Source: a virus
IMG/VR virus record: IMGVR_UViG_3300047323_000694
Span: 34,045 to 98,044 of that record
Strand: one strand, 5' to 3'
Length of the DNA stretch: 64,000 bases
Shown: in pieces, positions 1 to 64,000 of the stretch
Layout: every line of letters starts with the position of its first letter
Numbering within the stretch: position 1 is the stretch's first letter
Notes under the pieces: generated by a model
What the model was told of the DNA's origin: nothing
What the model saw: only the letters and a program-made list of their open reading frames with translations
Databases searched by the model: none
Made by a program: the position numbers and the translations under genes

Positions 1-427
1 CGCTGGGTTGCGAAGATCCGTAACCTAGGCAGCACCACCGAGAGCAAGCACGCCACAATGATCACGCTCTTAGCTGACGCCCGGGTCGGTTTTCAGGACG
101 TCACGGACTTCTGGAAAGGCAACCCTTCGACTTGATGTTGCCGATGATCAACGGCAAGACGCTCAAAGGGAATTGTGATTTGTGCTTTCTCAAGGGCGCT
201 AAACAGATCTATTCAATCATCTCAAGCGAGCTTGGCTAATCGGCACCCAAGGGCGACTGGCAGGCGCAGCAAGAAAAAACGTCAAGTTAGGCAACGGGAC
301 AACAGGCTAAGGCGCTCTGTTCCGCTTCGACCGCCCCGGCTATCAGCAGATGCTCGCCTACTCAAACACTCAAATCGATATTTTCTCCGGGCATGATCGA
401 TCCGTTGGGTGTTTCTGCGGAGATTAG
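1..427 (+). pseudogene. Degraded 3' part of a phage PAPS-reductase-family (Nin-like) gene
   Basis: Joining three frames gives ...DVTDFWKG/PFDLMLPMINGKTLKGNCDLCFLKG.../LFRFDRPGYQQML...GCFCGD* (TAG 425-427), interrupted by frameshifts and stops; GNCDLCFLKG and the terminal CFCGD are typical of this phage family. Confidence 0.6.
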
Positions 428-843
428 GTATGTTTGAGAGCCGAGATAATCCCAGTGATCATGCCTGCACAACCAAAGAATATGGGTATCCAGAATGCAA
501 CGGCTTCCCTCTTTGCTTTTTGCTCTTCGCGTATCAACTTTCTTATTTCAAGAACTCCTATTTGAGTCAAATACTTGGGTTGCGATGGATCATTGTCGAA
601 ATCCACTGAATCCCAGAGCGATTTGTCGCTTCGATCCGGAAGTGGAAGATTTAAATCATCAGCTTTCCTGGAAAAATACTTGGTCATGACTAGCTGGCGC
701 CATTCGTAAATATTAGAAGCCTCTTGAATATAGGAGTGCCAGTCATCAGCGGGCTCGTGGGGCCTCTTTTTTTCATTTTCGGCTTCTGCCCGCCGTATTT
801 TCTTTAGATCATTCCTGTGTTCAAACCAATTCATAAACGACAT
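424..843 (-). CDS. Hypothetical moron protein with C-terminal transmembrane helix
   Basis: 139-aa AT-rich ORF opposite to its neighbours; hydrophobic tail AVAFWIPIFFGCAGMITGIISAL. Confidence 0.65.
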   Translation of the reverse strand: MSFMNWFEHRNDLKKIRRAEAENEKKRPHEPADDWHSYIQEASNIYEWRQLVMTKYFSRKADDLNLPLPDRSDKSLWDSVDFDNDPSQPKYLTQIGVLEIRKLIREEQKAKREAVAFWIPIFFGCAGMITGIISALKHT

Positions 844-892
844 CCGACTCCCTCCCTAGAATTTTTCTAGACTATACCGTCGAGGCTTAGCT

Positions 893-2062
893 ATGCCCAT
901 CATTTACGGTAGCGTGTGCAGCGGAATTGAAGCCGCGACAGCAGCCTGGCATCAACTAGGCATGCGTGCAGCTTGGTACGCCGAAATCGAACCCTTTCCC
1001 TGCGCGGTGCTGGCCCACCATTACCCCAACACACCAAACCTCGGCGACATGACCCGGCTCGCCGCTATGGTGTTATCCGGAATAATCGTCGCGCCCGACA
1101 TTCTGGTCGGAGGGACACCCTGCCAAGCCTTTTCTGTGGCCGGTATGCGCGAGGGTCTTTCCGATCCGCGCGGCGCCCTCACCATCAAATACGTGGAGCT
1201 TGCAGATGCAGTTGACCATGTTCGAATCCTGCGAAACGAACCCGAATCCATCATCGTCTGGGAGAACGTCCCGGGTGTCCTGTCCGACAAAGGCAACGCC
1301 TTCGGATGCTTTCTTGGCGCGCTTGCTGGGGAAAACTGCGAGTTGCAGCCTTCAGGGAAGCGCTGGCAGGACGTTGGTTGTGTGTATGGACCCAAAAGAA
1401 CAATCGCATGGAGGATTCTTGACGCCCAATATTTCGGCCTGGCCCAACGACGCCGCCGTGTGTTCGTTGTCGCAAGTGCTCGACCGGGGTTCGATCCCGC
1501 GTCGGTACTTCTTGAGCGAGAAGGCCTGCGCCGGGATTCTGCGCCGGGCCGAAGCCCGCTCAAGGCGGTTGCCGCCCTCACTTCAAGCGGCGTTGGAACA
1601 TGCGGCGCGGACGACAACCAAGCCCAGGCCGGCCACATCATCGCCACCTATGGCGGAGGACGGCGCGGCGGCCCCATCGATGTAGCAGCCTGCCTCGTGG
1701 CCAAAGGGCAAAAGCTGGATTTTGAAGTGGAAAGTTTTGTGGTGCATGGCACACAAGATCCATGTGTCAGCAGAGACATGGCCTTTGCGCTGGGGAGGAA
1801 CAGTGGACAGGAAAATGCCGTGTACGCCATGCAAGCGGCCGTACCGACTCATACATGGCAAAGGGTAAGGCGGCTGACACCCATCGAGTGTGAACGACTT
1901 CAGGGCTTTCCTGACAACTACACGCTGATTCCCTGGAGAAACAAGGCAGCGCAGGACTGCCCTGATGGGCCTCGATATCGAGCCATTGGAAACAGCAAGG
2001 CAGTGCCCGTCATACGCTGGATTGGCCTACGTATAAGTCGAGCACTGCATTCAAGCACCTGA
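893..2062 (+). CDS. DNA (cytosine-5) methyltransferase, phage type
   Basis: Motif I (SVCSGIEA), IV (GGTPCQAFS), VI (WENVPG), VIII (QRRRRVFVV), IX/X (RRLTPIECERLQGFP...IGNS). Confidence 0.93.
   Translation: MPIIYGSVCSGIEAATAAWHQLGMRAAWYAEIEPFPCAVLAHHYPNTPNLGDMTRLAAMVLSGIIVAPDILVGGTPCQAFSVAGMREGLSDPRGALTIKYVELADAVDHVRILRNEPESIIVWENVPGVLSDKGNAFGCFLGALAGENCELQPSGKRWQDVGCVYGPKRTIAWRILDAQYFGLAQRRRRVFVVASARPGFDPASVLLEREGLRRDSAPGRSPLKAVAALTSSGVGTCGADDNQAQAGHIIATYGGGRRGGPIDVAACLVAKGQKLDFEVESFVVHGTQDPCVSRDMAFALGRNSGQENAVYAMQAAVPTHTWQRVRRLTPIECERLQGFPDNYTLIPWRNKAAQDCPDGPRYRAIGNSKAVPVIRWIGLRISRALHSST
1206..1685 (+). CDS. Nested alternative-frame ORF inside the methyltransferase (candidate second subunit)
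   Basis: GGAG at 1195-1198 precedes ATG 1206; contains SLSQVL..IPRRYFLSEKACAGILRRAEAR, resembling a segment normally found within C5-MTases. Confidence 0.5.
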   Translation: MQLTMFESCETNPNPSSSGRTSRVSCPTKATPSDAFLARLLGKTASCSLQGSAGRTLVVCMDPKEQSHGGFLTPNISAWPNDAAVCSLSQVLDRGSIPRRYFLSEKACAGILRRAEARSRRLPPSLQAALEHAARTTTKPRPATSSPPMAEDGAAAPSM

Positions 2063-2220
2063 CTACTTCTTCTTTTCCTTGTCGCCTTTTTTTGCGCAGG
2101 AGTCCGATCATCACCTTTATTCGTTCGATGATCGTGCCCACCCGTCTCTTTTTGACGACCAGTAGAAATGACCCCTTTGCTGGTGCTGTCGTTCGAGTTT
2201 AGAAAATCGAAAATACCCAT
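2063..2220 (-). pseudogene. Small charged protein (~52 aa) frameshifted in an A7 tract
   Basis: RBS GGGAG before ATG 2220; adding one A to the tract at 2087-2093 gives PAQKKGDKEKKK* ending at TAG 2063-2065, adjacent to the methylase stop. Confidence 0.5.
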
Positions 2221-2402
2221 TTTTGCTCCCTGCTGTACCTGGCTGAACAACCATTTGTCTCATCCATGATAGCTCCAAATTGCCATCACGCCTCAACCTC
2301 AAATCGTTAATCCCCCATCCGCATGCCAATTGCCAGACGCAATCGGTACAGCATTCAACATGACAACAAACACCCCTCCTACGCATCACAGGAAGCTTCG
2401 CC

Positions 2403-2804
2403 ATGGCCAACACCAGCGCAAAGAGTGTAGAGGCGCCGCAATCCAGATTTATCCGCTTCAAGCATGCATGGGGATACCTGGGCATGTGCCGCGATGAATT
2501 TAACAAAACCGTCAGGCCCCACGTCCGGGAATTCCCCATTGGGAAACAGGGTGTGGGATTTGACAGGCATGAGCTGGACGAGTGGGCAGATGCCTACGTC
2601 GAGTCCATGTCGATTGAAAAAGAGAACAACCGAGTCAACAATCAGCCCCGCAGTGGGCGCCAAGGAGTCAATCAATGGCGCGCAAAACCATGTCCGGCCT
2701 CTACGAGAGGAACGGCATTTGGCACATCGACAAGATCGTCAGAGGTAGCCGAATTCAAGAAAGTACTGGAACGAGTGAAAGGCAAGAAGCAGAGCAATAC
2801 TTGA
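2403..2804 (+). CDS. Excisionase-like / HTH DNA-binding protein of the left element
   Basis: Immediately upstream of and overlapping the integrase; AlpA/Xis-like pattern AWGYLGMCRDEFNK..FDRHELDEW. Confidence 0.6.
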   Translation: MANTSAKSVEAPQSRFIRFKHAWGYLGMCRDEFNKTVRPHVREFPIGKQGVGFDRHELDEWADAYVESMSIEKENNRVNNQPRSGRQGVNQWRAKPCPASTRGTAFGTSTRSSEVAEFKKVLERVKGKKQSNT

Positions 2805-3853
2805 TCCATCGGCTCGAAAAGCTCAGGGAGCAAAGAGTGTACGGCGTGCGCCAGGTGCGAACCTGGCGGGAGGCAGCAACCCGATACCTGGTGGAGTTCA
2901 GCCACCAGACATCCATCGAGCTTACAGCGTCCCACCTCGAGCAGTTGGACCCGTACATTGGCGATCTGCCGATCACCCACATCGACGATGGGACGCTTGC
3001 ACAATTCATCAAGGATCGAAAAAGCCCGGGCAAAACGTCAAAGGGCAAGGTCAAGCCGGGAGTTGCCAACAGGACCGTTAACATCGCCTTACAGCGCGTC
3101 GTCAGGATCTTGAACCTGTGCGCGCGAAAATGGCGGGATGCGGAAAAACGTCCGTGGCTGGATTCGGTGCCGATGATCAGCATGCTGGAAGAAAAGAACA
3201 GCAGCCGTAAGCCCTACCCACTGTCGTGGGACGAGCAATCGGTGTTCTTTGCTGAGTTACCGGCGCACCTTCAGCGGATGGCGCTTTTCAAGGTCAACAC
3301 CGGGTGCCGCGAACAGGAAGTATGCAAACTGCGTTGGGATTGGGAGATTTACGTGCCGGAGCTGGAGACCAGCGTATTTCTGATCCCATATTCCTTCGGC
3401 GGGCGAAAGGAGAAGTCCGGCGTGAAGAATGGCGAGGACCGCCTTGTGATCCTGAATGGGGTCGCAAAGTCGGTAATTGATAGGCAACGAGGCCAAAGCG
3501 AGGAGTGGGTGTTTCCCTATGAAGGCAGGGCAATGCACAGGATGAACGACACGGCATGGCAAAACGCGCGGGAGCGTTCAGGCAAGATCTGGCAGGAAAA
3601 ATATTTAAAGCCGGCGCTGCCAGGTTTTGTATCACTCAGGGTTCACGATTTGAAACACACCTTTGGCAGAAGGCTGCGGGCGGCGGGCGTTACAGAGGAG
3701 GACAGAAAGGCATTGCTTGGGCATAAGAACGGCAGCATCACCAGCCACTACTCCACCGCAGAGCTGGGGCATTTGATTGACGCTGCGAATAAGGCGTCGT
3801 CCACCGACTCGCGTGGCCCGGCGTTGACAATACTAAGGAGGAAAACGGGATGA
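2675..3853 (+). CDS. int: Tyrosine recombinase / phage integrase (left element)
   Basis: TGCR, HDLKHTFGRRL, LLGH and HY catalytic motifs; ends 70 bp from a tRNA fragment. Confidence 0.93.
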   Translation: MARKTMSGLYERNGIWHIDKIVRGSRIQESTGTSERQEAEQYLIHRLEKLREQRVYGVRQVRTWREAATRYLVEFSHQTSIELTASHLEQLDPYIGDLPITHIDDGTLAQFIKDRKSPGKTSKGKVKPGVANRTVNIALQRVVRILNLCARKWRDAEKRPWLDSVPMISMLEEKNSSRKPYPLSWDEQSVFFAELPAHLQRMALFKVNTGCREQEVCKLRWDWEIYVPELETSVFLIPYSFGGRKEKSGVKNGEDRLVILNGVAKSVIDRQRGQSEEWVFPYEGRAMHRMNDTAWQNARERSGKIWQEKYLKPALPGFVSLRVHDLKHTFGRRLRAAGVTEEDRKALLGHKNGSITSHYSTAELGHLIDAANKASSTDSRGPALTILRRKTG

Positions 3854-3877
3854 ACCCCCGCAAAAGTCCCTGCGCGT

Positions 3878-3906
3878 AAAAAAGCCGAACTGGCTAGAGT
3901 TCGGCT
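3878..3906 (-). terminator. Rho-independent terminator downstream of the tRNA-Pro 3' end
   Basis: Minus strand AGCCGAAC-N8-GTTCGGCT followed by a T run. Confidence 0.7.
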
Positions 3907-3922
3907 AAGTCACTGAAAAATA

Positions 3923-3971
3923 TGGTCGGGACGGAGTGATTCGAACACTCGACCCCTAGCACCCCATGCTA
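3923..3971 (-). other. 3' fragment of tRNA-Pro(GGG); prophage att core
   Basis: Minus strand TAGCAT-GGG-GTGCTAGGGGTCGAGTGTTCGAATCACTCCGTCCCGACCA covers anticodon arm, T-arm and CCA; the 5' half (acceptor 5' strand, D-arm) is absent. Confidence 0.88.
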
Positions 3972-4185
3972 CGGTCAATACTCACATAACTCTATGATTT
4001 AATTGAAATACATAGGTATTCGAGCAAGCCAAATAATACGTTTTATTGTGGTTACGCAAACGAAAACACGCGGTCTCCAGCGCAGGTTTTGCGCAAGCTT
4101 GCGCCCCGCCCCCGGCGTCCTGCCGACATTCAAAACCATACCCTTTCATCACCTGACACTAGTCATCCATTCATCATCTCGATTA

Positions 4186-4201
4186 CTGTATATCCAAACA
4201 G
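4186..4201 (+). promoter_or_regulatory. LexA (SOS) box
   Basis: CTGTATATCCAAACAG = CTG-N10-CAG, 15 bp upstream of ORF 4217. Confidence 0.8.
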
Positions 4202-4216
4202 TATCGGATAATCCAC

Positions 4217-4573
4217 ATGTGCATCGACTACGACGCCGAGAACTGGCTCGGCAATCCGACCCGGGAAGAAATGCTCGAGCACCATAACAAGCTGATCGAG
4301 GCAGAGAACGAACTCCTGCGCCAGGAGGTTGACCGGTACCGGAAGAACCAGGCCAAGCTGATCGACATGGTTTCGGCATTGACGATCGAACGTGATCGGT
4401 TGGGCAAGGATCTGGAAACCACAAAAACACGCTTGTCTGAAACCAGCAGCCAGAGCTATGAAAGGATGCGGGAGATCAGCGAGCTACAGCGCGTCGTATC
4501 ACAGCGGGATGCGATCATGCGTCATTACGGAGTGCCTGAGGTCCTTTTCGGGTCGCCGCGCACTGAATCATAA
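4217..4573 (+). CDS. SOS-regulated small coiled-coil protein
   Basis: 118 aa with heptad pattern; LexA box directly upstream. Confidence 0.7.
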   Translation: MCIDYDAENWLGNPTREEMLEHHNKLIEAENELLRQEVDRYRKNQAKLIDMVSALTIERDRLGKDLETTKTRLSETSSQSYERMREISELQRVVSQRDAIMRHYGVPEVLFGSPRTES

Positions 4574-5058
4574 GCCGCCTCACACGCCAGCCCAGCTATT
4601 CGGGAAGAATCAGCGATTGCTGCCAGTTCCCGATTTCTTTGGACAGATTTGTCGAGCAGTCCGGCGAGCAGATCTGCGGAAGTGTCCCTTGGCGCGCAGC
4701 TGGTGCCAGAGCTGGAATTGCTGCGGGCGCGACCGGTGGCGAGTAGTTGCTCGACTTGCTTGCGCAGCCCGTCAGCAGCAGTAGAGGCAGTAGCAGCAGT
4801 AGCGCGGGCCTGATCGAGTCGTTTCGTTGCATCGGTCTGTACCTCTTCCATCTGGGATTGGCGGGATTGTTCGAGGGCGCGGGCGACTTCGGTGGCCTTG
4901 AGCGTTGCCGCGGTATCGGCCTTGTCGCGGTCTGACCACTTCGCCTGCCACCGGGCATCAGTGACGGTCACGCCGTGGTGATAGGCGCCGTAGAGAATCC
5001 CGGCGATGGACAGCAGGATCAGTAGCGCCGCCCCGGCTTTGGCATAGAGGGTGCTCAT
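4525..5058 (-). CDS. i-spanin (Rz-like, DUF2514-type)
   Basis: N-terminal TM helix, Ala-rich coiled coil, C-terminal GLACEAAYD; follows the endolysin. Confidence 0.85.
   Translation of the reverse strand: MSTLYAKAGAALLILLSIAGILYGAYHHGVTVTDARWQAKWSDRDKADTAATLKATEVARALEQSRQSQMEEVQTDATKRLDQARATAATASTAADGLRKQVEQLLATGRARSNSSSGTSCAPRDTSADLLAGLLDKSVQRNRELAAIADSSRIAGLACEAAYDSVRGDPKRTSGTP
4596..4832 (-). CDS. o-spanin (Rz1-like lipoprotein) nested in Rz
   Basis: MQRNDSIRPALLLLLPLLLLTG|C lipobox, Pro-rich, embedded out of frame in the i-spanin gene. Confidence 0.8.
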   Translation of the reverse strand: MQRNDSIRPALLLLLPLLLLTGCASKSSNYSPPVAPAAIPALAPAARQGTLPQICSPDCSTNLSKEIGNWQQSLILPE

Positions 5059-5660
5059 GCCAGCACCTTGAGCGCCTGCGAATACAGCGCCTGCCGGTCA
5101 GCGAGACCATTTGTGCCGCCGTTGATTCGCTTGGTGATGCCGATCAGATCCCCGGCGTCGGCCAGCTTGTTCAGCCCATTGATCGACGAGAACCATGCTG
5201 CTGACATCGCGGCATTCGCCGGCTGCTCGATCAATTCAGGGTGCGCGACCAGATCCAGGCCTAGGGCATCGCCGCATTCCTTGTAGTTCGACTTCCCGGT
5301 GATCTGGATCAGGCCGCGACCGCGATAGGTCCAGCCGTCACCCAGCGCCGTGTTGCCCATGCGGGCGGCGTAGACCACGTTCGCGATGCGCTCAGGCTGC
5401 CGGGCGAACTGCGCAGCCAACCCAGCATCAAACCGGGCGGGCCACGTCGCCACCAACGCATCGGCGCTGTAGTTCAGGTTTTCGACCAGTCGGGTCAGCT
5501 GGGCCGACTCATGGCCGACCTGCGCGATGAATGCCGCGATACGCAGTCGTGTGATGATCTGGTACTTGCCCATGGCCGTATTCAGCACAGGCGTGAAAGC
5601 TGCCGCCACCTTCGCCGAGTTCGGCAGGATCGCGACAAGCTGGGACTGGGTGATTGGCAT
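5055..5660 (-). CDS. Endolysin, glycoside hydrolase family 19
   Basis: FIAQVGHES, ENLNYS, YRGRGLIQITG, TKRINGG motifs; likely start MPITQ at 5660. Confidence 0.92.
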   Translation of the reverse strand: MPITQSQLVAILPNSAKVAAAFTPVLNTAMGKYQIITRLRIAAFIAQVGHESAQLTRLVENLNYSADALVATWPARFDAGLAAQFARQPERIANVVYAARMGNTALGDGWTYRGRGLIQITGKSNYKECGDALGLDLVAHPELIEQPANAAMSAAWFSSINGLNKLADAGDLIGITKRINGGTNGLADRQALYSQALKVLA

Positions 5661-5678
5661 TCCACTTTCCTCAAGACG

Positions 5679-5703
5679 AAAAAAAGCCCGCTCAAGGCAG
5701 GCT
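5679..5703 (-). terminator. Rho-independent terminator upstream of the endolysin
   Basis: Minus strand AGCCTGC-CTTGA-GCGGGCT followed by a T run. Confidence 0.65.
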
Positions 5704-5727
5704 CTGTGGCTGTATCGGTTTGGCAAG

Positions 5728-6291
5728 CTATGTCGCTGGCTGAACCACTGCCGAGGTTTCGTTGGTGTAGGGCTCAGGCTGTACCGGCCACGCCGGGGCG
5801 CTTGGCCATGTCGCTTGAGTCGATACACGGCCCAGCTTCACGTTGTAGCTGTTCCACGACTTGAGCTGGGCTTTGCGCACCGGCAATTCTGCGATTTCAG
5901 CCGCAGACGGTTCGATGTAGTCCTCGTCGTCAGGGTCTTGCTGGTTGATCAGGTAGTCGAGGGTGTTGACTCGGCCTTGTAGGGCGGTGACTTGGGCGTT
6001 TGCTTGGCGGCTCAAGGCGTTCAGCTTGTCGGTATTGACCTCAAGCCATTGAGCGCTAGTGGCAGGAATAATGACCCAAGCCTGGTAAGCATGACCATCC
6101 ACAATACGAACTGCCCCAGCAGCGTAGGTGTCTGGTGCGACTACAGTCGGTCGCGGATCCTCTTCTAGCACTGCGAAACCATACTCAAGCAAGGCCTCAT
6201 TTCCGACATCAGGAGGAAATCCGGTTAAAGGGAATAACTCCTGAAGCTGAATAGCATTGATAACTTCTAAGGTAGCCAAATTTACGTACAT
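5728..6291 (-). CDS. Tail fibre assembly / tail-associated protein
   Basis: C-terminal WNSYNVKLGRV..WPSAPAWP resembles tail-fibre chaperones; follows the RBP gene. Confidence 0.65.
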   Translation of the reverse strand: MYVNLATLEVINAIQLQELFPLTGFPPDVGNEALLEYGFAVLEEDPRPTVVAPDTYAAGAVRIVDGHAYQAWVIIPATSAQWLEVNTDKLNALSRQANAQVTALQGRVNTLDYLINQQDPDDEDYIEPSAAEIAELPVRKAQLKSWNSYNVKLGRVSTQATWPSAPAWPVQPEPYTNETSAVVQPAT

Positions 6292-6299
6292 GTTTTCAC

Positions 6300-7346
6300 C
6301 TAAGTCTTAGCTATTCTGGATGAAACGTTACCAGCAGAATATGAAGCGTCTGTAGATAAGTTTAAATAGAACGGCCCGCACTGCGCGCCGCCACCGTAAG
6401 AGCCACCGAAATAAAGAACTGCCGAAGCTCCGGCTGAATAACGATCGCCGGTAGCCCCGTCTGTTTGAGTGGCACTAGTTGAAGAGGGAACAAATGACGT
6501 CCTCAGGTCGTATCCAGTACCGGTAGCCGCCGAAAATGCGGTTGGGTAGCCGCTTACGGGAAGCGTAAGCGACGTACCAACATAGCTGGAATTCCCTGAG
6601 TTATCCCAAATCATGCAGCCCATACTTGAGCTAGAGCTTAAACCGTCTGCCATCTGCCAAACATTCGCCCAAAGTCCGACTATCCCCCTCCAAGTTGCTT
6701 GGGCGACGGTAGCGTTATTTACTTGTAGCGGCCCAAAATCAGCTGTCGAGTTTCCTTGCCCTAATACATTTTGCGCGTCAGGCGTCCCCAACTCTACAAT
6801 AAGAAGCAGTTGTATGGCTGAAATCTGATGATAGCTCCATATGGTAAACCCAGTGACAGACCCGGTGTTTCTAGCGCTAGCTCTGCTGCGCATTGTTGCG
6901 AAATCTAGATCAGCTATAGGGTATAGCCCGGGAAGCGAGCCAAGTTTTGACCCGTCTGCCACTGCCTGATATTTGCCAACCCATATCTGCGCTATAGGTG
7001 ATCCTCCGCTCCAGAATGCGGGATGCCTGACAAATCCGGGAGATGCGGTATCAGATATCCACCAAACCCTCTTTCCTGTGTATGGGCCTGACGTCAAAGT
7101 ATCGCCCTTAACAAAGAAGGCAGGAATTTTAATCATCGCCTGGCTATCTATCGTCTCCCCAATAATGGCGCTATATATAGGATGGCTAGCGAAATACCCT
7201 GCGCTCGGCGAAACGGCGTTCCCTAGCAAGTCGACTCTCTGCCAGACACCAGCGCCGCCGCTGCCTGCCGATATGAAAGCTATGCCGATTATCGGGGATG
7301 TAGTCGCCGCCGACGAAATCCTTCGCAACGCCGCAGCCAGCCTCAT
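6300..7346 (-). CDS. Receptor-binding protein with C-type-lectin (FGE-sulfatase/Mtd-like) fold
   Basis: KIPAF, HPAF, VGKYQA, GLWANVWQMADG and terminal GGSYGGGAQCGPFYL..S...NVSSRIAK; start MRLAAAL at 7346 overlaps the upstream stop. Confidence 0.65.
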   Translation of the reverse strand: MRLAAALRRISSAATTSPIIGIAFISAGSGGAGVWQRVDLLGNAVSPSAGYFASHPIYSAIIGETIDSQAMIKIPAFFVKGDTLTSGPYTGKRVWWISDTASPGFVRHPAFWSGGSPIAQIWVGKYQAVADGSKLGSLPGLYPIADLDFATMRSRASARNTGSVTGFTIWSYHQISAIQLLLIVELGTPDAQNVLGQGNSTADFGPLQVNNATVAQATWRGIVGLWANVWQMADGLSSSSSMGCMIWDNSGNSSYVGTSLTLPVSGYPTAFSAATGTGYDLRTSFVPSSTSATQTDGATGDRYSAGASAVLYFGGSYGGGAQCGPFYLNLSTDASYSAGNVSSRIAKT

Positions 7347-7720
7347 GTCGAAGGCCCCGCATACAGATTCCACGCCGTCCCGTTGACCGTGGAGTAAATG
7401 TACTCGGCCAGCTTGCTCGCAGCAGGCGTGGCTGGAGTCGTGCCGCCTGACGTGATTGGGGTCGTGCCTGTCGGCTGCGTCAGCGTGTACGCTGTCGAGC
7501 CTTGGCGAACCCGGACAAGCACGGTGTACGTTTCCCCGGACGGCGTTGGCACATTGGAGAATGCCAGGGTGGCATTCCCCGTCAGCGTGATATCGAAGAT
7601 CGACCCCAGCGAGCAATCCAGCGTTACGGTTCCGGTAGCGGTCGCGTTCGTGACGGTCTTGTCAAAGTAGCCGACGGCGCTGAGCAGCCGTACAACTAGT
7701 TTTGCTCCGACGAAGTTCAT
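7343..7720 (-). CDS. Small virion structural / fibre protein
   Basis: Thr/Gly-rich beta-type sequence in the tail cluster, coupled to its neighbours. Confidence 0.65.
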   Translation of the reverse strand: MNFVGAKLVVRLLSAVGYFDKTVTNATATGTVTLDCSLGSIFDITLTGNATLAFSNVPTPSGETYTVLVRVRQGSTAYTLTQPTGTTPITSGGTTPATPAASKLAEYIYSTVNGTAWNLYAGPST

Positions 7721-8443
7721 TTACGCCACCACGGTGACGCGGTACTGGCCGGTCGTAGGCGCAGTGCCGAACGTGAGCTGCACCGTGTTCACGCCGTTAG
7801 CCACGTTGTCGACGATGACCTGCTCGTTCGAGCTGACCAGGCGGACCATGACCAGCACGTCCTGAGTGTTCAGGTTGTGCGTGAAGGTGATAGTGGTTGC
7901 CGTGCCGTCGCCAATGGTGGCTGAGGCTTTACGAGCGACGACAGTAGGGTCGACAGCGATAACGCCGCTGGTGATGGTGACGCCATTGCCTGCGGTGTAC
8001 GTTGCCCCGCCGCCAATCTGGGCGAATACCAGCGCTGTGGTGCCTATGGTGATTGGCGCGTCGGTAGTTTGCAGCCAGATGGTGTTGCCCAGTGTTGTGC
8101 CTTCGCTGATGAAGGTCGCGGCAGCCAAAGCCTCGGCGCCGGTGTCGAAGTCAGTCGCGCGGGTCCATGCGCCAGTGGCGGCAAGGTAGATACCATTTCC
8201 GGAACCTGCGGTTTGGCTCTTAACCAGCACACGGTCACCGGCAACAACGGAAACACCATCGATGGTCTGGGCGCCGGACAGGGTGATGTTGGCTGTGGTA
8301 GCCGCACGCACTGGCTGCTTCCACGAAAAGCCCTGGATGGCTGCCTGAAGCTGGGCGTATGTCACTGCGTCTTGCGGGTTAACGGCGTCCTTCAAGTTGA
8401 TGAAAGCAAAGCCACTACCATCCAGCGTGTTCGTGATTTTCAT
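7721..8443 (-). CDS. Virion fibre / decoration protein
   Basis: WKQPVRAATTANITLSGAQTIDGV..GDRVLVK.Q..NGIY..WTRATD motif common in phage tail fibres. Confidence 0.75.
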   Translation of the reverse strand: MKITNTLDGSGFAFINLKDAVNPQDAVTYAQLQAAIQGFSWKQPVRAATTANITLSGAQTIDGVSVVAGDRVLVKSQTAGSGNGIYLAATGAWTRATDFDTGAEALAAATFISEGTTLGNTIWLQTTDAPITIGTTALVFAQIGGGATYTAGNGVTITSGVIAVDPTVVARKASATIGDGTATTITFTHNLNTQDVLVMVRLVSSNEQVIVDNVANGVNTVQLTFGTAPTTGQYRVTVVA

Positions 8444-8454
8444 GCGGGTCTACC

Positions 8455-9453
8455 TCAGTTTAAGTACGCCTTGCCTGCGTAGGCCGCGCCATGGGTTACT
8501 TGGACGGTGTTCGAGTCGACGTAGGAAACGTCGGGCACAATGACGTTACCGAGGGTGTCGACGACGGTCACTGATGGGTATCGGTTCAGGTTATGCGGGA
8601 TGGTCCAGGTCGCGAGCGCGCTGGCCTGGGTGAACGTGTAGGTGCTGGCGCCGCCGGAGCCGGACGAAGCCAGTGCAGTGCCGTCCGCTCGCTGATAGCT
8701 GATGCAGCGCCAAGCTGTTGCGCCATCAGCCTGCACGATCATGGCGTCACCGTTCTGCACGGTGATGTTTGCGTGGGTAGGCAGTGTCAGATTGTTGCTG
8801 TGGACCAGCACCATGCCCGGCGCTACAAAGACGATTCGGCGGACGGCGCCATTAGTGGTGACAGAGGGATCTGCGATGCCGTAGATCATGTCCCCAACGG
8901 AGCCGCCCACGAAAGCCGAGTTGCCGTTAGCGCCGAATGTGACGATCCCAGAGATTATGCCGGCCGAGCCGTATGCCTCGTTTAGCGGGCCGGTCATCTG
9001 GCCGCCAGCCAATGGAAGCTTGGTTGGGTCTGGGGCGCCAATCAATGGCGTGCCGTCATACCGGCTATAGGCCAACATCTTGGCTTCATTGCCGGTCCCG
9101 GTCTTTTGGAAGATTGCTACATCTCCCGCGTGCGTGAGGATGTCGGCCTGGGAGAGATTCAGCAGGTGATAGCCATTCGCTGCGTTGTGAGTAAGCGTTA
9201 GCGAGCCGCCAAACGTTACACGCCAAGTGGTGCCAGATGGCGTAGCGCCTGCCCCCATATCAAAACCGGTCACGGTGCTGGTGCCGGTGAGCAATATGTT
9301 ATTGCTATTTGCGGCCTCCAAGCTCGGGAAGCTACCGCTAGCCACGGAAACCATTTCCGGCCCATAAAGAGCCCCGCGCAGCAGTAGCGCGTCGCCGACC
9401 GGGATCTGAACGGGCTGCCCGTCCTTGCGAACCAGCGTCAGACGGGAGGCCAT
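8455..9453 (-). CDS. Tail fibre protein with an internally duplicated domain
   Basis: Two related blocks ending YSRYDGTPL and YQRADGTAL; LPLAGGQMTGPL fibre motif; C-terminal WTIPHNLNRYPSVTVVD. Confidence 0.72.
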   Translation of the reverse strand: MASRLTLVRKDGQPVQIPVGDALLLRGALYGPEMVSVASGSFPSLEAANSNNILLTGTSTVTGFDMGAGATPSGTTWRVTFGGSLTLTHNAANGYHLLNLSQADILTHAGDVAIFQKTGTGNEAKMLAYSRYDGTPLIGAPDPTKLPLAGGQMTGPLNEAYGSAGIISGIVTFGANGNSAFVGGSVGDMIYGIADPSVTTNGAVRRIVFVAPGMVLVHSNNLTLPTHANITVQNGDAMIVQADGATAWRCISYQRADGTALASSGSGGASTYTFTQASALATWTIPHNLNRYPSVTVVDTLGNVIVPDVSYVDSNTVQVTHGAAYAGKAYLN

Positions 9454-9968
9454 TACAGCACCACGTAGTCGTAGTCGTCGGTGTCCAGCTCAGTCGCCGA
9501 CAGCGCTACGCCGATCTTCTGGTCAATAGTGCCTGAGGTTGCCGTGGTCGCGTCCAGTGCGGGAGTGATGACGCCGCCAGCAGTGCCGAGGTAGTAAGTG
9601 GCGCCCAGGGTCAGGCCGGTCAGTTGCGAGTTCACGCCATCGAGGTCGTAAACCGAGGCGTTACCGCCGGACGCCACGGCGGCAAGCACATAGCCATGAG
9701 CCGGGCGACCGTTCGAGTTGTCAGCCAAACGCACATTCACCACACCGGCATTGGAGAAGATGTTGACCAACTTCCCGGCCGCAATGGCCTCGCTCGCCGG
9801 AATGGATCGGCTGGATGGGCCGCTGCCTGCGTTGTACAGGGTCGGGTCCAGCTTGCCGTCAGCACCCAAGGCTGGAATCTTCCCGGCATCAGCAGAGCCT
9901 GCCGACGTGGTGATGGGGGTGTACTGCTGATTCTGGCCATTTACCCGGCGAAGAACTTTGTCTACCAC
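9453..9968 (-). CDS. Virion structural protein
   Basis: 171 aa, Gly/Ala-rich, in the tail cluster. Confidence 0.65.
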   Translation of the reverse strand: MVDKVLRRVNGQNQQYTPITTSAGSADAGKIPALGADGKLDPTLYNAGSGPSSRSIPASEAIAAGKLVNIFSNAGVVNVRLADNSNGRPAHGYVLAAVASGGNASVYDLDGVNSQLTGLTLGATYYLGTAGGVITPALDATTATSGTIDQKIGVALSATELDTDDYDYVVL

Positions 9969-9977
9969 GATATGCTC

Positions 9978-10445
9978 CTACGCCAGTAAAACCGGCTCAT
10001 TGAGGTCGATATAAAGGCGTGTCGCGCTGGTGGCGAAGCCAATGATGAAGTCCCAGCCGGAGGTCGGCGGGGTTTGAGTGAGTGCGCCAGTTGGGCTGCA
10101 CCAGACGACGCCCTCAGTCCACGACCACGATTGATCGTCGATGAAGCCTTGCGTCTGGATGCTGATGTCGGTGCCGGTGGTGGCGGATGTGATAGCCAGG
10201 CCGAGCGCTTGGAATACAGAAAGGGTCTGCGGATCGACCGCGAAGACCTTAGCCTGTGATTCGTAGACGACGCGCAAGGCGCTGATGGTTGCGCCAGCGG
10301 TGCGGACGATGGTCTGGATGCCGCCGCCCGTGTCGGTGCCGGGCCTGCCCTGTGCGCCGCGCTGGCCCACCATGATGGTGAATGCGCCGCCATCCTGACG
10401 AACGCTGCAGCACGTCGAGCCCCGAACCACGAAGGCCGAGTTCAT
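9978..10445 (-). CDS. Virion structural protein
   Basis: 155 aa; short collagen-like stretch GQRGAQGRPG; overlaps the upstream stop. Confidence 0.62.
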   Translation of the reverse strand: MNSAFVVRGSTCCSVRQDGGAFTIMVGQRGAQGRPGTDTGGGIQTIVRTAGATISALRVVYESQAKVFAVDPQTLSVFQALGLAITSATTGTDISIQTQGFIDDQSWSWTEGVVWCSPTGALTQTPPTSGWDFIIGFATSATRLYIDLNEPVLLA

Positions 10446-11047
10446 TTGGTCACCTCGGCGCCGACACTGACCTTGCTGATGGCTGTAATCGGATAGACGT
10501 TGCCCCCAGGGGTGATCAGTTCGAGGTCGTAGACGCCGCGCGTCCAGTCAATGGCTGCGGTTACGATCGGGCTCAGACGGACGACCAGCGCAGCCAGGGC
10601 CTCGTCGATATCGATCTCGCCATCCGGATCAGTCGAGGAATCCGAACTCAGGGTCAGTAGGATCTTGCCGTCTACCTTGTCGCGGATCTGCATCCGAGCA
10701 GAGCAGCCCGTCAGGTCGAAAGGGCGATTGAAGATGACCAGGCCGCCAGCGGTGTAAGTGCGCCAGGAGTCGGCCCGGACGGCGTTCAACTCGATGACGC
10801 TGGGACTGAAGGTGGACGCGAAGTAGAAGCTGTCGTCTTCGCTGTTCAACTCTTCAGGCTGACGAACGCCCTCGATGCGGACCGGCCAGCCATCAGGGAT
10901 TTCATGATTGGCGACAGTCAGGCGTACAGGCGCTGTGTTCGGCATGCCAGTAATAGGCAGATAGACCAGCTCCTTGTCCGCATAGCGGTACATGAACTCG
11001 AATGTCTTGCCTCTGACGATGTTGATGTCGACGACGGGGGCGCCCAT
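10442..11047 (-). CDS. Tail/baseplate-upper-like structural protein
   Basis: PFDLTGCSARMQIR..GVYDLEL motif typical of BppU-like Ig domains. Confidence 0.65.
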   Translation of the reverse strand: MGAPVVDINIVRGKTFEFMYRYADKELVYLPITGMPNTAPVRLTVANHEIPDGWPVRIEGVRQPEELNSEDDSFYFASTFSPSVIELNAVRADSWRTYTAGGLVIFNRPFDLTGCSARMQIRDKVDGKILLTLSSDSSTDPDGEIDIDEALAALVVRLSPIVTAAIDWTRGVYDLELITPGGNVYPITAISKVSVGAEVTK

Positions 11048-11124
11048 GGAAATCTCCTGCGATTTCCGTGGACGTTATGTGGCTGGACTCTTTACGCAAC
11101 AGCGACTCACAAGGAATCGCGGGC

Positions 11125-11151
11125 AACAAAAAGCCCGCACTTGGCGGGCTT
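11125..11151 (-). terminator. Terminator closing the TA moron
   Basis: Minus strand AAGCCCGC-CAAGT-GCGGGCTT-TTTGTT. Confidence 0.7.
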
Positions 11152-11160
11152 GCAATAAAG

Positions 11161-11673
11161 CTACGATTCCTCTTCGGTTCCCGTAGGCTCTACCTGAACA
11201 TCGTATGGGGAGCATTGTGCCAGCAAGGCCGAAAAATCACCTGGAACCTTTCCGGCATTCAGCATCGAGGCGAAGACGGCATATACATCATGCTTGTCAC
11301 CATCTTTGCGTATCGAATCTAGATCATTCAGCCATACGTAAATGATGGTTTTAGGAGCATCGGTGCGGAACTGGAAAAACAGTCTGTAGCGAGGTGCCAT
11401 TCCTTGCTTCTTGACCCTAAACCAATGCTTGTTGGATTTTCCTAGCTTATTCCCCTGTCGATAATTCGGATGCGCAGGGTCATTGGGCACATTCACCCGC
11501 ACATTCTCATCGATTGCTTCAAGAAGCTTGAAAGATGGGTGGCGATGAAACCCATCTGGATTGCTTTGAGCGGCGCGCTCAACCTCTTGGGTTAATTGCT
11601 CTAGGCGCTCAAGAAAAAAAGGGTGAGCATAAAGAGCCCACCCGTTTACGATATGCAATGAGCTTTCAGGCAT
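11161..11673 (-). CDS. yhaV: YhaV-family ribonuclease toxin
   Basis: NGWALYAHPFF, P.DP...YRQGN.LG...KHWFR.K, RYRLFF, IIY.W.ND..IRK.G...D.Y.VF..ML. Confidence 0.85.
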   Translation of the reverse strand: MPESSLHIVNGWALYAHPFFLERLEQLTQEVERAAQSNPDGFHRHPSFKLLEAIDENVRVNVPNDPAHPNYRQGNKLGKSNKHWFRVKKQGMAPRYRLFFQFRTDAPKTIIYVWLNDLDSIRKDGDKHDVYAVFASMLNAGKVPGDFSALLAQCSPYDVQVEPTGTEEES

Positions 11674-11679
11674 AAATTG

Positions 11680-11880
11680 TTAGCCTTCTTGTAGCTCGCT
11701 TCGACGATTTTGGTCAGCTTTTGCGCGAAGAGCCTGGATGCGATTCAGCAGCCCGCTCGGGATGGGCTTTACGCTGTCGGGATTGCTCGCAATATCATCA
11801 TGAAGCAAATCAAGAAATCCGGCATCAGCTTCGCGTTCTGCTTTCTTTTTCGCGAAAGAAGCAACATTACTATGAGACAC
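11680..11880 (-). CDS. Minimal PrlF/SohA-like antitoxin (toxin-binding part only)
   Basis: FLDLLHDDIASNP..V.PI...LLNRIQAL resembles the PrlF C-terminus; own RBS; 66 aa with no AbrB domain. Confidence 0.7.
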   Translation of the reverse strand: MSHSNVASFAKKKAEREADAGFLDLLHDDIASNPDSVKPIPSGLLNRIQALRAKADQNRRSELQEG

Positions 11881-12098
11881 GGCGTCTCTCCCTATGGGGG
11901 TGTAAGCAATCTCTTTTCGAGATGATGGCCTCGTTAGCAGGCCCGCACGATCAATGCACGGCTTGTCTTGGGTGACACTGACGGCACCTGAATTATGGGT
12001 ACTAGTGCCACTTCATTCAAGAGACAGCTTGGTTCAGAATGCCACACCTGCCGGGCTTCAGACCGTACGGCTCAATGAAACCAACGGCTTAGCCGTCC

Positions 12099-12134
12099 CG
12101 CGCCACGAAAAATATATTTTCGAAATGTGGCGCG
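12099..12134. repeat. Palindrome CGCGCCACG-N18-TGTGGCGCG (copy 1 of 4)
   Basis: Related copies at 39419-39455, 48279-48314 and 58319-58355. Confidence 0.75.
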
Positions 12135-12282
12135 AACGAACCGCTGGACGATTCATCGTAGGAATCGGCGTAATTTTCATGGTTTTTTGCACGATTTAGC
12201 GCTGTATTGACCGTTTTGCAATTAATCTCAAAATCGAATTCGGCACCGGATTTACAAAATCCGATCGTTTCGGCGCCGGAAT

Positions 12283-12678
12283 TTAATACGCGTAACCGTT
12301 GCGACGGGCGTCCGCCTCAGCTTTGCGACGCTCGAAAGCTTCTTTGCGCTCCCTCTTAATCTCGCGCTTACCAACGGCAGTCGTGGTATCTGGAATCACC
12401 ACGACTCCGCTGGTCCGTTGACCGCCCGACTCCATCCTGTTCTGGTGCGTCATCTGAGCTGCGCGCAATTGGCTTCGGACGATCTCTGCGCTGACGGCTT
12501 CAGGATTATCGAGGTGCGTATCGGCGGTCGGAGAGTAAAGTGTCGACTCTCCCTCCCATGCCGGGCATGGCGTGAAGGCAAAGCTGGTCTTACCTTCCCT
12601 GTCGACGCATTTGTAGGAGTCGGCCACTGCGGCCTGGCTGGCGAGTATTGAGACTAAAACGATTATCTTCCTGACCAT
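12283..12678 (-). CDS. Exported protein, DUF4124-like
   Basis: Signal peptide followed by YKCVDREGKTSF...PC. Confidence 0.65.
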   Translation of the reverse strand: MVRKIIVLVSILASQAAVADSYKCVDREGKTSFAFTPCPAWEGESTLYSPTADTHLDNPEAVSAEIVRSQLRAAQMTHQNRMESGGQRTSGVVVIPDTTTAVGKREIKRERKEAFERRKAEADARRNGYAY

Positions 12679-12720
12679 GGGTTTCTTCCTTGTGTTCGCC
12701 GCTTACTCTACCGAGCGGAT

Positions 12721-13143
12721 TCAGAAATGCACGCAATGCCCGAAATAGACGACATCATCATCCGCGAACACAAATGGTTTCGCAGACTCATCTACATATT
12801 CAGCAATATTCAAGGCCTGCAATACCGTACCGGGCCCACCGCTCTGCTGGGACGTTACCGCAGTTACCACCTTAAGCGCGTTTTCAGAGGAGCCGTAGTC
12901 GATGACTATTGGCTTTGTGATGTAGGCGTTCTTTAGGGCTCCGGACATCACTCCATCAGCTCTGTTGACGGTGAAAACCTTGCCGATATAGCTATCCTGA
13001 AAAGTTTTCGCGACAGCGTCGTTGTCATGCATCGAGGATGTGACGCGCTTGATCGTGCACTGGTAATCAGGCATGCCTGTCATGGCGGCGGGCGCGGCCT
13101 GGCTGACAAGCAGCCCAGCAGCGAGGGCAATCATCCTGATCAT
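12721..13143 (-). CDS. Exported hypothetical protein
   Basis: Signal peptide ending QAAPA-A; two Cys near the termini of the mature protein. Confidence 0.65.
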   Translation of the reverse strand: MIRMIALAAGLLVSQAAPAAMTGMPDYQCTIKRVTSSMHDNDAVAKTFQDSYIGKVFTVNRADGVMSGALKNAYITKPIVIDYGSSENALKVVTAVTSQQSGGPGTVLQALNIAEYVDESAKPFVFADDDVVYFGHCVHF

Positions 13144-13165
13144 TGAGTTGTCCTTGAGGTGTTAG

Positions 13166-13384
13166 CTATCTATTCGAGCGAAATCCTTCGATCACCCAGT
13201 TGATACCGGCGATCAGGGCGTATAGACAAACCACGGGCATGAGGACATACCAGAAGCAGTCATGAATCCATCTGGTGTTCTCAATGTTGACAGCGCCAGC
13301 GCCCAAGATCCAGATTACAGAAATCACCAGCCATAGACGGCGTAATCCAATTCTGTACGACGGCTTCGAGTTGATATCGCGCAT
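13166..13384 (-). CDS. Small two-TM membrane protein, paralog A (candidate superinfection exclusion)
   Basis: MRDINSKPSYRIGLRRLWLV...LYALIAGINWVIEGFR; clear paralog of 17865-18080. Confidence 0.72.
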   Translation of the reverse strand: MRDINSKPSYRIGLRRLWLVISVIWILGAGAVNIENTRWIHDCFWYVLMPVVCLYALIAGINWVIEGFRSNR

Positions 13385-13422
13385 GGCGTCCTGATCCGGG
13401 GAGCAAGACGCCATCATAGTGG

Positions 13423-15822
13423 TTATGGCGTGACAGTGGTAGGCGGCAGCTCGACAGGCTTCGGCTTTGCTGGCTGCGGCGTCTGATCTGTCGTCAGGTA
13501 AGCGACTGGGCCGACCGTGCGGATTTGGTTCTGCGCATCTTCGCCCAAGGCAGCGAACCACTTCCGGTAGGCCAGGGTGCGCATGAGCTGCGCCTCCCGC
13601 GCTTTCATCCGGCCGATCTGGGCACCATCGGTGCTGGTTGCCGTGTAGATGGCGTCACGGAATTTTGGGCTGGCGATCAGTTTCTCTGCAGCTTCTTTTA
13701 TAGGCGTCTTCTCTTTCGAGAACGCAGTAGACAGCACGCCGATGGTCCCGGCGCCAGGGAAGCCCAGTGTACTGGTGACGCCCTCGGCCGCCCCAGCCTT
13801 CTTGCTGACATCCCAAACCCTCGACAGCAGCCCGCCCTCGTCGGCGTATTGCTCGAGCAGATTTATCGAGTTGAGGCGCCCCGTGGTGATTCGCTCTTTC
13901 GAGGCCTCTCGCATACCGCGCGCCACCGTAGCAATGTCGTCCAGTGTCTTTGCCGCGTCGGCGGGCAGGTATTGGGTCAGTCGATTCTTCGCTGCGCCGT
14001 TTCGGCTGAGGCTGTCGTACCAGTCCACAAAGCCTGGTGCGCTGAGTTGCTGCTGCGCACCGCTCCGCTTCGTAAAAGCATTGTTCAGGGCAGTCAATAC
14101 TGCTTCCTGACGCAGATTGGCCGGAATCAGCGTAACCAGCTTGTCGAAATCCTTGAAGTTTCCGCTACCCAGTTTCTCCACGGCAGATCCGAAGGTCGAA
14201 CTGATAGACCCAGACATGTCCTTGCCGATAGCCTGGATCAATCCGTCTTCCAGGCCCTTGCGCTGGGCGACGACCGATTTTGCCGCGGTAAAGATGTTCC
14301 CGACACCGGCGGCGTCCGCGACCGCCTGCTGGTCCTTGCTGAGATTGGCGTATAGAGCATCCAGGGTGCGGGAACTGGAGTTGGCGAACGGCCCGCGACC
14401 CTTGTACCCATCGCCGACGGACTTGCGAACCGAGTCCAGCGCTGCGTAGGTCGGGTGCGTAGTGATTGTCTGGACTGTGCCGGGAATCAGCGGGTTCGGA
14501 ACAGTCTCGACCTTGGGCGCGAGGATATTGAGGGCCTTTCGCTCGTCGGCCGACAGCAGCGGAGCCCCGCCGAAGTCTGCCGATCGCCCCCGGATGTAGC
14601 TGATCGTTGAGTCGGCCGGCGCCTGGGTCTGCGCCGGGATTGCCTTCGACACATTCGAATAAAGGTCTTCAGCCTGCTTGTTCAGCCCTTGAATAGTGCT
14701 TTGGCTTTGAGTTCTGAACTTGTCGGAGAATGCGCTTTTGTCCAACGACCCGCCGTATTGCACAATGAGATCGTCGGCTTTCTGTGCCAGAGCTGCGTAG
14801 GACTCCTTCTGCTGGGCGTTCAGTACGCTACCCGGCACCGAAGCCAATGCCTGCTCAATCTCGCGATAGGACTGGCTGCGTGAATACTGTGACGGGATCA
14901 GCTTCTCTTTCAGCCCTAGCCGGTCAGCAGCGCCAAGGATTTCTTGGTTTGGCGCAACTTCTTCTGCCAGGTCGGCGACTTTCTGTGCCTGCGTGCGCGG
15001 AGTGGCTTGGGCAGCATCCGCTGCCGCCCTGACCGCGCCAGCCTGCTCAGATGCCACGTCGGCCGTGCCGCCAGCAGCATTCGCAGCGGCTTGATCGTTG
15101 CGGGCCGTTTGGATGGCTGCCTGCTGAGTCGTTAGCTCGGCCTCGGTCTTGTTCGCCGCGCTCCGAGTGAGCGCCCCGGCGCCGCCGATTACTGCCGGGA
15201 GCGCGCCACCCAGGACGCCACCAATCGCTGCGCCCTTTGCAGCCTCAGGTATACGCTCAAGCGGGTCGCCCTCGGCGGAACCAAAGCCGTAAGCCGCTCC
15301 ATATCCCGCGCCATACAGCGCGCCCCGGCCGACATTTGCTGCGAGACTCGCCCCGGCCGTGGTGCCGCCGGTGAGCACGGCTGGCGCAATACCGCCGACC
15401 AGGCCGCCCGCAATTGTCGCAACCGGGTGCTGATCCTGCGCTGCCTTCAGTAGGCCGCGTTGTTCATCGACGTTCTTGTCGTAGCGATCGCCGAATGACT
15501 CGCTACTGTCGCCAGTGCCGAAGACTGGCTGCAGTGCCGCCTTGGCGCCACCGACAAGCTCGTCAGAAAGGCCGAACGTGAGGCCGTCGCCAGCCCCGCG
15601 CAGGAATGCTTCGCCGGTGCCGACATCTGGCGGCTTAACGTAATTGTAGGCTTGCGGCCCGCTTGCCGGAGCAGTGGCGGCGCCCGAAGGCGCTGGCGCT
15701 ATAACCGGGTCTGCGTCCCATACATTGGCGACTTCGGGGGCGGCGGCCTGCGGCAGCGGTGCTGGTGGCGCAACTGCTGGTGTTGGCGACTGAACAACCG
15801 GATCCTCATCCCACGCGGCCAT
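13423..15822 (-). CDS. Internal virion / DNA ejection protein (large)
   Basis: 799 aa; Gly/Ala-rich hydrophobic segment (GAGDGLTFGLSDELVG), helical; podovirus ejection-gene position. Confidence 0.72.
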   Translation of the reverse strand: MAAWDEDPVVQSPTPAVAPPAPLPQAAAPEVANVWDADPVIAPAPSGAATAPASGPQAYNYVKPPDVGTGEAFLRGAGDGLTFGLSDELVGGAKAALQPVFGTGDSSESFGDRYDKNVDEQRGLLKAAQDQHPVATIAGGLVGGIAPAVLTGGTTAGASLAANVGRGALYGAGYGAAYGFGSAEGDPLERIPEAAKGAAIGGVLGGALPAVIGGAGALTRSAANKTEAELTTQQAAIQTARNDQAAANAAGGTADVASEQAGAVRAAADAAQATPRTQAQKVADLAEEVAPNQEILGAADRLGLKEKLIPSQYSRSQSYREIEQALASVPGSVLNAQQKESYAALAQKADDLIVQYGGSLDKSAFSDKFRTQSQSTIQGLNKQAEDLYSNVSKAIPAQTQAPADSTISYIRGRSADFGGAPLLSADERKALNILAPKVETVPNPLIPGTVQTITTHPTYAALDSVRKSVGDGYKGRGPFANSSSRTLDALYANLSKDQQAVADAAGVGNIFTAAKSVVAQRKGLEDGLIQAIGKDMSGSISSTFGSAVEKLGSGNFKDFDKLVTLIPANLRQEAVLTALNNAFTKRSGAQQQLSAPGFVDWYDSLSRNGAAKNRLTQYLPADAAKTLDDIATVARGMREASKERITTGRLNSINLLEQYADEGGLLSRVWDVSKKAGAAEGVTSTLGFPGAGTIGVLSTAFSKEKTPIKEAAEKLIASPKFRDAIYTATSTDGAQIGRMKAREAQLMRTLAYRKWFAALGEDAQNQIRTVGPVAYLTTDQTPQPAKPKPVELPPTTVTP

Positions 15823-17801
15823 TAGCGTTTACTCCTGTGGACGCCATTCGGGTCGATGTACTCGGCGCCAGAGGGGAGTGCCGCATAGCCAGCGGCGTCG
15901 ACAATCTGTACAGGACCGCTAATAACGGGTGGAGTTTGGGGCTGCGCAGCGGGCGCCTGGCTCTGGGCTTGCTGGGTCGCCTGTGGTTTTCCTGCGTTCG
16001 GATTGGCTTTTTCGTACTCGGTGAGCTTTCCAGAAAGTCTTTCTGCGATATCTGAAAGCCTCTGTTTCGTAGCGCCTACAGAGCCGTTGATACCTTTATC
16101 GCCAATATTTAGACCCGACCCCACCTGCGACAAAAACGTGATGTCTTTATCGGTAAGGACGCCGCTCATAAGTTTCAAATTGTCGACTGTTAACAGGGTT
16201 TGGAGTCTTTGAGCTTTGTTGACTAGATCTTGAGATTCGTCGCGCAATGTCGGAACCTTTGACCGAACTGTGCCGGTTACATCGTCCAGGCTTTTAGAGC
16301 CCGCGATATCACCAACCAGCTTCAACGCTTCTTTGCTCAGGTCATAAGCACCGGCTTTTTGTGTAGTCAAAGCCTGAGCCGCGTTCGCCGCATCGGTTTT
16401 GCGCTTATCGATCTCAAGCTGGTTGAGTTGCCGTTGCTGCCCGGCGGCGCCCGTGCCATTGGCCTCACCGGTCAGTTTTGCGGTCTCGGCTTCGTTTTTG
16501 CCGATCTGAGACTTGGCAAGGCCAGGGGCTGTATCTGTCTCAGCCCTTGTTTTCCCTGCCTCAGCATTGGTTTTGCCGATTTGCGCCTGCTGCACTTGTC
16601 TGGCGAGCGCCTTCGAGCCGTCTGGGTCGATGACAGAATTGTATGCAGCCTTAGCCTGTGGCGTAGCATCAGGCGCGGCGGCGGCAACCCGAAGGTCTTC
16701 GACGTTCTGAGCCTGTCGCGCCTGAGCTGCTGCGGAACGCTGGGCCTGTCCAGAGGTGATCCCGTTTTGGGCATTCAGAATTGCTTGCTGGTCGCTCTGA
16801 CGCCCCTGCTGATCAAGAGCTGCCTGCGCCAGGTCATTCCGTGTAATCGGCTGGCTGCTGTCCCTGATCGTGTTGACACTTGAATCAATGCTTGCCTGCT
16901 GCCGAGCAATGGCGAGTGCGTCCTGCTCTTTGTACCCCTGCCGAAGATCAGCCGCCTTCTGGAATCGATCCATGGCCAGCTTGGCATCGCCTTGGTTGAA
17001 TTGCGAAAACGAGCCCACGCCATCACCCATGTTCTTAGCCGACCCCAGCGCCGCGAACGACGGGCCGGAACCAGCAGCATTCTCGATGTTCGCCTGATCG
17101 GTCGGGGACAGGGTTTTAGGGTCGTTTACAGGCGCCATTCCGTAAGCGCTCCGCAGGTCGGTTTTGTCATTCGAGAACGACGCCGTGCCATCCGGATTGA
17201 GCTTGCCTACGATGCTTGCCCGGCCATTCGACGTATCGGCAGTGCCGACTACCGGCCGATAAGCATCACCAAGAGAGGTAACGGGTGGCTGGACATTGGC
17301 TTGGGCCGTCGTATCGATGCTGCGCAAGTCCGGGGCTGTCGGCGCTGGCGTCGCTACCGCTGGCGGTGCTTCAGCAATTGGCGCTGGCTGCTGCTGGGCC
17401 GCGAGCTGTGGATTTTGCAGGAGGCTGCGGCCGATATTGGCTCCAGCCTCCGCAAAACTGGTAGGCGTCTGAGCAGGTAGGCCAGTGCTTTGCGTGTATG
17501 CCTGTGACAGGTCCGGAGGTGATGCTGCCGGAGGTGATGCTGCAATTCCAGCGGGCAGTGCCGATGAAAGGCTGGGCATGCTTGTTGGCGTGGGTGTTGG
17601 CGCTGATACCGGATCTGGCGTAGAAGCTGGCGCAGTCTGCGGCGCGACCTGGCTTAGACTAGTAAGCTGCTGTGACGCCTTGGCGATCGGGCCAGTGTTC
17701 GTGATATCGAACGAATTTGGCCTCAACCCCATTTTGGCCGCGCGCTCGGCGGGCGTCATATAAGTGCTCGCCATCTCACCAATCAAATCACCGACAGCCA
17801 T
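15822..17801 (-). CDS. Internal virion / DNA ejection protein
   Basis: 659 aa, Ala/Gln-rich; LTVDNLKLMSGVLTDKDI resembles P22 gp20-like proteins; C-terminal ALPSGAEYIDPNG. Confidence 0.7.
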   Translation of the reverse strand: MAVGDLIGEMASTYMTPAERAAKMGLRPNSFDITNTGPIAKASQQLTSLSQVAPQTAPASTPDPVSAPTPTPTSMPSLSSALPAGIAASPPAASPPDLSQAYTQSTGLPAQTPTSFAEAGANIGRSLLQNPQLAAQQQPAPIAEAPPAVATPAPTAPDLRSIDTTAQANVQPPVTSLGDAYRPVVGTADTSNGRASIVGKLNPDGTASFSNDKTDLRSAYGMAPVNDPKTLSPTDQANIENAAGSGPSFAALGSAKNMGDGVGSFSQFNQGDAKLAMDRFQKAADLRQGYKEQDALAIARQQASIDSSVNTIRDSSQPITRNDLAQAALDQQGRQSDQQAILNAQNGITSGQAQRSAAAQARQAQNVEDLRVAAAAPDATPQAKAAYNSVIDPDGSKALARQVQQAQIGKTNAEAGKTRAETDTAPGLAKSQIGKNEAETAKLTGEANGTGAAGQQRQLNQLEIDKRKTDAANAAQALTTQKAGAYDLSKEALKLVGDIAGSKSLDDVTGTVRSKVPTLRDESQDLVNKAQRLQTLLTVDNLKLMSGVLTDKDITFLSQVGSGLNIGDKGINGSVGATKQRLSDIAERLSGKLTEYEKANPNAGKPQATQQAQSQAPAAQPQTPPVISGPVQIVDAAGYAALPSGAEYIDPNGVHRSKR

Positions 17802-17864
17802 TTATCGTCACTCCACCACAGTTAATGATGGCGACGTTATGTGGCTGATTATGGATTGGAAGGG

Positions 17865-18080
17865 CTATTTGCCAGCGCGAAAGCCTTCGACTATCCAGCT
17901 TATGCTGAATGCCAGAGCGTAGAGGCCTACTATCGGCAGAAGCCCCGAGAGAATGACATTGATCGTCGACGTTCTTCCTGCGATAACGGTCAGATCGAAT
18001 ATCAGCCAGAGCACGGAAACGACCAGCCATAGGCGACGAAGCCCAGCCTTGCGTGATGGTCTTGAGTTAATGTCGCGCAT
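17865..18080 (-). CDS. Small two-TM membrane protein, paralog B
   Basis: MRDINSRPSRKAGLRRLWLV...LYALAFSISWIVEGFR. Confidence 0.72.
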   Translation of the reverse strand: MRDINSRPSRKAGLRRLWLVVSVLWLIFDLTVIAGRTSTINVILSGLLPIVGLYALAFSISWIVEGFRAGK

Positions 18081-18142
18081 GGCGTCTCGGTCCGCAAATC
18101 AAGGTGCCATGATAGTGCTTCGGATGATTGGGCGGTAGACCC

Positions 18143-18168
18143 AAAAGAAAAGGCACCCGAAGGTGCCT
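18143..18168 (-). terminator. Terminator closing the ant-RAMP-RNA operon
   Basis: Minus strand AGGCACC-TTCG-GGTGCCT-TTTCTTTT. Confidence 0.88.
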
Positions 18169-18175
18169 ATTCAAT

Positions 18176-18307
18176 GCCGTTTACGGCCCATACCTAAACA
18201 TGCCGAAGCAAACCAGACCTTGCCACGTCACGCCGTACCAGAGCGAACCAGGCCAGACCAAATGATGCTTTCGCACCGCAATGCCGACTGTCGGCAATCG
18301 GCATTAC
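18176..18307 (-). ncRNA. Candidate guide RNA unit 2: structured leader, 14 G(G)Y-NN pentamers, 3' hairpin
   Basis: GTAATGCCGATTG-CCGA-CAGTCGGCATTGC stem, GGTGC-GAAA-GCATC hairpin, then GGTCT GGCCT GGTTC GCTCT GGTAC GGCGT GACGT GGCAA GGTCT GGTTT GCTTC GGCAT GTTTA GGTAT (18259 to 18190), then GG-GCCG-TAAA-CGGC. Confidence 0.75.
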
Positions 18308-18439
18308 GCTGTTTTCAGCCCATATCCTACCAAGCCCAGCCAAGTCTCAGCTTGCCGAACCATGCCACTCCAAGCCGTGGCCTGCCACATGGCGCTTTCG
18401 CACCGCAATGCCTTCTCGTACGAAAAGGCATGACGCTGC
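18308..18439 (-). ncRNA. Candidate guide RNA unit 1: structured leader, 13 G(G)Y-NN pentamers, 3' hairpin
   Basis: GTCATGCCTTTTC-GTAC-GAGAAGGCATTGC stem, GGTGC-GAAA-GCGCC hairpin, then GGCAG GCCAC GGCTT GGAGT GGCAT GGTTC GGCAA GCTGA GACTT GGCTG GGCTT GGTAG GATAT (18386 to 18322), then GG-GCTG-AAAA-CAGC. Confidence 0.75.
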
Positions 18440-18904
18440 CTACTCCGCCCTGAGTGTTTTGGATGCCATACCTTGCAGCTGCGTAAGTTTTGCAACGGCG
18501 TCAACGTTTCTCCGGCGCTCACCATCGGACAGCTCGCTCAATCTGAGGTTGCGCAGCTTCTGTCCTGCTGAGCTGAAAATCTTCTTCGCTCCACGCTGGA
18601 AGTCGGCGACCGCGATATCAGTCTGCTCATTAGGAGGAACCCAGCGGTAGCCCTTGCCCCTGATGGATTGCAGGCAGATCTGATGATCTCGCAGCAACTC
18701 GACCTTGAATGCCTCGACGTTGGCCAGCCATTCAAACTGACGCTCTCGAAACTTGTCGGCGGTGAGCTGCTGGTCTTCGGCTAAGCCTGGCATACCGAAT
18801 CTCACCTCCAGCCAGTCATGCCCGACGATATCGCCATACTTGAACTCAGCGATAAAATCCTGCACGGCCTGGCGCCATAATGGATAACGAGCCACCTCAC
18901 TCAT
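18440..18904 (-). CDS. Accessory protein of the RAMP/pentamer-RNA module (possible winged helix)
   Basis: 154 aa from MSEVARY; start overlaps the RAMP gene stop; LQSIRGKGYRWV resembles a wHTH wing. Confidence 0.7.
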   Translation of the reverse strand: MSEVARYPLWRQAVQDFIAEFKYGDIVGHDWLEVRFGMPGLAEDQQLTADKFRERQFEWLANVEAFKVELLRDHQICLQSIRGKGYRWVPPNEQTDIAVADFQRGAKKIFSSAGQKLRNLRLSELSDGERRRNVDAVAKLTQLQGMASKTLRAE

Positions 18905-19472
18905 AAGCCACCTCGAAGCGCCCGAAGCGCGGGCGATACTCACAGACACCAATCAGCTTTCCAGAGTCTGAGATAGCCTTCTTTGCCTCTTTCAAGTCCA
19001 GCACATCAGGATTGACCACAACCTCAAGCGTCACAGCCCAGTCGAGAAAGATCGGGCGATAGCGCATGATCTTCGCCTGCCCTACTTTCACGCCCCGGCA
19101 GTCAACGAAGCGAGTGTCTTCCCAGAGCTTAGCGGGAGTGTCTGGGCCGTCGAACTCAAGCTTCGCCTTGTCCGTCATTACCATGGCGCCGCGCTTCCAG
19201 TGGACGCCAAGCTTTTGGAGTTTCGCCCCCGCCCAGAATGTCGCATCGAAGTTTTGGCCCGGCACGAAGAAACCTGTTTTCTCGTCGAAATACGCACCTG
19301 AGACGAATTCGGATCGAGCAATTGCCAAATGATCGTCGTCGGTTTTTTTGCGTTTTCCGGTCAGCTCCTTGTGAGCTTTGGTCTCTGGCAATAGAGGGTT
19401 TGCCAGCCGGTCGCTGTGCATCATGAGTGGAGAGGTGCCCGTGATGCGGATGTTCAACATTTCCATGCTCAT
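18897..19472 (-). CDS. RAMP / Cas7(Csm3)-like RNA-binding protein
   Basis: N-terminal IRITGTSPLMMH, FFVPGQNF (cf. IPGSSlKG), putative thumb hairpin VKVGQAKIMRYRP, C-terminal Gly-loop GKLIGVCEYRPRFGRFEV. Confidence 0.7.
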   Translation of the reverse strand: MSMEMLNIRITGTSPLMMHSDRLANPLLPETKAHKELTGKRKKTDDDHLAIARSEFVSGAYFDEKTGFFVPGQNFDATFWAGAKLQKLGVHWKRGAMVMTDKAKLEFDGPDTPAKLWEDTRFVDCRGVKVGQAKIMRYRPIFLDWAVTLEVVVNPDVLDLKEAKKAISDSGKLIGVCEYRPRFGRFEVAYE

Positions 19473-20356
19473 GCTGCACTCCCCATGGCGTAACCGCCAT
19501 GCATGCCAAAACTGGTGTATTGGGCGTAGATCTCTTCGCGGCGTTTATCGAGATTGAAGAATGCGGAGTGCCCGCCCTGCAACTGATCGAAAAATGCCAT
19601 CAGCGGGCGGGAGTCCAGCGCACGCGCTGCGTGCAGCATGTCGCGCTTGTATTTGTGCATGGCTGAAAAGCAAGACATCAGCAAGTACAGGTGCTGGGTC
19701 TCAACGCGGTCTAGATGGATTCCTTCCTTTTTGCCTGGACCCCGGATGTATTCGCCCTCCTTCACCTCGTACGCTGCGATGAAGTTTCTGGCGGAGTCGA
19801 GTTGGTCGGCAGGAATGTCAGCCGCCGAACGCACACCGAACGCTGCATGAGTTTGCGACCAGAGCTTTGCAGTGGCGCGGCGCTGAATGGCGAGAGGTAG
19901 GTTGGTCACCTTGCCCTTGATCACCGCGCCGAGCATATGAAAGCCGTCGGTGCCGATGGTCTGACTCATAATGGTGGCGGCTTCCGAAGGAGCAACCTGA
20001 TGGAGTCGCTTCTCGCACTCAATAAAGTAGCGGCGAGCCTGACGCCCCTTGTCGTTGTTTTCGACCATGGAAAGCTCTTTTGCCATATCCAGCGTGAGGT
20101 GATAGTCAATGCGATTGCTGCCGCCCCGCTTTGCTTCATTTTTTTGTGAAGCAATCACATAGTCAGAGCCTTCTTCAAAGCCGAACTTCACAATCTTCAT
20201 TGTCAGCCAGTCAGAGAACTGGCGGCGGCTTTCAAGAAAAGCATGAAGGGTGCGAGCATCGACGAGCCCTTCTTCTCGTCCGGAAATTGCGCCCCGGAGG
20301 ATTGGTACAATTGAGCTAACGTTGTTTTCTGTACCATTTACGTTAATATTACTCAT
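19469..20356 (-). CDS. ant: Phage antirepressor (AntA/AntB N-terminus plus P22 Ant-like C-terminus)
   Basis: VDARTLHAFL..RRQFSDW, DYHLTLDMAKELSMVE...GRQARRYFIECEK; likely start MSNIN at 20356. Confidence 0.85.
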   Translation of the reverse strand: MSNINVNGTENNVSSIVPILRGAISGREEGLVDARTLHAFLESRRQFSDWLTMKIVKFGFEEGSDYVIASQKNEAKRGGSNRIDYHLTLDMAKELSMVENNDKGRQARRYFIECEKRLHQVAPSEAATIMSQTIGTDGFHMLGAVIKGKVTNLPLAIQRRATAKLWSQTHAAFGVRSAADIPADQLDSARNFIAAYEVKEGEYIRGPGKKEGIHLDRVETQHLYLLMSCFSAMHKYKRDMLHAARALDSRPLMAFFDQLQGGHSAFFNLDKRREEIYAQYTSFGMHGGYAMGSAA

Positions 20357-20428
20357 GACGATTTCTTCCTCGAAGCTGATCTCGTTTCCTGAAGCCCTGG
20401 CGTCTCGTAAACGCTGGGGCTTTTTCGT
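20350..20428 (+). ncRNA. Putative sar-like antisense RNA covering the ant ribosome-binding site
   Basis: Plus-strand hairpin AGCCCTGGCGT-N7-ACGCTGGGGCT-TTTT between arc and ant, with TAATAT at 20344-20349; same layout as P22 sar. Confidence 0.45.
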
Positions 20429-20430
20429 TT

Positions 20431-20604
20431 TCAGGCCGTTGCCTGCTTGCTCTGCATTTCCCGCCATCTCAGACCCTCCTCAATTAACAGGCCAAGTTCC
20501 GCATTCAAGCTGCGGCGGTTTGCTTGGGCCTGCGTGCGCGCCCTCTCTCTGAGCTCTTGCTCTATACGCAAGCTGTAGGCGTTTGCCTGATGCCTGTCAT
20601 TCAT
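20431..20604 (-). CDS. arc: Arc-like ribbon-helix-helix repressor (57 aa; not in the ORF track)
   Basis: Manual translation MNDRHQANAYSLRIEQELRERARTQAQANRRSLNAELGLLIEEGL...; upstream of ant. Confidence 0.8.
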   Translation of the reverse strand: MNDRHQANAYSLRIEQELRERARTQAQANRRSLNAELGLLIEEGLRWREMQSKQATA

Positions 20605-20738
20605 GGCGCTTCCCTTTCGTGTGGATTCATAATGCAGTCAAACGATATCGCCACCCCATTGTGCCGTCAAGTGGATTCTTGATTCTTTTTGAGGCCACGC
20701 CCAAACTCTCATTTCATATCACCGTATCGTGGAAAATC

Positions 20739-21107
20739 ATGTCAGACCGGCACGTCCTCCCCCCTTATTCCCTGCGCATGTCTGCCGAGCTGAGAGAGCA
20801 ATTGGAGTCAGCCGCCAAAAACAGCAAGCGCAGCCTTAATGCTGAAATCGTCGCCAGGATCGAGCGAACATTCGCCGAGGATGAGAGTAATGCCGACATC
20901 GAAGCGTACGCAGAGTGGGCTAGGCAGAACCCGCAAGAGTCGAATGAGGACAATATGATCAGCGCCTTGGCCTATCTTCGTCACCTCATCTCGTCCGCTG
21001 AAACTGGCATACGGAACATAGAGCGAATTCACGACGAAAGGACCGGCGAGCACGCCATGGCCGTCGACAATCACGGAAACCTCGTAAAAAGCTACGAGGC
21101 CGACTGA
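20739..21107 (+). CDS. Mnt/Arc-family repressor, divergent from arc
   Basis: PYSLRMSAELREQLESAAKNSKRSLNAEIVARIERTF. Confidence 0.82.
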   Translation: MSDRHVLPPYSLRMSAELREQLESAAKNSKRSLNAEIVARIERTFAEDESNADIEAYAEWARQNPQESNEDNMISALAYLRHLISSAETGIRNIERIHDERTGEHAMAVDNHGNLVKSYEAD

Positions 21108-21148
21108 TTGCCCGGCCAAACTATGTGGCTGGATGGCTATGGCAATCC

Positions 21149-22225
21149 CTATGCATCCTCAGTCGCCTTGACGAAGTCCTGCCAGAACCCAGTCGGCTCA
21201 GGTGGCGGGCCGCCGATGCCAAGCCCTCTATAAGCGATTGGTAGGCCATCGGTCTCATATAGCCCTTGGTTTCGCTTGTTGATCCGCGTCGTGACGACCC
21301 CAGAATTGAAGTCCAATACCGCCAACAACCCACGGTTATGCAACAGCACATGACTGTCATCAACCATGCCCACCAGGGTGTAGTCGGCGGCGAAGCTGCC
21401 TGTGACGTTATCATCCAGCTGTACTTGGAAGTCTCGAATATTGAGCACATTGGATGTTAGGTTTCGCACCGCGAGCGTGGTGTCGCCATACCGGTATACA
21501 AGCTGTTCGCCATCGCCGCTGAACCCAGCATTTTTGGACTTGTCAGTGTTGCTGCCTGAAGAGTCAGATGACATCAACAGAGTGGCGTCGACGTCGAATG
21601 TAGTGATGTTCTGTCTCAGGTTTGCCGGGGATAGAGCCATGAATCGCGCATCCGGGCTTGCTGTCACGCCAGCATAGGGCCCGTACGACCACGCCGTCTG
21701 CCCGAGGTCGATATAGGTAGATTGCGCCCCAGTACTGGCATTCAGCCGAAATATCCCTGTGGGGCTCCCGCTATTTTGATCGCGGGTTGAGATAACAATT
21801 AGATCTGCCACCCCGGTTACGCTGAAATCAGTGATCGGATCGGACGATAGAGAAATATACGACGGCGTAGTGTAGGGAGGTGGAATGCTAATCAGAACTC
21901 CGGGGGTGCCGAAAACGTAAGCGTAAAAATTACCCTCAGGGCCAAATCCGTACTGCCCGGCACTAATAAATCCGGTGATTGGCGTTGTTCGAATATTCCC
22001 GCTTGCCGTGTCGCAAAAATAGATAAAGCTGTCGTTAACTCCCTTGACCGCCAGGGTCGACCCATCTCTCGACAAGGTGCCATTGCCAAAGTTGTATGCC
22101 TGACTCTGCAGGGCGATCTGCGCGGTCTGCGCCCCACTAACCGAGTCGAACAGGAAAAGCGAGTAGACGTAATCATCATCAGGGGTCGCCCGAGTGCCAG
22201 CGTCAAGATAGCCAATAATCGCCAT
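21149..22225 (-). CDS. Virion-associated beta-propeller-like protein
   Basis: Repeated SRDGSTLAV / SPDARFMAL / FSGDGEQLVY blades; end of a late block. Confidence 0.55.
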   Translation of the reverse strand: MAIIGYLDAGTRATPDDDYVYSLFLFDSVSGAQTAQIALQSQAYNFGNGTLSRDGSTLAVKGVNDSFIYFCDTASGNIRTTPITGFISAGQYGFGPEGNFYAYVFGTPGVLISIPPPYTTPSYISLSSDPITDFSVTGVADLIVISTRDQNSGSPTGIFRLNASTGAQSTYIDLGQTAWSYGPYAGVTASPDARFMALSPANLRQNITTFDVDATLLMSSDSSGSNTDKSKNAGFSGDGEQLVYRYGDTTLAVRNLTSNVLNIRDFQVQLDDNVTGSFAADYTLVGMVDDSHVLLHNRGLLAVLDFNSGVVTTRINKRNQGLYETDGLPIAYRGLGIGGPPPEPTGFWQDFVKATEDA

Positions 22226-22241
22226 GAATAATCCTCTTCAG

Positions 22242-24452
22242 TTAGACCCGAACGATGGGCTCGTCTCGGGCCTGGGCGGCATTGCCGCAATGGAATGCGC
22301 CGGCGGGCGAGCCGTAATTCAGCATGACGGTCCAGCTCGCGCCAGAGTCGTAGCTGATCCACGTCGTGCCGTTTCTGATGTCCTGGCCGTTCTGCTCGGG
22401 CACCGAAATAGATGGAGCCCCCCAGCCTCTGGTAGCAATTAGAGTTGCTGGATGCCCTTTTCCAGTTGAGGCGTTGTAATTGTCGCTTTCCGGTCGAACA
22501 ACTTCGATTCGACCAACCCTTGGGCCCCAATAGACCTGAGTGAGTGTTGCCCCCCCAGTAACGCCCCCTCCAACAACTCCTGAATCGCTCAGAGTCGAAT
22601 CAATTACACCGGCCAGCTCTACCCCGCCCTCAAGGTCGAATATTGCGACTGCGAGATTCCCCTTCGGAGTAAAGAAAACGTCGTCCTCTTCAGGTGTTGT
22701 CCACTCTGAAGAGACATAAAACATAAACCGGCCATTGCCGATGTAGGAGACTTGGCCGTCACCGGTAGGCATTGTCCAGTACCGACTGGTATCTCGGTCA
22801 TTAGGGTCTTCTGCGTCAGGATCCAGTATAGGGTGATCCGTGTACTGAGCCGTTACTGCCTCGTCGAGGGCGCTTGATACGTTCTGAGCAAAGCCAGGCT
22901 TGCCCGAGTATGCGACAGACGCGCCTGATCGATTCGCAACGACGATACTTAGCAGGGGCGAACTGTCGGGGATAAAGGTTGAGAACAGTACCGAAACCAT
23001 CACTTCTCCATCGGTAGCTGATCCGCAAAAAAATCTCATCTCGTCGTCGCCAGCGTCGAACTTCACGTCATGCCCATATTGGCTCATGATTTGTTCGCCG
23101 TCTTTATCGTAGATGTCCGCTCGTAGCCGGGTCTTTTTGATGGCTTGAGATCGGCTCCCTCCACCGATAAACCAGCAGACATCTACGAATAGGTTTGCGC
23201 CCTTTGTAGAGGGAGTCGGGCTATCCTCGTCTTCCTTGGTTCGCTGGACATAAGAGATGTCAATCATCACCCCTTCGCCGGTATCCAGCATCACCGGAGA
23301 CGACTTGAAATGATGATTTGGCTGGTACCATGTACCTGCCGGCTGAGGATCATCCTCTTTCTCTGAAACTTTCCATGGGTGCCTATCCTCATCAGGGTCG
23401 TCAGCGCCGTCGATTTTGTATTGGGCTGTTATCTTCCCAGTTAACCCGTTGACATCTACTAGGCACGCCCACAGACCTTTTGAACCAGCGGCGCGCTTGA
23501 AATTGCCAGAGCCCCACCCGTATTCATTCGGCGTGTCATCGGTGTAATAAGGTCCACCTAAGTCGTACACCACCTGCCCTGCCACTATCATCCGGTAGGA
23601 CTGCTGGCCATCATCATCGACGTATGGCTGAGGTGCTGAGAAGGTCATCCATGGGTAGTTTTCAAGATCCCACGTCGCTTCATAGTTTGGCGAAGGCACC
23701 CCCATGCGCCGGACGAATGCCTTTGCCCCAACTGCAGCAAGGACCGACTCCCCGATTTCAAGTGACCAATGGATCATCGGTGAATTTACGTTTCCCTGGC
23801 CTGAAAACTGCCCAGGAGTATCGGTAGGCGTCCACAGCACATTGCTTGGGCTTAGCACATGGATGACATAGACGAATGGATCGCCCTCTCTCGCATAGGA
23901 TAGTGCCCAGCTCAGCTGATTGAGGGACAGGTACACGGCCGCAAACCCGTAGGCGCACCCAGCCCCATTAAACGATGTTCCAACCCCCCAAACGCGCGTA
24001 GCCACCTTGTTGCCAGCCCCCTCCGACCCAAGCTTGATGAATGTGTAAGGCCCGGCCAAGGCCGGCGGATCATCTTGGCTCTCGAGTACATCATCGATAG
24101 CGCCTGGCATATAGGTGTCACGCCCCAGGGGGAGCGGCTGCACGTATGCAAATTCCAGATAGACGTTGCTACCGATGATGTAACGCCCTGGCAGGCAGAG
24201 ATACCCTGGGCAATCCAGAATTATCGCGTTCAAGTGCACAGAATTTCGCACCAGCGGCGACTGCATGTGCGGCGGCAGCCCTGGCACATCTGGCTGGGTC
24301 TGGTTTTTCTTCGCGATTAGGATGTATCCCGACATGACTTTCTTTGAAGAAAGCGCCGGGCCATTACGCTTCCCTAAAGACTCGGCCATATCGACGACGG
24401 TCTTTGTCAAAAAAAGACCGGACGACGATATCGAGCGACGGACGACGGCCAT
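22242..24452 (-). CDS. Large virion/tail protein of unknown family
   Basis: 736 aa; C-terminal Asp-box-like WISYDSGASW; coupled to the upstream gene. Confidence 0.6.
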   Translation of the reverse strand: MAVVRRSISSSGLFLTKTVVDMAESLGKRNGPALSSKKVMSGYILIAKKNQTQPDVPGLPPHMQSPLVRNSVHLNAIILDCPGYLCLPGRYIIGSNVYLEFAYVQPLPLGRDTYMPGAIDDVLESQDDPPALAGPYTFIKLGSEGAGNKVATRVWGVGTSFNGAGCAYGFAAVYLSLNQLSWALSYAREGDPFVYVIHVLSPSNVLWTPTDTPGQFSGQGNVNSPMIHWSLEIGESVLAAVGAKAFVRRMGVPSPNYEATWDLENYPWMTFSAPQPYVDDDGQQSYRMIVAGQVVYDLGGPYYTDDTPNEYGWGSGNFKRAAGSKGLWACLVDVNGLTGKITAQYKIDGADDPDEDRHPWKVSEKEDDPQPAGTWYQPNHHFKSSPVMLDTGEGVMIDISYVQRTKEDEDSPTPSTKGANLFVDVCWFIGGGSRSQAIKKTRLRADIYDKDGEQIMSQYGHDVKFDAGDDEMRFFCGSATDGEVMVSVLFSTFIPDSSPLLSIVVANRSGASVAYSGKPGFAQNVSSALDEAVTAQYTDHPILDPDAEDPNDRDTSRYWTMPTGDGQVSYIGNGRFMFYVSSEWTTPEEDDVFFTPKGNLAVAIFDLEGGVELAGVIDSTLSDSGVVGGGVTGGATLTQVYWGPRVGRIEVVRPESDNYNASTGKGHPATLIATRGWGAPSISVPEQNGQDIRNGTTWISYDSGASWTVMLNYGSPAGAFHCGNAAQARDEPIVRV

Positions 24453-25400
24453 TTACTGACCGCTGCCGGTCGTAATGTTGGCCTGCAGGGTGCCTGCCGC
24501 GCTAGCCGCACCGTTGGCGATCGCTGCGAATGCGTTAGCCGCCGTAGCATGCGCATTGCCTGTGGAGTTCGAACCGTTGTTGGCAACTCGGTTTCGGTCG
24601 ATGTTCCCGTCGACGCCTGCCTTCGTCTCTGCCGCCCGGAGCTTCAACTGCTCAAGGTTCACTTCAACGCTGTAGTAGCTGGCCAGGGCGTTATAGAACG
24701 ACTGGTAGGCTGATGCCTTGATCTGGGCAGTCTGTGAGTCTAGTTGATACAGGGCGGTGTAGGAGCGGAACAGATCTGAAGCTGCGCCGAGAATACCCAG
24801 CTTCAGCTGATTGGCGAGTTGAACAGCCTGCTGTAGCAGTTGCACCCGAATATCCGCGTCCTTTTGGGTCTGGTCGCGGTTAACGTCAAGCACATTGTCT
24901 GTGCCACGTCGCTCAGAGAATGCGATCTGATCAACCATGGCGCCAGGCGGGAGCGAGAACCCCCGAGCAGAAAACGTCGCCGTTATAGTTGCTGTCTCGG
25001 ACCGTACCGTCCGCGATGCCCGGTCCCGTGCATGATCCCAGACCAAGTCGAAGATGGTGGATGCCGTACCAAATGGTGTAACGCCGCTGATCACGCCGAT
25101 CAGATAGTCCTCAGGAATCCCCTGGAAGTCACCGCTGATCGACGGGAAGTAAGTCTTCATCCACTCAGCAACATTGCCGTCAATGGCCTGGACGTTAGTC
25201 GCGGCGTTGTCCGTGCCGCCGAACAAGTCGCTGAACTTGGGTGGCGCTTCCAGGGCGATGTTGCCAACCGTGTACGAAAACGGCGTTTCCTTCAGTGTCG
25301 GCTTCGACGTGATCTGAATCCGGCCGGCGCTTCCCGATGCATAGCTCAGGGACTGCTGAGCCAGCGAAAATAGCTGACTGGTTGTGCTGTCGATGCTCAT
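24453..25400 (-). CDS. Helical virion (tail/ejection) protein
   Basis: Ala/Gln-rich with a SARGFSLPPG motif; start MSIDS overlaps the upstream stop. Confidence 0.62.
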   Translation of the reverse strand: MSIDSTTSQLFSLAQQSLSYASGSAGRIQITSKPTLKETPFSYTVGNIALEAPPKFSDLFGGTDNAATNVQAIDGNVAEWMKTYFPSISGDFQGIPEDYLIGVISGVTPFGTASTIFDLVWDHARDRASRTVRSETATITATFSARGFSLPPGAMVDQIAFSERRGTDNVLDVNRDQTQKDADIRVQLLQQAVQLANQLKLGILGAASDLFRSYTALYQLDSQTAQIKASAYQSFYNALASYYSVEVNLEQLKLRAAETKAGVDGNIDRNRVANNGSNSTGNAHATAANAFAAIANGAASAAGTLQANITTGSGQ

Positions 25401-27175
25401 CGCTTGGTTCTCCTGGCGCCGGTCGCGGCCACCCATTCAATATTGTCGATCTCGGCGTAGCTGGCCTCTTCAACCTCAAGGCGTAGATGCCAGTAGCGCG
25501 AAGACACGCCCTTTGCGGTGTTGATCCGGGATTCAGAGCTATCGCGTTGGATCAGCTTGTAGGTGATTTCGCGACCATAGTCGTCCTTCAGTCGAGCCAG
25601 GGCCTGGCCGTCAGTGGCGATGCCGAAGAAGATATTTTCCAGTCGCTTGGTTCGGGCCGTGCCCTGATCCTCGGCGGCGAAGTCGATCAGGAAGGACAGT
25701 AGCTTGCCGTCATCCGTATCGCCGCCGATCTTGTAGAGACCGTCCTGGCGAACCCCGTAGAGCACTTGCCCCACTCGGCAAAAGCTGGTGAAGCCGAATC
25801 CCACATACCGAGTGACGGCACCGGTAGCGATGTTGGTGGCGTACTGGATTGCCTCGTTAGCCGCGGCGTACTGGATTCCGCCGTCGCTGCCGGTATAGGA
25901 GCTGTTGGTGATGCGATTGCGCAGCGAGTAATCGCTCAGCGTCAGGCCGCCCTGGATTAGTGCTGTGATGAGCAGACTCGCGTCGGTCCGGTCCGAGATG
26001 ACCAGCATTTCAGCAATGCGGGCATCAATCGCGATGAAGAAGTCGATGACGCTTCCGAGCCGCAGCTTCTCGTTGATCGTGGCGAACAGGACGGGCTGAA
26101 AGTACGGCTCAGACTGTGCGATGATTCCCTCGACCAAGGAAACGTCGAAGAAGTTATCGGTGTCGTAGGCGCTGATCGCCGGGACATCCATCACGAACCG
26201 GATGCCCGATTGGAACTCTTCAGACATCCTGGCGGTTGGCGTAACGTCGAAATTCAGCACGCCAGGATCAATCGACAAGCCGATATCGATCGCGCTCATG
26301 ACCAGATCGAACTCTGTGGCGATGCCATCCAGGCCGATGTCGGGCACCACGATGGGTTTGGCATTTTTACCGGAGGCTGTCCCGCCGAGCAGATTCACCT
26401 CGAACGAGGATCCAGAATTAGCTGCGGTTGGCGTGCCAAGGCTCAGCGGCGCAAACGACGATCCAGAATTCGAAGTGCCCAGTGTGGGCGAATCCACGTA
26501 GTCGCCGGCCGTGTACATGGCTGCCGTAAGCTTCTTCGACCCACTGGAGCGCTGGCCGCTGGTGTAAGAGTTGATCCCAGCTCGGTAGGTGACGACCCCT
26601 GCTATGCGCTGAATGACTAGCGCTGAGGCATCATCAGCACTGATCGAGAGCGTTGCAAGCTCGATGCCGGACTCATAGACCTTAATGCCACCTCCAGCGC
26701 TATACAGACCATGCTGAATGGCTGCGAAGTCGCCGATCGATACAGAGTCAGGCGCCAGCCCGCAAATCACTGCGCCGCTAGCGGCATATGGAAGTTGAAA
26801 TGAAACGCTGAAGTCGTTATCGACAGAGTCAACGCTGCGCGCACCAGAATTCCAGCCAGTGAAGCCCTCGGTGATGACCGATGCCTCGCGACCCGCAACC
26901 CCTTTGACTGCGGGATAGCACACCGTCACTTTCGAATTAGGGACCAGAAACGGGTAATAAATATTGTCGATTACGGTCTGCCCGTTTTCCTCATGCGTAT
27001 CCATGCGCACTGGATATCCGGGCGCCACTTCATAGCCGAGGTTGATCACGTCAGTAACGAGGAAGTACTTCACGGCATTGCCGGTGGTCGTCACGCACCG
27101 GGCCGGAGTTGCGACCACCGCCGGGATGGCGGCAATGAACGTGACCTTGCCTTGCTTCGTCAGTCGGTTAGACAT
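25397..27175 (-). CDS. Tail structural protein
   Basis: 592 aa in the late operon; beta-rich C-terminal domain. Confidence 0.6.
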   Translation of the reverse strand: MSNRLTKQGKVTFIAAIPAVVATPARCVTTTGNAVKYFLVTDVINLGYEVAPGYPVRMDTHEENGQTVIDNIYYPFLVPNSKVTVCYPAVKGVAGREASVITEGFTGWNSGARSVDSVDNDFSVSFQLPYAASGAVICGLAPDSVSIGDFAAIQHGLYSAGGGIKVYESGIELATLSISADDASALVIQRIAGVVTYRAGINSYTSGQRSSGSKKLTAAMYTAGDYVDSPTLGTSNSGSSFAPLSLGTPTAANSGSSFEVNLLGGTASGKNAKPIVVPDIGLDGIATEFDLVMSAIDIGLSIDPGVLNFDVTPTARMSEEFQSGIRFVMDVPAISAYDTDNFFDVSLVEGIIAQSEPYFQPVLFATINEKLRLGSVIDFFIAIDARIAEMLVISDRTDASLLITALIQGGLTLSDYSLRNRITNSSYTGSDGGIQYAAANEAIQYATNIATGAVTRYVGFGFTSFCRVGQVLYGVRQDGLYKIGGDTDDGKLLSFLIDFAAEDQGTARTKRLENIFFGIATDGQALARLKDDYGREITYKLIQRDSSESRINTAKGVSSRYWHLRLEVEEASYAEIDNIEWVAATGARRTKR

Positions 27176-27189
27176 GGCGGTCTTCCCGA

Positions 27190-27633
27190 TTAGCCGGCGG
27201 CGATAGAGGCCACGAAGTAGTTGAGTTTGCGTTGGTCGCCGGCCGTCCAGGTCGTGCTGCTGACAACCAGATCGGCGTCGACCAAGCCGATGCCGCCCTG
27301 CAGGCGCGCAAGGGTCGTGCTGTCCGTGTTTGCGTCAGAAGGAAGCTGCATGCGGAAGAACGTCGGCGTGCCAGAGGCGACGATGGTGCCTTGCCAGACT
27401 TCAGCGGCATTCTTCTGGAGCGTACCGCCTGATGGCGTAGCTTCAAACGATACGCCGCCGCCAGTGCCATCCAGCGAATAGGTCAGCAGTAGCAAGGCAT
27501 CGCCCGGCAATGCCGCGTCGGCTGTCGCTGGCTCCGTGGCAGCCGAATAAATGTTGATTACCGTGCCCGTCAAGGCTGCCTTGAACGACCCAGTTGCCAA
27601 CATGGAGTTACGAAGACCAGTGCTGCGCTTCAT
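27190..27633 (-). CDS. Small virion structural protein
   Basis: Start MKRSTGLRN; A..GT.TFFR...RLQG pattern seen in phage structural proteins. Confidence 0.62.
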   Translation of the reverse strand: MKRSTGLRNSMLATGSFKAALTGTVINIYSAATEPATADAALPGDALLLLTYSLDGTGGGVSFEATPSGGTLQKNAAEVWQGTIVASGTPTFFRMQLPSDANTDSTTLARLQGGIGLVDADLVVSSTTWTAGDQRKLNYFVASIAAG

Positions 27634-27989
27634 GACGCGCCCCCCAAGGTGATATCGCCCGCAGCGATGGTGAAGGTGCCGGAAGTAACGGTGACCGGCG
27701 CGGTAAGGGCCTGGCGCTCGAATGCATTGCCGCCAGTCGAGGCCGACCACATGGTGATATGGGTCAGCGTGGTCGAAGCGGTGACACTGAAGCTCAGGCC
27801 CGCCGCCAATATCGCGGTTCCGGTCGTGGTGTTCAGGGTGAAGGTTGCCGCCTGCCGGTTGTAGCCGCCGCCGGATACTTCACTGGCCGCGCCGGTATCG
27901 CCCGGGTTGGCTGAGTGCAGGCCGATATAGACCGTTCCGCCAACCAGCGTCGGCAGAATCGAATTTCGTGCAGAGAGGGTCAGGCTCAT
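27630..27989 (-). CDS. Small tail-fibre-like structural protein
   Basis: YIGLHSANPGDTG..EVSGGGY.RQ motif. Confidence 0.65.
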   Translation of the reverse strand: MSLTLSARNSILPTLVGGTVYIGLHSANPGDTGAASEVSGGGYNRQAATFTLNTTTGTAILAAGLSFSVTASTTLTHITMWSASTGGNAFERQALTAPVTVTSGTFTIAAGDITLGGAS

Positions 27990-27992
27990 GGC

Positions 27993-28508
27993 TTAGCTCG
28001 CCGACAGAAGAGAGATAGCAACGCCCAGGCGGAAAGTAGATCCGGCCGGGATGTCGTAGGGCGAGGCGAAACGCGAGATCGACAGCAGAATGCCTGCGTT
28101 CGCGCCCTTGCCGGAGTTCGATACCAGAAACCCGCTGTACAGCCGGGTCGCTGCTGGGAATGTGAACTCGGCCTTGGCATCAAGGTTGCCCACCATGGAC
28201 ACGCCATCGTAAGTGTTGGACCACGTGGGCCGAGTCGCCTGGGAGTAGCCGACGCTCTCGCCCACGGCTACCGGCAAGTCTGCAGAGGTGGTCGCTGAGG
28301 TAGGCACATAGTTGGCAGCACCAACGCCTACGTACCAGCTTGAGTTGATCGTGCCGGTGCCGCGCAACAGGCCGACAATGTGATCAATACCGCTCTGCGG
28401 GATGATATTGTGGTCGGTGCGCGAATAGATCACCTCGCCAGACGGCGACACGACCTCACCGGTAAAGACAAAGCCGAACTTTGCCAGGCCTTCCGTCATG
28501 CAGGTCAT
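27993..28508 (-). CDS. Virion structural protein
   Basis: 171 aa, coupled in the late operon. Confidence 0.6.
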   Translation of the reverse strand: MTCMTEGLAKFGFVFTGEVVSPSGEVIYSRTDHNIIPQSGIDHIVGLLRGTGTINSSWYVGVGAANYVPTSATTSADLPVAVGESVGYSQATRPTWSNTYDGVSMVGNLDAKAEFTFPAATRLYSGFLVSNSGKGANAGILLSISRFASPYDIPAGSTFRLGVAISLLSAS

Positions 28509-29701
28509 GGGGTGACGATCTCCGCTTCGTAGTAATCGGTGGCGGCAAGCGGGTTTGGTCCGCGCTGACCGGCCATAGTGGTGACAACCATCTGGTTGCC
28601 GTTGTGATCGATGACGCCGGAGGCGCCTGTGGTGCTCATGTCGGGAATGAAATTGCCCTGACTAAGCAAGGTGACACTTCCGTCCACGGCGCCGACCGCG
28701 AGGCCGTACTGAGTCATCCAGGAGGCGCGACCGTCGGGCAGGATGGTTCCAGTGCCCGGGATGGCGCCGTATTCAAGCTTTGTTGTCTGCACGACTGCAT
28801 CGCCAGATTCAGGCGATTGCAGGAAATAGGTCTTGTCAGCGCACACAAACACGCCGCCATTCACCTGAATGACCAGGCTGATGGCTGACGGGTATTGGAA
28901 GAAGGAGCTGGCCATGTTGAGCAGGTGCGGGCTCATTGGCGAGGTATACCAGAGCGTCTTGCCGTCGGCGATGAGCAGGATGCCACCCAGCGCCGCGATG
29001 TAGTCGCCACCCACCGGCTCGCGCAGGTTCAGCGTGTCCAGGCGTGCTGTGTCATCACGAATGGTACTGACCGTGTAGCCGCCGGAGCCTTGATATTGCA
29101 GATAGAGGCTTTCGCCGCTGGAGGTGCTGACGTACAGCCGCGCCGTGTAACCCGCCGGGGGTGACAGCGAGAACTGCAAAGACGACTTGGCCGGAACCGT
29201 CACCTGAATAGGGTTTACGGTGCCGCCCTCTTCGCCCTTGGCATTCACCAGCGTCATTGCAGCTTGATACAGGCCTGCCGGGATGCCGCCGCCACCTACG
29301 CCAGGGTATGGCTGATTAACGACGGTGGGCACGCCCCAAGGACGCAGTGTCGATCCATCAAATCGCAATACGTCGTTCGCGGTGCAGAAGAACAACTCTT
29401 GATTCATCACAGCGCCAGCCAGTCGGCCTCCGCCCGCGATAGAGCCCAGGACTGTTTGGGTGTTGGTCGCGGTGTCGAAGCAGATCAGCGAGCCACCGTC
29501 TGCGAACAGGATTTTCGAACCGACTGACAATGCGCCGCGGCCATTCGTGGCCGGACACACCTTGTCGAACCCAGAGCGCAGACCGAGGGTGCCGCCGAAC
29601 AGAGGATCGAGGTTCACCATGTCACGGACGTAGCCGTCGGGAATATCCCGGTAGTTCGCCCGGTTGTTGATCCCGCCCGCCCAGGCGGTGGTGCCAGCCA
29701 T
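28505..29701 (-). CDS. Tail nozzle / stabilisation protein (gp10-like position)
   Basis: WAGGINN..NLD...GTL.LR.G N-terminus typical of podovirus tail tubular proteins; follows the adaptor. Confidence 0.6.
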   Translation of the reverse strand: MAGTTAWAGGINNRANYRDIPDGYVRDMVNLDPLFGGTLGLRSGFDKVCPATNGRGALSVGSKILFADGGSLICFDTATNTQTVLGSIAGGGRLAGAVMNQELFFCTANDVLRFDGSTLRPWGVPTVVNQPYPGVGGGGIPAGLYQAAMTLVNAKGEEGGTVNPIQVTVPAKSSLQFSLSPPAGYTARLYVSTSSGESLYLQYQGSGGYTVSTIRDDTARLDTLNLREPVGGDYIAALGGILLIADGKTLWYTSPMSPHLLNMASSFFQYPSAISLVIQVNGGVFVCADKTYFLQSPESGDAVVQTTKLEYGAIPGTGTILPDGRASWMTQYGLAVGAVDGSVTLLSQGNFIPDMSTTGASGVIDHNGNQMVVTTMAGQRGPNPLAATDYYEAEIVTP

Positions 29702-30354
29702 TACCAGTGACTCCGGATCGGCCGGGAGCATGCGCCGCGCCGCAGGATCGATGCCTCAAGCGCAGACTGGCATTTGCCAAGGAATTCGGCATATCGATTG
29801 TTCGACTTGGACTTGTCGAACGTCTCTGCATCGCTGACGCTGTAGGCCTTGTAGGCCAGGTACAGCAGCAAGTGGCGGCGCTCAGACGGAAGCATATCCG
29901 GGATGGCGTCGCGCTTGTCGACGTCCTTGACCGGTCGGCGGATGACGCGAAGACGAATCTCACCCGCAGCAGCGGGCTTCGGATAAAGCCGCAGATTACC
30001 CGCGCCGTCGAAATGGAAGTGGGAGCCGCAGCCGTTGAAGGCCAGCCAATATCGGCCTCTGCCGTAATCGTCGCCGCATCGCATCAGCGAGCACGACGGA
30101 CTGCCCTCAATCCAAGCGCCGACCACATCGATGATGCAAGGGTCGAGCTGGAAGCAGTCGTCACCGATGCCGTAAGGGATCAGCGTCACGTCGCCCTGGT
30201 CATCGTAGAAGCTCTTGGCATTCTCGGCGAACTCGACAAGCCCCTCATTCACCCAGCGCACCAACTGGCCATCCGACCAGAAATACGGCTGCACAGTATC
30301 CTTTTCGTCATCACGAAAGGCTTTGATGAGGGACTCGACGGTTTCGTAAGCCAT
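29701..30354 (-). CDS. Head-tail adaptor protein
   Basis: D...PYFWSD.QLV.W.NE and H..LL.Y.AYKAY motifs. Confidence 0.7.
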   Translation of the reverse strand: MAYETVESLIKAFRDDEKDTVQPYFWSDGQLVRWVNEGLVEFAENAKSFYDDQGDVTLIPYGIGDDCFQLDPCIIDVVGAWIEGSPSCSLMRCGDDYGRGRYWLAFNGCGSHFHFDGAGNLRLYPKPAAAGEIRLRVIRRPVKDVDKRDAIPDMLPSERRHLLLYLAYKAYSVSDAETFDKSKSNNRYAEFLGKCQSALEASILRRGACSRPIRSHW

Positions 30355-30357
30355 GGG

Positions 30358-30753
30358 TTATGCCAGCGAGTCTTGGAAGTGATCCCATGCATCATTGGCT
30401 TGAGCACGGGTCACGTTGAACCCGGCCTGAGCCTTCAATGCCTTGAGAGTCGGCTTGCCGGTGCTATCGAGGTCATCTGCTTCGTCACGGGTAACGATCG
30501 CTTCAATGGCCGCAATGATCAGAGCGCCGTTCTCAGAACCGCCTTGATCGTCGCTTTCGTCTTCGTCGTACTCGGCGCCCAGGTAGATGCAGCCAGCTTT
30601 GAGCGCGTGCTTGTGGTACTTGCTCGGAATGACGCTGCCCGGCTTCTGGTCTTCGGGGTCGACGCGGTAAACGCGCACGCTATGCCCCGACGGCAGGAAT
30701 ACCGGAAAAGATTCGTCGCCTTTTGGCGGGAGGATACGCAGTGCTTCAGCCAT
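30358..30753 (-). CDS. Hypothetical head-associated protein
   Basis: 131 aa; GKPTLKALK..AGF.VT motif. Confidence 0.6.
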   Translation of the reverse strand: MAEALRILPPKGDESFPVFLPSGHSVRVYRVDPEDQKPGSVIPSKYHKHALKAGCIYLGAEYDEDESDDQGGSENGALIIAAIEAIVTRDEADDLDSTGKPTLKALKAQAGFNVTRAQANDAWDHFQDSLA

Positions 30754-30778
30754 GGTTATTGCCCCTTCTCATGATGAA

Positions 30779-30800
30779 TTGCCCCGGCGAACCGGGGCGG
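30779..30800 (-). terminator. Hairpin / weak terminator after the capsid and cement genes
   Basis: Minus strand GCCCCGG-TTCG-CCGGGGC, poor U tract. Confidence 0.5.
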
Positions 30801-30805
30801 TGGTG

Positions 30806-31198
30806 TTACTCGGAGATTTCGTCGCCTTTACGCTCGACGATGTACTCGACATACACCCGAGCAGCGCCAGCGGTAGCAGCCGCGCCGGTTTGGGCGAAAG
30901 TCACGGTCACCGGGCCCTGGCCTGGCGTGATATAGCCAGTCGGAACCAGCGCTTTGATGCCGGTGGTTTTCAGGTCGATACCAGAGCCGTAACGGGCAGG
31001 CGTGACGCTGTCGCCGACACTCAGGGTCGCGGTGGTGGCCGAGTTGTAGGCAGTGGTCACCAGCACAAAGGCGCGGATGACCATGGCGCCTTCCGGCAAC
31101 ACCACGACGTTCTGAGTTGCAGCCGTGGCGAAGTCAGTGGAAAGCATCTCGTTGTAGCCAATCAGCGGCCACTGATGGTCGTAATGGAAGTAGTTCAT
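30806..31198 (-). CDS. Capsid cement/decoration protein
   Basis: 130 aa jelly-roll-like (LPEGAMV...TTAYNS...LSVGD...GAARVYVEY) directly after the MCP. Confidence 0.7.
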   Translation of the reverse strand: MNYFHYDHQWPLIGYNEMLSTDFATAATQNVVVLPEGAMVIRAFVLVTTAYNSATTATLSVGDSVTPARYGSGIDLKTTGIKALVPTGYITPGQGPVTVTFAQTGAAATAGAARVYVEYIVERKGDEISE

Positions 31199-31207
31199 GA
31201 GGCCTCC

Positions 31208-32326
31208 TTAAGCGCCCGAGTTCGGCAGGTAGTGGTCGACAGCGATTACGCCGAAGTCTTGAACAGACTTGTCGTAGATGCTGTAGAACTGCGGTTTTTT
31301 GAAGCCGATGAAGCGATCCAGCGAGACGCCCATCTGGGTGTCGTAGTTGAAAAGCTTCTCAACCCAGCCCGCGCCGCCTTGCTCGATATCAGCGAAGCCG
31401 AGAGCCTGCGAACCCAGCAGCAGAGTCCGGGTGCCGTTGATGTTGCCGCCAGCGCCCCACTTGCTGCCCGCAGCGGCGCCCAAGGTGGTGTACACCTTGT
31501 TCGATTCTTGGATGATTGCGCCGTCCACGGTCACGGTCGCGCCGGTGAACCATGGGTTGTTGTCGCCACGCACACCGGCATTGGTCAGGCCGTTCTGCCA
31601 CAGCGGGTCCATTTTCAGGGCCGCCAGGGTGCCGGGCTGAACCAGCAGCACGTAGTACTCTTTGCCGTTGGCGATCACCGGACGAATGTGGTGCGACTTC
31701 GCGTAGGCGATGAGGTCCACGATCATCTTGTATTTCGGGATGCCAGTAGCCGCGACCGAGGCGGTGCTGCCAGCGATCAAATTAGAGCCATCCCAGGTCA
31801 GATACCGCTTCGATGAGGGGGCACTCACGTCTTCGGCAAAAGCCAGGCCTGGGAAGGCGGAACCGACACGGGCCGAGCCGTCGGTGTTGAAGTTGTAGGC
31901 AATGCCGGACAGGGTCAGGATTGCCAGCTCATCAACACGTTGAGCCAGCCAGTTGGAAAGACGGCCGCGAGCCATGCGGCGGAAGTCGATAACAGACTTC
32001 TGCTCGGCCAGCTTGCCCTTGCTGCGTACTGCGTTGGAGATCAGGTCAATCTGAATCTCCTGGAAGTACGCTTGCATTTCTTCTTCGTTGCCTTCGCGCC
32101 AGTTATCACCGGTCACGCCGTCGCCGACCAGATCGGCCACCAGGTTCATGATGACCTGCGTGCCTTTCTCGGTTTTGGTCAGCTCGGTAATGTGCTGGAT
32201 GATTGCCGATTCGCCATCGCCCAGGAATTTGTTGACGAACATGTCGTCGCGGGCGGCTTCCCAGGTCTTTTTCGACCAGTAAAATTTTTGCTGCGGCTGC
32301 AAGGCCGCGAAATTGGTAGTTGCCAT
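31208..32326 (-). CDS. Major capsid protein (N4-gp56/DUF4043-like)
   Basis: IQHITELTK.EKG....LVADL.GDGV.GD...EGNEE and C-terminal DFGVIAVD; start MATTN. Confidence 0.88.
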   Translation of the reverse strand: MATTNFAALQPQQKFYWSKKTWEAARDDMFVNKFLGDGESAIIQHITELTKTEKGTQVIMNLVADLVGDGVTGDNWREGNEEEMQAYFQEIQIDLISNAVRSKGKLAEQKSVIDFRRMARGRLSNWLAQRVDELAILTLSGIAYNFNTDGSARVGSAFPGLAFAEDVSAPSSKRYLTWDGSNLIAGSTASVAATGIPKYKMIVDLIAYAKSHHIRPVIANGKEYYVLLVQPGTLAALKMDPLWQNGLTNAGVRGDNNPWFTGATVTVDGAIIQESNKVYTTLGAAAGSKWGAGGNINGTRTLLLGSQALGFADIEQGGAGWVEKLFNYDTQMGVSLDRFIGFKKPQFYSIYDKSVQDFGVIAVDHYLPNSGA

Positions 32327-32563
32327 GAGGGCAGTCCTATAAAGGTGGCTTTGTGGTTCTGGGTATGTCGCCACCCTTGCGAGGACAGGTTTGGACGCTC
32401 CTGATGCGCTTGAATCGGTCAGCTTTACGCCCTGCTGGCGAGAGACACCGAACTCGGTGAGCGAGCTACGTATTGAGCGGGTCACCCACTTAGGAAGCTG
32501 GGTGACGTCCTTGTCTCAATGGCGTTGCAGTTGCGAAATTATGTGGCTGGATCAAGCTGTCAA

Positions 32564-33523
32564 CTAAACAATGTCACCTGCGAGGCTGGCCTCGTCTTCG
32601 GCGGACAAGGACTTGAGGTCTTTGCCGGTCATCTTGCTGACGTCCAGAGTCGAGGCCCTGGCACCCACGCCATTTGGCTTGCTCGGGACCTTGGCGGCCC
32701 GGTCGATGCCCTTCTGGATGTCCTGCTTGACGACAGGAGCGGCGGACTCCTTCTCGCCTGGCTTGGCGTAGCGAGGCGCGACCCGGGCAACCGCTGCCGC
32801 CATAGCCTCAGCAGGAGACTTGCCCTTGCTCATTTGAGACTGATGCCATACCAGCACCTCTTCGATCGCCTCGGGATTGGCGTCGGCGCTCTCGCCATTC
32901 AGGAAGGGAAATTCGGAGTAGGCCTTGCTGACCTCAAGGTCAAACTCCAGCTTTGCGCGCTTGGCGTCATCGGCGGCTTTGTTGGTGCTGTAGCGGCGAT
33001 CAGCAGCAGCTTCAGCCTCGATGCGCGCCGCTTCCCGCTCATGCGTGCGGATTTCGGCCCTGATCGCATTTGCCTTGGTTTTGTCGCCATCCAGCAACGC
33101 ATCCTGGTAATTCGCTTCTGCAGCGTCGAAGTCGTAAGCGGCGGACTCCTGCCTCTGCTCATTCTTAGGCGCAGATGCTTCGGCCTTGCCATTCAGGGTT
33201 GCGAGCTGCAATTCCAGTTCATGGACCCGCTTCTCGGCGGCCTTGCGAATCGTGTTCACTTCGTTGAAGCGCGCGTGCGGCACAGTGGCGGGCTTGTCGT
33301 CACCTGCAATGGATGCCAGTGTGTCTGCGTCGTATTCGGGCTTGGCGCTGGCAGAGGAATCTTCAGCGCCTGCGTCTGCAAGGGATGCTGCCGGAGCCGC
33401 ATCAGTGTTGGCGTCTTCGCCCGGCGGGGTGTAATCCTCGCCACTCAACGCCGCTTCTTCGGCCAGGCGCGCGTCGATCTGCTCTTGGGTCTCTTGTGCT
33501 GCTGCGTTTGCTGCTGTGCTCAT
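32564..33523 (-). CDS. Scaffolding protein
   Basis: Acidic, Ala-rich coiled coil with VPHARFNEVN, between portal and MCP. Confidence 0.78.
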   Translation of the reverse strand: MSTAANAAAQETQEQIDARLAEEAALSGEDYTPPGEDANTDAAPAASLADAGAEDSSASAKPEYDADTLASIAGDDKPATVPHARFNEVNTIRKAAEKRVHELELQLATLNGKAEASAPKNEQRQESAAYDFDAAEANYQDALLDGDKTKANAIRAEIRTHEREAARIEAEAAADRRYSTNKAADDAKRAKLEFDLEVSKAYSEFPFLNGESADANPEAIEEVLVWHQSQMSKGKSPAEAMAAAVARVAPRYAKPGEKESAAPVVKQDIQKGIDRAAKVPSKPNGVGARASTLDVSKMTGKDLKSLSAEDEASLAGDIV

Positions 33524-33546
33524 GGTTTGCCCCTGGGTATTCGTGA

Positions 33547-33708
33547 TTACTTGGTGATTTTTGCCAGTTCGGCGGCTTTTTCCTTAGCGAGAGCCTTCAC
33601 TGCCGCCAAGCGTTTCTGGTCTTTATTGATTTCTGCGGCCTCGACCAGCGAGCGAAGGTCTTGCTCAACTTTCCACTTCTGATCAATTTCGACGTCGGAC
33701 TTGCTCAT
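33547..33708 (-). CDS. Small hypothetical protein (53 aa; not in the ORF track)
   Basis: MSKSDVEIDQKWKVEQDLRSLVEAAEINKDQKRLAAVKALAKEK..; start overlaps the portal stop. Confidence 0.6.
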   Translation of the reverse strand: MSKSDVEIDQKWKVEQDLRSLVEAAEINKDQKRLAAVKALAKEKAAELAKITK

Positions 33709-35885
33709 GCTGGCGCTCCTTCAATGCGTGGGGTTTCAATGCCTGCGTCAAGGCCGACGGCCGGGCTGGCTGGGGTTAGAGGATTCGTGTTGTGCGGGAT
33801 ATCAGGCGAGGCCAGGACCGTGCCCACGTATTGCGGGACGATTGGCGCGGCATTGTGATCTTGGAAGCCGGCGGACAGCAGGAGCGCATCGGCCAGATTC
33901 GAGGTGGCCGGCGTCGCGGCAATAACCCCTGCGGTCTGGATTGCGCTGTACATCGCTGTGACGGACTTCGAAACAGTGTCCGCCCGGGTGTCGTCGGTCT
34001 GTGCGTTGAGAAGATCCAGTGATGCCTTGGATTTGGCGGCATCCACCTGTGAACGACCTGCGTCGGCCTGAGCCTTCAGTGTCTGAGCGGAAATAAGCTC
34101 AGCCTTGGCCTGCAGCGTTGGATCGACCGGCGCGGCGTGCTGCTGATCCTGCATCGCCTTGACGATTTCCTGCTTATTCGCAAGGTTCGAGTATTGGATG
34201 ATGAACGGCCACGGGATGTTAGCGCCCTTCTCGTTCAGCTCGATGGCTTGCAGGAACTGGCTGTTCTCGAACGTGATCTGTGCCGGGGCCTCGGTGACGA
34301 TGACGTCATATTCGCCGATGGTCAGGTCATTCAGGATGCGCTGGTCAGGCTGCGGCCAGTTCAGGGGGATTTCGGTCGTCGCTTCCTGGCCGGAAGGATC
34401 GGACTCGGTGATGCGCATGATGCGCGGCTGATCGTAATAGGCCTGGATCAGCTCAAGGATGCGCGTGGCGACCATCGCCCGTGTTCTGGCAAGGTTATCC
34501 AGGGGGACGGCAAGCTGCTGCTGAGCGGCGAACTGGCGAGTTTGGATGGCAATGCCGGAGACTTCGTTGCTCTGGTTGCCGGACATGGCCTGGTTTACGC
34601 CGGTTGCCGACTCCAGCAGTGCGGAGGCTCTATCAATGATGCGATCGAATCCGGTCGGCACCTGGTTGGGCTGGATCTTCTGAGGCCTGTCGAGTTGCTC
34701 GGTGCCCTTCTTGATAACTATGTGCAGCCCAGTCTCGGCGCCGCGATTAGCCAACTCATCGTCTGCCATGTTCACAAGCGTGCCTGCAACCGTGACCCAG
34801 CCGCTATTGGCAGTAGTGTTGATGATGTGCAGGAACTGGCTCATCGACTTGTTCAGGAGTTGTTGCGGCCCAATCGCGTCATCCACCAGGCCACGGGTTT
34901 TACCGCGGCGAAACGTGGGGAAGAACGGAACCACGGTGAAATGGTTGAACGGGGACCATTCGTCGTGCAGAACCTTGTCCTTGGTCGTGATCAGCCAGCG
35001 CACGCGGCGAATCTTGCGCTTCTGCTTGATGCCACCCGCCGCTACCATCTCTTCGATGGCCTTCGGGTTGATATCTTCGACCAGCCGGATATCACCGGTT
35101 GCGGTGATGATTACCTCGGCAAGGTCCATCTGCCAGAACTGACGATCGATGACGCGATAGCGCTTGGTTGACTTGTCATCAGGATCATCGCCATAAAATT
35201 CCGGGTACAGCGAGTCTGATTCGCCAAAGGTAGCGCGCTCGATATCATCAAGAACTGGCAAGAAGGTGTCGCCGGAATCGCTTTCGTCATCGATCGCCCT
35301 GGCGGCCTTACTGCCGTGCATGGCCTCGATTTCGATAGCTGTCAGCATCCGACTGGTAGTGACATCAGCCCAATCGTCCGGGTCGTAGCTGTTGGCGTCC
35401 GGGTCGGGGATCACGTCCATCGGGTCGAGAATGTCAATTTTGACCTCGCCCAGGATCGTATCCTCGTAGCTCATGCGGATATCGAAGTAGCCGCGCTGCT
35501 GGATCACGCCATCGCTGAACACCTGGGTTTCTTTGAAGTGAAGCTGATTGTTGTCGGCAATCTGCATGGCGAGCTTCGACAGCGTGGTAGCGGTCTCGGC
35601 ATCAGCGGCGCCGGAGCGCGGGCGAAACCCGATATCCATGCGGTTACCGATCTGATACCCAACTGCAGCGTTGATCTTGTTCTTGATCTGGTTGAACTCG
35701 AGCGCCGGCCGACCAGCTTCGGTGAGGATGGCAACGTCAGCCGCTTTCCACTGGCAGCCGCCGCCCAGGTAGTAGTCCTCACACTCCCGCGCTGTATCGA
35801 CGTAGTTCCTGTGGCCACGATTCAGCCCGTACTCGTACCGAGCCCAGTTGTCCGTCGCTTTTTGCTTGTCGGAGGCATCAGCCAT
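33705..35885 (-). CDS. Portal protein (P22/N4-like)
   Basis: ~726 aa; YY.G.QW....L...GRP.L.FN.I, DPD....D..D.. and long C-terminal helical barrel. Confidence 0.88.
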   Translation of the reverse strand: MADASDKQKATDNWARYEYGLNRGHRNYVDTARECEDYYLGGGCQWKAADVAILTEAGRPALEFNQIKNKINAAVGYQIGNRMDIGFRPRSGAADAETATTLSKLAMQIADNNQLHFKETQVFSDGVIQQRGYFDIRMSYEDTILGEVKIDILDPMDVIPDPDANSYDPDDWADVTTSRMLTAIEIEAMHGSKAARAIDDESDSGDTFLPVLDDIERATFGESDSLYPEFYGDDPDDKSTKRYRVIDRQFWQMDLAEVIITATGDIRLVEDINPKAIEEMVAAGGIKQKRKIRRVRWLITTKDKVLHDEWSPFNHFTVVPFFPTFRRGKTRGLVDDAIGPQQLLNKSMSQFLHIINTTANSGWVTVAGTLVNMADDELANRGAETGLHIVIKKGTEQLDRPQKIQPNQVPTGFDRIIDRASALLESATGVNQAMSGNQSNEVSGIAIQTRQFAAQQQLAVPLDNLARTRAMVATRILELIQAYYDQPRIMRITESDPSGQEATTEIPLNWPQPDQRILNDLTIGEYDVIVTEAPAQITFENSQFLQAIELNEKGANIPWPFIIQYSNLANKQEIVKAMQDQQHAAPVDPTLQAKAELISAQTLKAQADAGRSQVDAAKSKASLDLLNAQTDDTRADTVSKSVTAMYSAIQTAGVIAATPATSNLADALLLSAGFQDHNAAPIVPQYVGTVLASPDIPHNTNPLTPASPAVGLDAGIETPRIEGAPA

Positions 35886-35886
35886 A

Positions 35887-37425
35887 TCAGGCACTCATCG
35901 CAGATTTATTACGAGCGTTCCGGCGCAAGAGCTTCGCCTTCCAGTCTTCGGTGAATTGATCGTCCGCAGCCACGGGCTCGGCGAATGTCAGAGCGAGGGC
36001 GTCGCCGTCGTCAGGGGAGCGGCGCAGTTCCTTCTTGATGACTTCTTTCTTGTCGAGCTTCAGCTGTCCATTGCTGCTGTACTGGTCGCCGCGAGCTGAC
36101 GTCAGGTCGCCATGCAGGCGGTCGTCGTCAGGAATGCAGGGCGTAATGTCGTCATGAATCCACTCGGCCATCTCTCCCCACATCTCGGAGCGCTTGTTGA
36201 AGTACTTGCGCTGGTCAGTCGCGGATGCGCCAAAGTTGACGGCGGTGACGCGATCGCCAAAGCCAAGCTCGACAAGACGGTCGTAAACCCCGGCGCCAAT
36301 GCCGCCAATGTCGATGAACATCATGCGGATGGTCGGATCTTCACGGAGCATGCGAGCCGCCTGCCCTGCTACCGCCATGGTGTCGGCTGAGTTGTTGCGC
36401 TCAAGGCCCCAGGCAACACGACCTTGACGATGAATGAACGACGAAGGGTCGCCACCACGGCCAGGATCGAGGCCGACGACGTGGGCGCCGATGCGAGGGG
36501 CGTTCTTGAGTGGCTTCTTGCGCGCCAGCGACACCTTGACGGTGTTGATCAGCGGCTTGTGACCGATGCGCTGGAATGCAAGGTCTACCGTGGCCGGATA
36601 TTCCTGGTTGAACCAGTTGTGATCGCCAGCAAAGTCCGTCTGGATCTTGGCTGCCCGCCAGGCCATTTGCTCCTCATCGAGGCTGTACGCCTCCATGTAT
36701 TCGTAATCTTCGTCGGAAAGGTCCAGGCCGTCGGCATTGCGCCGGTATTCCTGATCGGCGAACCAAGGGATGAACACGGCAACGTAGTCAGACTTGCCGG
36801 CCTCTGCCAGCCCCCAGAAGTCGTGGAACAGGTTGCCCATGCCATTGGCTGTGGATTCAATGATCGATTCGCTATCCTCGACCAACGGAACCGTCTGGCC
36901 GAGACCGGCCATGATCTTCTGAGCATTGGCCCAAAACGCCATTTCCGAGGCGTGCAGGTACTGGATGGTGTCGGACCGGCCAGCGCCTGGGCTTCCCGCA
37001 GTCGCCACCTTGTAGCCGCTACGCAGCTTTGCGAATGACAGTTCAGTGCCGGAGTTCGCCTTGATCGTCGGGCGAAGAGTGTCGTCGCTCAGCTCAAAGA
37101 AGGTCTTAGCCATGCCGAACAGGTTCTGCGTGGCCGCGTCCAAGTGCGTCAGGATCATGGTTCGTTTGCCGAACCCCATGCTTGTGCGCTTGTAGAATCG
37201 GGCGGCCACGTAGGTGCTGATGCCCTGCTGCCTGCCCTTCAGCACGATGATGCGCACCCAGCCCTTGTCAGCCTTCTGCTTCTCAATTGCCGCGTGCAGG
37301 ATTCGCTGGGCGTCGTTCCAAATGAAAGGGACGATCTCGCCTTTCTTCGTGCGGATCTTCAGATTGCGCGCGCAGTAAAGCTCATCGTCGGTGATGAGCT
37401 GGCTGAGCATGGCGTCGGCTGACAT
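35887..37425 (-). CDS. terL: Terminase large subunit
   Basis: LKGRQQGIST Walker A, LHASE Walker B, ESTANG, GLDPGRGGD and SPDDGDAL nuclease motifs. Confidence 0.93.
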   Translation of the reverse strand: MSADAMLSQLITDDELYCARNLKIRTKKGEIVPFIWNDAQRILHAAIEKQKADKGWVRIIVLKGRQQGISTYVAARFYKRTSMGFGKRTMILTHLDAATQNLFGMAKTFFELSDDTLRPTIKANSGTELSFAKLRSGYKVATAGSPGAGRSDTIQYLHASEMAFWANAQKIMAGLGQTVPLVEDSESIIESTANGMGNLFHDFWGLAEAGKSDYVAVFIPWFADQEYRRNADGLDLSDEDYEYMEAYSLDEEQMAWRAAKIQTDFAGDHNWFNQEYPATVDLAFQRIGHKPLINTVKVSLARKKPLKNAPRIGAHVVGLDPGRGGDPSSFIHRQGRVAWGLERNNSADTMAVAGQAARMLREDPTIRMMFIDIGGIGAGVYDRLVELGFGDRVTAVNFGASATDQRKYFNKRSEMWGEMAEWIHDDITPCIPDDDRLHGDLTSARGDQYSSNGQLKLDKKEVIKKELRRSPDDGDALALTFAEPVAADDQFTEDWKAKLLRRNARNKSAMSA

Positions 37426-37428
37426 GGG

Positions 37429-37713
37429 TTAGACCAGCATCCAGTCGTCGGCCAGCATGTCGGTTTGCGAGGCGAGCCATCCGGGCTGCATCTCGCCGGT
37501 AGCCGTCTTCATGTCGATGTGCGGATTGATCGTGAACGAGCCGGTTACGCCAGCCTTGTGATAGGCGCTGCCTTCTCGGACTTCGCCAACTACGGAACCA
37601 GGATCGAGCACCAGCCACATGCCTTTACCGTTCCATCCAGCACGGGCAACACGCTGGCCTTGTTTCAGCGCTTCGATTGCCGCCCCGAAAGTCATTTGGT
37701 CGATCTGACTCAT
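37429..37713 (-). CDS. DUF2829 / Tad2-like protein (candidate immune-signal sponge)
   Basis: MTFG.AIEALKQG.RVAR.GWNGKGM.L...HIDMKTA.G...GWLASQTDMLA.DW. Confidence 0.8.
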   Translation of the reverse strand: MSQIDQMTFGAAIEALKQGQRVARAGWNGKGMWLVLDPGSVVGEVREGSAYHKAGVTGSFTINPHIDMKTATGEMQPGWLASQTDMLADDWMLV

Positions 37714-37781
37714 AACCCGCCCCTATCTCATTTATCGATGGGGCGACGTTATGTGGCTGGATCGGGAGTGCAACAAGATGA

Positions 37782-38273
37782 TCAGAGCTTGGCTTTGATC
37801 TCTTCTGCGAAGGTTTTGGCGATATGCTGGGCCAGGTCGCGCTTGTCGATGTTGCGCAGACCTGACTGGCTGATGCTGTACGCCAGGTCGTCCCGATCGG
37901 ACCTGAGATAGACGTGGGTGTTGCCGGTCAGTAGATCCAGCCTCAGCTCAGATCGGTAGACGTCGAGCATGTAGCACGACATATCAACGAAATCCGTGAG
38001 CTGGGCCTGTGAGTAGAGCTGAGTTACATCCAGCGCTATGGGCATAGGTAGGCCGAACTGGCTCCGGATCTCCCGAACCTGAATCGTCTCAGGAGGAAGC
38101 CCTACAAAGTGCTTGCCCAGCACCCCGGCAACGCCCTCAATCACGCCCCGCTGATCAGCCAGTGTCTTGCTAAGCATCTGCTGCTGGCCCGCCATGAACT
38201 GAACGGTAATGGCAGCGCTATCAATCTGGTGTTGCATCCTGCGCTTCTGGTTCCTGCCGAATCTCTTACTCAT
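37782..38273 (-). CDS. Hypothetical protein
   Basis: Start MSKRFGRNQKRRM; preceded by a variant of the late motif. Confidence 0.65.
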   Translation of the reverse strand: MSKRFGRNQKRRMQHQIDSAAITVQFMAGQQQMLSKTLADQRGVIEGVAGVLGKHFVGLPPETIQVREIRSQFGLPMPIALDVTQLYSQAQLTDFVDMSCYMLDVYRSELRLDLLTGNTHVYLRSDRDDLAYSISQSGLRNIDKRDLAQHIAKTFAEEIKAKL

Positions 38274-38362
38274 GAATCCGCCCCCAGTCGTTTGTGTAGA
38301 GCTGGGAGCTTCTGTGGCTGAACCGCGCGCGCAAGGGATCTGCAGCAATCCTCAGCAAAGAT

Positions 38363-38413
38363 AATCATTTATGATTTATTTAATCATAAGTGTTGTATTT
38401 AATCATTTATGAT
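38363..38413. promoter_or_regulatory. hicAB operator palindromes
   Basis: AATCATTTATGATT (38363-38376) and AATCATTTATGAT (38401-38413) upstream of hicA. Confidence 0.6.
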
Positions 38414-38451
38414 GTAGAATGAACCCATCAGCAAAACACAAAGGAGGGCTG

Positions 38452-38634
38452 ATGAAATGTAACGAGTTCAAGCGGTGGCTACTGGCTCAAGGAGTAGAGG
38501 TTTCAAAGAAGCGCAAAAAGCACTTCAAACTCTACTTCAACGGCAAGCAAACCACCCTTCCTGACCACGGAGCCAAGGAAATGGCAGAAGGGACAAGAAG
38601 GGCAATCATCAAACAACTGGGCCTCAAGGATTGA
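38452..38634 (+). CDS. hicA: HicA-family toxin
   Basis: MK..EFKRWL..QGV......HFKL..NGKQT.LPDHG.KE...GT..AI.KQLGL. Confidence 0.88.
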   Translation: MKCNEFKRWLLAQGVEVSKKRKKHFKLYFNGKQTTLPDHGAKEMAEGTRRAIIKQLGLKD

Positions 38635-38684
38635 GGCTCCACCCTGATGACAGCTTGAATTCAGCCCTCACTCATCACAGAGGA

Positions 38685-39410
38685 ATGACAATGTACGAAT
38701 ATCCGATTATTTGTCGAGAAGACGTAGGCAGCTGGTGGTCGTCCTGCCCGGACATTCCAGAGGCTCACAGCGCCGGTGATTCCCTTGAGGAATTGCTGGC
38801 GAACGCCGTGGACGGAATAACGCTCGCCCTGTCGATCTACGTTGATCAGGGTCGAGTGATTCCGCCTGCATCTACGCCAGAGGAAGGCCAACCAACCGTG
38901 CAGCTTCCAGCTCAGACCGTCGCCAAGATCGTGCTGTGGAACGCAATGCGCGAAAAAGGAATGCGCGTAGCAGACCTGGCCCGCGCCCTGGGGCTGTCGC
39001 ATCCCGTTACTAACCGTCTGGTCGACTTTGAGCACAATTCAAAGATCGAACAGGTGGAAAACGCACTGAAGGCGCTCGGCACCTCGATCAAAAAAGGATC
39101 GCGGTCGTCTACTTGGATTGTCCTTCCGTACGGCGGCCCTGAAGCTGGCTTCTATGCTGAGCGCCTAGTCGATACGTTCAAGGAGTTGAAGGTAACGGAA
39201 ATGGTGATAGGCGCTGTAGCCGGCCCTCTAAGCCAGATCAAAACCGACTCACTGGATTATCTTTTGCGCACTCGCTACGCCAAGAGCACCAGCACCATGC
39301 AAGCGGTAACAGAGGTCGTTGACGCTCTTGTGGCTACCGGAATGTTTGTGCGCGTGAATGTGCCTGGCACTAACAACAGTCGCCCATTGAAAGCGATCCG
39401 ACTTAGCTGA
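38685..39410 (+). CDS. hicB: HicB-family antitoxin with HTH and an extra C-terminal domain
   Basis: CPDIPEAHS.GDS.EE...A.D, AKI.L.N.M....ADLAR.LG...V.RL.D..H.SKI, then ~100 additional residues. Confidence 0.85.
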   Translation: MTMYEYPIICREDVGSWWSSCPDIPEAHSAGDSLEELLANAVDGITLALSIYVDQGRVIPPASTPEEGQPTVQLPAQTVAKIVLWNAMREKGMRVADLARALGLSHPVTNRLVDFEHNSKIEQVENALKALGTSIKKGSRSSTWIVLPYGGPEAGFYAERLVDTFKELKVTEMVIGAVAGPLSQIKTDSLDYLLRTRYAKSTSTMQAVTEVVDALVATGMFVRVNVPGTNNSRPLKAIRLS

Positions 39411-39418
39411 TTTTCGTG

Positions 39419-39455
39419 CGCGCCACGTTTTCGCTTGAGGGCGTTTCGTGGCGCG
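39419..39455. repeat. Palindrome CGCGCCACG-N19-CGTGGCGCG (copy 2)
   Basis: Between the convergent hicB and terS genes. Confidence 0.75.
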
Positions 39456-39465
39456 GATTAATTGC

Positions 39466-40068
39466 TCACTCCCCCTTCATCAGCCGCGCTAGGCGGTCTT
39501 CGTAGGATTCGTCGGCGGTATCCTCGGTCAGCCCGAACGCCTGAGCCTCAAGCGCAAACAGCGTCTTCATCGTTTCCGAAAGCTCTTTGTTCATCTTGAT
39601 GCGGCCCTGCAGGTCGATGACTTTGTGGTACGCATCATTGAGCCTGTCCAGGCCATTATCGTCCGGCGACTCCATCAGCTCGCCAAGCTTCACGAACAGT
39701 TCACGGTTGTCGGTGATGAACTCCAGTTCCTGAATCAGCTTGTCAGTGAGCGTCGACGCTTTGGTAACGCGCTCCCGGCGACCAAGCTTGATCTCTTTCA
39801 GCAGCTCTGCACCGATCTCTACCTGGCGAACTTCGGAGACAATTGCCTCGCTGCGTACCGCTTTGCGTACCTCTTCCTTGCGTACCAGTTCATCAGCACG
39901 CATTTTGATCTTGGTGTTGAGGTCACGGCTCCAGTTGTCACGCTTGGCGCGTTTGCGGATGGCGCCTTCTGATACTGAGTGAAGCGAGCCCATCTCGCGC
40001 AAGGTCATGATGCCCGCGCGGTAGTCGAGCTCTATCCGCTCCCAGTCAGTGGGCTTCTTTTCGGTCAC
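39466..40068 (-). CDS. terS: Terminase small subunit
   Basis: DWERIE.DYRAG..TLREM...H.VSEGAIRKRAKR..W.RDL HTH; upstream of terL. Confidence 0.8.
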   Translation of the reverse strand: MTEKKPTDWERIELDYRAGIMTLREMGSLHSVSEGAIRKRAKRDNWSRDLNTKIKMRADELVRKEEVRKAVRSEAIVSEVRQVEIGAELLKEIKLGRRERVTKASTLTDKLIQELEFITDNRELFVKLGELMESPDDNGLDRLNDAYHKVIDLQGRIKMNKELSETMKTLFALEAQAFGLTEDTADESYEDRLARLMKGE

Positions 40069-40505
40069 TTGGCACCGCCAGAGTTAACAACGAGCCTTCT
40101 CACGACCCCACCTGTTCCCGTGTCTCGCTTCTTGGCAGCATGGACAGCCTCGGCTGCAGTTGCGCCCATATCCATAGCAACAAGCGCGTAATCCTGGCCG
40201 CTGCCAATCGCGTATGGTCTTTCGAGCCAGATAGGGGTCTTGCAGAGCCCGTCTTTGTCGTTGTAAGCCGCGTAGCATAGCGACCCACCATCAACCACCA
40301 AGGCCGAGGCTTCTACGGTGCCGGTTACTGGCTCGCCGAACCAGGCAGCGATCAGCTTGGGGTAATCGCACATGTACCCAGACAGTACGAACTTGACACC
40401 TTTCACCTCATGGCACTTTTCATAGTCGTCATAAGTGACGGTGTTGCCGTTGGTGATTTGTGAGTCATAGGCTATCACGCCGTTCTTATAGGCAATGGTT
40501 GTCAT
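40065..40505 (-). CDS. Proteasome-beta/HslV-like Ntn-hydrolase
   Basis: N-terminal (M)TTIAY..G.IA.DS, AIGSG..YA..AM..G.TA.EAV..A..RD..TGG. Confidence 0.7.
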   Translation of the reverse strand: MTTIAYKNGVIAYDSQITNGNTVTYDDYEKCHEVKGVKFVLSGYMCDYPKLIAAWFGEPVTGTVEASALVVDGGSLCYAAYNDKDGLCKTPIWLERPYAIGSGQDYALVAMDMGATAAEAVHAAKKRDTGTGGVVRRLVVNSGGAK

Positions 40506-40533
40506 AGCACTGCTCCCGTGCTTGATTGATCGA

Positions 40534-40857
40534 TTACAGCGCTTTCTTGGCCAGGGCGATCAGGTGATCCCATTCGGCCTCGATGTCGTGGCCCAGGGTG
40601 ATAAGGAGGGCTTTGAGCTTGCCTGTGTCGACCGTGGCTTGCGGCGCGCCTGTCGGGGTGGTGGACTGCAGTGGCGTGGCCGGTGTCGAGCTGGCAACGC
40701 CGGTCAGCGAGAGGTTGTTATCAGCAGCCGGGGCGGACGCCAATGCCGGTTGTGCCGATACCGAAATGCCAGAGTTTGCCGGTACTGCTTGCGATTCGTT
40801 GTCCATGGGTAAATCCTCTTGATGTGGTTTGGGCCTGAATAGGTTGAGCCAGCTCAT
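40534..40857 (-). CDS. Hypothetical protein
   Basis: Low-complexity N-terminus, helical C-terminus; coupled to the lysis genes. Confidence 0.55.
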   Translation of the reverse strand: MSWLNLFRPKPHQEDLPMDNESQAVPANSGISVSAQPALASAPAADNNLSLTGVASSTPATPLQSTTPTGAPQATVDTGKLKALLITLGHDIEAEWDHLIALAKKAL

Positions 40858-41201
40858 TCACCTTTCCGGCGCTCAGTCTGGGCCTCGCCTGGCCCGAAGT
40901 TGACGCAGTGCTCACAGTTGAGATGGCGGCAGATCCAGGCCTTGACGGTCAGCCAGTAGGTGACCATGAAGATGTGGCGCACCCCGGCAAGGGCCAGGGC
41001 GGCATGAAAGGTGACACCCGCGACCGTGGGGGTGATGAAGAACGTTTCGTCGCGCTGGACGATGGCGTAGCCCGCCATGGCGATGGTGGCGTAGATGCAC
41101 TTGCCAACGATGCCGTCCCGCACCTTGGGGCTGAGCATCGACCACAAGGCCCAAGCTGAAATGATTGCGATGAAGGTGGTGCTCAGGAATTGAAGCGTCA
41201 T
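40854..41201 (-). CDS. Membrane protein of the lysis cassette (holin/antiholin-like)
   Basis: Three hydrophobic segments; follows the holin. Confidence 0.6.
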   Translation of the reverse strand: MTLQFLSTTFIAIISAWALWSMLSPKVRDGIVGKCIYATIAMAGYAIVQRDETFFITPTVAGVTFHAALALAGVRHIFMVTYWLTVKAWICRHLNCEHCVNFGPGEAQTERRKGE

Positions 41202-41524
41202 TAGCTGCCTCCTCCGAACTTTGAGCGTATGAGCGCCCAAAGGTCAGCGGCTTTAATCGCGCGGTTAATGGCCGTCATCAAGGAGCCACCAAAGGTCCCC
41301 AGCAGAAAGCCAACCCCGGCGACATTGCTGGGCTCCGTGATACCTAAGTGCGAACTGACCATCCCCGTCAGATAGAGCGCACATGCCACACCTGTGATCA
41401 TGAAGATGATCCAGGCTTTGTAATCGACCAAATCGTCTCGGTGCCACCAACTGGCGACCAGTGAGCCGATCAGGCCTGCGACGATTACGTCGATTTTCTC
41501 AAAGAGCCGATACACGAACTCCAT
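41201..41524 (-). CDS. Holin
   Basis: 107 aa, three TM helices, GFLLGTFGGSL; first gene of the late region. Confidence 0.72.
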   Translation of the reverse strand: MEFVYRLFEKIDVIVAGLIGSLVASWWHRDDLVDYKAWIIFMITGVACALYLTGMVSSHLGITEPSNVAGVGFLLGTFGGSLMTAINRAIKAADLWALIRSKFGGGS

Positions 41525-41590
41525 GCTCGGCCCTCGCTGTGTGATTTGTCATCGTCGGCCCTTGGGCTTGATTGCTACTTGCCATCAGGC

Positions 41591-41603
41591 TATGTGGCTG
41601 GAT
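41591..41603 (-). promoter_or_regulatory. Late-promoter-like motif ATCCAGCCACATA (first of at least 6 copies)
   Basis: Other copies at 37750, 32540, 21122, 17838 and 11076; variants at 38313 and 5705; all intergenic and in the same orientation. Confidence 0.65.
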
Positions 41604-41673
41604 CGACGATGCAACACTTGCCCTCCCCGATCAGCCACGTGTACTGACCGCTCAATCCAAAGGGGCATTCCAC

Positions 41674-41940
41674 ATGACACAACGACAATTCAGCAGTAAC
41701 ACCCGCGATTCGGCTTACTTCGCAATCACCGAAGTGATGGCGCTGACCGCTGATACCATGGACCAGGGCGAATCCGACGCCCTGCTGGTGATTACGCTGT
41801 CCGGCAACGGCGAGAACGCCATCCTGGGTGGCACTCTGGATTCGGAGAAGATCACCCGGCTCCAGGCCCTGCTCGACGATCTAAAATTCCGCGCAGCATC
41901 CGAAGGCGATGGCGACAAGGTTCTGCACGTCTGGCGCTAA
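41674..41940 (+). CDS. Small acidic hypothetical protein
   Basis: 88 aa from MTQRQ, opposite to its neighbours. Confidence 0.55.
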   Translation: MTQRQFSSNTRDSAYFAITEVMALTADTMDQGESDALLVITLSGNGENAILGGTLDSEKITRLQALLDDLKFRAASEGDGDKVLHVWR

Positions 41941-42299
41941 GCGTGCATCCTCCAGTTCGACATAAACGTCGTCCGGCGCAGTTCCGGCTTCAGGGCCTCG
42001 GTCCAGCCATCTCCCCTGAGTCGACGCATCTTCACTGTGTTCCACTTGATGCCCAGCCTGGCCGCCCACTCAGCGGCCGGAAGGGTTATCCCGTCTCGGG
42101 TGATCGGTGTAGCCCCGGCGCAAGTCGTGTCCCGGTGCGGCATCCGGGGGATGTATGTAGCCAACGCCAGAACAGGCGCAGTGAAGTCGATGCACAGTTG
42201 CTCAGGCTGAGGGCCTGATTCGGCCCGGGCCTTCGGTACAAGTCGAAGGCGCGGACGTACTGACTGAGCTGGCAACTCGAATGACATCTGCTCTGGCAT
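41937..42299 (-). CDS. Putative late-gene regulator (HTH-like, Q position)
   Basis: AEWAARLGIKWNTVKMRRLRG.GW; last gene of the nin block. Confidence 0.5.
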   Translation of the reverse strand: MPEQMSFELPAQSVRPRLRLVPKARAESGPQPEQLCIDFTAPVLALATYIPRMPHRDTTCAGATPITRDGITLPAAEWAARLGIKWNTVKMRRLRGDGWTEALKPELRRTTFMSNWRMHA

Positions 42300-42313
42300 G
42301 GTCTACCCCTCCG

Positions 42314-42934
42314 TTAAGCGGACTTCTTCAGCTCTCGCGTTTTTGCTCGGTACTCGGCCTTCAGCGCCTTCAATTCCTCAATCGTGTAGCGCCGCGGCTC
42401 GCAAGGCCCGATCAATTCCTCCAATGCGCGCAACCCGATCCGGCGCTCAAGCTCAGGCTTGAACCCCAAGATGTTGCCGCTCAAATGGTTATTGCAGATG
42501 GAGCAGGCCTTATGGACGTTGGCCGGATTGAAGCGGTGCTCTGGCGACGATCCGACGCTGAGAAAATGCGATGCGTGCCATTGCCCCTGCCAGGTCGCCG
42601 GCTTATTGCAGCTCACGCAGCCAAGGTCGGCGTCACGTAGCCGGATCCACTGGTTAAAGGCTTGTTGGGCCTCACGCATGTGATCGGCCCGACTCTTCAC
42701 CCTCTCCTTCGCCGCCCGATGCTCCTTGCGCCCCACATCAGCCAGAGCCTTGCGCGCCTGTTTCAGGTTCTCCGGTGGCAGAGCGATGGCGCAGGCAGGG
42801 CTGCATACCTTCTGACCGACACGCGAAGGCAGGAAGGCTTCAGCGCAGTGGGCGCACTTCTTCTTGCGGGGTGTGCGTGGGTTTATGCCGCTGGCCTTGA
42901 GGGGGACGGTCCGCTTCAGTTCTGTGCGCCTCAT
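42314..42934 (-). CDS. ninG: NinG/Rap recombination nuclease
   Basis: AQ.AFN.WIRLRD...CVSC, ASHF.S.G, N.HK.C..CN..LSGN. Confidence 0.9.
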   Translation of the reverse strand: MRRTELKRTVPLKASGINPRTPRKKKCAHCAEAFLPSRVGQKVCSPACAIALPPENLKQARKALADVGRKEHRAAKERVKSRADHMREAQQAFNQWIRLRDADLGCVSCNKPATWQGQWHASHFLSVGSSPEHRFNPANVHKACSICNNHLSGNILGFKPELERRIGLRALEELIGPCEPRRYTIEELKALKAEYRAKTRELKKSA

Positions 42935-43518
42935 GCGAAGCTCCCCATCTGATCTGCAGCACTCAGCGCGTCCTGCTCGCTCTCGAAGTGGGCGGACAAC
43001 ACCAGGCGCCAGCAGGCGCTGAACACGTCGCGGTAAAGTGGCTCAAACGCCAGATCGTCCATGGATGACCAACTGATCGACTTGGCCTCTTTGCGGATGC
43101 CGTCAGGGGTCTGCACCAGATGGAAGTGGCCAGCCTCGATCGTCACCCACTCACGGAAAGCCTCGCGGCTCTTGTCGACTGCCGGGAAGCGCTCAGCCCG
43201 GTCCGACTCCAGCTTGGCGAGATAGGCAGCTACGGCGCCGGTCAGCTGTCCCGGCTTGCCGTTCAGCTCTTCGAAGTACTTGGCCAGCCCCTGGATTCCG
43301 CGCATCTCCTGGCGAGGGATTAGGCCGCCGACCGGCTCCCAGTAATCCCAGGCCAGATCCAGCATGCAGAAGAACTTGCCGTGGAACTTGGCGTTACGCA
43401 TCTTGGTGAACTTGCCGTGGATGACCTGGCCCAGCTTCCATTTCTGAGCCAGTTCACGGTCAGCTTCGGTTGCTGGGACAAGGCCCTGGGCGGTGCGGAT
43501 GAGTGCTAGGTCAGCCAT
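42931..43518 (-). CDS. DUF1367-family protein
   Basis: RN.KFH.KFF..L.LAWDYWEP.GG, AFR.WVT.EAGH, KSIS...MD...F..LY. Confidence 0.8.
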   Translation of the reverse strand: MADLALIRTAQGLVPATEADRELAQKWKLGQVIHGKFTKMRNAKFHGKFFCMLDLAWDYWEPVGGLIPRQEMRGIQGLAKYFEELNGKPGQLTGAVAAYLAKLESDRAERFPAVDKSREAFREWVTIEAGHFHLVQTPDGIRKEAKSISWSSMDDLAFEPLYRDVFSACWRLVLSAHFESEQDALSAADQMGSFA

Positions 43519-43661
43519 GACGCACCTCCCGATACTTGGCCCATGCCCCGGCAAGACAGTGACCCGCGAAAAACACGCCGCAGGCCAGCGCAAACCATGG
43601 GCTCGACTCAACGTTGGCCGCGACTAGCCAGAGAGGCGCGCAGATACCGTGATATTGGCAG

Positions 43662-44261
43662 TCAGTCATCATTGCTCTGCCCTCCCTGCCCCAGCGCATC
43701 CTGAACGATAGATTTGATCGCCTCGCATTCGCCGTAGAAGTCGTTAGGGTTAATTTGCGGAGTACCCCAGTTCACCAGGTCACGGACAAGGCACTCCGTA
43801 TTGCCTTCAACGTGATTGAACACGTCGATCAGCGCTTTCCGCAGCCCTTCGCACTCAGCCTTGAGGTGGGTGTATTCCGCGACTTTCTCGGCGTCCTGGC
43901 GCAGGAGCTTCGATGTTTCGGCGGTACGAATCAGCGTGCGGACAAGGCTCAGCCATCGCGCCGCCGATTCTTCTCCGCTTTCCGGGGTAGACACTCCGAG
44001 ATACCCCAGCACCCTGCATAGCCGCTCTACGTCCTCGTAGTTTGGCTCTACACACCGCAAGCTTTCGCACTCAGCCTTGAGCGCGTCACGCTCGGCGAGC
44101 AGGCCGGTCAGCTCTTCCTCGGCCGCATCGATCACCTTCTGGGCTTCGTGCTGGTCGATCCAGTTGCCGCCTTCCATCTTCTGGACGCGATTGCCGGACG
44201 GGCTGAGCAGAAACATGTAAGCGGGGATGGCGCAGATACGCTTCCAGTATTTGCCAGTCAT
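43662..44261 (-). CDS. Hypothetical nin-region protein
   Basis: Coiled-coil LKAECE repeats; coupled starts and stops. Confidence 0.6.
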   Translation of the reverse strand: MTGKYWKRICAIPAYMFLLSPSGNRVQKMEGGNWIDQHEAQKVIDAAEEELTGLLAERDALKAECESLRCVEPNYEDVERLCRVLGYLGVSTPESGEESAARWLSLVRTLIRTAETSKLLRQDAEKVAEYTHLKAECEGLRKALIDVFNHVEGNTECLVRDLVNWGTPQINPNDFYGECEAIKSIVQDALGQGGQSNDD

Positions 44262-44827
44262 TGGTCGAACTCCTTGAGCAATTGGCGTGCGACCATGACT
44301 GCCCACTTATCACCGGATGTCTTGCCGATGTCCTTGAGGAATTCGCGCATCCGCCCGTTCTGGGCCTTGAGGTCGTTGACCATTCCAAGCAGCTCATCAC
44401 CGTCGCTGTTCATGTCGGCGCCGAGCGCTTCACCTATGGCACCCATGCCCATGCAGGCCGCCAGGAGCATCCGCTGGTTGCGCTCCGCGTCTTTGATCAG
44501 CCCCAGCACTGCGGCAGGATTGGCGGCGGCGATGAAGGAGTCATCGTCGTGATGGATTCCGTGGATTTCGCCGGACTTGTCATCGGCGTAGCGCAAGTCG
44601 CCTGGCTTGTACCACTCATCAATGGGCGATGCTTTTTCAGCCAGCGCCTTCAGCTCTTCATTGGTCATGGCTGAACCTCGCTCAGCGTCCACGACTGCCG
44701 GGGACGTCTTGCTGTCATAGCGCACATTCGTATGCACCAGAGTTGAGGCGCCGCACCCGCCATGAGGTGAGCACATCCCCGGCGTCTGGCAGCGCATCAT
44801 CGATTTGCGGCAGATCAGATCACTCAT
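44258..44827 (-). CDS. Ead/Ea22-like protein
   Basis: LKALAEKA.P..W and FIAAANPAAVL.LI motifs. Confidence 0.7.
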   Translation of the reverse strand: MSDLICRKSMMRCQTPGMCSPHGGCGASTLVHTNVRYDSKTSPAVVDAERGSAMTNEELKALAEKASPIDEWYKPGDLRYADDKSGEIHGIHHDDDSFIAAANPAAVLGLIKDAERNQRMLLAACMGMGAIGEALGADMNSDGDELLGMVNDLKAQNGRMREFLKDIGKTSGDKWAVMVARQLLKEFDQ

Positions 44828-45266
44828 GGATAAGCTCCTTCGGCACAGACACGACAGGGCCAAGTACCCAGTTCACGACGCAACGCATAGCTGCAACCAA
44901 CGGCTCGTCAGGATGGTTGTGGGCTTTGCGGCGATGCTCGCCTTTGCGAAAAATGGTTGCGCCCCATGAGCCGCTTTCCTGCCAGCCCGCGTTCGGGCCG
45001 CCATTGACGTGAATAGGGCTTTCCTTGGGAGAGATCAGGACGCCGTACTTCTCGATCAGCGGGCCGCCTTCCTGCCATCGGGTGGAGGGCATGAAGGGCT
45101 CTGACATCTCTTGGCAATGACCCATAAGCTGCTTGCTCACCACCAAATAGAGCTTTCCGTCCTCGAATTCGTGTTTGGTCTTTTCGCCCTTCACGCACAC
45201 CATCACAGCCCAATCCAGCGCAGCACCACTCAGCTCGCTTACCTTCACTTCGATGAGCTCACTCAT
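44820..45266 (-). CDS. NinX/DUF2591-family protein
   Basis: ELSGAALDWAV, PSTRW..GGPLIEK, PLVAAMR. Confidence 0.78.
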   Translation of the reverse strand: MSELIEVKVSELSGAALDWAVMVCVKGEKTKHEFEDGKLYLVVSKQLMGHCQEMSEPFMPSTRWQEGGPLIEKYGVLISPKESPIHVNGGPNAGWQESGSWGATIFRKGEHRRKAHNHPDEPLVAAMRCVVNWVLGPVVSVPKELIHE

Positions 45267-45462
45267 AACCAACCTCCTGGCGCGATGGCGCTTTCCACTC
45301 CCAAAAGGGGCCTTTGTTCTTCATGACGCCCTTACGCTTGAGACGCTGGAGGGCTTTGCTGACTTCTTCCCTGTCTACTTGAAGGGCTGATGCGCAGATC
45401 CAGGCTGTTGCGCCACCATGACGCTGGTAGTAAGCGAGTACGGACTGGTCGAAGGGGGTCAT
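45259..45462 (-). CDS. Small HTH protein
   Basis: TAW..A..L......VSKALQRLKRKG. Confidence 0.55.
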   Translation of the reverse strand: MTPFDQSVLAYYQRHGGATAWICASALQVDREEVSKALQRLKRKGVMKNKGPFWEWKAPSRQEVGYE

Positions 45463-45631
45463 TGGGCAATCCCCTTGGGCGGCATGCAGCGGACTTCGGA
45501 ATAGGCGTTCAGATAACTGCCCATCCCGGCCTTCTGGCAGACGGCGTAATCCTCGACTTGGCTCTTGACGTCACTCCTGACCTTGTCGCAGCCAGCGAGC
45601 GCCACAAGCGCAATCACAGCGAATATTCGAA

Positions 45632-46423
45632 TCATTGCGCAGCCCTCCGCTGATATTCGGCCGCAGCGTCGAGCTGGCGGTTTATGCGTTCGTTCAGATC
45701 CCGGCGAGTGGCGCGAATGCGGTGATCCTTGACCAGTTGGCGCTGGGCGGCCTTGACCTTCAGGTCGCGTTTGATCGCATCCAGCTTTTCCCGGAAGTCA
45801 GCAGATGGCGTGGCGGCCTTGCCGGTGATCAGTCCGGCAATGGCAAGGCCCTCCTGAGTGACCGGCACGACGTTGAGGTCGGCCAGGTACACAGCGCCAC
45901 GCTCCTGAGGGATGCGTTTCATCTGCACAGCGGCCGTGATGGCCTCGACACGGCGATTGGCGTCGAATCCGATGGAGACGTGCCAGTTGACCGGGATCGC
46001 GTCTTCACGGGCCTTGGAGACCAGCCTTTCGTAGGAGCTGATGAAGGCCATGCGAGCGCCGACCTTGTCGCCTACGTTGAGGACTGGCCGGGCAGCGCCG
46101 AGGGCCACTTGGATTTCATCGGTCATCACCACGGTGTCGAATTCATCGTTCGATGCGAGGGCAATGGCCCATGCCTCGTCCTTGCCCGGACGGCCGTCGG
46201 CGGCGTGAATGCGACCCAGCACAGCAGCCAAGGTCAGCTTGCCGGTCAGCTCCTTGCGGCATGACCACAGCGCATTGGCGATCACGTCCATGTCGTAGTC
46301 AGCGAGGTCTTCGGCCATCAGCTTGGCGGCAGGACCGCTCAGGGTCTGGCCCAGGGTTTCAGCAGTGGCGCAGATGGCCATGCTCAGATCAGCGATTTCG
46401 GCGAAGGAAAGCATTGCTCTCAC
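45632..46423 (-). CDS. Replication accessory protein (P-like position)
   Basis: DGRPG.DEAW, VV.T.EI, GD.VGARMAF...Y.RL; follows the initiator. Confidence 0.65.
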   Translation of the reverse strand: MRAMLSFAEIADLSMAICATAETLGQTLSGPAAKLMAEDLADYDMDVIANALWSCRKELTGKLTLAAVLGRIHAADGRPGKDEAWAIALASNDEFDTVVMTDEIQVALGAARPVLNVGDKVGARMAFISSYERLVSKAREDAIPVNWHVSIGFDANRRVEAITAAVQMKRIPQERGAVYLADLNVVPVTQEGLAIAGLITGKAATPSADFREKLDAIKRDLKVKAAQRQLVKDHRIRATRRDLNERINRQLDAAAEYQRRAAQ

Positions 46424-47531
46424 CTCCGGCTGTGATCATGGCGTGGGCGTGCTGGGCGGCGTTGATGTTGGCCTGGGTGTTCTCCATCTGGCGGGCAGTG
46501 ACGGCGTTGACCTGTCGGCCGGTGATCCACTGCGTTCGAATCCCTTCCGCCCTGGCGACCAGCAGGCCGAACTCATGCGAGGACCGGATGAAGAACGAGT
46601 CGTTGATGGTCACGTAGAAAGCGGCAACGTTCGGCGCCTCTTCAGCCCCGAGGCGCTGCACAAGCTGGGCCACCTGGCCGTTGACCTTCGCGTTCCGTAC
46701 CGGCTCAACGCTGTAGCGGTCGAAGTAGGCGTTGGCATACGCAGCCCAGGTGTTGCTGTTGGCAATCTGCGATGGTGTCTTTTCCTTCGCCGCCTTGGGC
46801 TTGAGCACCTTCACGTTCGACGCGCCCGGAGCGGAAGCGACTGGCAAGGGCTTTTGATCTTGGATCGGAGAAGCGGGAATCAGAGAATCAGAAGAGAGGG
46901 AATCAAGAGAGAGGGAATCAGTAGGGCAAGGGGTTGCATGGTTGTCGCAACGTTGAGCCATTCTTGAGTCAACGTTGGATCGACGATGATCAGACGTTGA
47001 ATCGCCCTTGATCGAATTACAGGTCGAGCACAGAGTCTGCAGGTTTTCAGACGAATTATCGCCACCCTTAGCGAGCGGGACGATGTGATCAATCGAAAGC
47101 CTTTCGGTATCTCCGCAGCGCAAGCACGTATGGTTGTCGCGGGCGAAAGTTGACTCCCTGAGCGACGGAGACACGTCGTAAGAGTGTCGTGTCATTTGAG
47201 CGCGACCCGGCGGCGCAGGGATTACGCTCGCAACTTCCTTATGGTGAGGCATTTGATGCTTCGTGAAGCTGTCGATTTGCAGATAGCGTTTCCCATCAAT
47301 CTCGTATCGCTGAATGAACCCGAATTCAGCTAAGTCATTGAGCATGCGATCAACATCTACGCTGTCAGCTGGGAACAACGCCATGCGCAAACGCTTCGGA
47401 CGATCTTCAAGGCGTCCCTCCCGGTCTGCCTCGGTCCACATACCAATGAAAAGAAGGCGCGTGGCAAAGTCCAGCTCTGCCAGATGCTCGTTCGAAAAGA
47501 AGCCTGGTTTGATGTTGCGGGAACGTGCCAT
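46389..47531 (-). CDS. Replication initiator with an inserted HNH domain
   Basis: MARSRNIKPGFF..RLLFIG.W..ADREGRL N-terminus; central RD...C..CG....L.IDHI.P...GG....NLQ.LC..CN..KG. Confidence 0.82.
   Translation of the reverse strand: MARSRNIKPGFFSNEHLAELDFATRLLFIGMWTEADREGRLEDRPKRLRMALFPADSVDVDRMLNDLAEFGFIQRYEIDGKRYLQIDSFTKHQMPHHKEVASVIPAPPGRAQMTRHSYDVSPSLRESTFARDNHTCLRCGDTERLSIDHIVPLAKGGDNSSENLQTLCSTCNSIKGDSTSDHRRSNVDSRMAQRCDNHATPCPTDSLSLDSLSSDSLIPASPIQDQKPLPVASAPGASNVKVLKPKAAKEKTPSQIANSNTWAAYANAYFDRYSVEPVRNAKVNGQVAQLVQRLGAEEAPNVAAFYVTINDSFFIRSSHEFGLLVARAEGIRTQWITGRQVNAVTARQMENTQANINAAQHAHAMITAGGESNAFLRRNR
46875..46921. repeat. Putative origin iterons inside the initiator gene
   Basis: Four (GG)GAATCA direct repeats. 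Confidence 0.5.
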
Positions 47532-48358
47532 CACGCGACCCCCTTGAGTTCTTTGTCGTGTGTGAAGAGGCCGTCCCACGTTTTCTTCATGGGCAATTCT
47601 TTGTTCAGGTAGAGATCATAGAGACGGATCGCGCCCTTCTTCAGCAGCACCGGCGTGTAGGTGAAGAAGGCGTCTTTACCGTGGGGGGTGACTTCGTGCG
47701 CGTGCTCGGTCATGTACTTGTCGCGGGCATAAGACGCCACACGCCAGCGCACACCAGTCTTGCTCTCGTTGTAGAGCCAGTTGCGACCCTCAAGAGCCCC
47801 TCCGACTTGCATCACGTTCACGCCATTCAGCTTTTTGCAGAACTGCGGCGCGGTCATGCCTTCCTGGAAGAGGTTCTCCATCTGATGGATCTTGGTTGCC
47901 TGAGCCTGATTCTCAGCGCTGAGCAATTGCTGAACTTTTTCAGCAGCCTGCTTTTTCTCGACTTCATCAGCCCAAGCGCGTGCTGCAGCTGCTGGATTAG
48001 AGAAGTCAGGGAGCGTGACGGCTTGGCGTGACTCAAGCTCTTGCCAGCGGTCCACAAGCGCCGCCGTGAACTCGGGAGAGAGTTGCGCAACAACTACAAA
48101 GCTGTCTCGCTTGCAGACCTGGTACTGCTCGACCGCCTGCCCCAAGTGATTCCGGACTTCCCCCAATGGGGGGAGTTCGATAGCTCCGCGCGCTGCGAGA
48201 CGCTCAATTGATTGCTTCACTTTGTCGTGGCGTGACCCGACCAGATCGGCAATTTCCTGAGAGGACATTGAAACGATCCGCGCCACGTTTTCAGAGATAA
48301 CAAAACGTGGCGCGGCGTGAATTGATACGGGATTGACATTGTCTTGTTGAGTGCGCAT
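47531..48358 (-). CDS. Rha/KilAC-type phage regulatory (antirepressor-like) protein
   Basis: MSSQEIADLVGSRHDKVKQSIERL, VVAQLSPEFTA.LVDRWQELE, LPDF..PA.AARAWA. Confidence 0.8.
   Translation of the reverse strand: MRTQQDNVNPVSIHAAPRFVISENVARIVSMSSQEIADLVGSRHDKVKQSIERLAARGAIELPPLGEVRNHLGQAVEQYQVCKRDSFVVVAQLSPEFTAALVDRWQELESRQAVTLPDFSNPAAAARAWADEVEKKQAAEKVQQLLSAENQAQATKIHQMENLFQEGMTAPQFCKKLNGVNVMQVGGALEGRNWLYNESKTGVRWRVASYARDKYMTEHAHEVTPHGKDAFFTYTPVLLKKGAIRLYDLYLNKELPMKKTWDGLFTHDKELKGVA
48279..48314. repeat. Palindrome CGCGCCACG-N18-CGTGGCGCG (copy 3, inside coding sequence)
   Basis: Encodes APRFVISENVAR on the minus strand. Confidence 0.75.
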
Positions 48359-48486
48359 TATTCGCTCCAGACATTAGCTGTAAGTGCTGCACGAAAAACC
48401 ACCATTGCCCGGTGGTTTTTTTGTGCCTGCGTTTTGGTAATCAGTTGCTTCATTCAGCAGCTCCTCAAGAGTCCCTCAGGGGCTAA

Positions 48487-48669
48487 TCAGCCCTTACGAA
48501 AGGCCCTTACGTTGCTTCTTGATGGGTCGGGGCGGAGTTGAGAAAGTGCTTTATTGATCAAAAACGCGCCCATCTCTTCGGGCGTGATCCCCTTCAACTT
48601 CGCTACATGCTCAAGCTCGGCCCTGCCCCTCATGTCGAGCTGGATTTCCAGCTCTCTTTTTTCAGGCAC
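48487..48669 (-). CDS. Small hypothetical protein
   Basis: 60 aa, in the cro operon. Confidence 0.5.
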   Translation of the reverse strand: MPEKRELEIQLDMRGRAELEHVAKLKGITPEEMGAFLINKALSQLRPDPSRSNVRAFRKG

Positions 48670-48687
48670 AGTCCCTCCTCGGCTACT

Positions 48688-48876
48688 TCAAGCCACGTCA
48701 GTCTTCGCGTTAAGCTCTTCCATCATCTGGTTCAGAGCGCGTTCAAGCAGGTCGCGCGCAAGCACAGCCTTTTGGGTCCTGTGGAACCTGGCCATGGCAG
48801 TCAGCAAATCGTCAGCTACCTCGTCGAGGCGCACCTTCGTTGCCTTGTCGTGCAGGTGATTAGGGTCGACGTACAT
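48688..48876 (-). CDS. Small DNA-binding protein (cII position, RHH-like)
   Basis: TKVRLDE....LL.AMA......KAVLARDLL. Confidence 0.6.
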   Translation of the reverse strand: MYVDPNHLHDKATKVRLDEVADDLLTAMARFHRTQKAVLARDLLERALNQMMEELNAKTDVA

Positions 48877-48914
48877 GTGTTGCTCCTTGTGGCTATAGAA
48901 ATTGGGTTGAATTT

Positions 48915-49145
48915 TTAAGCAGCTGAAAGCTCGGGCCAGATCTGCTTCCAGTCTTCCGGGCGAAGCTCTCTTCGGGTAACGGCGCCGTAGGTAGCAGATT
49001 CGGTGCGCGCAGCTATTTCAGCTGATGCTGTTTTGTGCCCGTAGGCGATCAGCCGAAGGTAGGCCCGAGTGGTGCCAGTACCTTCAACCTGGGCGTCTGT
49101 TGCTGTTTTCAGCCAGGCAAGCAGGCTTTGGTTCTTGCTCCGCAT
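48915..49145 (-). CDS. cro: Cro-like (YdaS-type) repressor
   Basis: GTT.AYL..IAYG.K..S...A...E.AT.G.VTR.ELRP.DW..IWPEL; divergent from cI. Confidence 0.82.
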   Translation of the reverse strand: MRSKNQSLLAWLKTATDAQVEGTGTTRAYLRLIAYGHKTASAEIAARTESATYGAVTRRELRPEDWKQIWPELSAA

Positions 49146-49174
49146 AGGGAACCTCCTTCTAGATATGAGGATTA

Positions 49175-49228
49175 TTACCCGCAGGTAATCATCAAAGCAA
49201 TACCCATGGGGAATTTACCTTTCGGTAA
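49175..49228. promoter_or_regulatory. OR-like operators, three TTACC-N4-GGTAA sites
   Basis: 49175-49188, 49200-49213 (ATACC/GGGAA) and 49215-49228. Confidence 0.8.
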
Positions 49229-49248
49229 CAGGTGGCGATGATCATCAA

Positions 49249-49731
49249 ATGGATATTTCAGAAATTCGAAGAGCCAACCTTCAGGCGCTGATGAGCGACC
49301 GATTTGGCGGCAAAAAAGCGCATATCGCTGACGCTCTAGGAAAGAGCCCGAGCTATATAGCTAGGTGCCTCTCGCTAACTATCGCGCCAGAAAACAGGAA
49401 GAAAATTGGTGAAGATTTTGCTCGGCACATAGAAGTTGAGCTTGGTCTTGAGCGCTATCAGATGGACAAGCCAATGTCCGGCGCGCACATAGAGGCGTCG
49501 GCTGTAGCGGCTAAGGCTAAGAAACTTGACCTGCTTGCTTCTCCGCGATCGCAGTCAGCTCTTGCCAAAATTGTCGCCGCCGCAGAGTCGGGCCGGCTGA
49601 CCGAAGAGGACATGGTTCTTCTGGAGCTGATCGCAGCGAAGATCGCTGGCGGCGCCCAGGACTCCGGCGCCAACACCAATTCACGACTTAGGGATAGGTT
49701 GAAGATCGATGATTCAGGTACTGAACAGTAG
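49249..49731 (+). CDS. cI: cI-like repressor (HTH; no S24 autoprotease domain)
   Basis: IRRANL..L......K..IA..LG.SPSYI...L......K.IGE..AR.IE..L; only 160 aa. Confidence 0.8.
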   Translation: MDISEIRRANLQALMSDRFGGKKAHIADALGKSPSYIARCLSLTIAPENRKKIGEDFARHIEVELGLERYQMDKPMSGAHIEASAVAAKAKKLDLLASPRSQSALAKIVAAAESGRLTEEDMVLLELIAAKIAGGAQDSGANTNSRLRDRLKIDDSGTEQ

Positions 49732-50584
49732 TTTTTTTGGAGGGCAAATTAGTGCTCCAAAGAATGTCGGCGTGAACCCCCTATTCAGAGCGAAAATATC
49801 CGTCAACGGGGAGTCTGTTAGGTGCTATGTCAAGCCCGCACCTGACAGCTACAAAAACAAGGATGGAACATTTTTCCTGAATCGCGAGATTACCAGCGAG
49901 GCTCTTGGCTACGTATTGGGCAAGGCTTGCGGCATGAGTATGGCGGACAACGCCGGCGTTATAGTTCTTGAGCGGGACATGATCCCTGCCGACATCCTGG
50001 GTAAGCTTGATGAGATTACTCATGGCGACAAGCAAGAGTCCTTCTTGGCATGGTTCAGCCAGGACATGACCTACCCTAATCTCGTCGAAAGGCTTATCGG
50101 CGACCCCAAGAATGACTTCCAAGCAAAGCGCATAAGGCGCGTGGCTGAAACGCTGGCGAAGCATCCTGACTCCCCTGCTCTTGTTTCATTTGATGAGTGG
50201 CTGCTCAATTCGGATCGGCACCTTGGTAACCTTTTGGCTGCCGCGAAGGGGAAAATGATGCTGATCGACCAGGGCCGAATTTTCGTACAGCCTTCATGGC
50301 AACCAGCGACACTTGGCCCGATTGGGGCGCGCTGTAAAAACACATTTGAACTGATGCTGAATACCTACACTCCTAGGTGGAGCGAGCAGTTACCAATAAA
50401 AAGTGCACGATCTCTGGCGTACAATACAATCTCGGTGGCCTTTCGAGGGGATGGCGCTTCCGCCGCTCGCAGCGTGCTCAAGGAGATGATGATGGAGGAG
50501 TCTGACGTGGATACAGTAATCGACTACCTGGCAGGTCGCCTGGACCCCGTTCAGTACAACCAATTTGTCGAGCTATTGGCGTGA
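49709..50584 (+). CDS. HipA-like (PI3/4K-fold) Ser/Thr kinase
   Basis: YVK, E..G..LG, FDEWLLNSDRHLGNLL, LIDQG. Confidence 0.82.
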   Translation: MIQVLNSSFFGGQISAPKNVGVNPLFRAKISVNGESVRCYVKPAPDSYKNKDGTFFLNREITSEALGYVLGKACGMSMADNAGVIVLERDMIPADILGKLDEITHGDKQESFLAWFSQDMTYPNLVERLIGDPKNDFQAKRIRRVAETLAKHPDSPALVSFDEWLLNSDRHLGNLLAAAKGKMMLIDQGRIFVQPSWQPATLGPIGARCKNTFELMLNTYTPRWSEQLPIKSARSLAYNTISVAFRGDGASAARSVLKEMMMEESDVDTVIDYLAGRLDPVQYNQFVELLA

Positions 50585-51456
50585 CTAACAGCATACTTCG
50601 CAAGCGCCTTTCTCAGGACGCTCCCGCCCGACCAGTCCAGGGTTACTGGCAGCCTATAAGCGTCTGCCTCGACCAGGATGCCGGTGAGTTTCTAAACGTG
50701 GGAGTGGTGTTTTCTAGCGGCACCAAGGTCGATGTGAGGATGCTTGATACGTTCGATCGCATGAAATGCCTGTACGACGGCAGATTCGATCAAAACGATT
50801 TGACGCATTACTTGTTGGATATCGAGGAATACCTTTACAAAACCAAGGGTGACTTCCCTGACGAGATCGACTCTGGGATCAGGCTCGGAACCAAGCTTTA
50901 CGCTGCTGGGGAGTCATCAGAGGCAATTGTTAATGAGTATTTCGAAGATGTGGTAACCCTAGCCAGGCCGAAGGGATCCCCTCGGAATGCTGGATTTCGC
51001 TACACGTCGACTCCGAAGCTTCGGGACAACATCTTTCAGATAATGAAGCAAAAGATGAATATGGAGGCATCAGCGATAATCAAGGACGAACGATTCCGCC
51101 TCAAGATGAAGAATGGCGCATTCATGGATGTTGACACCCCTCTGCTTAGCGCTTCGGCTGCGGGCACCATCGTGTCAGCCTGGTACAAGAGTCCTCTTGT
51201 CGTCTCCAACAACATCCTGCAGGGCTACACCGACCTCGTCGTGGTTTCTAGCAATAGCGACCGGAAGACGGCAATGTCGATTCTTATACCTGACGACAAA
51301 AGCGGTCTGGATGCCGCCGAGTTCCAGAAGCTTAGCGATGCTGTTAGCAAGCAAATCGATAGAATTCGGAACTCTGGTGTTGAGGTTCTGGCTGCCAGCT
51401 CTACCGATATCCTAGCTAACAAGACAATCGAGTGGTGGGCTAACAAGGTGGCATAA
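50581..51456 (+). CDS. DUF3037-like partner of the kinase
   Basis: D...GEFLNVGVV signature; GTGA coupling to the kinase stop. Confidence 0.68.
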   Translation: MTNSILRKRLSQDAPARPVQGYWQPISVCLDQDAGEFLNVGVVFSSGTKVDVRMLDTFDRMKCLYDGRFDQNDLTHYLLDIEEYLYKTKGDFPDEIDSGIRLGTKLYAAGESSEAIVNEYFEDVVTLARPKGSPRNAGFRYTSTPKLRDNIFQIMKQKMNMEASAIIKDERFRLKMKNGAFMDVDTPLLSASAAGTIVSAWYKSPLVVSNNILQGYTDLVVVSSNSDRKTAMSILIPDDKSGLDAAEFQKLSDAVSKQIDRIRNSGVEVLAASSTDILANKTIEWWANKVA

Positions 51457-51502
51457 CCTATAAGCCCGCTCGACGATCCGAGCAAAACCTCTTTTGAATC
51501 AA

Positions 51503-51529
51503 GGCCCGCCATTGAGCGGGTTTTTTATT
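51503..51529 (+). terminator. Terminator ending the cI-kinase-DUF3037 operon
   Basis: GGCCCGC-CATTGA-GCGGGTT followed by a T run. Confidence 0.8.
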
Positions 51530-51539
51530 TGGGAAAAGA

Positions 51540-51582
51540 TTACCTATGGGTATTGACGATGTGAGTTACCTACAGGTAATGT
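51540..51582 (+). promoter_or_regulatory. PL-like promoter with two operators
   Basis: TTACC-TATG-GGTAT (51540-51553), TTACC-TACA-GGTAA (51566-51579); -35 TTGACG 51553-51558, -10 TAATGT 51577-51582. Confidence 0.78.
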
Positions 51583-51632
51583 TCACTCCATCGAGCCACT
51601 ACAGCGACTCGCCAGGGCCTCAATCGGGTCTG

Positions 51633-51645
51633 CGCTCTTTCACAA
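51633..51645 (+). promoter_or_regulatory. boxA-like antitermination element
   Basis: CGCTCTTTCACAA just downstream of PL. Confidence 0.55.
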
Positions 51646-51870
51646 CTTAGACCGCCGAGCCTTCAGGCATAGAAGGCCAGCAGACCCAACAGGGCGAGCT
51701 GCAAACAGGTGTGACGGCCATGAAGCTGTCATTCAAGCGACACGCAGGCCCCAAGCGAAGTGGGAAGCGTGATACCGGATGAGCGACCGGTGCCTGGCTT
51801 GAGTAAGACCGAACATTTCACTGATGCAGCTTGGCGACAGGCTGCATTGGGAAGTCAGAGGAGGTGCAGC

Positions 51871-52134
51871 ATGAGCGTGAAAGAAGTTGTGGAAAGCCAG
51901 ATTCGCGCCTCTCAAATCTGCCGAGAGCGCTACTCGACCATGAGTGAAGTCGACTGGTTGGCAGGCGGAATAATTTTCACGCTGAAGCATTCAATGAGCG
52001 TCCTTAGGGATCAAGAGCGATTCGCCAAGAAAGCTTATGAGTACATTCAAGAGCTCCGTAATTCTGACAAACACCAGGCTGCAGCAAAGGTTTCAGATTG
52101 GCTAGACGCCTTTGGCAGCCAGGTAGCAGCTTAA
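51871..52134 (+). CDS. Early hypothetical protein
   Basis: GAGGAGG RBS before MSVKE. Confidence 0.6.
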   Translation: MSVKEVVESQIRASQICRERYSTMSEVDWLAGGIIFTLKHSMSVLRDQERFAKKAYEYIQELRNSDKHQAAAKVSDWLDAFGSQVAA

Positions 52135-52164
52135 TTCGCCTATGGGCAATCAGGAGTTAGAGAG

Positions 52165-52557
52165 ATGACACCCGAACAGAAAGTGAAATATCTGATCCTT
52201 GAGTGGGCCGAGAAGTGGGATGGCGAAACAGCTGCAACGTTCGCCGCCCGCACCGGGGAGGAGGTAGACGAGGCATATGACGCGCTGGTCGAGGCTGACG
52301 CCCACTGGGACGCCAAGAGCGAAACCCGCGAGGGCGAGATCGAAACCGGATTGCCTGCCGATGGTGGTCGCCACTACGAGGCCAAGGCTGTAGGTGGACG
52401 CCTGCCGGATGATTCATGGGTTGGCTGGACTTACTACTACGGCGGCGGGAAGCATTCCGATCCCGACTCTGTCGACTGGATTGAGCATGCCTACGACTTG
52501 CTCTGCGTCGTAGAGGAAAGGGTCATGACCGTTAGAACCTTTACGAAAGCAGCGTAA
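52165..52557 (+). CDS. Early hypothetical acidic protein
   Basis: RHYE.K.V....PD.SWVGWTY.YGGGKH motif. Confidence 0.68.
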   Translation: MTPEQKVKYLILEWAEKWDGETAATFAARTGEEVDEAYDALVEADAHWDAKSETREGEIETGLPADGGRHYEAKAVGGRLPDDSWVGWTYYYGGGKHSDPDSVDWIEHAYDLLCVVEERVMTVRTFTKAA

Positions 52558-52715
52558 CCCATTTCAGCAAGGAAGCCCCTCATGTCCCTAAAACAACTCG
52601 CAGTACAAGCAGCCCGTAACCATAACCATCTGGCTATACGGGAGAAAGAATTCAGTCAAATGGCACTCGCTCAGCGTGATGTATGGATGCGTCTGGCGAG
52701 ATCGGTAGGAGGTAA

Positions 52716-52931
52716 GTGATGAGTGATCCAAAACCAAAGCCATGCCCTGTATGCGGCGGCGATGATCTGGAAGTGGACAGTTCCACGAACGCCGCAAGCT
52801 GGGTGCAGTGCCGCGATTGTGACCACAAACTTCAGAACGCCTGCTCCGAGGAGGCGGTAGTTCGCCGCTGGAACAAGCTTGAGAGACCAGCCAAGGCAGC
52901 CCCGCATGATCAAGGAGTAAGTGATGAGTGA
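52716..52931 (+). CDS. Lar-family restriction alleviation protein
   Basis: KPCPVCG...V.C.DC...A...WN. Confidence 0.68.
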   Translation: MMSDPKPKPCPVCGGDDLEVDSSTNAASWVQCRDCDHKLQNACSEEAVVRRWNKLERPAKAAPHDQGVSDE

Positions 52932-53265
52932 GTCGAAGTTTACGCCGGGGCCTTGGCATGTCGGTGAAGGCCAGCAAGCGCAGATCGTTTACGACAAAGA
53001 TGGATGGGGAATTGCTAACGCCGTGGTTTTTCATCGAGCGCATGAGCAAGGCTCGTCGCTGGCCAACGCCAAGTTGATCGCTACCGCCCCTGATTTGGTT
53101 GCGGACCTAATCATTGCCGCCGCAACCCTGCGCCGCTACGAGCAGGCTCACCGAGCCAAAGGCACCGAAGAAAGCGCCGCCAAGGCCGAGGTTAACGCTG
53201 ATCTTGCCGCACGCTTCGAAGCGACCATCCAGCGCGCCACAGCCAGCCCTATGGGCAAGGAGTGA
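52921..53265 (+). CDS. Early hypothetical protein
   Basis: TPGPW...ANAKLIA.APDL phage motif. Confidence 0.68.
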   Translation: MMSESKFTPGPWHVGEGQQAQIVYDKDGWGIANAVVFHRAHEQGSSLANAKLIATAPDLVADLIIAAATLRRYEQAHRAKGTEESAAKAEVNADLAARFEATIQRATASPMGKE

Positions 53266-53815
53266 GACAGTGCCCGCACATGCGGCCCGATCCTCTCTCT
53301 GAGAGCGCATCGGGGTGTGATCTGAGGCTAAGTCTCGGGCGGCGGAAGTGCCAACAGGCAGCCTTTAGGGCTTCCCCTTCCGCTCAATTCCGGCTGAGCC
53401 CCGGACAGATCATACCGCCGATGCGGAAGCCAACCCCGCAGATGCGGGACACCTGCATAACCAACCGGAGAAACCCATGCTCCAGATCATCCTGATCGGC
53501 GCAGCACTGAGCTTTGAGCGACCCGAATCGCTTACATGCCAGAACAGTGCGAGCGCTGAGCTTGAGCGGGCATCACGCCCCGCCGAAGTCAGGCGAACAT
53601 CCATCGGGGCGGTTTAGCGTTCGGGCGCCGCCGTCCCGCCAAGAAATAAGGGCCCGGTCAGAGCCCGGATAACCCTTTAAACCTGATCTGTGGAACCCGG
53701 TTAACGCCGGGTTTTTATTGCCCTGAATTTATTCGCATGGAAATCCACCGGCTCCTTTGCGGGCTACAGCCGGGTTCGGGTTTCCAGCCGAATTGATTCA
53801 CTGACTGAGGATTGA

Positions 53816-54052
53816 GTGATGAGACCAGTAATGACGATGAAGCCGATTCACGATTCGCTCGGACGGCTGATGAACGGATACGACGATGCGGGCGAAGGCA
53901 GGTTTCACGGCTGGGGCGTTGAGTATGAGGAGTTCGAAACCGGCCCTGGAAACTACAGCGTTGCGATCATCGAAATGCCCGACGGCACCATGCAAACGCT
54001 GGCGCCCTGGCTGATTCGCTTTCTGGATATTGACGCGCCGCCAACCGAATAA
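53816..54052 (+). CDS. Early hypothetical protein
   Basis: G.FH.WG..YEEFETGPGNYSVAI.E.PDG. Confidence 0.62.
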   Translation: MMRPVMTMKPIHDSLGRLMNGYDDAGEGRFHGWGVEYEEFETGPGNYSVAIIEMPDGTMQTLAPWLIRFLDIDAPPTE

Positions 54053-54073
54053 CCCAGCCCACTGGAGGCAACC

Positions 54074-54520
54074 ATGAACGCTGCATTGCAGATTGCACAA
54101 CAGAACTACGACCGTGCGTTGCCTCTGGAAGACGACGGTTTTCTCGAAACTGCAGAGGGCCAAGATTGGGTTGAGCGATCCACGGTCAAGCTGATGGCCG
54201 GGCGCAATGTGATTAAGCCCAACCCATGGGGGCGCGACGGGGTTCTGATTGACGAGTTCAAGCTTGTCGAAAAGGTCGCCGAGCATTTGGCTGAGTTGCC
54301 GAATGATCACTTCGCAGTCGAGCGGATCCTGATCGAGCTCATGCGCCGCGCTCACAAAGATGACGAACTGTACCGGCTCGCATCCGAGGCCCTGGGCGTT
54401 GACGAGGGCGAGTGCCGGGTAGTGCAGGACTTGGCTCTTGAGCTTCTGTCACCGGTCGCCGAAGAGTATGCCGAAGCGGTACGGGCAGACGACAAAGCCC
54501 AGTCGGAGTGTGGATTTTGA
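54074..54520 (+). CDS. Early hypothetical protein
   Basis: GGAGG RBS; 148 aa, acidic. Confidence 0.62.
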   Translation: MNAALQIAQQNYDRALPLEDDGFLETAEGQDWVERSTVKLMAGRNVIKPNPWGRDGVLIDEFKLVEKVAEHLAELPNDHFAVERILIELMRRAHKDDELYRLASEALGVDEGECRVVQDLALELLSPVAEEYAEAVRADDKAQSECGF

Positions 54521-54893
54521 GCCCTCACATCATCTTAGACGACGCACTGGAAAGCCTTGAGCACCCAGCCAGCGCCTACGGCGAGACGATTTTGGTGCAG
54601 CGAATCATCACCAAGATGATGACCGACCACCTGATCACCCTCGAAGAGTTTTCACACTACTGCAAGCGCCTGAACAAAATCACTGCCGGGCGCAGGGAGG
54701 CAGCATGAGCACGCCAATCGTTAAATCCCTGATAGACGAAATGCTCGAAGAGATCGCCGGGGCCAACCCTGCGGACGTGATTCAGCGCGCCGAGCGCCTG
54801 GGCTATGTCGGCTGGCCGCTGAAGTCGTACCGCGAGCCGGGCGGGCCATGGGTTCATCGGTATGCGGCGCCGAAGGTTGGGATGCGGCCATGA
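54508..54893 (+). CDS. Two coupled small hypothetical ORFs (54508-54708 and 54705-54893)
   Basis: ATGA overlaps typical of phage early operons. Confidence 0.55.
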
Positions 54894-55111
54894 GCTCCAT
54901 TAAACCCTGTCCCTTCTGCGGCTCACCGGCTGAAATTGATACTCAGCAGCCTTACCGGAATTTTCAGTCTGGCGTTCTTGGTTCGGCCGTGGCCGTTTAC
55001 TGCACCGGATGTATCGCCAATATGTCCATCTGCCGAGAGGATGTGCCGGACGTCGATGCTGACATGGTGATCGAGCTTTGGAATGCCAGGCATGAAGGGT
55101 CGATAAATTGA
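54890..55111 (+). CDS. Second Lar-family zinc-ribbon protein
   Basis: KPCPFCG...V.C.GC....WN.R. Confidence 0.68.
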   Translation: MSSIKPCPFCGSPAEIDTQQPYRNFQSGVLGSAVAVYCTGCIANMSICREDVPDVDADMVIELWNARHEGSIN

Positions 55112-55447
55112 CCCGTCAACGCCTGCGCAGACTCGCTTACTGGCGAGGCTCTGCATACGCCCTCCTATTCGCAACTGCTTGGATGCTCGCAAGCGCATAC
55201 GCAGAGCGAATCACGAACTAACCCTTTCATTTACTCGCAGCGCCCCGGCATTCGGCATGGCGCGTGGAGATAGTCATGTCCGCAGAAAGTCTGCGCGCAA
55301 CGCCTACTGAGGCCGCAAGGCTGCATTGGCGCGCCGAGGGTGAGTTTCATCCGCTGCAATTCACTGGCGACCAGCGCAAAGAGTACGAAGCAGAGCAGGC
55401 CCGCCTTGAGCGGGAATGGGATAACCAACCTAATTGAGGTGGACGCC

Positions 55448-56086
55448 ATGGCAACAGTCGTTTTGATTCTCGGCAAGTCTGGCAGCGGGAAAAGCACATC
55501 GCTGCGAAATATGAACCCTGCCGAAGTTGCCCTGGTGCAGGTGATTGGCAAGCGTCTCCCGTTCAAAGGTGCGGCCAACTGGAAGCCATTCGTTACCGAC
55601 GATCACGCACGCATCATCGCTGCCAGCAAGAAGGCTTCCGCCGGCGGGAGAAAGGTGATCGTGATCGATGACTACCAGTATGTGCTGGCCAACGAGTTCA
55701 TGCGCCGCAGTCAGGAAAAAGGCTACGACAAGTTCAACGACATCGGACGGCATACTTGGGATGTGTTCGACGCCCTTCTCAAGCTGCCCGATGACGTCCG
55801 GGTCTACATCCTCAGCCATACAGAGGAAAGCGAGACCGGGCAAATCAAGATGAAGACCGTCGGCAAGATGCTGGACGACAAGATCACGCTGGAAGGCCTT
55901 GTGACCATCTGCCTGCGAGCAACAGTTCAGGACGGCCAACACTATTTCGCCACCCGCAATAACGGATCAGACACGACCAAGGCGCCTATGGGCATGTTTG
56001 ACAGCGACATGATCGATAACGACCTGGCCGCCGTCGACGCTGCCATCTGCGCCTACTACGAATTCGAATCCCCTCAAGCTGCATAA
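55448..56086 (+). CDS. AAA_24 / Sak4-like recombination ATPase
   Basis: GKSGSGKST Walker A, IVIDD Walker B, KTVGKMLD. Confidence 0.82.
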   Translation: MATVVLILGKSGSGKSTSLRNMNPAEVALVQVIGKRLPFKGAANWKPFVTDDHARIIAASKKASAGGRKVIVIDDYQYVLANEFMRRSQEKGYDKFNDIGRHTWDVFDALLKLPDDVRVYILSHTEESETGQIKMKTVGKMLDDKITLEGLVTICLRATVQDGQHYFATRNNGSDTTKAPMGMFDSDMIDNDLAAVDAAICAYYEFESPQAA

Positions 56087-56097
56087 GGAACCGCTCA

Positions 56098-56754
56098 ATG
56101 TTCAATCTCGACGCAAACGCCGCCCGGTCGGCTGACAACAAATCAGCATTCATCGACACTGCAGGCAAATACATCGGCACCTTTACCCGTGCCGAGTACA
56201 TGGACAAGCAAGATACCGGGTCGACCGGCATCGGTTTCAGCTACAAGACTCGCGAGGGCGCCGAAGGCCAGTTCTACCTGAACCTGACCTATCAGCACGG
56301 TACCCGCAATGATGGCGGCTATGCCCTCCTGAACGCCATGATGGCGTGCATGCAGTTGCGCACTGTTGGCGCCCCTCAGTCGATGGAGGCTGAGAAGTGG
56401 GATAGCGACAGTAAGCAGCGAGTGAAGGTAAAGGTACAAGGCTTTGCCGAGCTGTGCGGCAAGCCTCTTGGCTTGTTGATCCAGATGGAAATCGAGAAGA
56501 ACAGCACCACCGGCATGGAGCGCCCAGTTATCTTCGCGCCATTCAGTGCTGAGTCTGAAAAGACCGCATCGGAGATCCTAGATCCTCGCTGCACGGCTCC
56601 GACGAAGCTGGAAAAGATGGTCCAGCAGATCATGAAACGCCCTGTTGTTGACCGCCGCCCCAAAGGTTCGACGTCGAGCCAGCAAGGTATCCAGCATCAA
56701 AGCGGCCCCATGGCTGACGGTCCTGACTCCTTCGATGATGACATTCCGTTCTAG
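56098..56754 (+). CDS. Single-stranded DNA-binding protein (Sak4 partner)
   Basis: Acidic C-terminus FDDDIPF; follows the ATPase. Confidence 0.7.
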   Translation: MFNLDANAARSADNKSAFIDTAGKYIGTFTRAEYMDKQDTGSTGIGFSYKTREGAEGQFYLNLTYQHGTRNDGGYALLNAMMACMQLRTVGAPQSMEAEKWDSDSKQRVKVKVQGFAELCGKPLGLLIQMEIEKNSTTGMERPVIFAPFSAESEKTASEILDPRCTAPTKLEKMVQQIMKRPVVDRRPKGSTSSQQGIQHQSGPMADGPDSFDDDIPF

Positions 56755-56796
56755 GATATAGCTGAGAGGCCCTTATTCGGGTCAAGCCATTCCCTT

Positions 56797-56822
56797 GGGC
56801 GCCGTTGAGCGCCCTTTCTTTT
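56797..56822 (+). terminator. Rho-independent terminator
   Basis: GGGCGC-CGTTGA-GCGCCC-TTTCTTTT. Confidence 0.65.
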
Positions 56823-56833
56823 GGAGCAAAGAA

Positions 56834-57544
56834 ATGAACATCTATTTGGATATCGAGACAATCCCCGGTCAGGCGGAGGGAATCAAGGAGATCCTGGCAG
56901 AGCGAATCACTGCGCCAGGCAACTACAAGAAGCCTGAGACGATCCTTGCTTGGGAGCAGAACGAAAAGCCCGCACTGATTGAGGAGGCTTGGCTGAAGAC
57001 CAGCTTTGACGGCGCATTCGGCCATATCGCTGTAGCTTCAATTGCAATTGGCGACGATACGCCGACGACCTTCTACAGCCATGACTGGCCGGGCGGTGAG
57101 CGCGGGATTCTTTTCGACCTGTTCAACGTCATCGAATCCGTTGGTGGGCGTGAATATGGCGGAGGGACGCGCCAAGGAGTGAAGCCCGTGTTCATTGGTC
57201 ACAACGTACTCAACTTCGATCTGCGCTTCATCTTTCAGAGGGCAGTAATGCTCGGCATTCGACCTCCTGCGTGCATTCCGTTTGACGCCAAGCCATGGGG
57301 GTCGGAAGTGTTCGACACCATGACTGCTTGGGCTGGCGCACGCGGCACGGTGAGCCTGGACAAACTTTGCAAGGTGTTCAGCATTGCCGCCAAGGGCAGC
57401 GAGATCGAAGACGAGATCGACGGCAGCAAGGTATGGGAATTCGTGCAGGCTGGGCGTATCGATGATGTTGCCAAGTACTGCGCGGGCGACGTAGAGCGCG
57501 TGCGTCAAATCTATAAGCGCCTCACATTCGCGCAGGCGGCCTGA
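56834..57544 (+). CDS. DnaQ-like 3'-5' exonuclease
   Basis: YLDIET, IGHN...FDL, Y...DV (DEDDy). Confidence 0.82.
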   Translation: MNIYLDIETIPGQAEGIKEILAERITAPGNYKKPETILAWEQNEKPALIEEAWLKTSFDGAFGHIAVASIAIGDDTPTTFYSHDWPGGERGILFDLFNVIESVGGREYGGGTRQGVKPVFIGHNVLNFDLRFIFQRAVMLGIRPPACIPFDAKPWGSEVFDTMTAWAGARGTVSLDKLCKVFSIAAKGSEIEDEIDGSKVWEFVQAGRIDDVAKYCAGDVERVRQIYKRLTFAQAA

Positions 57545-57546
57545 CC

Positions 57547-58017
57547 ATGAGCATCAGCCTTGAACTGAGCATGGTTCAGCACAACAGGATCGCGTCAGCT
57601 CAAATTGCTGATGCGGTCGATTCATTCATGCAGCGCGGCGGGCAAATTCAGTTTCTCGAATCCGGTATAGCCCGGCCGGTCGGACTGGTAGCGCAGTACA
57701 ACTCGCCCCGCATCGAGCCGCCGAACAAGAAGGAGTCCATGCAGAAGCAGCGCGTGCGGCCGGACATTGACGAGGCCATAGCGAAAGCCGAGGCCAAATC
57801 AGCCGCGGCTAAATCGAGAGCTGAGGCGCGGGCCTCTCGCCCCAAGGTATTCAGCGAAAGCGAAATGAAGATGGTTGCCCGGGTGAAAACCATGCGCGAC
57901 CTGGGGGTCACTCGCAAGCAGGCTGCCAAGCACATGCAGATCAGCGACACGCTGATGACGAGGCTGATCAATGACCATGCCATCGACTATCCCAAAGCCG
58001 TGAATGGTCACAAATGA
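57547..58017 (+). CDS. Hypothetical protein with C-terminal HTH
   Basis: F.QRGG.I N-terminus; TRKQAAKHM.IS..L..RL. Confidence 0.6.
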   Translation: MSISLELSMVQHNRIASAQIADAVDSFMQRGGQIQFLESGIARPVGLVAQYNSPRIEPPNKKESMQKQRVRPDIDEAIAKAEAKSAAAKSRAEARASRPKVFSESEMKMVARVKTMRDLGVTRKQAAKHMQISDTLMTRLINDHAIDYPKAVNGHK

Positions 58018-58098
58018 GGCGCGCTTTCAAAGCCTCGCAACGCCGAAAGCGCGAAACACAACACCATCTGCCGCCCAGTGGAATAAAGGAGCTGATGC

Positions 58099-58410
58099 AT
58101 GGCGATGAATCAGAAAGAGAGGGATGTTCGCCGTCACGACAAGGCGGCGCGGCTACAGGAAGAGGACCTACGACTCAAGGTCAGGCCGGGCACTAAGCAA
58201 GCCTTGGCTGAGCTGATGGAGTGGTCCGGGCTTGAGGAGCAAGGGGAGGCGCTGACACTGATGATTCATCATCTGCATGCGCTGGGGCCGGGATGTGCGT
58301 TGCCATTGCTTTCCGCGCCGCGCCACGCTTACGTGATACCCGAAAACGTGGCGCGAAAACTCGAGATTGCCTACAGTCGGGAAGCGCTGCGGACTGGGCG
58401 CGATGACTAG
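58099..58410 (+). CDS. Hypothetical protein containing palindrome copy 4 (58319-58355)
   Basis: LRLKVRPGT...L.ELMEW...EQ.EA.TL.IH; APRH..IPENVAR. Confidence 0.65.
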   Translation: MAMNQKERDVRRHDKAARLQEEDLRLKVRPGTKQALAELMEWSGLEEQGEALTLMIHHLHALGPGCALPLLSAPRHAYVIPENVARKLEIAYSREALRTGRDD

Positions 58411-58412
58411 CC

Positions 58413-58658
58413 TTAGGTCGTCAGGAGTCGGTCAACATATCGTTTGACGTGTAGCTTGCCTTCGTTAACCGCGTCATCGAACGACGTGTACTCGGCGTGC
58501 TCGCGGATATTGTCCACTTGCCCGCCCGGTAGCCTCACTTCGATACGTAAAGCCTGAGGAATTGGGTTATTCGCCTCTCCCCATGCAAAGCCAATCTTCG
58601 ACTCAATGTCGCGGTAGGTGTAGTCAACGGGGTATGGACGGTCAACTGCCATGCTCAT
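58413..58658 (-). CDS. Small opposite-strand moron protein
   Basis: 81 aa, GGAG RBS, convergent with the previous gene. Confidence 0.55.
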   Translation of the reverse strand: MSMAVDRPYPVDYTYRDIESKIGFAWGEANNPIPQALRIEVRLPGGQVDNIREHAEYTSFDDAVNEGKLHVKRYVDRLLTT

Positions 58659-58766
58659 GAGTTACTCCTTTTGACCCGGCTCCATGCCGGTCACCCGTAA
58701 TACCCCAACACAAAACAAATTGCCACCAGCCAGCATCGGAGGTTGGCGTACGCATTGGAATTCAAT

Positions 58767-59903
58767 ATGAGCGAGCTTCACCAGATATTGGTCGGTGACT
58801 GCATCGAGATGATGCGGACGCTGCCAGGCCAGTCCGTACAGACCTGCGTAACGTCGCCGCCCTACTTCGGCCTCCGCGACTACGGTGTCGAAGGCCAGAT
58901 AGGCCTGGAGCAGACACCGGCCGAGTTCATTGCTCGATTGGTAGATGTTTTCCGGGAGGTTCGCCGAGTACTCCGCGATGACGGAACGATGTGGGTAAAC
59001 ATGGGCGACAGCTATGCAGGCAGTTGGGGCGCCCACGGCCGGGATGATATGGGTGTCGGTGTTTCAACGATCAGCCAGCGGCAGGTTATGGCGAGTCAGC
59101 GAAAAGCCAAGGCCGCCACGCACGCCGAGTACAAGCCGAAGGACTTGATGGGCATGCCTTGGCGTCTTGCGTTCGCACTGCAGGATGATGGCTGGTATCT
59201 GCGGCAGGACATCATCTGGCACAAGCCGAACCCAATGCCAGAGTCGACGCGCGACCGCTGCACCAAGGCTCATGAGTATTTGTTCCTTCTCAGCAAGTCG
59301 CGACGGTACCACTGCGACATGCAGGCTATCCGGGAGCCAGCAGCATATGGACCAACTCCAAGTGGCGTCGGTTTCGGCCACGGTTTTGATGCGGTACCGA
59401 AGCCGCGAGTAACAGTGCCTGCTGGCTGGGATACTACAACCGGTGAAGGCGGTCACGGCGCATTTCATAAGTCAGGATCTGCGCGGACCAATCGCGACAC
59501 TTTCCTGCGCGAAGGGTCTAAGCGCGAACAGCCGATACCTGGACAGGCCAAGGGCACGCACCGGCCAGATCGAGAGCCGAGCAGCTGGGACATATTGACG
59601 CGGAACAAGCGCAGTGTCTGGACTGTGGCAACGCATAGTTTCAAGGGCGCCCACTTCGCGACCTTCCCGCCAGACCTGATTAGGCCATGCATTTTGGCCG
59701 GGGCGCCACGCGGCGGGATCGTGCTCGATCCGTTCGGCGGTGCCGGTACGACTGCACTGGTATCCATGCAGGAGGGTCGCCGATCAATCCTGTGTGAGCT
59801 GAACCCTGAATATGCGCAGTTAGCTAGAGCGAGAATCGACGCGGCATGGCTCGATGGTGCGGCGCAGATGGATGTTTTTCACGACGCGGTACCAGCAGCC
59901 TAA
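58767..59903 (+). CDS. DNA N4-cytosine/N6-adenine methyltransferase (beta class)
   Basis: TSPPY, IIWHK, HFATFP, VLDPFGGAGTT. Confidence 0.92.
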   Translation: MSELHQILVGDCIEMMRTLPGQSVQTCVTSPPYFGLRDYGVEGQIGLEQTPAEFIARLVDVFREVRRVLRDDGTMWVNMGDSYAGSWGAHGRDDMGVGVSTISQRQVMASQRKAKAATHAEYKPKDLMGMPWRLAFALQDDGWYLRQDIIWHKPNPMPESTRDRCTKAHEYLFLLSKSRRYHCDMQAIREPAAYGPTPSGVGFGHGFDAVPKPRVTVPAGWDTTTGEGGHGAFHKSGSARTNRDTFLREGSKREQPIPGQAKGTHRPDREPSSWDILTRNKRSVWTVATHSFKGAHFATFPPDLIRPCILAGAPRGGIVLDPFGGAGTTALVSMQEGRRSILCELNPEYAQLARARIDAAWLDGAAQMDVFHDAVPAA

Positions 59904-59957
59904 TTCGAAATCCCCCCACTCCCACGAATCACGCCACCACCCAGGCGAGGACGCCTT

Positions 59958-61623
59958 ATGTGCAACGTACTTTACCGCGAGGGCGCTGCCTGGGCGGTCG
60001 ACTCAATCCGCCAACTCCAAAACTCGGCAGGCAAAGGCGATCAGTACCGCCAGCTCATCAACTACCTCGAACGCGGGAAAACGAATAAGCCGGCTGACTT
60101 CGTTCGCGGCGTTGAGTCCGTGATCGATCAAGTGAAGAAGGTTGCCGCATGACAGCGCTACGCCGAACGACTACGCCCAGGGCGATGCAGATGCAGTTCC
60201 TCGATCTGTCCTGCATCTGCGATCTATGCAATCGGCCCCGAGCCCACGGAAACCACGCGGCCTGCTCTAGAAAGCGGCAGGCCATTTATGCGAAGGAGAG
60301 AATGAATCGTGAGTGAATGGAAATTGGTTCCGGTTGAGCCGACCGGGGAAATGTGTGTAGCAGGTGATGCGGCGTATAGCTGGAATGTCGCGAAGATATT
60401 TAAGGCCATGCTCGCCGCAGCACCGCAACCGCCAGCGCTCGGCGGGGAGCCGGAAGTGCTTGGCTATGCCATCCGTGGGCTGTCTTACTCGCTACGACAT
60501 ACCCGCGCAGAGCTGGACAAGCTAACTGTCCCTTTCGAAGAGGATCAGATTGTTGAACTGATCGATCGCGGCCACGTCGCCCCGCTGCTGGCTGAGATTG
60601 GAAGTAAGGACAAAGAACTATCCAAGCTGGCTGATGACTATTGCAAGAAAGTTGACGAACTAATTGAATCAAATGCAGAGCGCGACACGCTCAAGGCGCG
60701 GTGTGAAGTACTGGAAGCTGCGCTCTCAGGAATGGTTGAGTATTTTCCTGAAGGCCACTCTGATGGCGAATGCTTCAGCATTGATACGGCTAAAGCGGTA
60801 CTGAATAAGGCCACGCCAGCCGCCAAGGATGGTGCGCTATGAACGTCAACCAAAATGAATGCAAGGCAGCCGGACTTGACCCGGAAGTAGTCGACCGCCT
60901 TCGTGCCAGGCAGGAAAAGCTGTTGAAAGATATGGCCAGGGCTGGTGTCGCGCTTTTCTGTGGCAGCTGTAGCACCCTGCGACCAGCCTCTGGAGACATG
61001 ACCTTAATCCTTGCCGGAATTGTTGAGGGATACACCGACGGCGGTTGCGGTGCGTCATCTGTTTGCGAGGATGGACTTGAGAGGGGTGAGGACCTATGAC
61101 TGACAAACAGAGTACGGTCGTTGTGTCGCGCGAGCTGGCTGAGCGCATAGTCAAGACCTGTATGTTCACAATGCTTGAAGCTGACTATCAAGAGCTGCGC
61201 GCCCTACTCGCCGCCACGCCAGAGCAGGCCGTCGATGTGGGCGATCCGGTGGCGATAATCAATGAGGGTGACGAAGGCCTGTTTGCCGAATTCCTCTACG
61301 GCGAGGACGGAAGCCCATTGAAGCGAGGCGACAAGCTGTACCTGAATCCAGCGGACAAGGGATATGTCACAAAGCTGGCCTACGAGGCAATGCAGACAGA
61401 AGTAGCACGGCTCAACGCCCAGCCACCGCCCAAAGTTGTCGCCGAACAACTCCAATCCCTGATCAGTGCCGTTCGCTCAATCAATCACGGACCACGCCAC
61501 GCGCACCATATGCCCGGCGATGACGAACCCTGCTACCTTCAGCGTAAGGAGTGGGTGGAATGGATTCTCGGCATGTGTGACGAATCCGAAGCCGCATTGA
61601 CGCCCATCACCCCGCAAGCCTAA
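59958..61623 (+). CDS. Cluster of small early hypothetical ORFs (59958-60152, 60309-60842, 60839-61099, 61096-61623)
   Basis: Coupled starts and stops; WKLVPVEPT.EM...AMLAAAP phage motif in 60309-60842. Confidence 0.58.
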
Positions 61624-61825
61624 ACCCCTTCCCTTTCACACACCGCATCAGCGGTATGGCGGAGCTATTGCCAATGGATAGCCGTGAACGCTTCGAACAG
61701 GCCTACGCCGAAGACAACAACTGCACTCCTGAATGGTGCCGTGATCAACGTATGAGCACTGGCAGTTATCTGGATCGGTATCTCGCCCGAGCCTGGCACT
61801 GGTGGTCGCGTGCCAAGGAGGCAGC

Positions 61826-62038
61826 ATGAACAAGTTACTCCTGGCAGCCCTACTGCTCTCACCCCTGGCCCAGGCCGAGAACGTGATCGACGTTCAGCAC
61901 GACACGGCCCGAGGTATCACCTGCTACATCCTCAATGGAGTGGGGATCAGCTGCATACCTGACAGTCAGCTTCGCGATGGGCCGAAGAAGATGCAGGCGC
62001 CGGCTGATCCTGTTGATGGCGAGAGGTATTCGATGTGA
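61826..62038 (+). CDS. Small exported protein
   Basis: GGAGG RBS, signal peptide MNKLLLAALLLSPLAQA, GITCY....GISCIP. Confidence 0.65.
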   Translation: MNKLLLAALLLSPLAQAENVIDVQHDTARGITCYILNGVGISCIPDSQLRDGPKKMQAPADPVDGERYSM

Positions 62039-62273
62039 GCCGATTCATCGCGATCATCCACGGCTGGCACGTCCACAGCAATGGCTTCAACGTCCACGAA
62101 CTCGACGCCCTAAGCCTGGCCGAAGCCGAGAAAGAGGCTTGCTGGCTCAAGGGGCGGCGCGAGGGGGGGGTGGGTTCGACCGATGCGCCTATGTGGTCGT
62201 TCAGGTTGGCGACTGCGAGCACCTTCCCCGGCGCCTCACCTGGCGCGAGCGCCTGACCGGCAAGATTCAGTAA
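62035..62273 (+). pseudogene. Small gene apparently frameshifted in a G8 tract
   Basis: G9 or G6 at 62163-62170 would join MSRFIAI..KGRRE to GGFDRCAYVVVQVG..RRLTWRERLTGKIQ*. Confidence 0.5.
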
Positions 62274-62320
62274 CTCCCCTCCCCACTTCAAGCCTGCCGC
62301 ATGGCGGGCGAGGCCTTGCT

Positions 62321-62641
62321 ATGTCTCTTAATGTATCTCTGATCGTCGATGGCGATTGCGTCTATGACGCGAATATCACCCACAACCTCGGAAAGATGGC
62401 TGCCGAGGCAGGAGTGTACGAGTACCTATGGCGCCCCGAAGATATTGGAGCAATAACGGCAGCCGATATCACTGACGGATTGCGTGTCGGCTTGCATGAC
62501 CTGGTGGAGCGCCCTACCCACTTCGAACAGTTCGACTCGCCGAACGGCTGGGGCAAGTACGAGCACTTCGTCCCCTTCGTATCGAAATATCTTGAAGCAT
62601 GCGTCATGCATCCGACGGCCGTGCTGCAAATTTCTCGATAA
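62321..62641 (+). CDS. Hypothetical protein
   Basis: ANITHNLGKMA.EAG.Y..LWRP...PNGWG.Y..F. Confidence 0.65.
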   Translation: MSLNVSLIVDGDCVYDANITHNLGKMAAEAGVYEYLWRPEDIGAITAADITDGLRVGLHDLVERPTHFEQFDSPNGWGKYEHFVPFVSKYLEACVMHPTAVLQISR

Positions 62642-62675
62642 CCCCTTCGCCGCCCTGCGCGGCACGGAGCAGCAC

Positions 62676-62888
62676 ATGAAAAAAGAACTGATAAAGATCA
62701 GTGAGTTTCAGCGGCGGCGCTGGGGCGAGAATGGCACACCGCCCTGCCCTCAAGCGATCCGCAACCACATCCGCAACGGGCAAGTGCCCGGGGAGCAGAT
62801 CGGCAAACTCTGGTACGTTGACTGGACGGCGTTCAGCCGGTCGGAAGGCAGTGACCTGGTCGCGATGGTGTTGAAAGGAGCTGCATGA
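62676..62888 (+). CDS. xis: Excisionase
   Basis: 70 aa, AIRNHIRNG..PG..IGKLWYV; ATGA overlap with int. Confidence 0.75.
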   Translation: MKKELIKISEFQRRRWGENGTPPCPQAIRNHIRNGQVPGEQIGKLWYVDWTAFSRSEGSDLVAMVLKGAA

Positions 62889-64000
62889 TGGTCCCACGGC
62901 CGCGAAACAAGGCGAACAAGAGTCTCCCGCAGAACCTGTACTTCGACTCGAGGCGTTCGAGCTATCGCTACCGTCGGCCCACTGATGGTAAGTGGTTCCA
63001 GTTCGGCACCGACCGGATAAAGGCCATCGACGCGGCAAAGCAGTTAAACCTGGAGTTCATGCGCGGCGCTGACCTGATCGTCACCGTTATGGGGAACTCA
63101 GTGGAGTCATTCAGCGGCTTCCTGGATACCTACGAGCGCGAAGTCCTGCCGCCGCGCGAGTTGGCCAAGGGCACCTTGGGTCTGTACGCCGTCCACTTCC
63201 GCCGCTTTCGTAAACACTTCGAAGGAAAGGCAGTGGACCAGATCACGATCCGCATGATCGCTGAAATGCTGGATGCTCTCACCCCGCGCACGGCCAACCA
63301 GTGCAGGGCACTGCTGATCGACATCTTCAATCACGCAGCGGCGAAGGGCTTGTGCCCGGACAACCCGGCGGCCAGCACTATCAACCGGATTGAGAAGAAA
63401 CAGCGCAAGCGGCACACCGTCGACGGACTGAAAGCCATTCGAGAGAAGGCGCCAAACTGGCTGCAGAACGCAATCGACTTGGCACTGATCACTGCTCAGC
63501 GCCGCACCGACATCCTGAACATGCGATTCGATGGTGTTCGGGATGGGTTTCTGTATGTGGTTCAGCAGAAGACGGCCAAAGCCAGTGACGCCGCCTGGAT
63601 ACGGTTCAAGGTGACAGATGAGCTTCAGGCGGTTATCAGCCGGTGCCGGGATGACATCGTCTCCCCGTACTTGATCCACCGTCGGCCTGATCGCAAGAAG
63701 CAGAAGCAGGCGCAAACGAAGGACCACTGGACGCAAGTCGAAGAACGATATTTGACGCGAGCCTTCAAAGAGGCGCGGGAGGTGGCGGGATGTTACAAGG
63801 GCTGGAAGGAAGAGGAAATGCCGGGCTTCCATGAGGTGCGAGCACTGTCGCTACACCTGTACCAGAAAGCCGGGAAAGACGGCCAGAAGATCGCCGGACA
63901 CGCCAGCGAAACCATGACCAAGAACTATCAGAAAGACCACGCCGAAATCGTCTGGTCGGAAGCAATTCCAGACCTGAATATCAGCGAAATTACCGGATAG
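62885..64000 (+). CDS. int: Lambda-type tyrosine integrase
   Basis: Arm-binding N-terminus LPQNLY....YRYR.P..GK, TAQRR.D, QQKT, FHEVRALS, AGH....T..Y. Confidence 0.93.
   Translation: MMVPRPRNKANKSLPQNLYFDSRRSSYRYRRPTDGKWFQFGTDRIKAIDAAKQLNLEFMRGADLIVTVMGNSVESFSGFLDTYEREVLPPRELAKGTLGLYAVHFRRFRKHFEGKAVDQITIRMIAEMLDALTPRTANQCRALLIDIFNHAAAKGLCPDNPAASTINRIEKKQRKRHTVDGLKAIREKAPNWLQNAIDLALITAQRRTDILNMRFDGVRDGFLYVVQQKTAKASDAAWIRFKVTDELQAVISRCRDDIVSPYLIHRRPDRKKQKQAQTKDHWTQVEERYLTRAFKEAREVAGCYKGWKEEEMPGFHEVRALSLHLYQKAGKDGQKIAGHASETMTKNYQKDHAEIVWSEAIPDLNISEITG

Follow-up and report, generated by a model that had tools for sequence, protein, structure and literature searches.

A stand-alone Cas7-like gene with two pentameric guide tracts in an arc-ant cassette: a very probable type II VIPR locus of a temperate phage

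Introduction

What function might be attributed to a viral gene for a 191-aa Cas7-like protein that is followed by a coupled second gene and by two non-coding units with a five-nucleotide period? The question is raised by a locus lying on the minus strand of the window analyzed here, i.e., the whole stretch of 64,000 nucleotides that forms part of a 98-kb virus contig. A first-pass annotation of this DNA had described a 191-aa ORF, a coupled 154-aa ORF, two non-coding units and a terminator, all on the minus strand, and this layout is present where it had been placed. It had also put forward the name "VIPR", which is the correct one: it matches the CRISPR-related Viral Interference Programmable Repeat system, first described in 2026 (bioRxiv 10.64898/2026.04.26.720920). 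This kind of system is, thus, already known, and the locus adds one more member to it. In our opinion, the locus is very probably a type II VIPR borne by a temperate phage or prophage. The present analysis provides the homology and the fold, the grammar of the guides, the conserved structure of the RNA, the architecture of the locus and a 1-nt-skip code working among the loci of the clade; RNP formation, DNA binding and silencing have been demonstrated for SUSP1 and for a P. fulva prophage (10.64898/2026.04.26.720920; 10.64898/2026.04.26.720927).

Results

The carrier is viral or proviral, as indicated by the virus record itself, by the 31.8 kb that align with a provirus (G403), and by the phage genes flanking the locus. 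The sequencing runs containing the stretch are rhizosphere metagenome DNA runs only, one of them probably being its source, with no RNA run among those listed; the carrier probably belongs to this habitat and has a Pseudomonas-type host.

The gene vipr (18897..19472, minus strand) is predicted to encode a stand-alone RAMP (Cas7-like) protein coating a guide RNA. The protein matched the PDB chain 36pp_D, "SUSP1 Vipr protein", over residues 3-188 (phmmer, E 5.5e-44) and phrog_4652 (E 1e-76); it shares 40.9% identity (tblastn, E 5e-43) with the proteins of SUSP2 and other Felix O1-like (Ounavirinae) phages, and 89% with that of Pseudomonas phage Medea1. No Pfam family was found for Vipr or for the product of the following gene. 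The AlphaFold2 model (pLDDT 94.8, pTM 0.87), which had been suggested as a check together with Foldseek, predicts the RRM/RAMP fold in a minimal form, that is, a single RRM core, a thumb (the long beta-hairpin 123-142, bearing R139) and a glycine-rich C-terminal loop, GVCEYRPRFGRF. This loop and the motifs ITGTSPL and VPGQNF, which had been invoked as RAMP hallmarks, are all found in the protein. Moreover, the functionally tested SUSP1 residues in contact with G1, G2, Y3 and the skipped base, i.e., H17, D177, R138, W178, R179 and K33 (10.64898/2026.04.26.720927), have their aligned counterparts in H19, E178, R139, Y179, R180 and K35, respectively. H19, R139 and R180 are invariant across 36 homologues, and the D-to-E and W-to-Y changes are conservative, the tyrosine being the state reported in P. 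fulva.

The best Foldseek matches of the model were type VII Cas7 and type III-A Csm3 (E about 1e-5, probability 1.0, TM about 0.5), in agreement with the Cas7-like fold originally proposed. As these are the closest structures, one might imagine a stray Cas7 gene of a type III or type VII CRISPR-Cas system captured by a phage, the neighbouring repeats being unrelated to it. We consider this idea extremely improbable: sequence identity to the Cas7/Csm3 structures is just 9-16%, to be compared with the E value obtained with SUSP1 Vipr, and some 100 loci show the gene in linkage with GGY-NN tracts (see below). Besides, Tandem Repeats Finder (TRF) retrieved no CRISPR repeat-spacer array in the 64-kb window, and the Pfam and PHROG searches retrieved no cas1/2, other cas gene or nuclease among the neighbours of the locus, which are the arc-like gene, ant, the vap1 homologue and unassigned proteins. 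The absence of CRISPR repeats, cas1/2 and nuclease had been asserted from the letters only and is borne out by these searches. It fits a repression-type (type II) VIPR as defined in the discovery preprint (10.64898/2026.04.26.720920), so that the idea of a repression rather than a cleavage, also advanced in the first-pass annotation, would by analogy be the appropriate one.

The start codon of the 154-aa ORF overlaps the stop codon of vipr (ATGAGTGA). This translationally coupled gene (18440..18904, minus strand) is a vap1-like accessory gene according to homology: its product shares 28% identity (E 2e-14) with that of the SUSP2 gene downstream of vipr and matches phrog_5926 (E 3.5e-61). Its AlphaFold2 model (pLDDT 89.3) gave, in Foldseek, weak matches only (E at least 0.06), to winged-helix DNA-binding domains, a weak hint that Vap might bind DNA through a fold of this type.

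Downstream of vap1 lie the two guide tracts, both on the minus strand. The tract of vrRNA-A (18322..18388) comprises 13 GGY-NN units at 18322-18386 with one NN before them, and its variable letters read AG AC TT GT AT TC AA GA TT TG TT AG AT; that of vrRNA-B (18190..18259) comprises 14 units. Our counts reproduce exactly those first given for the pentamers: the first G is present in 27/27 and a pyrimidine at position 3 in 26/27, 18 units being exactly GGC or GGT. The free variation claimed for positions 4-5 corresponds to 11 different dinucleotides. The second G is present in 19/27 units and absent in the other eight, the imperfect types being GCC, GCT, GAC, GAT, GTT and a GGA-type; units without it could weaken the binding of a protomer, and internal degeneracy of the units is frequent according to the preprint (bioRxiv 10.64898/2026.04.26.720920). 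The published criterion for a vrRNA refers to tandem YNNGG/GGY-NN units, 9-16 in number, with at least 4 required for calling. With a GGYNN caller applied to the entire 98-kb contig, on both strands, these two tracts were the only calls, and 40 dinucleotide-Markov surrogates of the contig gave 0.2 calls each, with a maximum of 6 units. The survey of homologous loci that had been recommended revealed same-strand tracts beside vipr in about 100 of the 106 loci, and the five lacking a called tract include truncated stretches. These loci harbor 192 distinct guides, in which GGY and the constant module are conserved and NN is hypervariable. In the closest relative (L027), the fourth vrRNA has the same NN letters as guide B, and the two tracts differ at two sites only, both of them free pyrimidine positions.

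Each tract is accompanied by a constant module, all its copies lying on the minus strand. The module between the tracts (18264..18321) forms three hairpins, i.e., hp1 (GCUG-AAAA-CAGC, 18308-18321), hp2 (a long stem, 18278-18307) and hp3 (a GAAA hairpin, 18264-18277), which RNAalifold recovered from 47 homologous modules, with compensatory changes in 16 of the 20 pairs; many of the pairs are G-U, possible only in the RNA of the minus strand. A leader copy of the same module (CAGCGT, a long covarying stem and a GNRA hairpin; 18391..18439) precedes tract A, its hairpins being present in the MFE fold and its covariation in the homologues. At the other end (18143..18189), a copy of hp1 (GCCG-UAAA-CGGC, 18176-18189) is followed by an intrinsic terminator with its stem at 18151-18168 and a T run to 18143, an ending shared with the relatives L027, L028, L030, L031 and L034. 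Indeed, every tract ends with ...ATGGGC, then hp1 (GCYG-NAAA-CRGC), then a second hairpin (hp2 or the terminator). No Rfam family was found for the RNA units, the lone row being Atu_C8 on the opposite strand, at chance level (E 0.61).

These data locate, as anticipated, two non-coding units in 18176-18439, and the long stem, the GAAA hairpin and the 4-bp hairpin ascribed to each of them stand both in the MFE fold and in the covariation of the 47 modules; what had to be refined is the boundary of the units. Since the constant, structured portion of published vrRNAs is located at their 3' end (bioRxiv 10.64898/2026.04.26.720920), we infer that the small hairpin after a tract and the next long stem belong more likely to the preceding vrRNA, as its 3' tail, than to the following one, as its leader. 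The module between the tracts would, then, probably represent the 3' tail of vrRNA-A and/or a processing signal for vrRNA-B.

Upstream of vipr, on the same strand, lie two further genes. The stop codon of ant (19469..20467), which codes for an Ant/Rha-type antirepressor (Pfam AntA PF08346, E 3.5e-24; PHROG anti-repressor Ant, E 1e-44), overlaps the start codon of vipr (ATGA), and the first gene of the unit (20431..20604) codes for an Arc-like ribbon-helix-helix regulator of 57 aa (PHROG Arc-like, E 3.5e-6 to 2.7e-8). A consensus scan placed a sigma-70-like promoter candidate (TTGACG-17-TATCGT; 20642..20670, minus strand) ahead of this arc-ant-vipr-vap-vrRNA unit. The region contains 2 such sites vs 1.6 expected and the candidate is weak by itself; lying immediately ahead of the arc-like gene, it would suit a putative operon start. 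The arc-ant-vipr-vap order is also found in Pseudomonas phage Medea1. The surroundings of the cassette are an ant/immI-like region here, tail genes on either side in Medea1, and a tape-measure gene in L054.

The code by which the guides of this clade read their targets emerged from the cross-matching of 105 loci with the tracts masked. Allowing one skipped base per unit, 115 cross-matches at 85% or more were obtained from 25 guides; with skips of 0, 2 and 3 bases, the cross-matches were 0, 0 and 4, and shuffled guides gave 2, 3, 1 and 0 matches. An all-against-all scan without masking listed no self-hits. The 1-nt-skip code (NN-x-NN) operates, therefore, in the loci of the clade, a statement that concerns the clade and not guides A and B. 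In the P. fulva clade, other prophages and other VIPR systems serve as targets of the guides (10.64898/2026.04.26.720920; 10.64898/2026.04.26.720927), and the same pattern is reproduced by the cross-matching among the relatives of our locus.

Short periodic repeats near genes for DNA-binding proteins can be operators or iterons, and it might be argued that the pentamer tracts work at the DNA level, as iterated sites bound by some protein such as Vap or Arc, and that they are not guide RNAs. Hardly any probability can be assigned to this reading, given that in about 100 loci the tracts run, without exception, in the same direction as vipr, that the flanking hairpins show compensatory changes and frequent G-U pairs valid solely in minus-strand RNA, that an intrinsic terminator follows the tracts, and that it is only with the 1-nt skip that the variable dinucleotides reproduce coding sequences of related phages. 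Furthermore, the homologous tracts of SUSP1 and P. fulva are sequenced Vipr-bound RNAs (10.64898/2026.04.26.720920). The tracts are better read as guides.

Guides of relatives are predicted to land on this very locus. The first vrRNA of L054 (20/22) and that of L058 (19/24) match vipr at codons 31-41, TKAHKELTGKR (19351..19382, minus strand), and the first vrRNA of L056 (19/20) matches ant (19929..19957, plus strand); at both predicted sites, the skipped base is the wobble position. The vipr genes of the L054 and L058 carriers themselves score 15-17 only, because of a K35R recoding that changes the two letters of the codon read by the guide and leaves the positive charge in place. The best self-match of L056 is 13/20, not a good one.

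As for guides A and B, no target at 80% or more NN match was found for either in the contig, the 106 loci, 20 whole related viral records and 401 Pseudomonas genomes. In the 98-kb contig itself, the best scores were 19/28 (A) and 20/30 (B), the same as those of shuffled guides; in the 106 homologous loci, 18/28 and 22/30; in five whole related proviruses, 18/26 and 19/28. With up to 3 mismatches, there were 0 matches for guide B in the five proviruses, for both guides in fifteen further viral records, and for guides as well as controls in the 401 Pseudomonas species genomes, a set centred on the Pseudomonas genome reached via locus L004. Exact sub-patterns gave, in viral contigs, either 0 matches or chance matches in low-GC marine contigs scoring 21/28 overall, and exact 11-NN sub-patterns gave 0 matches for either guide in metagenome contigs. 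A pairing of guide B with the constant module of rival arrays was rejected, as its score (19-20/30) is at chance level.

Might the locus, then, be a decayed or idle VIPR, with intact genes and relic guides that retain degenerate units and have no living target? The blank in every collection searched, the 8 imperfect units out of 27, and the presence of 2 guides vs 4 in the 99%-identical L027 would point in this direction. However, both ORFs are full length with their contact residues intact, the constant module and the terminator are intact too, all the NN letters of guide B are kept in L027 with changes at the free Y positions alone, and guides of rivals still match this vipr. In addition, each species is represented by a single genome in the collections, and the prophages that would serve as prey differ from strain to strain; a blank is, hence, often to be expected. 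On the whole, we regard an idle locus as unlikely and a functional type II VIPR as the preferable reading.

Discussion

The closest characterized relative is the type II VIPR of SUSP1. The two systems share a homologous Vipr (41% identity, E 5.5e-44) with equivalent contact residues, a vap1 homologue directly downstream of vipr, no nuclease, GGY-NN vrRNAs ending with ...TATGGG and arrayed downstream of vap1, a long stem before each tract and the 1-nt-skip code, the latter at the clade level here. However, SUSP1 is a lytic Felix O1-type coliphage, whereas the present carrier is a temperate soil/rhizosphere phage of the Pseudomonas type; the pseudoknot tail of SUSP1 is replaced by three simple hairpins, and the G-loop D-W by E-Y. 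Moreover, unlike SUSP1, our locus has no vrRNA upstream of vipr and is fused to an arc/ant cassette. The P. fulva prophage clade is similar in its Pseudomonas prophage setting, in the arrangement of vipr, vap1 and a downstream vrRNA array, in the tyrosine at the G2-stacking position (Y176 in P. fulva) and in having no reported pseudoknot fiducial. Since the reported residues C171, V173 and D175 differ from the G-loop found here (I-G-V-C-E-Y-R), the locus probably falls outside the authors' >90%-identity P. fulva clade.

With type VII Cas7 and type III-A Csm3, Vipr shares the RRM core, the thumb hairpin, the glycine-rich loop and the polymerization with one subunit per fixed guide interval. This interval is of 6 nt in the CRISPR proteins and of 5 nt in VIPR, which also differs in flipping out three guide bases per unit, in reading the target with gaps, and in working without a repeat-spacer array, adaptation genes or a nuclease partner. 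Lastly, phage P22 immI (mnt, arc, ant) is similar in gene order, with a divergent Arc/Mnt-like pair, arc-like and ant, the difference being that here ant is translationally coupled to vipr-vap1 and the guide array.

On these grounds, a possible scheme can be depicted. Minus-strand transcription would start, probably, upstream of the arc-like gene, and the transcript would run through ant, vipr and vap1 to end at the terminator past the second guide. Each vrRNA would consist of a tract of 13-14 GGY-NN units and a structured constant part, its ends being those that we infer from the published ones. One Vipr protomer would occupy each unit, holding the GGY bases with the RRM sheet, the thumb and the G-loop and presenting NN; this coincides with what the first-pass annotation had proposed, i.e., one subunit per fixed triplet with the variable dinucleotide displayed, and with what is reported in the cryo-EM preprint (10.64898/2026.04.26.720927), to which the locus is likened. 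The filament would then pair NN with double-stranded DNA, reading NN-x-NN-x with one base skipped per unit, and the resulting R-loop triplex would block the transcription of the bound gene, with the assistance of Vap1. The expected natural prey would be a competing phage or another mobile element.

A further question concerns the association with arc and ant. We tentatively suggest, as an idea somewhat less likely to be right than wrong, that arc, ant, vipr, vap1 and the guides might form a single early cassette in an immI-like switch, firing an antirepressor and a silencer at resident prophages, and that rival relatives might aim guides at codons 31-41 of vipr or at ant while shielding their own copy through the K35R change at an essential lysine (K35, corresponding to K33 of SUSP1).

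Conclusions

The picture of what VIPR is remains unchanged by this locus, which represents a well-resolved soil/rhizosphere example of an RNA-guided class only months old. Its relatives permit the published 1-nt-skip code to be recovered from metagenomic loci alone, and the different surroundings of the cassette show it moving among phage backbones. Finally, a testable case of an arms race is offered by the guides directed against vipr and by the K-to-R change, with the charge preserved, that their carriers show at the targeted codon.

Organization of the Locus

The two ORFs, the two pentamer tracts and the strong terminator described in the first-pass annotation were all found on the minus strand where it had placed them. 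The 191-aa ORF (vipr, 18897-19472) is followed by a 154-aa ORF (vap1-like, 18440-18904), the ATG of which overlaps the stop of the former, and by a non-coding stretch of about 265 nt (18176-18439) embedding tract A (13 units, 18322-18386) and tract B (14 units, 18190-18259), both with a 5-nt period; a GC-rich 7-bp terminator hairpin with a T run lies at 18143-18168. The earlier pentamer counts were reproduced exactly: position 1 is a G in 27/27 units, position 3 is a pyrimidine in 26/27, 18 of the 27 begin exactly with GGC or GGT, and positions 4-5 show 11 distinct dinucleotides. When both strands of the contig (98,044 bp) were searched from end to end with a simple GGYNN caller, these two tracts alone were called; 40 dinucleotide-Markov surrogate contigs yielded 0.2 tract calls each, with a maximum of six units. 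The pentamer tracts are genuine and well beyond chance expectation.

The gene upstream of vipr, which it overlaps by ATGA, encodes an AntA/Rha-type antirepressor (ant) and is preceded by a 57-aa Arc-like gene; a second Arc/Mnt-like gene is divergent, and a candidate promoter-like site is located at 20670-20642 on the minus strand. A strong terminator-like hairpin (13-bp stem and T run) was also observed on the plus strand at 20391-20423, antisense and within the arc-like/ant overlap. For the large flanking minus-strand ORFs at 15822-17801 (659 aa, Ala/Gln/Pro-rich) and 21149-22225 (358 aa), PHROGs returned nothing at E 0.001.

The contig, a viral record, derives from a rhizosphere metagenome, and 31.8 kb of it align with the related provirus G403. 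Pseudomonas phage Medea1 shares the arc-ant-vipr-vap order, but its copy lies between tail genes K and I, and in locus L054, one of the loci encoding Vipr relatives, the cassette adjoins a tape-measure gene, to whose product the 659-aa protein on the same side is unrelated. These different positions argue that the cassette moves between phage backbones. The best match of Vipr in the genome collection (85% identity, locus L003) lies in a contig titled Pelagibacterium sp. MAG; either this contig was misbinned, or these phages infect a broader range of hosts.

Vipr, Its Partner and the Assignment to Type II VIPR

No Pfam model matches the 191-aa protein, which falls in phrog_4652 (E 1e-76), a family of unknown function in PHROGs. 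Its sole match among all PDB sequences is 36pp, the "SUSP1 Vipr protein" (E 5.5e-44, residues 3-188). A tblastn search of GenBank phages with Vipr gave 134 records, the nearest being Medea1 (89%); about 120 of them are Felix O1-type coliphages, including SUSP2 (40.9%). The AlphaFold2 model built from 36 homologues (pLDDT 94.8, pTM 0.87) has type VII Cas7 and type III-A Csm3 as its best PDB structural neighbours (Foldseek E about 1e-5, probability 1.0, TM about 0.5, identity only 9-16%), so that the RAMP/Cas7 assignment, earlier proposed from motifs, is borne out by the fold.

In SUSP1 Vipr, G1 of each repeat is held by H17 and D177, G2 by R138 and W178, and Y3 by R179, and K33 touches the backbone beside the skipped target base (10.64898/2026.04.26.720927). 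Residues H17, D177, R138, W178, R179 and K33 align to H19, E178, R139, Y179, R180 and K35 of the window protein, and H19, R139 and R180 are invariant across the 36-sequence alignment. The Tyr at the stacking position (Y179) is the state also found in the P. fulva system (10.64898/2026.04.26.720927).

The 154-aa protein belongs to phrog_5926 and shares 28% identity (E 2e-14) with the product of the gene after vipr in SUSP2, that is, vap1. Its model (pLDDT 89.3) shows an N-terminal helix-strand-helix-helix-hairpin arrangement and two long C-terminal helices. Foldseek returned weak matches only (E 0.06 and above), nearly all to winged-helix DNA-binding domains of the GntR, OmpR/PhoB, BirA and MarR types; these would agree with the "predicted DNA binding protein" of the VIPR preprint, even though they are not strong evidence.

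VIPR is itself an already known kind of system, published in 2026: a stand-alone ancestral RAMP (Vipr) and an accessory gene (vap), carried mainly by phages and prophages, with vrRNAs of 9-16 YNNGG repeats and a structured 3' tail (10.64898/2026.04.26.720920). The vrRNA is coated by Vipr protomers, one per repeat, its NN dinucleotides pair with DNA reading NN-x-NN (the "1-nt skip rule"), whereby transcription is repressed; type II, comprising SUSP1 and the Pseudomonas fulva prophage clade, carries vap1 (2026 VIPR preprints). Since every sequence-level feature defining type II is present, we assign the locus, on these grounds, to type II VIPR; both the description and the VIPR interpretation in the first-pass annotation were right.

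Conservation and Structure of the Guide RNAs

Among the loci fetched for Vipr relatives (24 genomic and 80 viral), same-strand GGY-NN tracts lie beside vipr in about 100 of 106, with one to seven per locus, and the five loci without a called tract include truncated stretches; the possibility that homologs lack such tracts is thereby removed. The tracts follow vap1 in relatives with at least 68% Vipr identity and lie upstream of vipr in the clade of about 58% identity (L074-L106). In one locus (L101), four further tracts occur on the opposite strand (1393-1749).

Side-by-side reading revealed a constant module between tracts, beginning with ...TATGGGC and formed by a 4-bp hairpin (GCUG-NAAA-CAGC), a 10-12-bp stem varying in sequence from copy to copy and a short GNRA-type hairpin. 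RNAalifold predicted exactly these three hairpins from 47 modules, with 16 of 20 pairs kept by two-sided changes, and many of the pairs are G-U, which on the opposite strand would be C-A mismatches. Both observations argue for a selected structure, formed by an RNA read from the minus strand. Ahead of tract A, the first hairpin of the module is degenerate and overlaps the vap1 stop; a second copy separates tracts A and B, and tract B is followed by the first hairpin and then by the terminator hairpin. As published vrRNAs consist of a tract and then an invariable 3' tail (10.64898/2026.04.26.720920), we take the small hairpin together with the stem after it as the predicted tail; the GNRA hairpin could either belong to this tail or act as a signal for processing. 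Rfam has no family for these RNAs, and no RNA sequencing run was found to contain the sequence.

The Skip Code and Its Predicted Prey

We searched 105 loci, with tracts masked and on both strands, with 160 guides of 10-20 units taken from the fetched loci, leaving 0, 1, 2 or 3 free bases from one dinucleotide to the next and requiring at least 85% of the informative positions. A skip of 1 gave 115 hits from 25 guides (3 with shuffled guides); skips of 0, 2 and 3 gave 0, 0 and 4 (shuffled 2, 1 and 0). An unmasked all-against-all guide scan of the loci found no self-locus match. Perfect matches include L031 to L054 (22/22) and the first guide of L029 to tail assembly gene L of Medea1 (20/20). 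In the L054 tape-measure gene (ORF 4695-6569+), site 5172-5224 is matched by guides of six other phages (L008 32/36, L031 22/22, L037 19/20, L039 28/32, L048 19/20 and L065 25/26) and appears to be a hot spot for VIPR targeting between phages; a second one is the Medea1 host-specificity gene J (19-20/22 by guides of L004, L005, L029 and L044).

In guide B of the window, every dinucleotide is that of the final vrRNA of L027, the closest relative (99% identity in Vipr). Only two positions separate the two tracts, both at the free pyrimidine of GGY (about 4% by chance if differences were random). Since L027 has four vrRNAs (4041-4470) versus two in the window (18176-18439), with only the terminal guide in common and guide A absent, arrays seem to turn over by whole tract-plus-module units, presumably through recombination between constant modules.

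Neither guide had a target matching at least 80% of NN positions in the contig, the 106 loci, 20 related viral records or 401 Pseudomonas genomes, nor did exact sub-patterns find one in viral and metagenome collections. The lack of a self-match agrees with the VIPR preprint; the lack of any match is uninformative, because prophage prey differs from strain to strain, whereas each species is represented by a single genome in the collection. Nine dinucleotides of guide B do match a single conserved coding motif (…ACxGTxGTxAAxCTxTTxTCxATxTA CCA) in 41 marine viral contigs of low GC content, and we rejected these as targets: the remaining guide fails (21/28), pointing to a chance match multiplied by a widely sampled gene.

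The window locus may itself be prey. When the contig was scanned with 192 guides of relatives, two matches stood above the rest. In vipr, the coding strand at 19351-19382 (codons 31-41, TKAHKELTGKR) is matched 20/22 by the first vrRNA of L054 and 19/24 by that of L058; in ant, 19929-19957 is matched 19/20 by the first vrRNA of L056. At both sites the skipped base is the codon third position. Shuffled guides gave a median of 0.70 and a 95th percentile of 0.78 but reached 0.90 once, so that each match taken alone is suggestive, not proof; together they make a stronger case for targeting, as both fall in a 2-kb cassette and keep the codon phase, and as many vipr genes are matched by the L054 guide (19-21/22 in some 55 other loci).

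The vipr of L054 scores 17/22 against its own guide, and that of L058 scores 15/24 against its own and 17/22 against that of L054. In place of AAG/AAA (Lys), both have CGC (Arg) at codon 35, and their codon 39 is AGC. The alanine mutant of SUSP1 K33, corresponding to residue 35, loses silencing (10.64898/2026.04.26.720927); the change from K to R alters both guide-read letters and retains the charge, and we interpret the recoded codon as a predicted escape allele. The SUSP1 family is already known to have guides that target the vipr of rivals and match the carrier's own vipr less well (2026 VIPR preprint), and the same strategy appears in the window's clade.

What is modestly new is the three-hairpin constant part, the arc/ant coupling and the predicted targeting of the window's vipr and ant by relatives with a recoded allele. 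[quoted passage not shown] Medea1, a cultured phage and predicted target (sites 957-985 and 7274-7305), could be used as an experimental system.

What the first reader, a model, noticed from the sequence alone, without database searches (positions are those of the whole stretch)
18260..18439. Covarying scaffold shared by the two RNA units
The outer stem ATGCC/GGCAT and GCGGTGCGAAAGC are identical in both units. The inner stems differ completely but still pair (TTTTC/GAGAA versus GATTG/CAGTC), as do the 3' hairpins (GCTG-AAAA-CAGC versus GCCG-TAAA-CGGC). Compensatory change argues for selection on RNA structure, for example a processing or loading handle, rather than on a peptide.
Basis: seen in the sequence. 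Interest (0 to 1): 0.7.

Follow-up and report, generated by a model that had tools for sequence, protein, structure and literature searches.

The report
VIPR guide-RNA scaffold, Pseudomonas prophage
The covarying hairpins are real and form the constant, structured part of the guide RNAs of a VIPR system, a CRISPR-like phage-borne RNA-guided DNA-silencing system first described in 2026 preprints, so the feature is genuine and well supported but not new in kind.

Summary
On the minus strand, two copies of a hairpin scaffold flank two tracts of 14 and 15 in-phase YNNGG pentamers. The array lies between the stop codon of a 154-aa gene and a rho-independent terminator.

Seventy-four copies from 33 sources (the window, 29 IMG/VR viral contigs and 3 Pseudomonas genomes) show strong covariation. 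97.5% of cells pair, 17 of 21 pairs carry changes on both sides, and 0 of 500 shuffles reach this.

The gene two upstream (191 aa) matches the solved SUSP1 Vipr protein (PDB 36pp, E 5.5e-44, 41% identity). The adjacent gene matches SUSP1 vap1 (E 2e-14). The locus is therefore a type II VIPR system of the Pseudomonas-prophage kind, and the scaffold is the constant region of its vrRNA array.

Details I did not find in the text of the three preprints held here:
- The scaffold is three abutting helices (H0, H1, H2), not the SUSP1 3' pseudoknot.
- H0 always abuts the last GG in fixed register.
- H1-H2 precede every tract, the first included.

A sibling phage's guide matches this window's ant gene at 21 of 22 positions. 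No target was found for the window's own guides. The scan has found VIPR before on other DNA.

The parts
18897..19472 (-). vipr gene (191 aa), a RAMP/Cas7-like protein that polymerises on the GGY motifs of vrRNA
   Evidence: PDB 36pp 'SUSP1 Vipr protein', E 5.5e-44. 41% identity, E 5e-54 to the SUSP1 gene product. 89% identity to Pseudomonas phage Medea1. phrog_4652.
18440..18904 (-). vap1-like accessory gene (154 aa from the ATG at 18904); its stop codon TAG is at 18442-18440
   Evidence: 28% identity, E 2e-14 to the gene after vipr in SUSP1. phrog_5926. Found directly upstream of the array wherever that flank is held, except the PH1b deletion loci.
18405..18434 (-). H1a: 13-bp hairpin of the leader scaffold copy (one C.U mismatch, typical of leader copies)
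18391..18404 (-). H2a: GGUGC-GAAA-GCGCC hairpin
18320..18389 (-). Guide tract 1: 14 in-phase YNNGG pentamers. NN code: GT AG AC TT GT AT TC AA GA TT TG TT AG AT
18308..18319 (-). H0: GCUG-AAAA-CAGC hairpin that abuts the last GG of tract 1
18278..18307 (-). H1b: 13-bp hairpin of the internal scaffold copy
18264..18277 (-). H2b: GGUGC-GAAA-GCAUC hairpin (with a G.U pair)
18188..18262 (-). Guide tract 2: 15 in-phase YNNGG pentamers. NN code: TT CT CT TC CT AC GT GT AA CT TT TC AT TA AT
18176..18187 (-). H0': GCCG-UAAA-CGGC, the terminal variant of H0, found at the end of most arrays
18143..18168 (-). Rho-independent terminator (AGGCACC-UUCG-GGUGCCU plus U tract) that ends the array. It stands where H1 stands in internal copies.
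19469..20467 (-). ant (antirepressor) gene, first long gene of the same operon. It holds a predicted target site (19926-19957) of a sibling phage's vrRNA.
   Evidence: Pfam AntA, E 3.5e-24. Guide L005_u1 matches 21 of 22 NN positions under the 1-nt skip rule. A promoter-like site lies at 20670-20642.

Best explanation
The scaffold is the constant, structured part of the vrRNA array of a type II VIPR (Viral Interference Programmable Repeat) system carried by a Pseudomonas-type prophage.

Shown here:
- vipr and vap1 homologues sit directly upstream.
- Each scaffold copy is three abutting helices (H0, 4 bp; H1, 13 bp; H2, 4-5 bp or more).
- The copies flank tracts of YNNGG pentamers in which GGY is conserved and NN is free.
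- The helices are kept by compensatory change.

Taken from the VIPR preprints:
- Vipr protomers bind the GGY motifs, one per pentamer.
- They form a helical filament that presents the NN dinucleotides.
- The filament reads double-stranded DNA by the 1-nt skip rule and silences transcription of rival phages.
- A constant 3' structure caps the guide.

Inferred here:
- The operon (promoter, ant, vipr, vap1, array, terminator) is transcribed as one precursor.
- H0 abuts the last GG of every tract in fixed register. [quoted passage not shown]
- H1-H2 complete the tail of internal guides. They also mark the 5' boundary of the next guide, as a processing or protection signal. The element therefore behaves like a CRISPR repeat that flanks each guide on both sides.
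- The variable inner stem of H1 keeps the structure while lowering the sequence identity between copies.
For: - Vipr homology: PDB 36pp, E 5.5e-44; 41% identity to SUSP1 Vipr.
- vap1 homology: E 2e-14.
- Synteny of vipr, vap1 and array wherever the upstream flank is held, except the PH1b deletion loci.
- Pentamer statistics on 58 tracts and 801 repeats: G 96% at position 4, G 74% at position 5, Y 92% at position 1, positions 2-3 near random. Repeat counts run 10-31 with a mode of 12.
- Covariation and strand asymmetry.
- The MFE fold of the window's array recovers H1a, H0, H1b, H2b and the terminator, z = -4.5.
- Independent test of the published code on this family: 20 of 60 guides have a match of at least 80% in 418 kb of sibling loci with a 1-nt skip. 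Skips of 0 and 2 nt give none.
- Those hits fall in ant, vipr and tape-measure genes of sibling phages.
- Every tract ends ...GG directly on H0 or H0'. The distance from H2 to the tract varies by 0-4 nt.
- Terminal scaffold copies in L011, L013, L023 and L026 keep H0 and H1 but lose H2. Leader copies keep H1 and H2 but have a degenerate H0.
- No promoter-like site lies inside the array, and there is one terminator at its end.
- Literature: 10.64898/2026.04.26.720920 and 10.64898/2026.04.26.720927.
Against: - No expression, end-mapping or binding data exist for this locus. No RNA run is listed for it.
- The scaffold has no detectable similarity to the SUSP1 tail: model R1 finds nothing in the SUSP1 locus. 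The 4-nt loop of H0 cannot hold a SUSP1-type pseudoknot. The 'tail' role therefore rests on position, not homology.
- In the cryo-EM preprint the P. fulva particles showed no fiducial like the 3' pseudoknot, so a structured cap was not seen there.
- No natural target was found for the window's two guides.
- H0 shows no covariation in this sample. That is partly because my search motifs required it.
Confidence: 0.9

Rival explanations
1. H1-H2 are a 5' handle retained on each vrRNA, and H0 alone is its 3' hairpin, like a class 1 crRNA with a 5' handle and a 3' stem-loop. Cleavage would fall between H0 and H1.
For: H1-H2 upstream plus H0 downstream is the only combination present around every tract in every locus, including the first and last tracts. 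H0 and H1 abut without a linker, which gives a defined junction. Window-type arrays end with H0' and a terminator, with no H1-H2.
Against: In SUSP1 the constant part of the mature vrRNA is 3' of the tract, and filament assembly starts there. The distance from H2 to the tract is not in fixed register. Four kinds of array end with H0 and H1 after the last tract, which this model leaves unexplained.
Confidence: 0.3
2. The hairpins are only RNA stability or transcription elements (RNase barriers, attenuators, terminator-like structures). They neither contact Vipr nor define guides.
For: H2b is picked up as a weak terminator-like site. The last copy is replaced by a true terminator.
Against: The outer stem, the two U.G wobbles and the H0 sequence are nearly invariant across phages whose Vipr proteins differ by up to about 20%, or 53% for L025. 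The fixed register with the last GG is not expected of generic stabilisers.
Confidence: 0.08
3. The region acts as DNA (iterons, a recombination or packaging site) or encodes a small peptide.
For: Mechanical ORFs overlap it, for example 18304-18525 on the minus strand and 18281-18433 on the plus strand.
Against: G-U pairs are tolerated on one strand only. Compensatory changes keep the pairing. Periodicity is 5 nt and length changes come in multiples of 5, not 3. No protein family matches the overlapping frames.
Confidence: 0.01

Closest known systems
Type II VIPR system of the Pseudomonas fulva prophage clade (bioRxiv 10.64898/2026.04.26.720920 and 10.64898/2026.04.26.720927)
   Same: Pseudomonas prophage setting. 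The gene order is vipr, vap1, then an array of YNNGG vrRNAs. Sibling guides aim at prophage regulators (ant) and at other VIPR loci, as the preprint reports for this clade.
   Different: I could not compare sequences with the P. fulva locus itself, because it is not in the collections here. The published clade is defined by more than 90% Vipr identity, which is untested. The text of the preprints gives no secondary structure for this clade's constant region. I derived the three-helix model here.
Type II VIPR of Escherichia phage SUSP1 (Vipr structure, PDB 36pp)
   Same: Vipr 41% identical. vap1 28% identical. Guides of GGY/NN pentamers. A constant structure starts directly after the last GG.
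   Different: The SUSP1 tail is a pseudoknot of about 40 nt; here it is three stacked hairpins of about 58 nt. The upstream SUSP1 vrRNA follows a sigma-70-like promoter. Here there is one operon with no promoter-like site inside the array. R1 does not detect the SUSP1 tails.
CRISPR repeats of class 1 systems (Cas6-processed repeat hairpins giving a 5' handle and a 3' stem-loop)
   Same: A structured repeat flanks each variable guide on both sides. The terminal copy is degenerate. A RAMP-family protein coats the guide.
   Different: There are no cas1, cas2 or cas6 genes. The guide is a gapped pentamer code rather than a contiguous spacer. The periodicity is 5 nt, not 6 nt. The processing enzyme is unknown.
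Pseudomonas phage Medea1 (MW862109.1), genes Medea1_0009 and Medea1_0008 and the unannotated gap after them
   Same: Vipr 89% identical. It has the same scaffold and a single guide.
   Different: It has one guide instead of two. Its terminal copy keeps H0 and H1 and lacks H2. The record annotates the genes as hypothetical and the RNA not at all.

Membership tests
VIPR system (type II) | A Vipr protein (minimal RAMP homologue) encoded at the locus | tested here: met
   phmmer against the PDB: 36pp_D 'SUSP1 Vipr protein', E 5.5e-44, residues 3-188 of 191. BLASTP: 41% identity, E 5e-54.
VIPR system (type II) | A vap1 accessory gene next to vipr | tested here: met
   The window ORF 18440-18904 against the SUSP1 gene after vipr: 28% identity over 136 aa, E 2e-14. 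Its DNA-binding fold was not tested.
VIPR system (type II) | vrRNAs made of about 9-16 YNNGG repeats, with GGY conserved and NN hypervariable | tested here: met
   The window has 14 and 15 repeats. Family logo: G 96% and 74% at positions 4 and 5, Y 92% at position 1, positions 2-3 near uniform. Closely related arrays (L005 and L006) differ mainly at N positions.
VIPR system (type II) | A constant structured region directly 3' of the repeat tract (the 'tail') | tested here: met
   H0 or H0' starts at the base after the last GG of the tracts parsed from the arrays, with covariation-supported H1 and H2 behind it. The structure is not the SUSP1 pseudoknot.
VIPR system (type II) | Guides match DNA targets by the 1-nt skip rule | tested here: inconclusive
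   Met for the family: 20 of 60 guides reach at least 80% with a 1-nt skip, against 0 with skips of 0 or 2 nt, and skip bases fall on codon position 3 in the ant hit. Not met for the window's own two guides: no target in 401 Pseudomonas genomes (guide 1 only), in IMG/VR seed scans or in metagenome seed scans.
VIPR system (type II) | Viral or proviral location | tested here: met
   The window lies in a 98-kb IMG/VR provirus record. Flanking genes are virion, tail-fibre and antirepressor genes.
VIPR system (type II) | vrRNA expression, Vipr-vrRNA complex formation and transcriptional silencing | not testable with these tools
   No RNA run is listed for this sequence. This needs sRNA-seq, pull-down and reporter assays.
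SUSP1-clade vrRNA tail | An H-type pseudoknot of about 40 nt after the last repeat | tested here: not met
   Model R1 gives no hit in the SUSP1 locus at E below 1e-4. The SUSP1 tails read have a long hairpin loop that pairs downstream. Here the H0 loop is 4 nt, and H0, H1 and H2 abut without linkers.
CRISPR-Cas | A repeat-spacer array with contiguous spacers plus cas1/cas2 or other cas genes | tested here: not met
   The variable parts are pentamer tracts, not spacers. No Cas family was hit in Pfam or NCBIfam for the neighbouring genes.

The most novel reading that the evidence does not exclude
In the Pseudomonas-prophage VIPR clade the constant region is not a 3' tail only. It is a CRISPR-repeat-like three-helix module that flanks every guide on both sides of a single operon-length precursor. 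H0 sets the 3' register of the Vipr filament, and H1-H2 direct an as yet unknown processing step that creates the 5' end of the next guide. That would be a second, independent solution to vrRNA biogenesis. It would also be an architectural intermediate between promoter-driven solo vrRNAs and processed CRISPR arrays.
Probability: 0.3. Interest if true: 0.5.

Novelty: new member of a known kind. Interest (0 to 1): 0.35.

Why it matters
VIPR is a very recent discovery: RNA-guided DNA recognition by a gapped code, proposed as older than CRISPR. This locus adds a further Pseudomonas prophage member.

Through its 33 relatives it also gives a covariation-backed secondary structure for the constant region of that clade. 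The preprint text held here gives a structure only for the SUSP1 pseudoknot. The cryo-EM preprint reports no fiducial like the pseudoknot in its P. fulva particles.

The structure gives concrete elements to mutate when asking how vrRNAs are cut out of an operon transcript and how the Vipr filament is put in register. The cross-matches (a sibling guide on this phage's ant gene, others on vipr and tape-measure genes) independently reproduce the 1-nt skip rule on data not used by the authors.

Tried and rejected
- Rfam (E up to 10) finds no family on the region.
- blastn of the array against GenBank phages finds no match.
- Before the identification I considered a TRAP-like ring binder, G-quadruplex tracts, a CsrA/Hfq/tRNA-CCA sponge and a type III toxin-antitoxin RNA. 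I dropped all of them once the upstream protein matched Vipr.
- Three motif hits in Verrucomicrobiae, Methylococcaceae and Flavobacteriales genomes (L033, L034, L038) are chance matches without scaffold or tracts.
- Target search for the window's guides:
  - Guide 1 with up to 3 mismatches in 401 Pseudomonas genomes: none.
  - Guide 2 was not run against those genomes.
  - Four exact 9-dinucleotide seeds in IMG/VR gave six hits. All scored loci are low in GC (31-43%). The best full-length matches are 0.70-0.82, which I judged to be chance.
  - Two 11-dinucleotide seeds in metagenomes: none.
- No self-match of 0.7 or more in the 98-kb record.
- No RNA holder is listed among public runs. The only full holder is a rhizosphere metagenome that may be the source of the window.
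- Supplementary files of the discovery preprint are not held, so the published P. fulva vrRNA ends (its Fig. S6) could not be read.
- Structure prediction was not run, because the sequence match to a solved Vipr structure made it unnecessary.

Full report
**Observation**

The window region 18143-18442 is non-coding, and all flanking genes lie on the minus strand. Read on that strand, it contains in order:
- the stop codon of a 154-aa gene (TAG, 18442-18440);
- a 13-bp hairpin H1a (18434-18405) and a GNRA-capped hairpin H2a (18404-18391);
- 14 in-phase pentamers (18389-18320);
- a 4-bp hairpin H0 (18319-18308);
- H1b (18307-18278) and H2b (18277-18264);
- 15 pentamers (18262-18188);
- a variant hairpin H0' (18187-18176);
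- a rho-independent terminator (18168-18143).

The GCCG-TAAA-CGGC hairpin lies outside the stated coordinates. The two copies form a 54-nt direct repeat of 74% identity. Rfam has no family for it.

**Family**

Exact-motif scans found the same element in 29 IMG/VR viral contigs and 3 Pseudomonas genomes. Three other genome hits are chance matches.

In every real locus the element occurs as an array of scaffold copies and pentamer tracts on one strand. Where the upstream flank is held, the array begins at the stop codon of a homologue of the 154-aa gene. It ends at a terminator or at a truncated scaffold copy.

RNAalifold on 35 copies gave three abutting helices H0, H1 and H2. A covariance model built from them scores the gene strand at 70-89 bits and the antisense strand of the same sites at 14-25 bits.

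On 74 sense copies, 69 of them distinct:
- 97.5% of cells pair, against 83.8% in shuffles.
- 17 of 21 pairs carry changes on both sides.
- 158 cells change on both sides, against 32 expected.
- 0 of 500 shuffles reach these values.
- Slid controls give 35-59% paired.

All 13 H1 pairs and all 4 H2 pairs covary. H0 is invariant, but my search motifs demanded it. Two U.G wobbles in H1 are kept in 66-67 of 69 copies. The window's array folds into H1a, H0, H1b, H2b and the terminator at minimum free energy, z = -4.5.

**The tracts**

The sample is 58 distinct tracts with 801 pentamers. Position 4 is G in 96%, position 5 is G in 74%, position 1 is a pyrimidine in 92%, and positions 2-3 are near random.

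The parsed tracts hold the 5-nt phase along their length. Lengths are 10-31 repeats, with a mode of 12. Each tract ends with GG directly on H0 or H0'. The distance from H2 varies by 0-4 nt.

**Identification**

The 191-aa gene two upstream (18897-19472) matches the solved 'SUSP1 Vipr protein' (PDB 36pp, E 5.5e-44). It is 41% identical to the SUSP1 gene product and 89% identical to a hypothetical protein of Pseudomonas phage Medea1. The 154-aa gene matches the gene after vipr in SUSP1, which is vap1 (28% identity, E 2e-14).

Three 2026 preprints describe the system. VIPR comprises:
- a Vipr protein, a minimal RAMP;
- vrRNAs of 9-16 YNNGG repeats, with GGY bound by the protein and NN free;
- a constant 3' tail;
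- recognition of double-stranded DNA by the 1-nt skip rule;
- transcriptional silencing of rival phages and satellites.

Type II has vap1 and includes a Pseudomonas fulva prophage clade. The scan has met VIPR on other DNA many times, and another note on this genome already reads the locus as a RAMP plus pentamer-array system.

**Points not found in the text held**

The preprints give a secondary structure only for the SUSP1 tail, a pseudoknot inferred from five sequences. They state that the P. fulva particles lacked such a fiducial.

The Pseudomonas scaffold is different. R1 finds nothing in the SUSP1 locus. The SUSP1 tails read are long-loop hairpins with downstream pairing. Here the H0 loop is 4 nt and the three helices abut.

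Comparison of first, internal and last copies separates the roles:
- Leader copies keep H1 and H2 but have a degenerate H0.
- Terminal copies keep H0 (or H0') and either H1 without H2 (L011, L013, L023, L026/Medea1) or a terminator hairpin.

H0 therefore goes with the tract before it, H2 goes with the tract after it, and H1 serves both. With one promoter-like site upstream of ant, none inside the array and one terminator, the array is most simply one precursor that must be processed. Which helices remain on the mature RNA cannot be told without end mapping.

**Check of the code**

I converted 60 distinct guides from the family into NN patterns with skips of 0-3 nt and scanned 418 kb (all loci plus the 98-kb record). 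Twenty guides reached at least 80% with a 1-nt skip. None did with skips of 0 or 2 nt, and a 3-nt skip only finds the guide's own gene.

The hits fall in three kinds of gene in sibling phages:
- ant genes;
- vipr genes;
- one site in the tape-measure gene.

One guide (L005, first unit) matches this window's ant gene at 19926-19957 in 21 of 22 positions. Its skip bases fall on codon position 3. By my own estimate, the chance expectation over all guides and sites is about 2e-4.

The window's own guides have no self-match of 0.7 or more. I found no convincing target for them elsewhere. Their NN codes are about 70% A/T.

**Verdict**

The feature is a further member of a system published in 2026. 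It adds a modest structural description of the clade's constant region. No expression data exist for this sequence.

Noticed in passing
window 19926-19957 (inside ant, 19469-20467 minus): The first guide of a sibling phage (L005) matches this site at 21 of 22 NN positions under the 1-nt skip rule, with skip bases on codon position 3. The same guide matches the ant genes of L008 and L010. This phage's antirepressor looks like a target of a rival's VIPR.
   Followed up: partly
L028:5930-6200 and L035:7480-7750 (Pseudomonas sp. PH1b): A deletion joins the first codons of vipr (MSMELLTLSIKG...) directly to the end of a pentamer tract. It removes vipr, vap1 and the first guide, and leaves one complete guide of 18 repeats with scaffold and terminator. 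This is an effector-less solo vrRNA in a Pseudomonas prophage.
   Followed up: partly
L019:8360-8510 and L027 (same array), also L021 and L029: These tracts have 31, 19 and 22 pentamers, well beyond the published range of 9-16. Internal 20-25-nt duplications suggest growth by slippage in multiples of 5.
   Followed up: no
L025:1850-2500 (minus): This is a divergent member: Vipr 47% and vap1 29% identical to the window's. It has five units, a different H0 loop (GCTG-TCAA-CAGC), different H1 sequences and more degenerate pentamers (often NNNNG). One unit has a gap of about 219 nt.
   Followed up: no
L008:7279-7334 (tape measure gene 6805-9765) and equivalents in L009, L017, L024: At least six guides from different phages (L007, L009, L015, L017, L021, L028) converge on one site in the tape-measure gene, which lies just downstream of the array in sibling phages.
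   Followed up: partly
window 18188-18389: The NN codes of both window guides are about 70% A/T (20 of 28 and 21 of 30) in a phage of about 57% G+C. No target was found. They may aim at AT-rich regulatory DNA or at a foreign element.
   Followed up: partly
window 20583-21107 (+) and 20642-20670 (-): An ORF divergent from ant hits Arc-like repressor families (PHROG E about 1e-9 to 1e-14). A sigma-70-like promoter faces ant. This fits the immI-like wiring that another note on this genome proposes.
   Followed up: no
A3 columns 40/70 and 49/61 (window H1b: 18306/18279 and 18297/18288): Two U.G wobble pairs in H1 are kept in 66-67 of 69 distinct copies while the neighbouring pairs covary freely. 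They are candidates for a recognition feature for a protein or an RNase.
   Followed up: no
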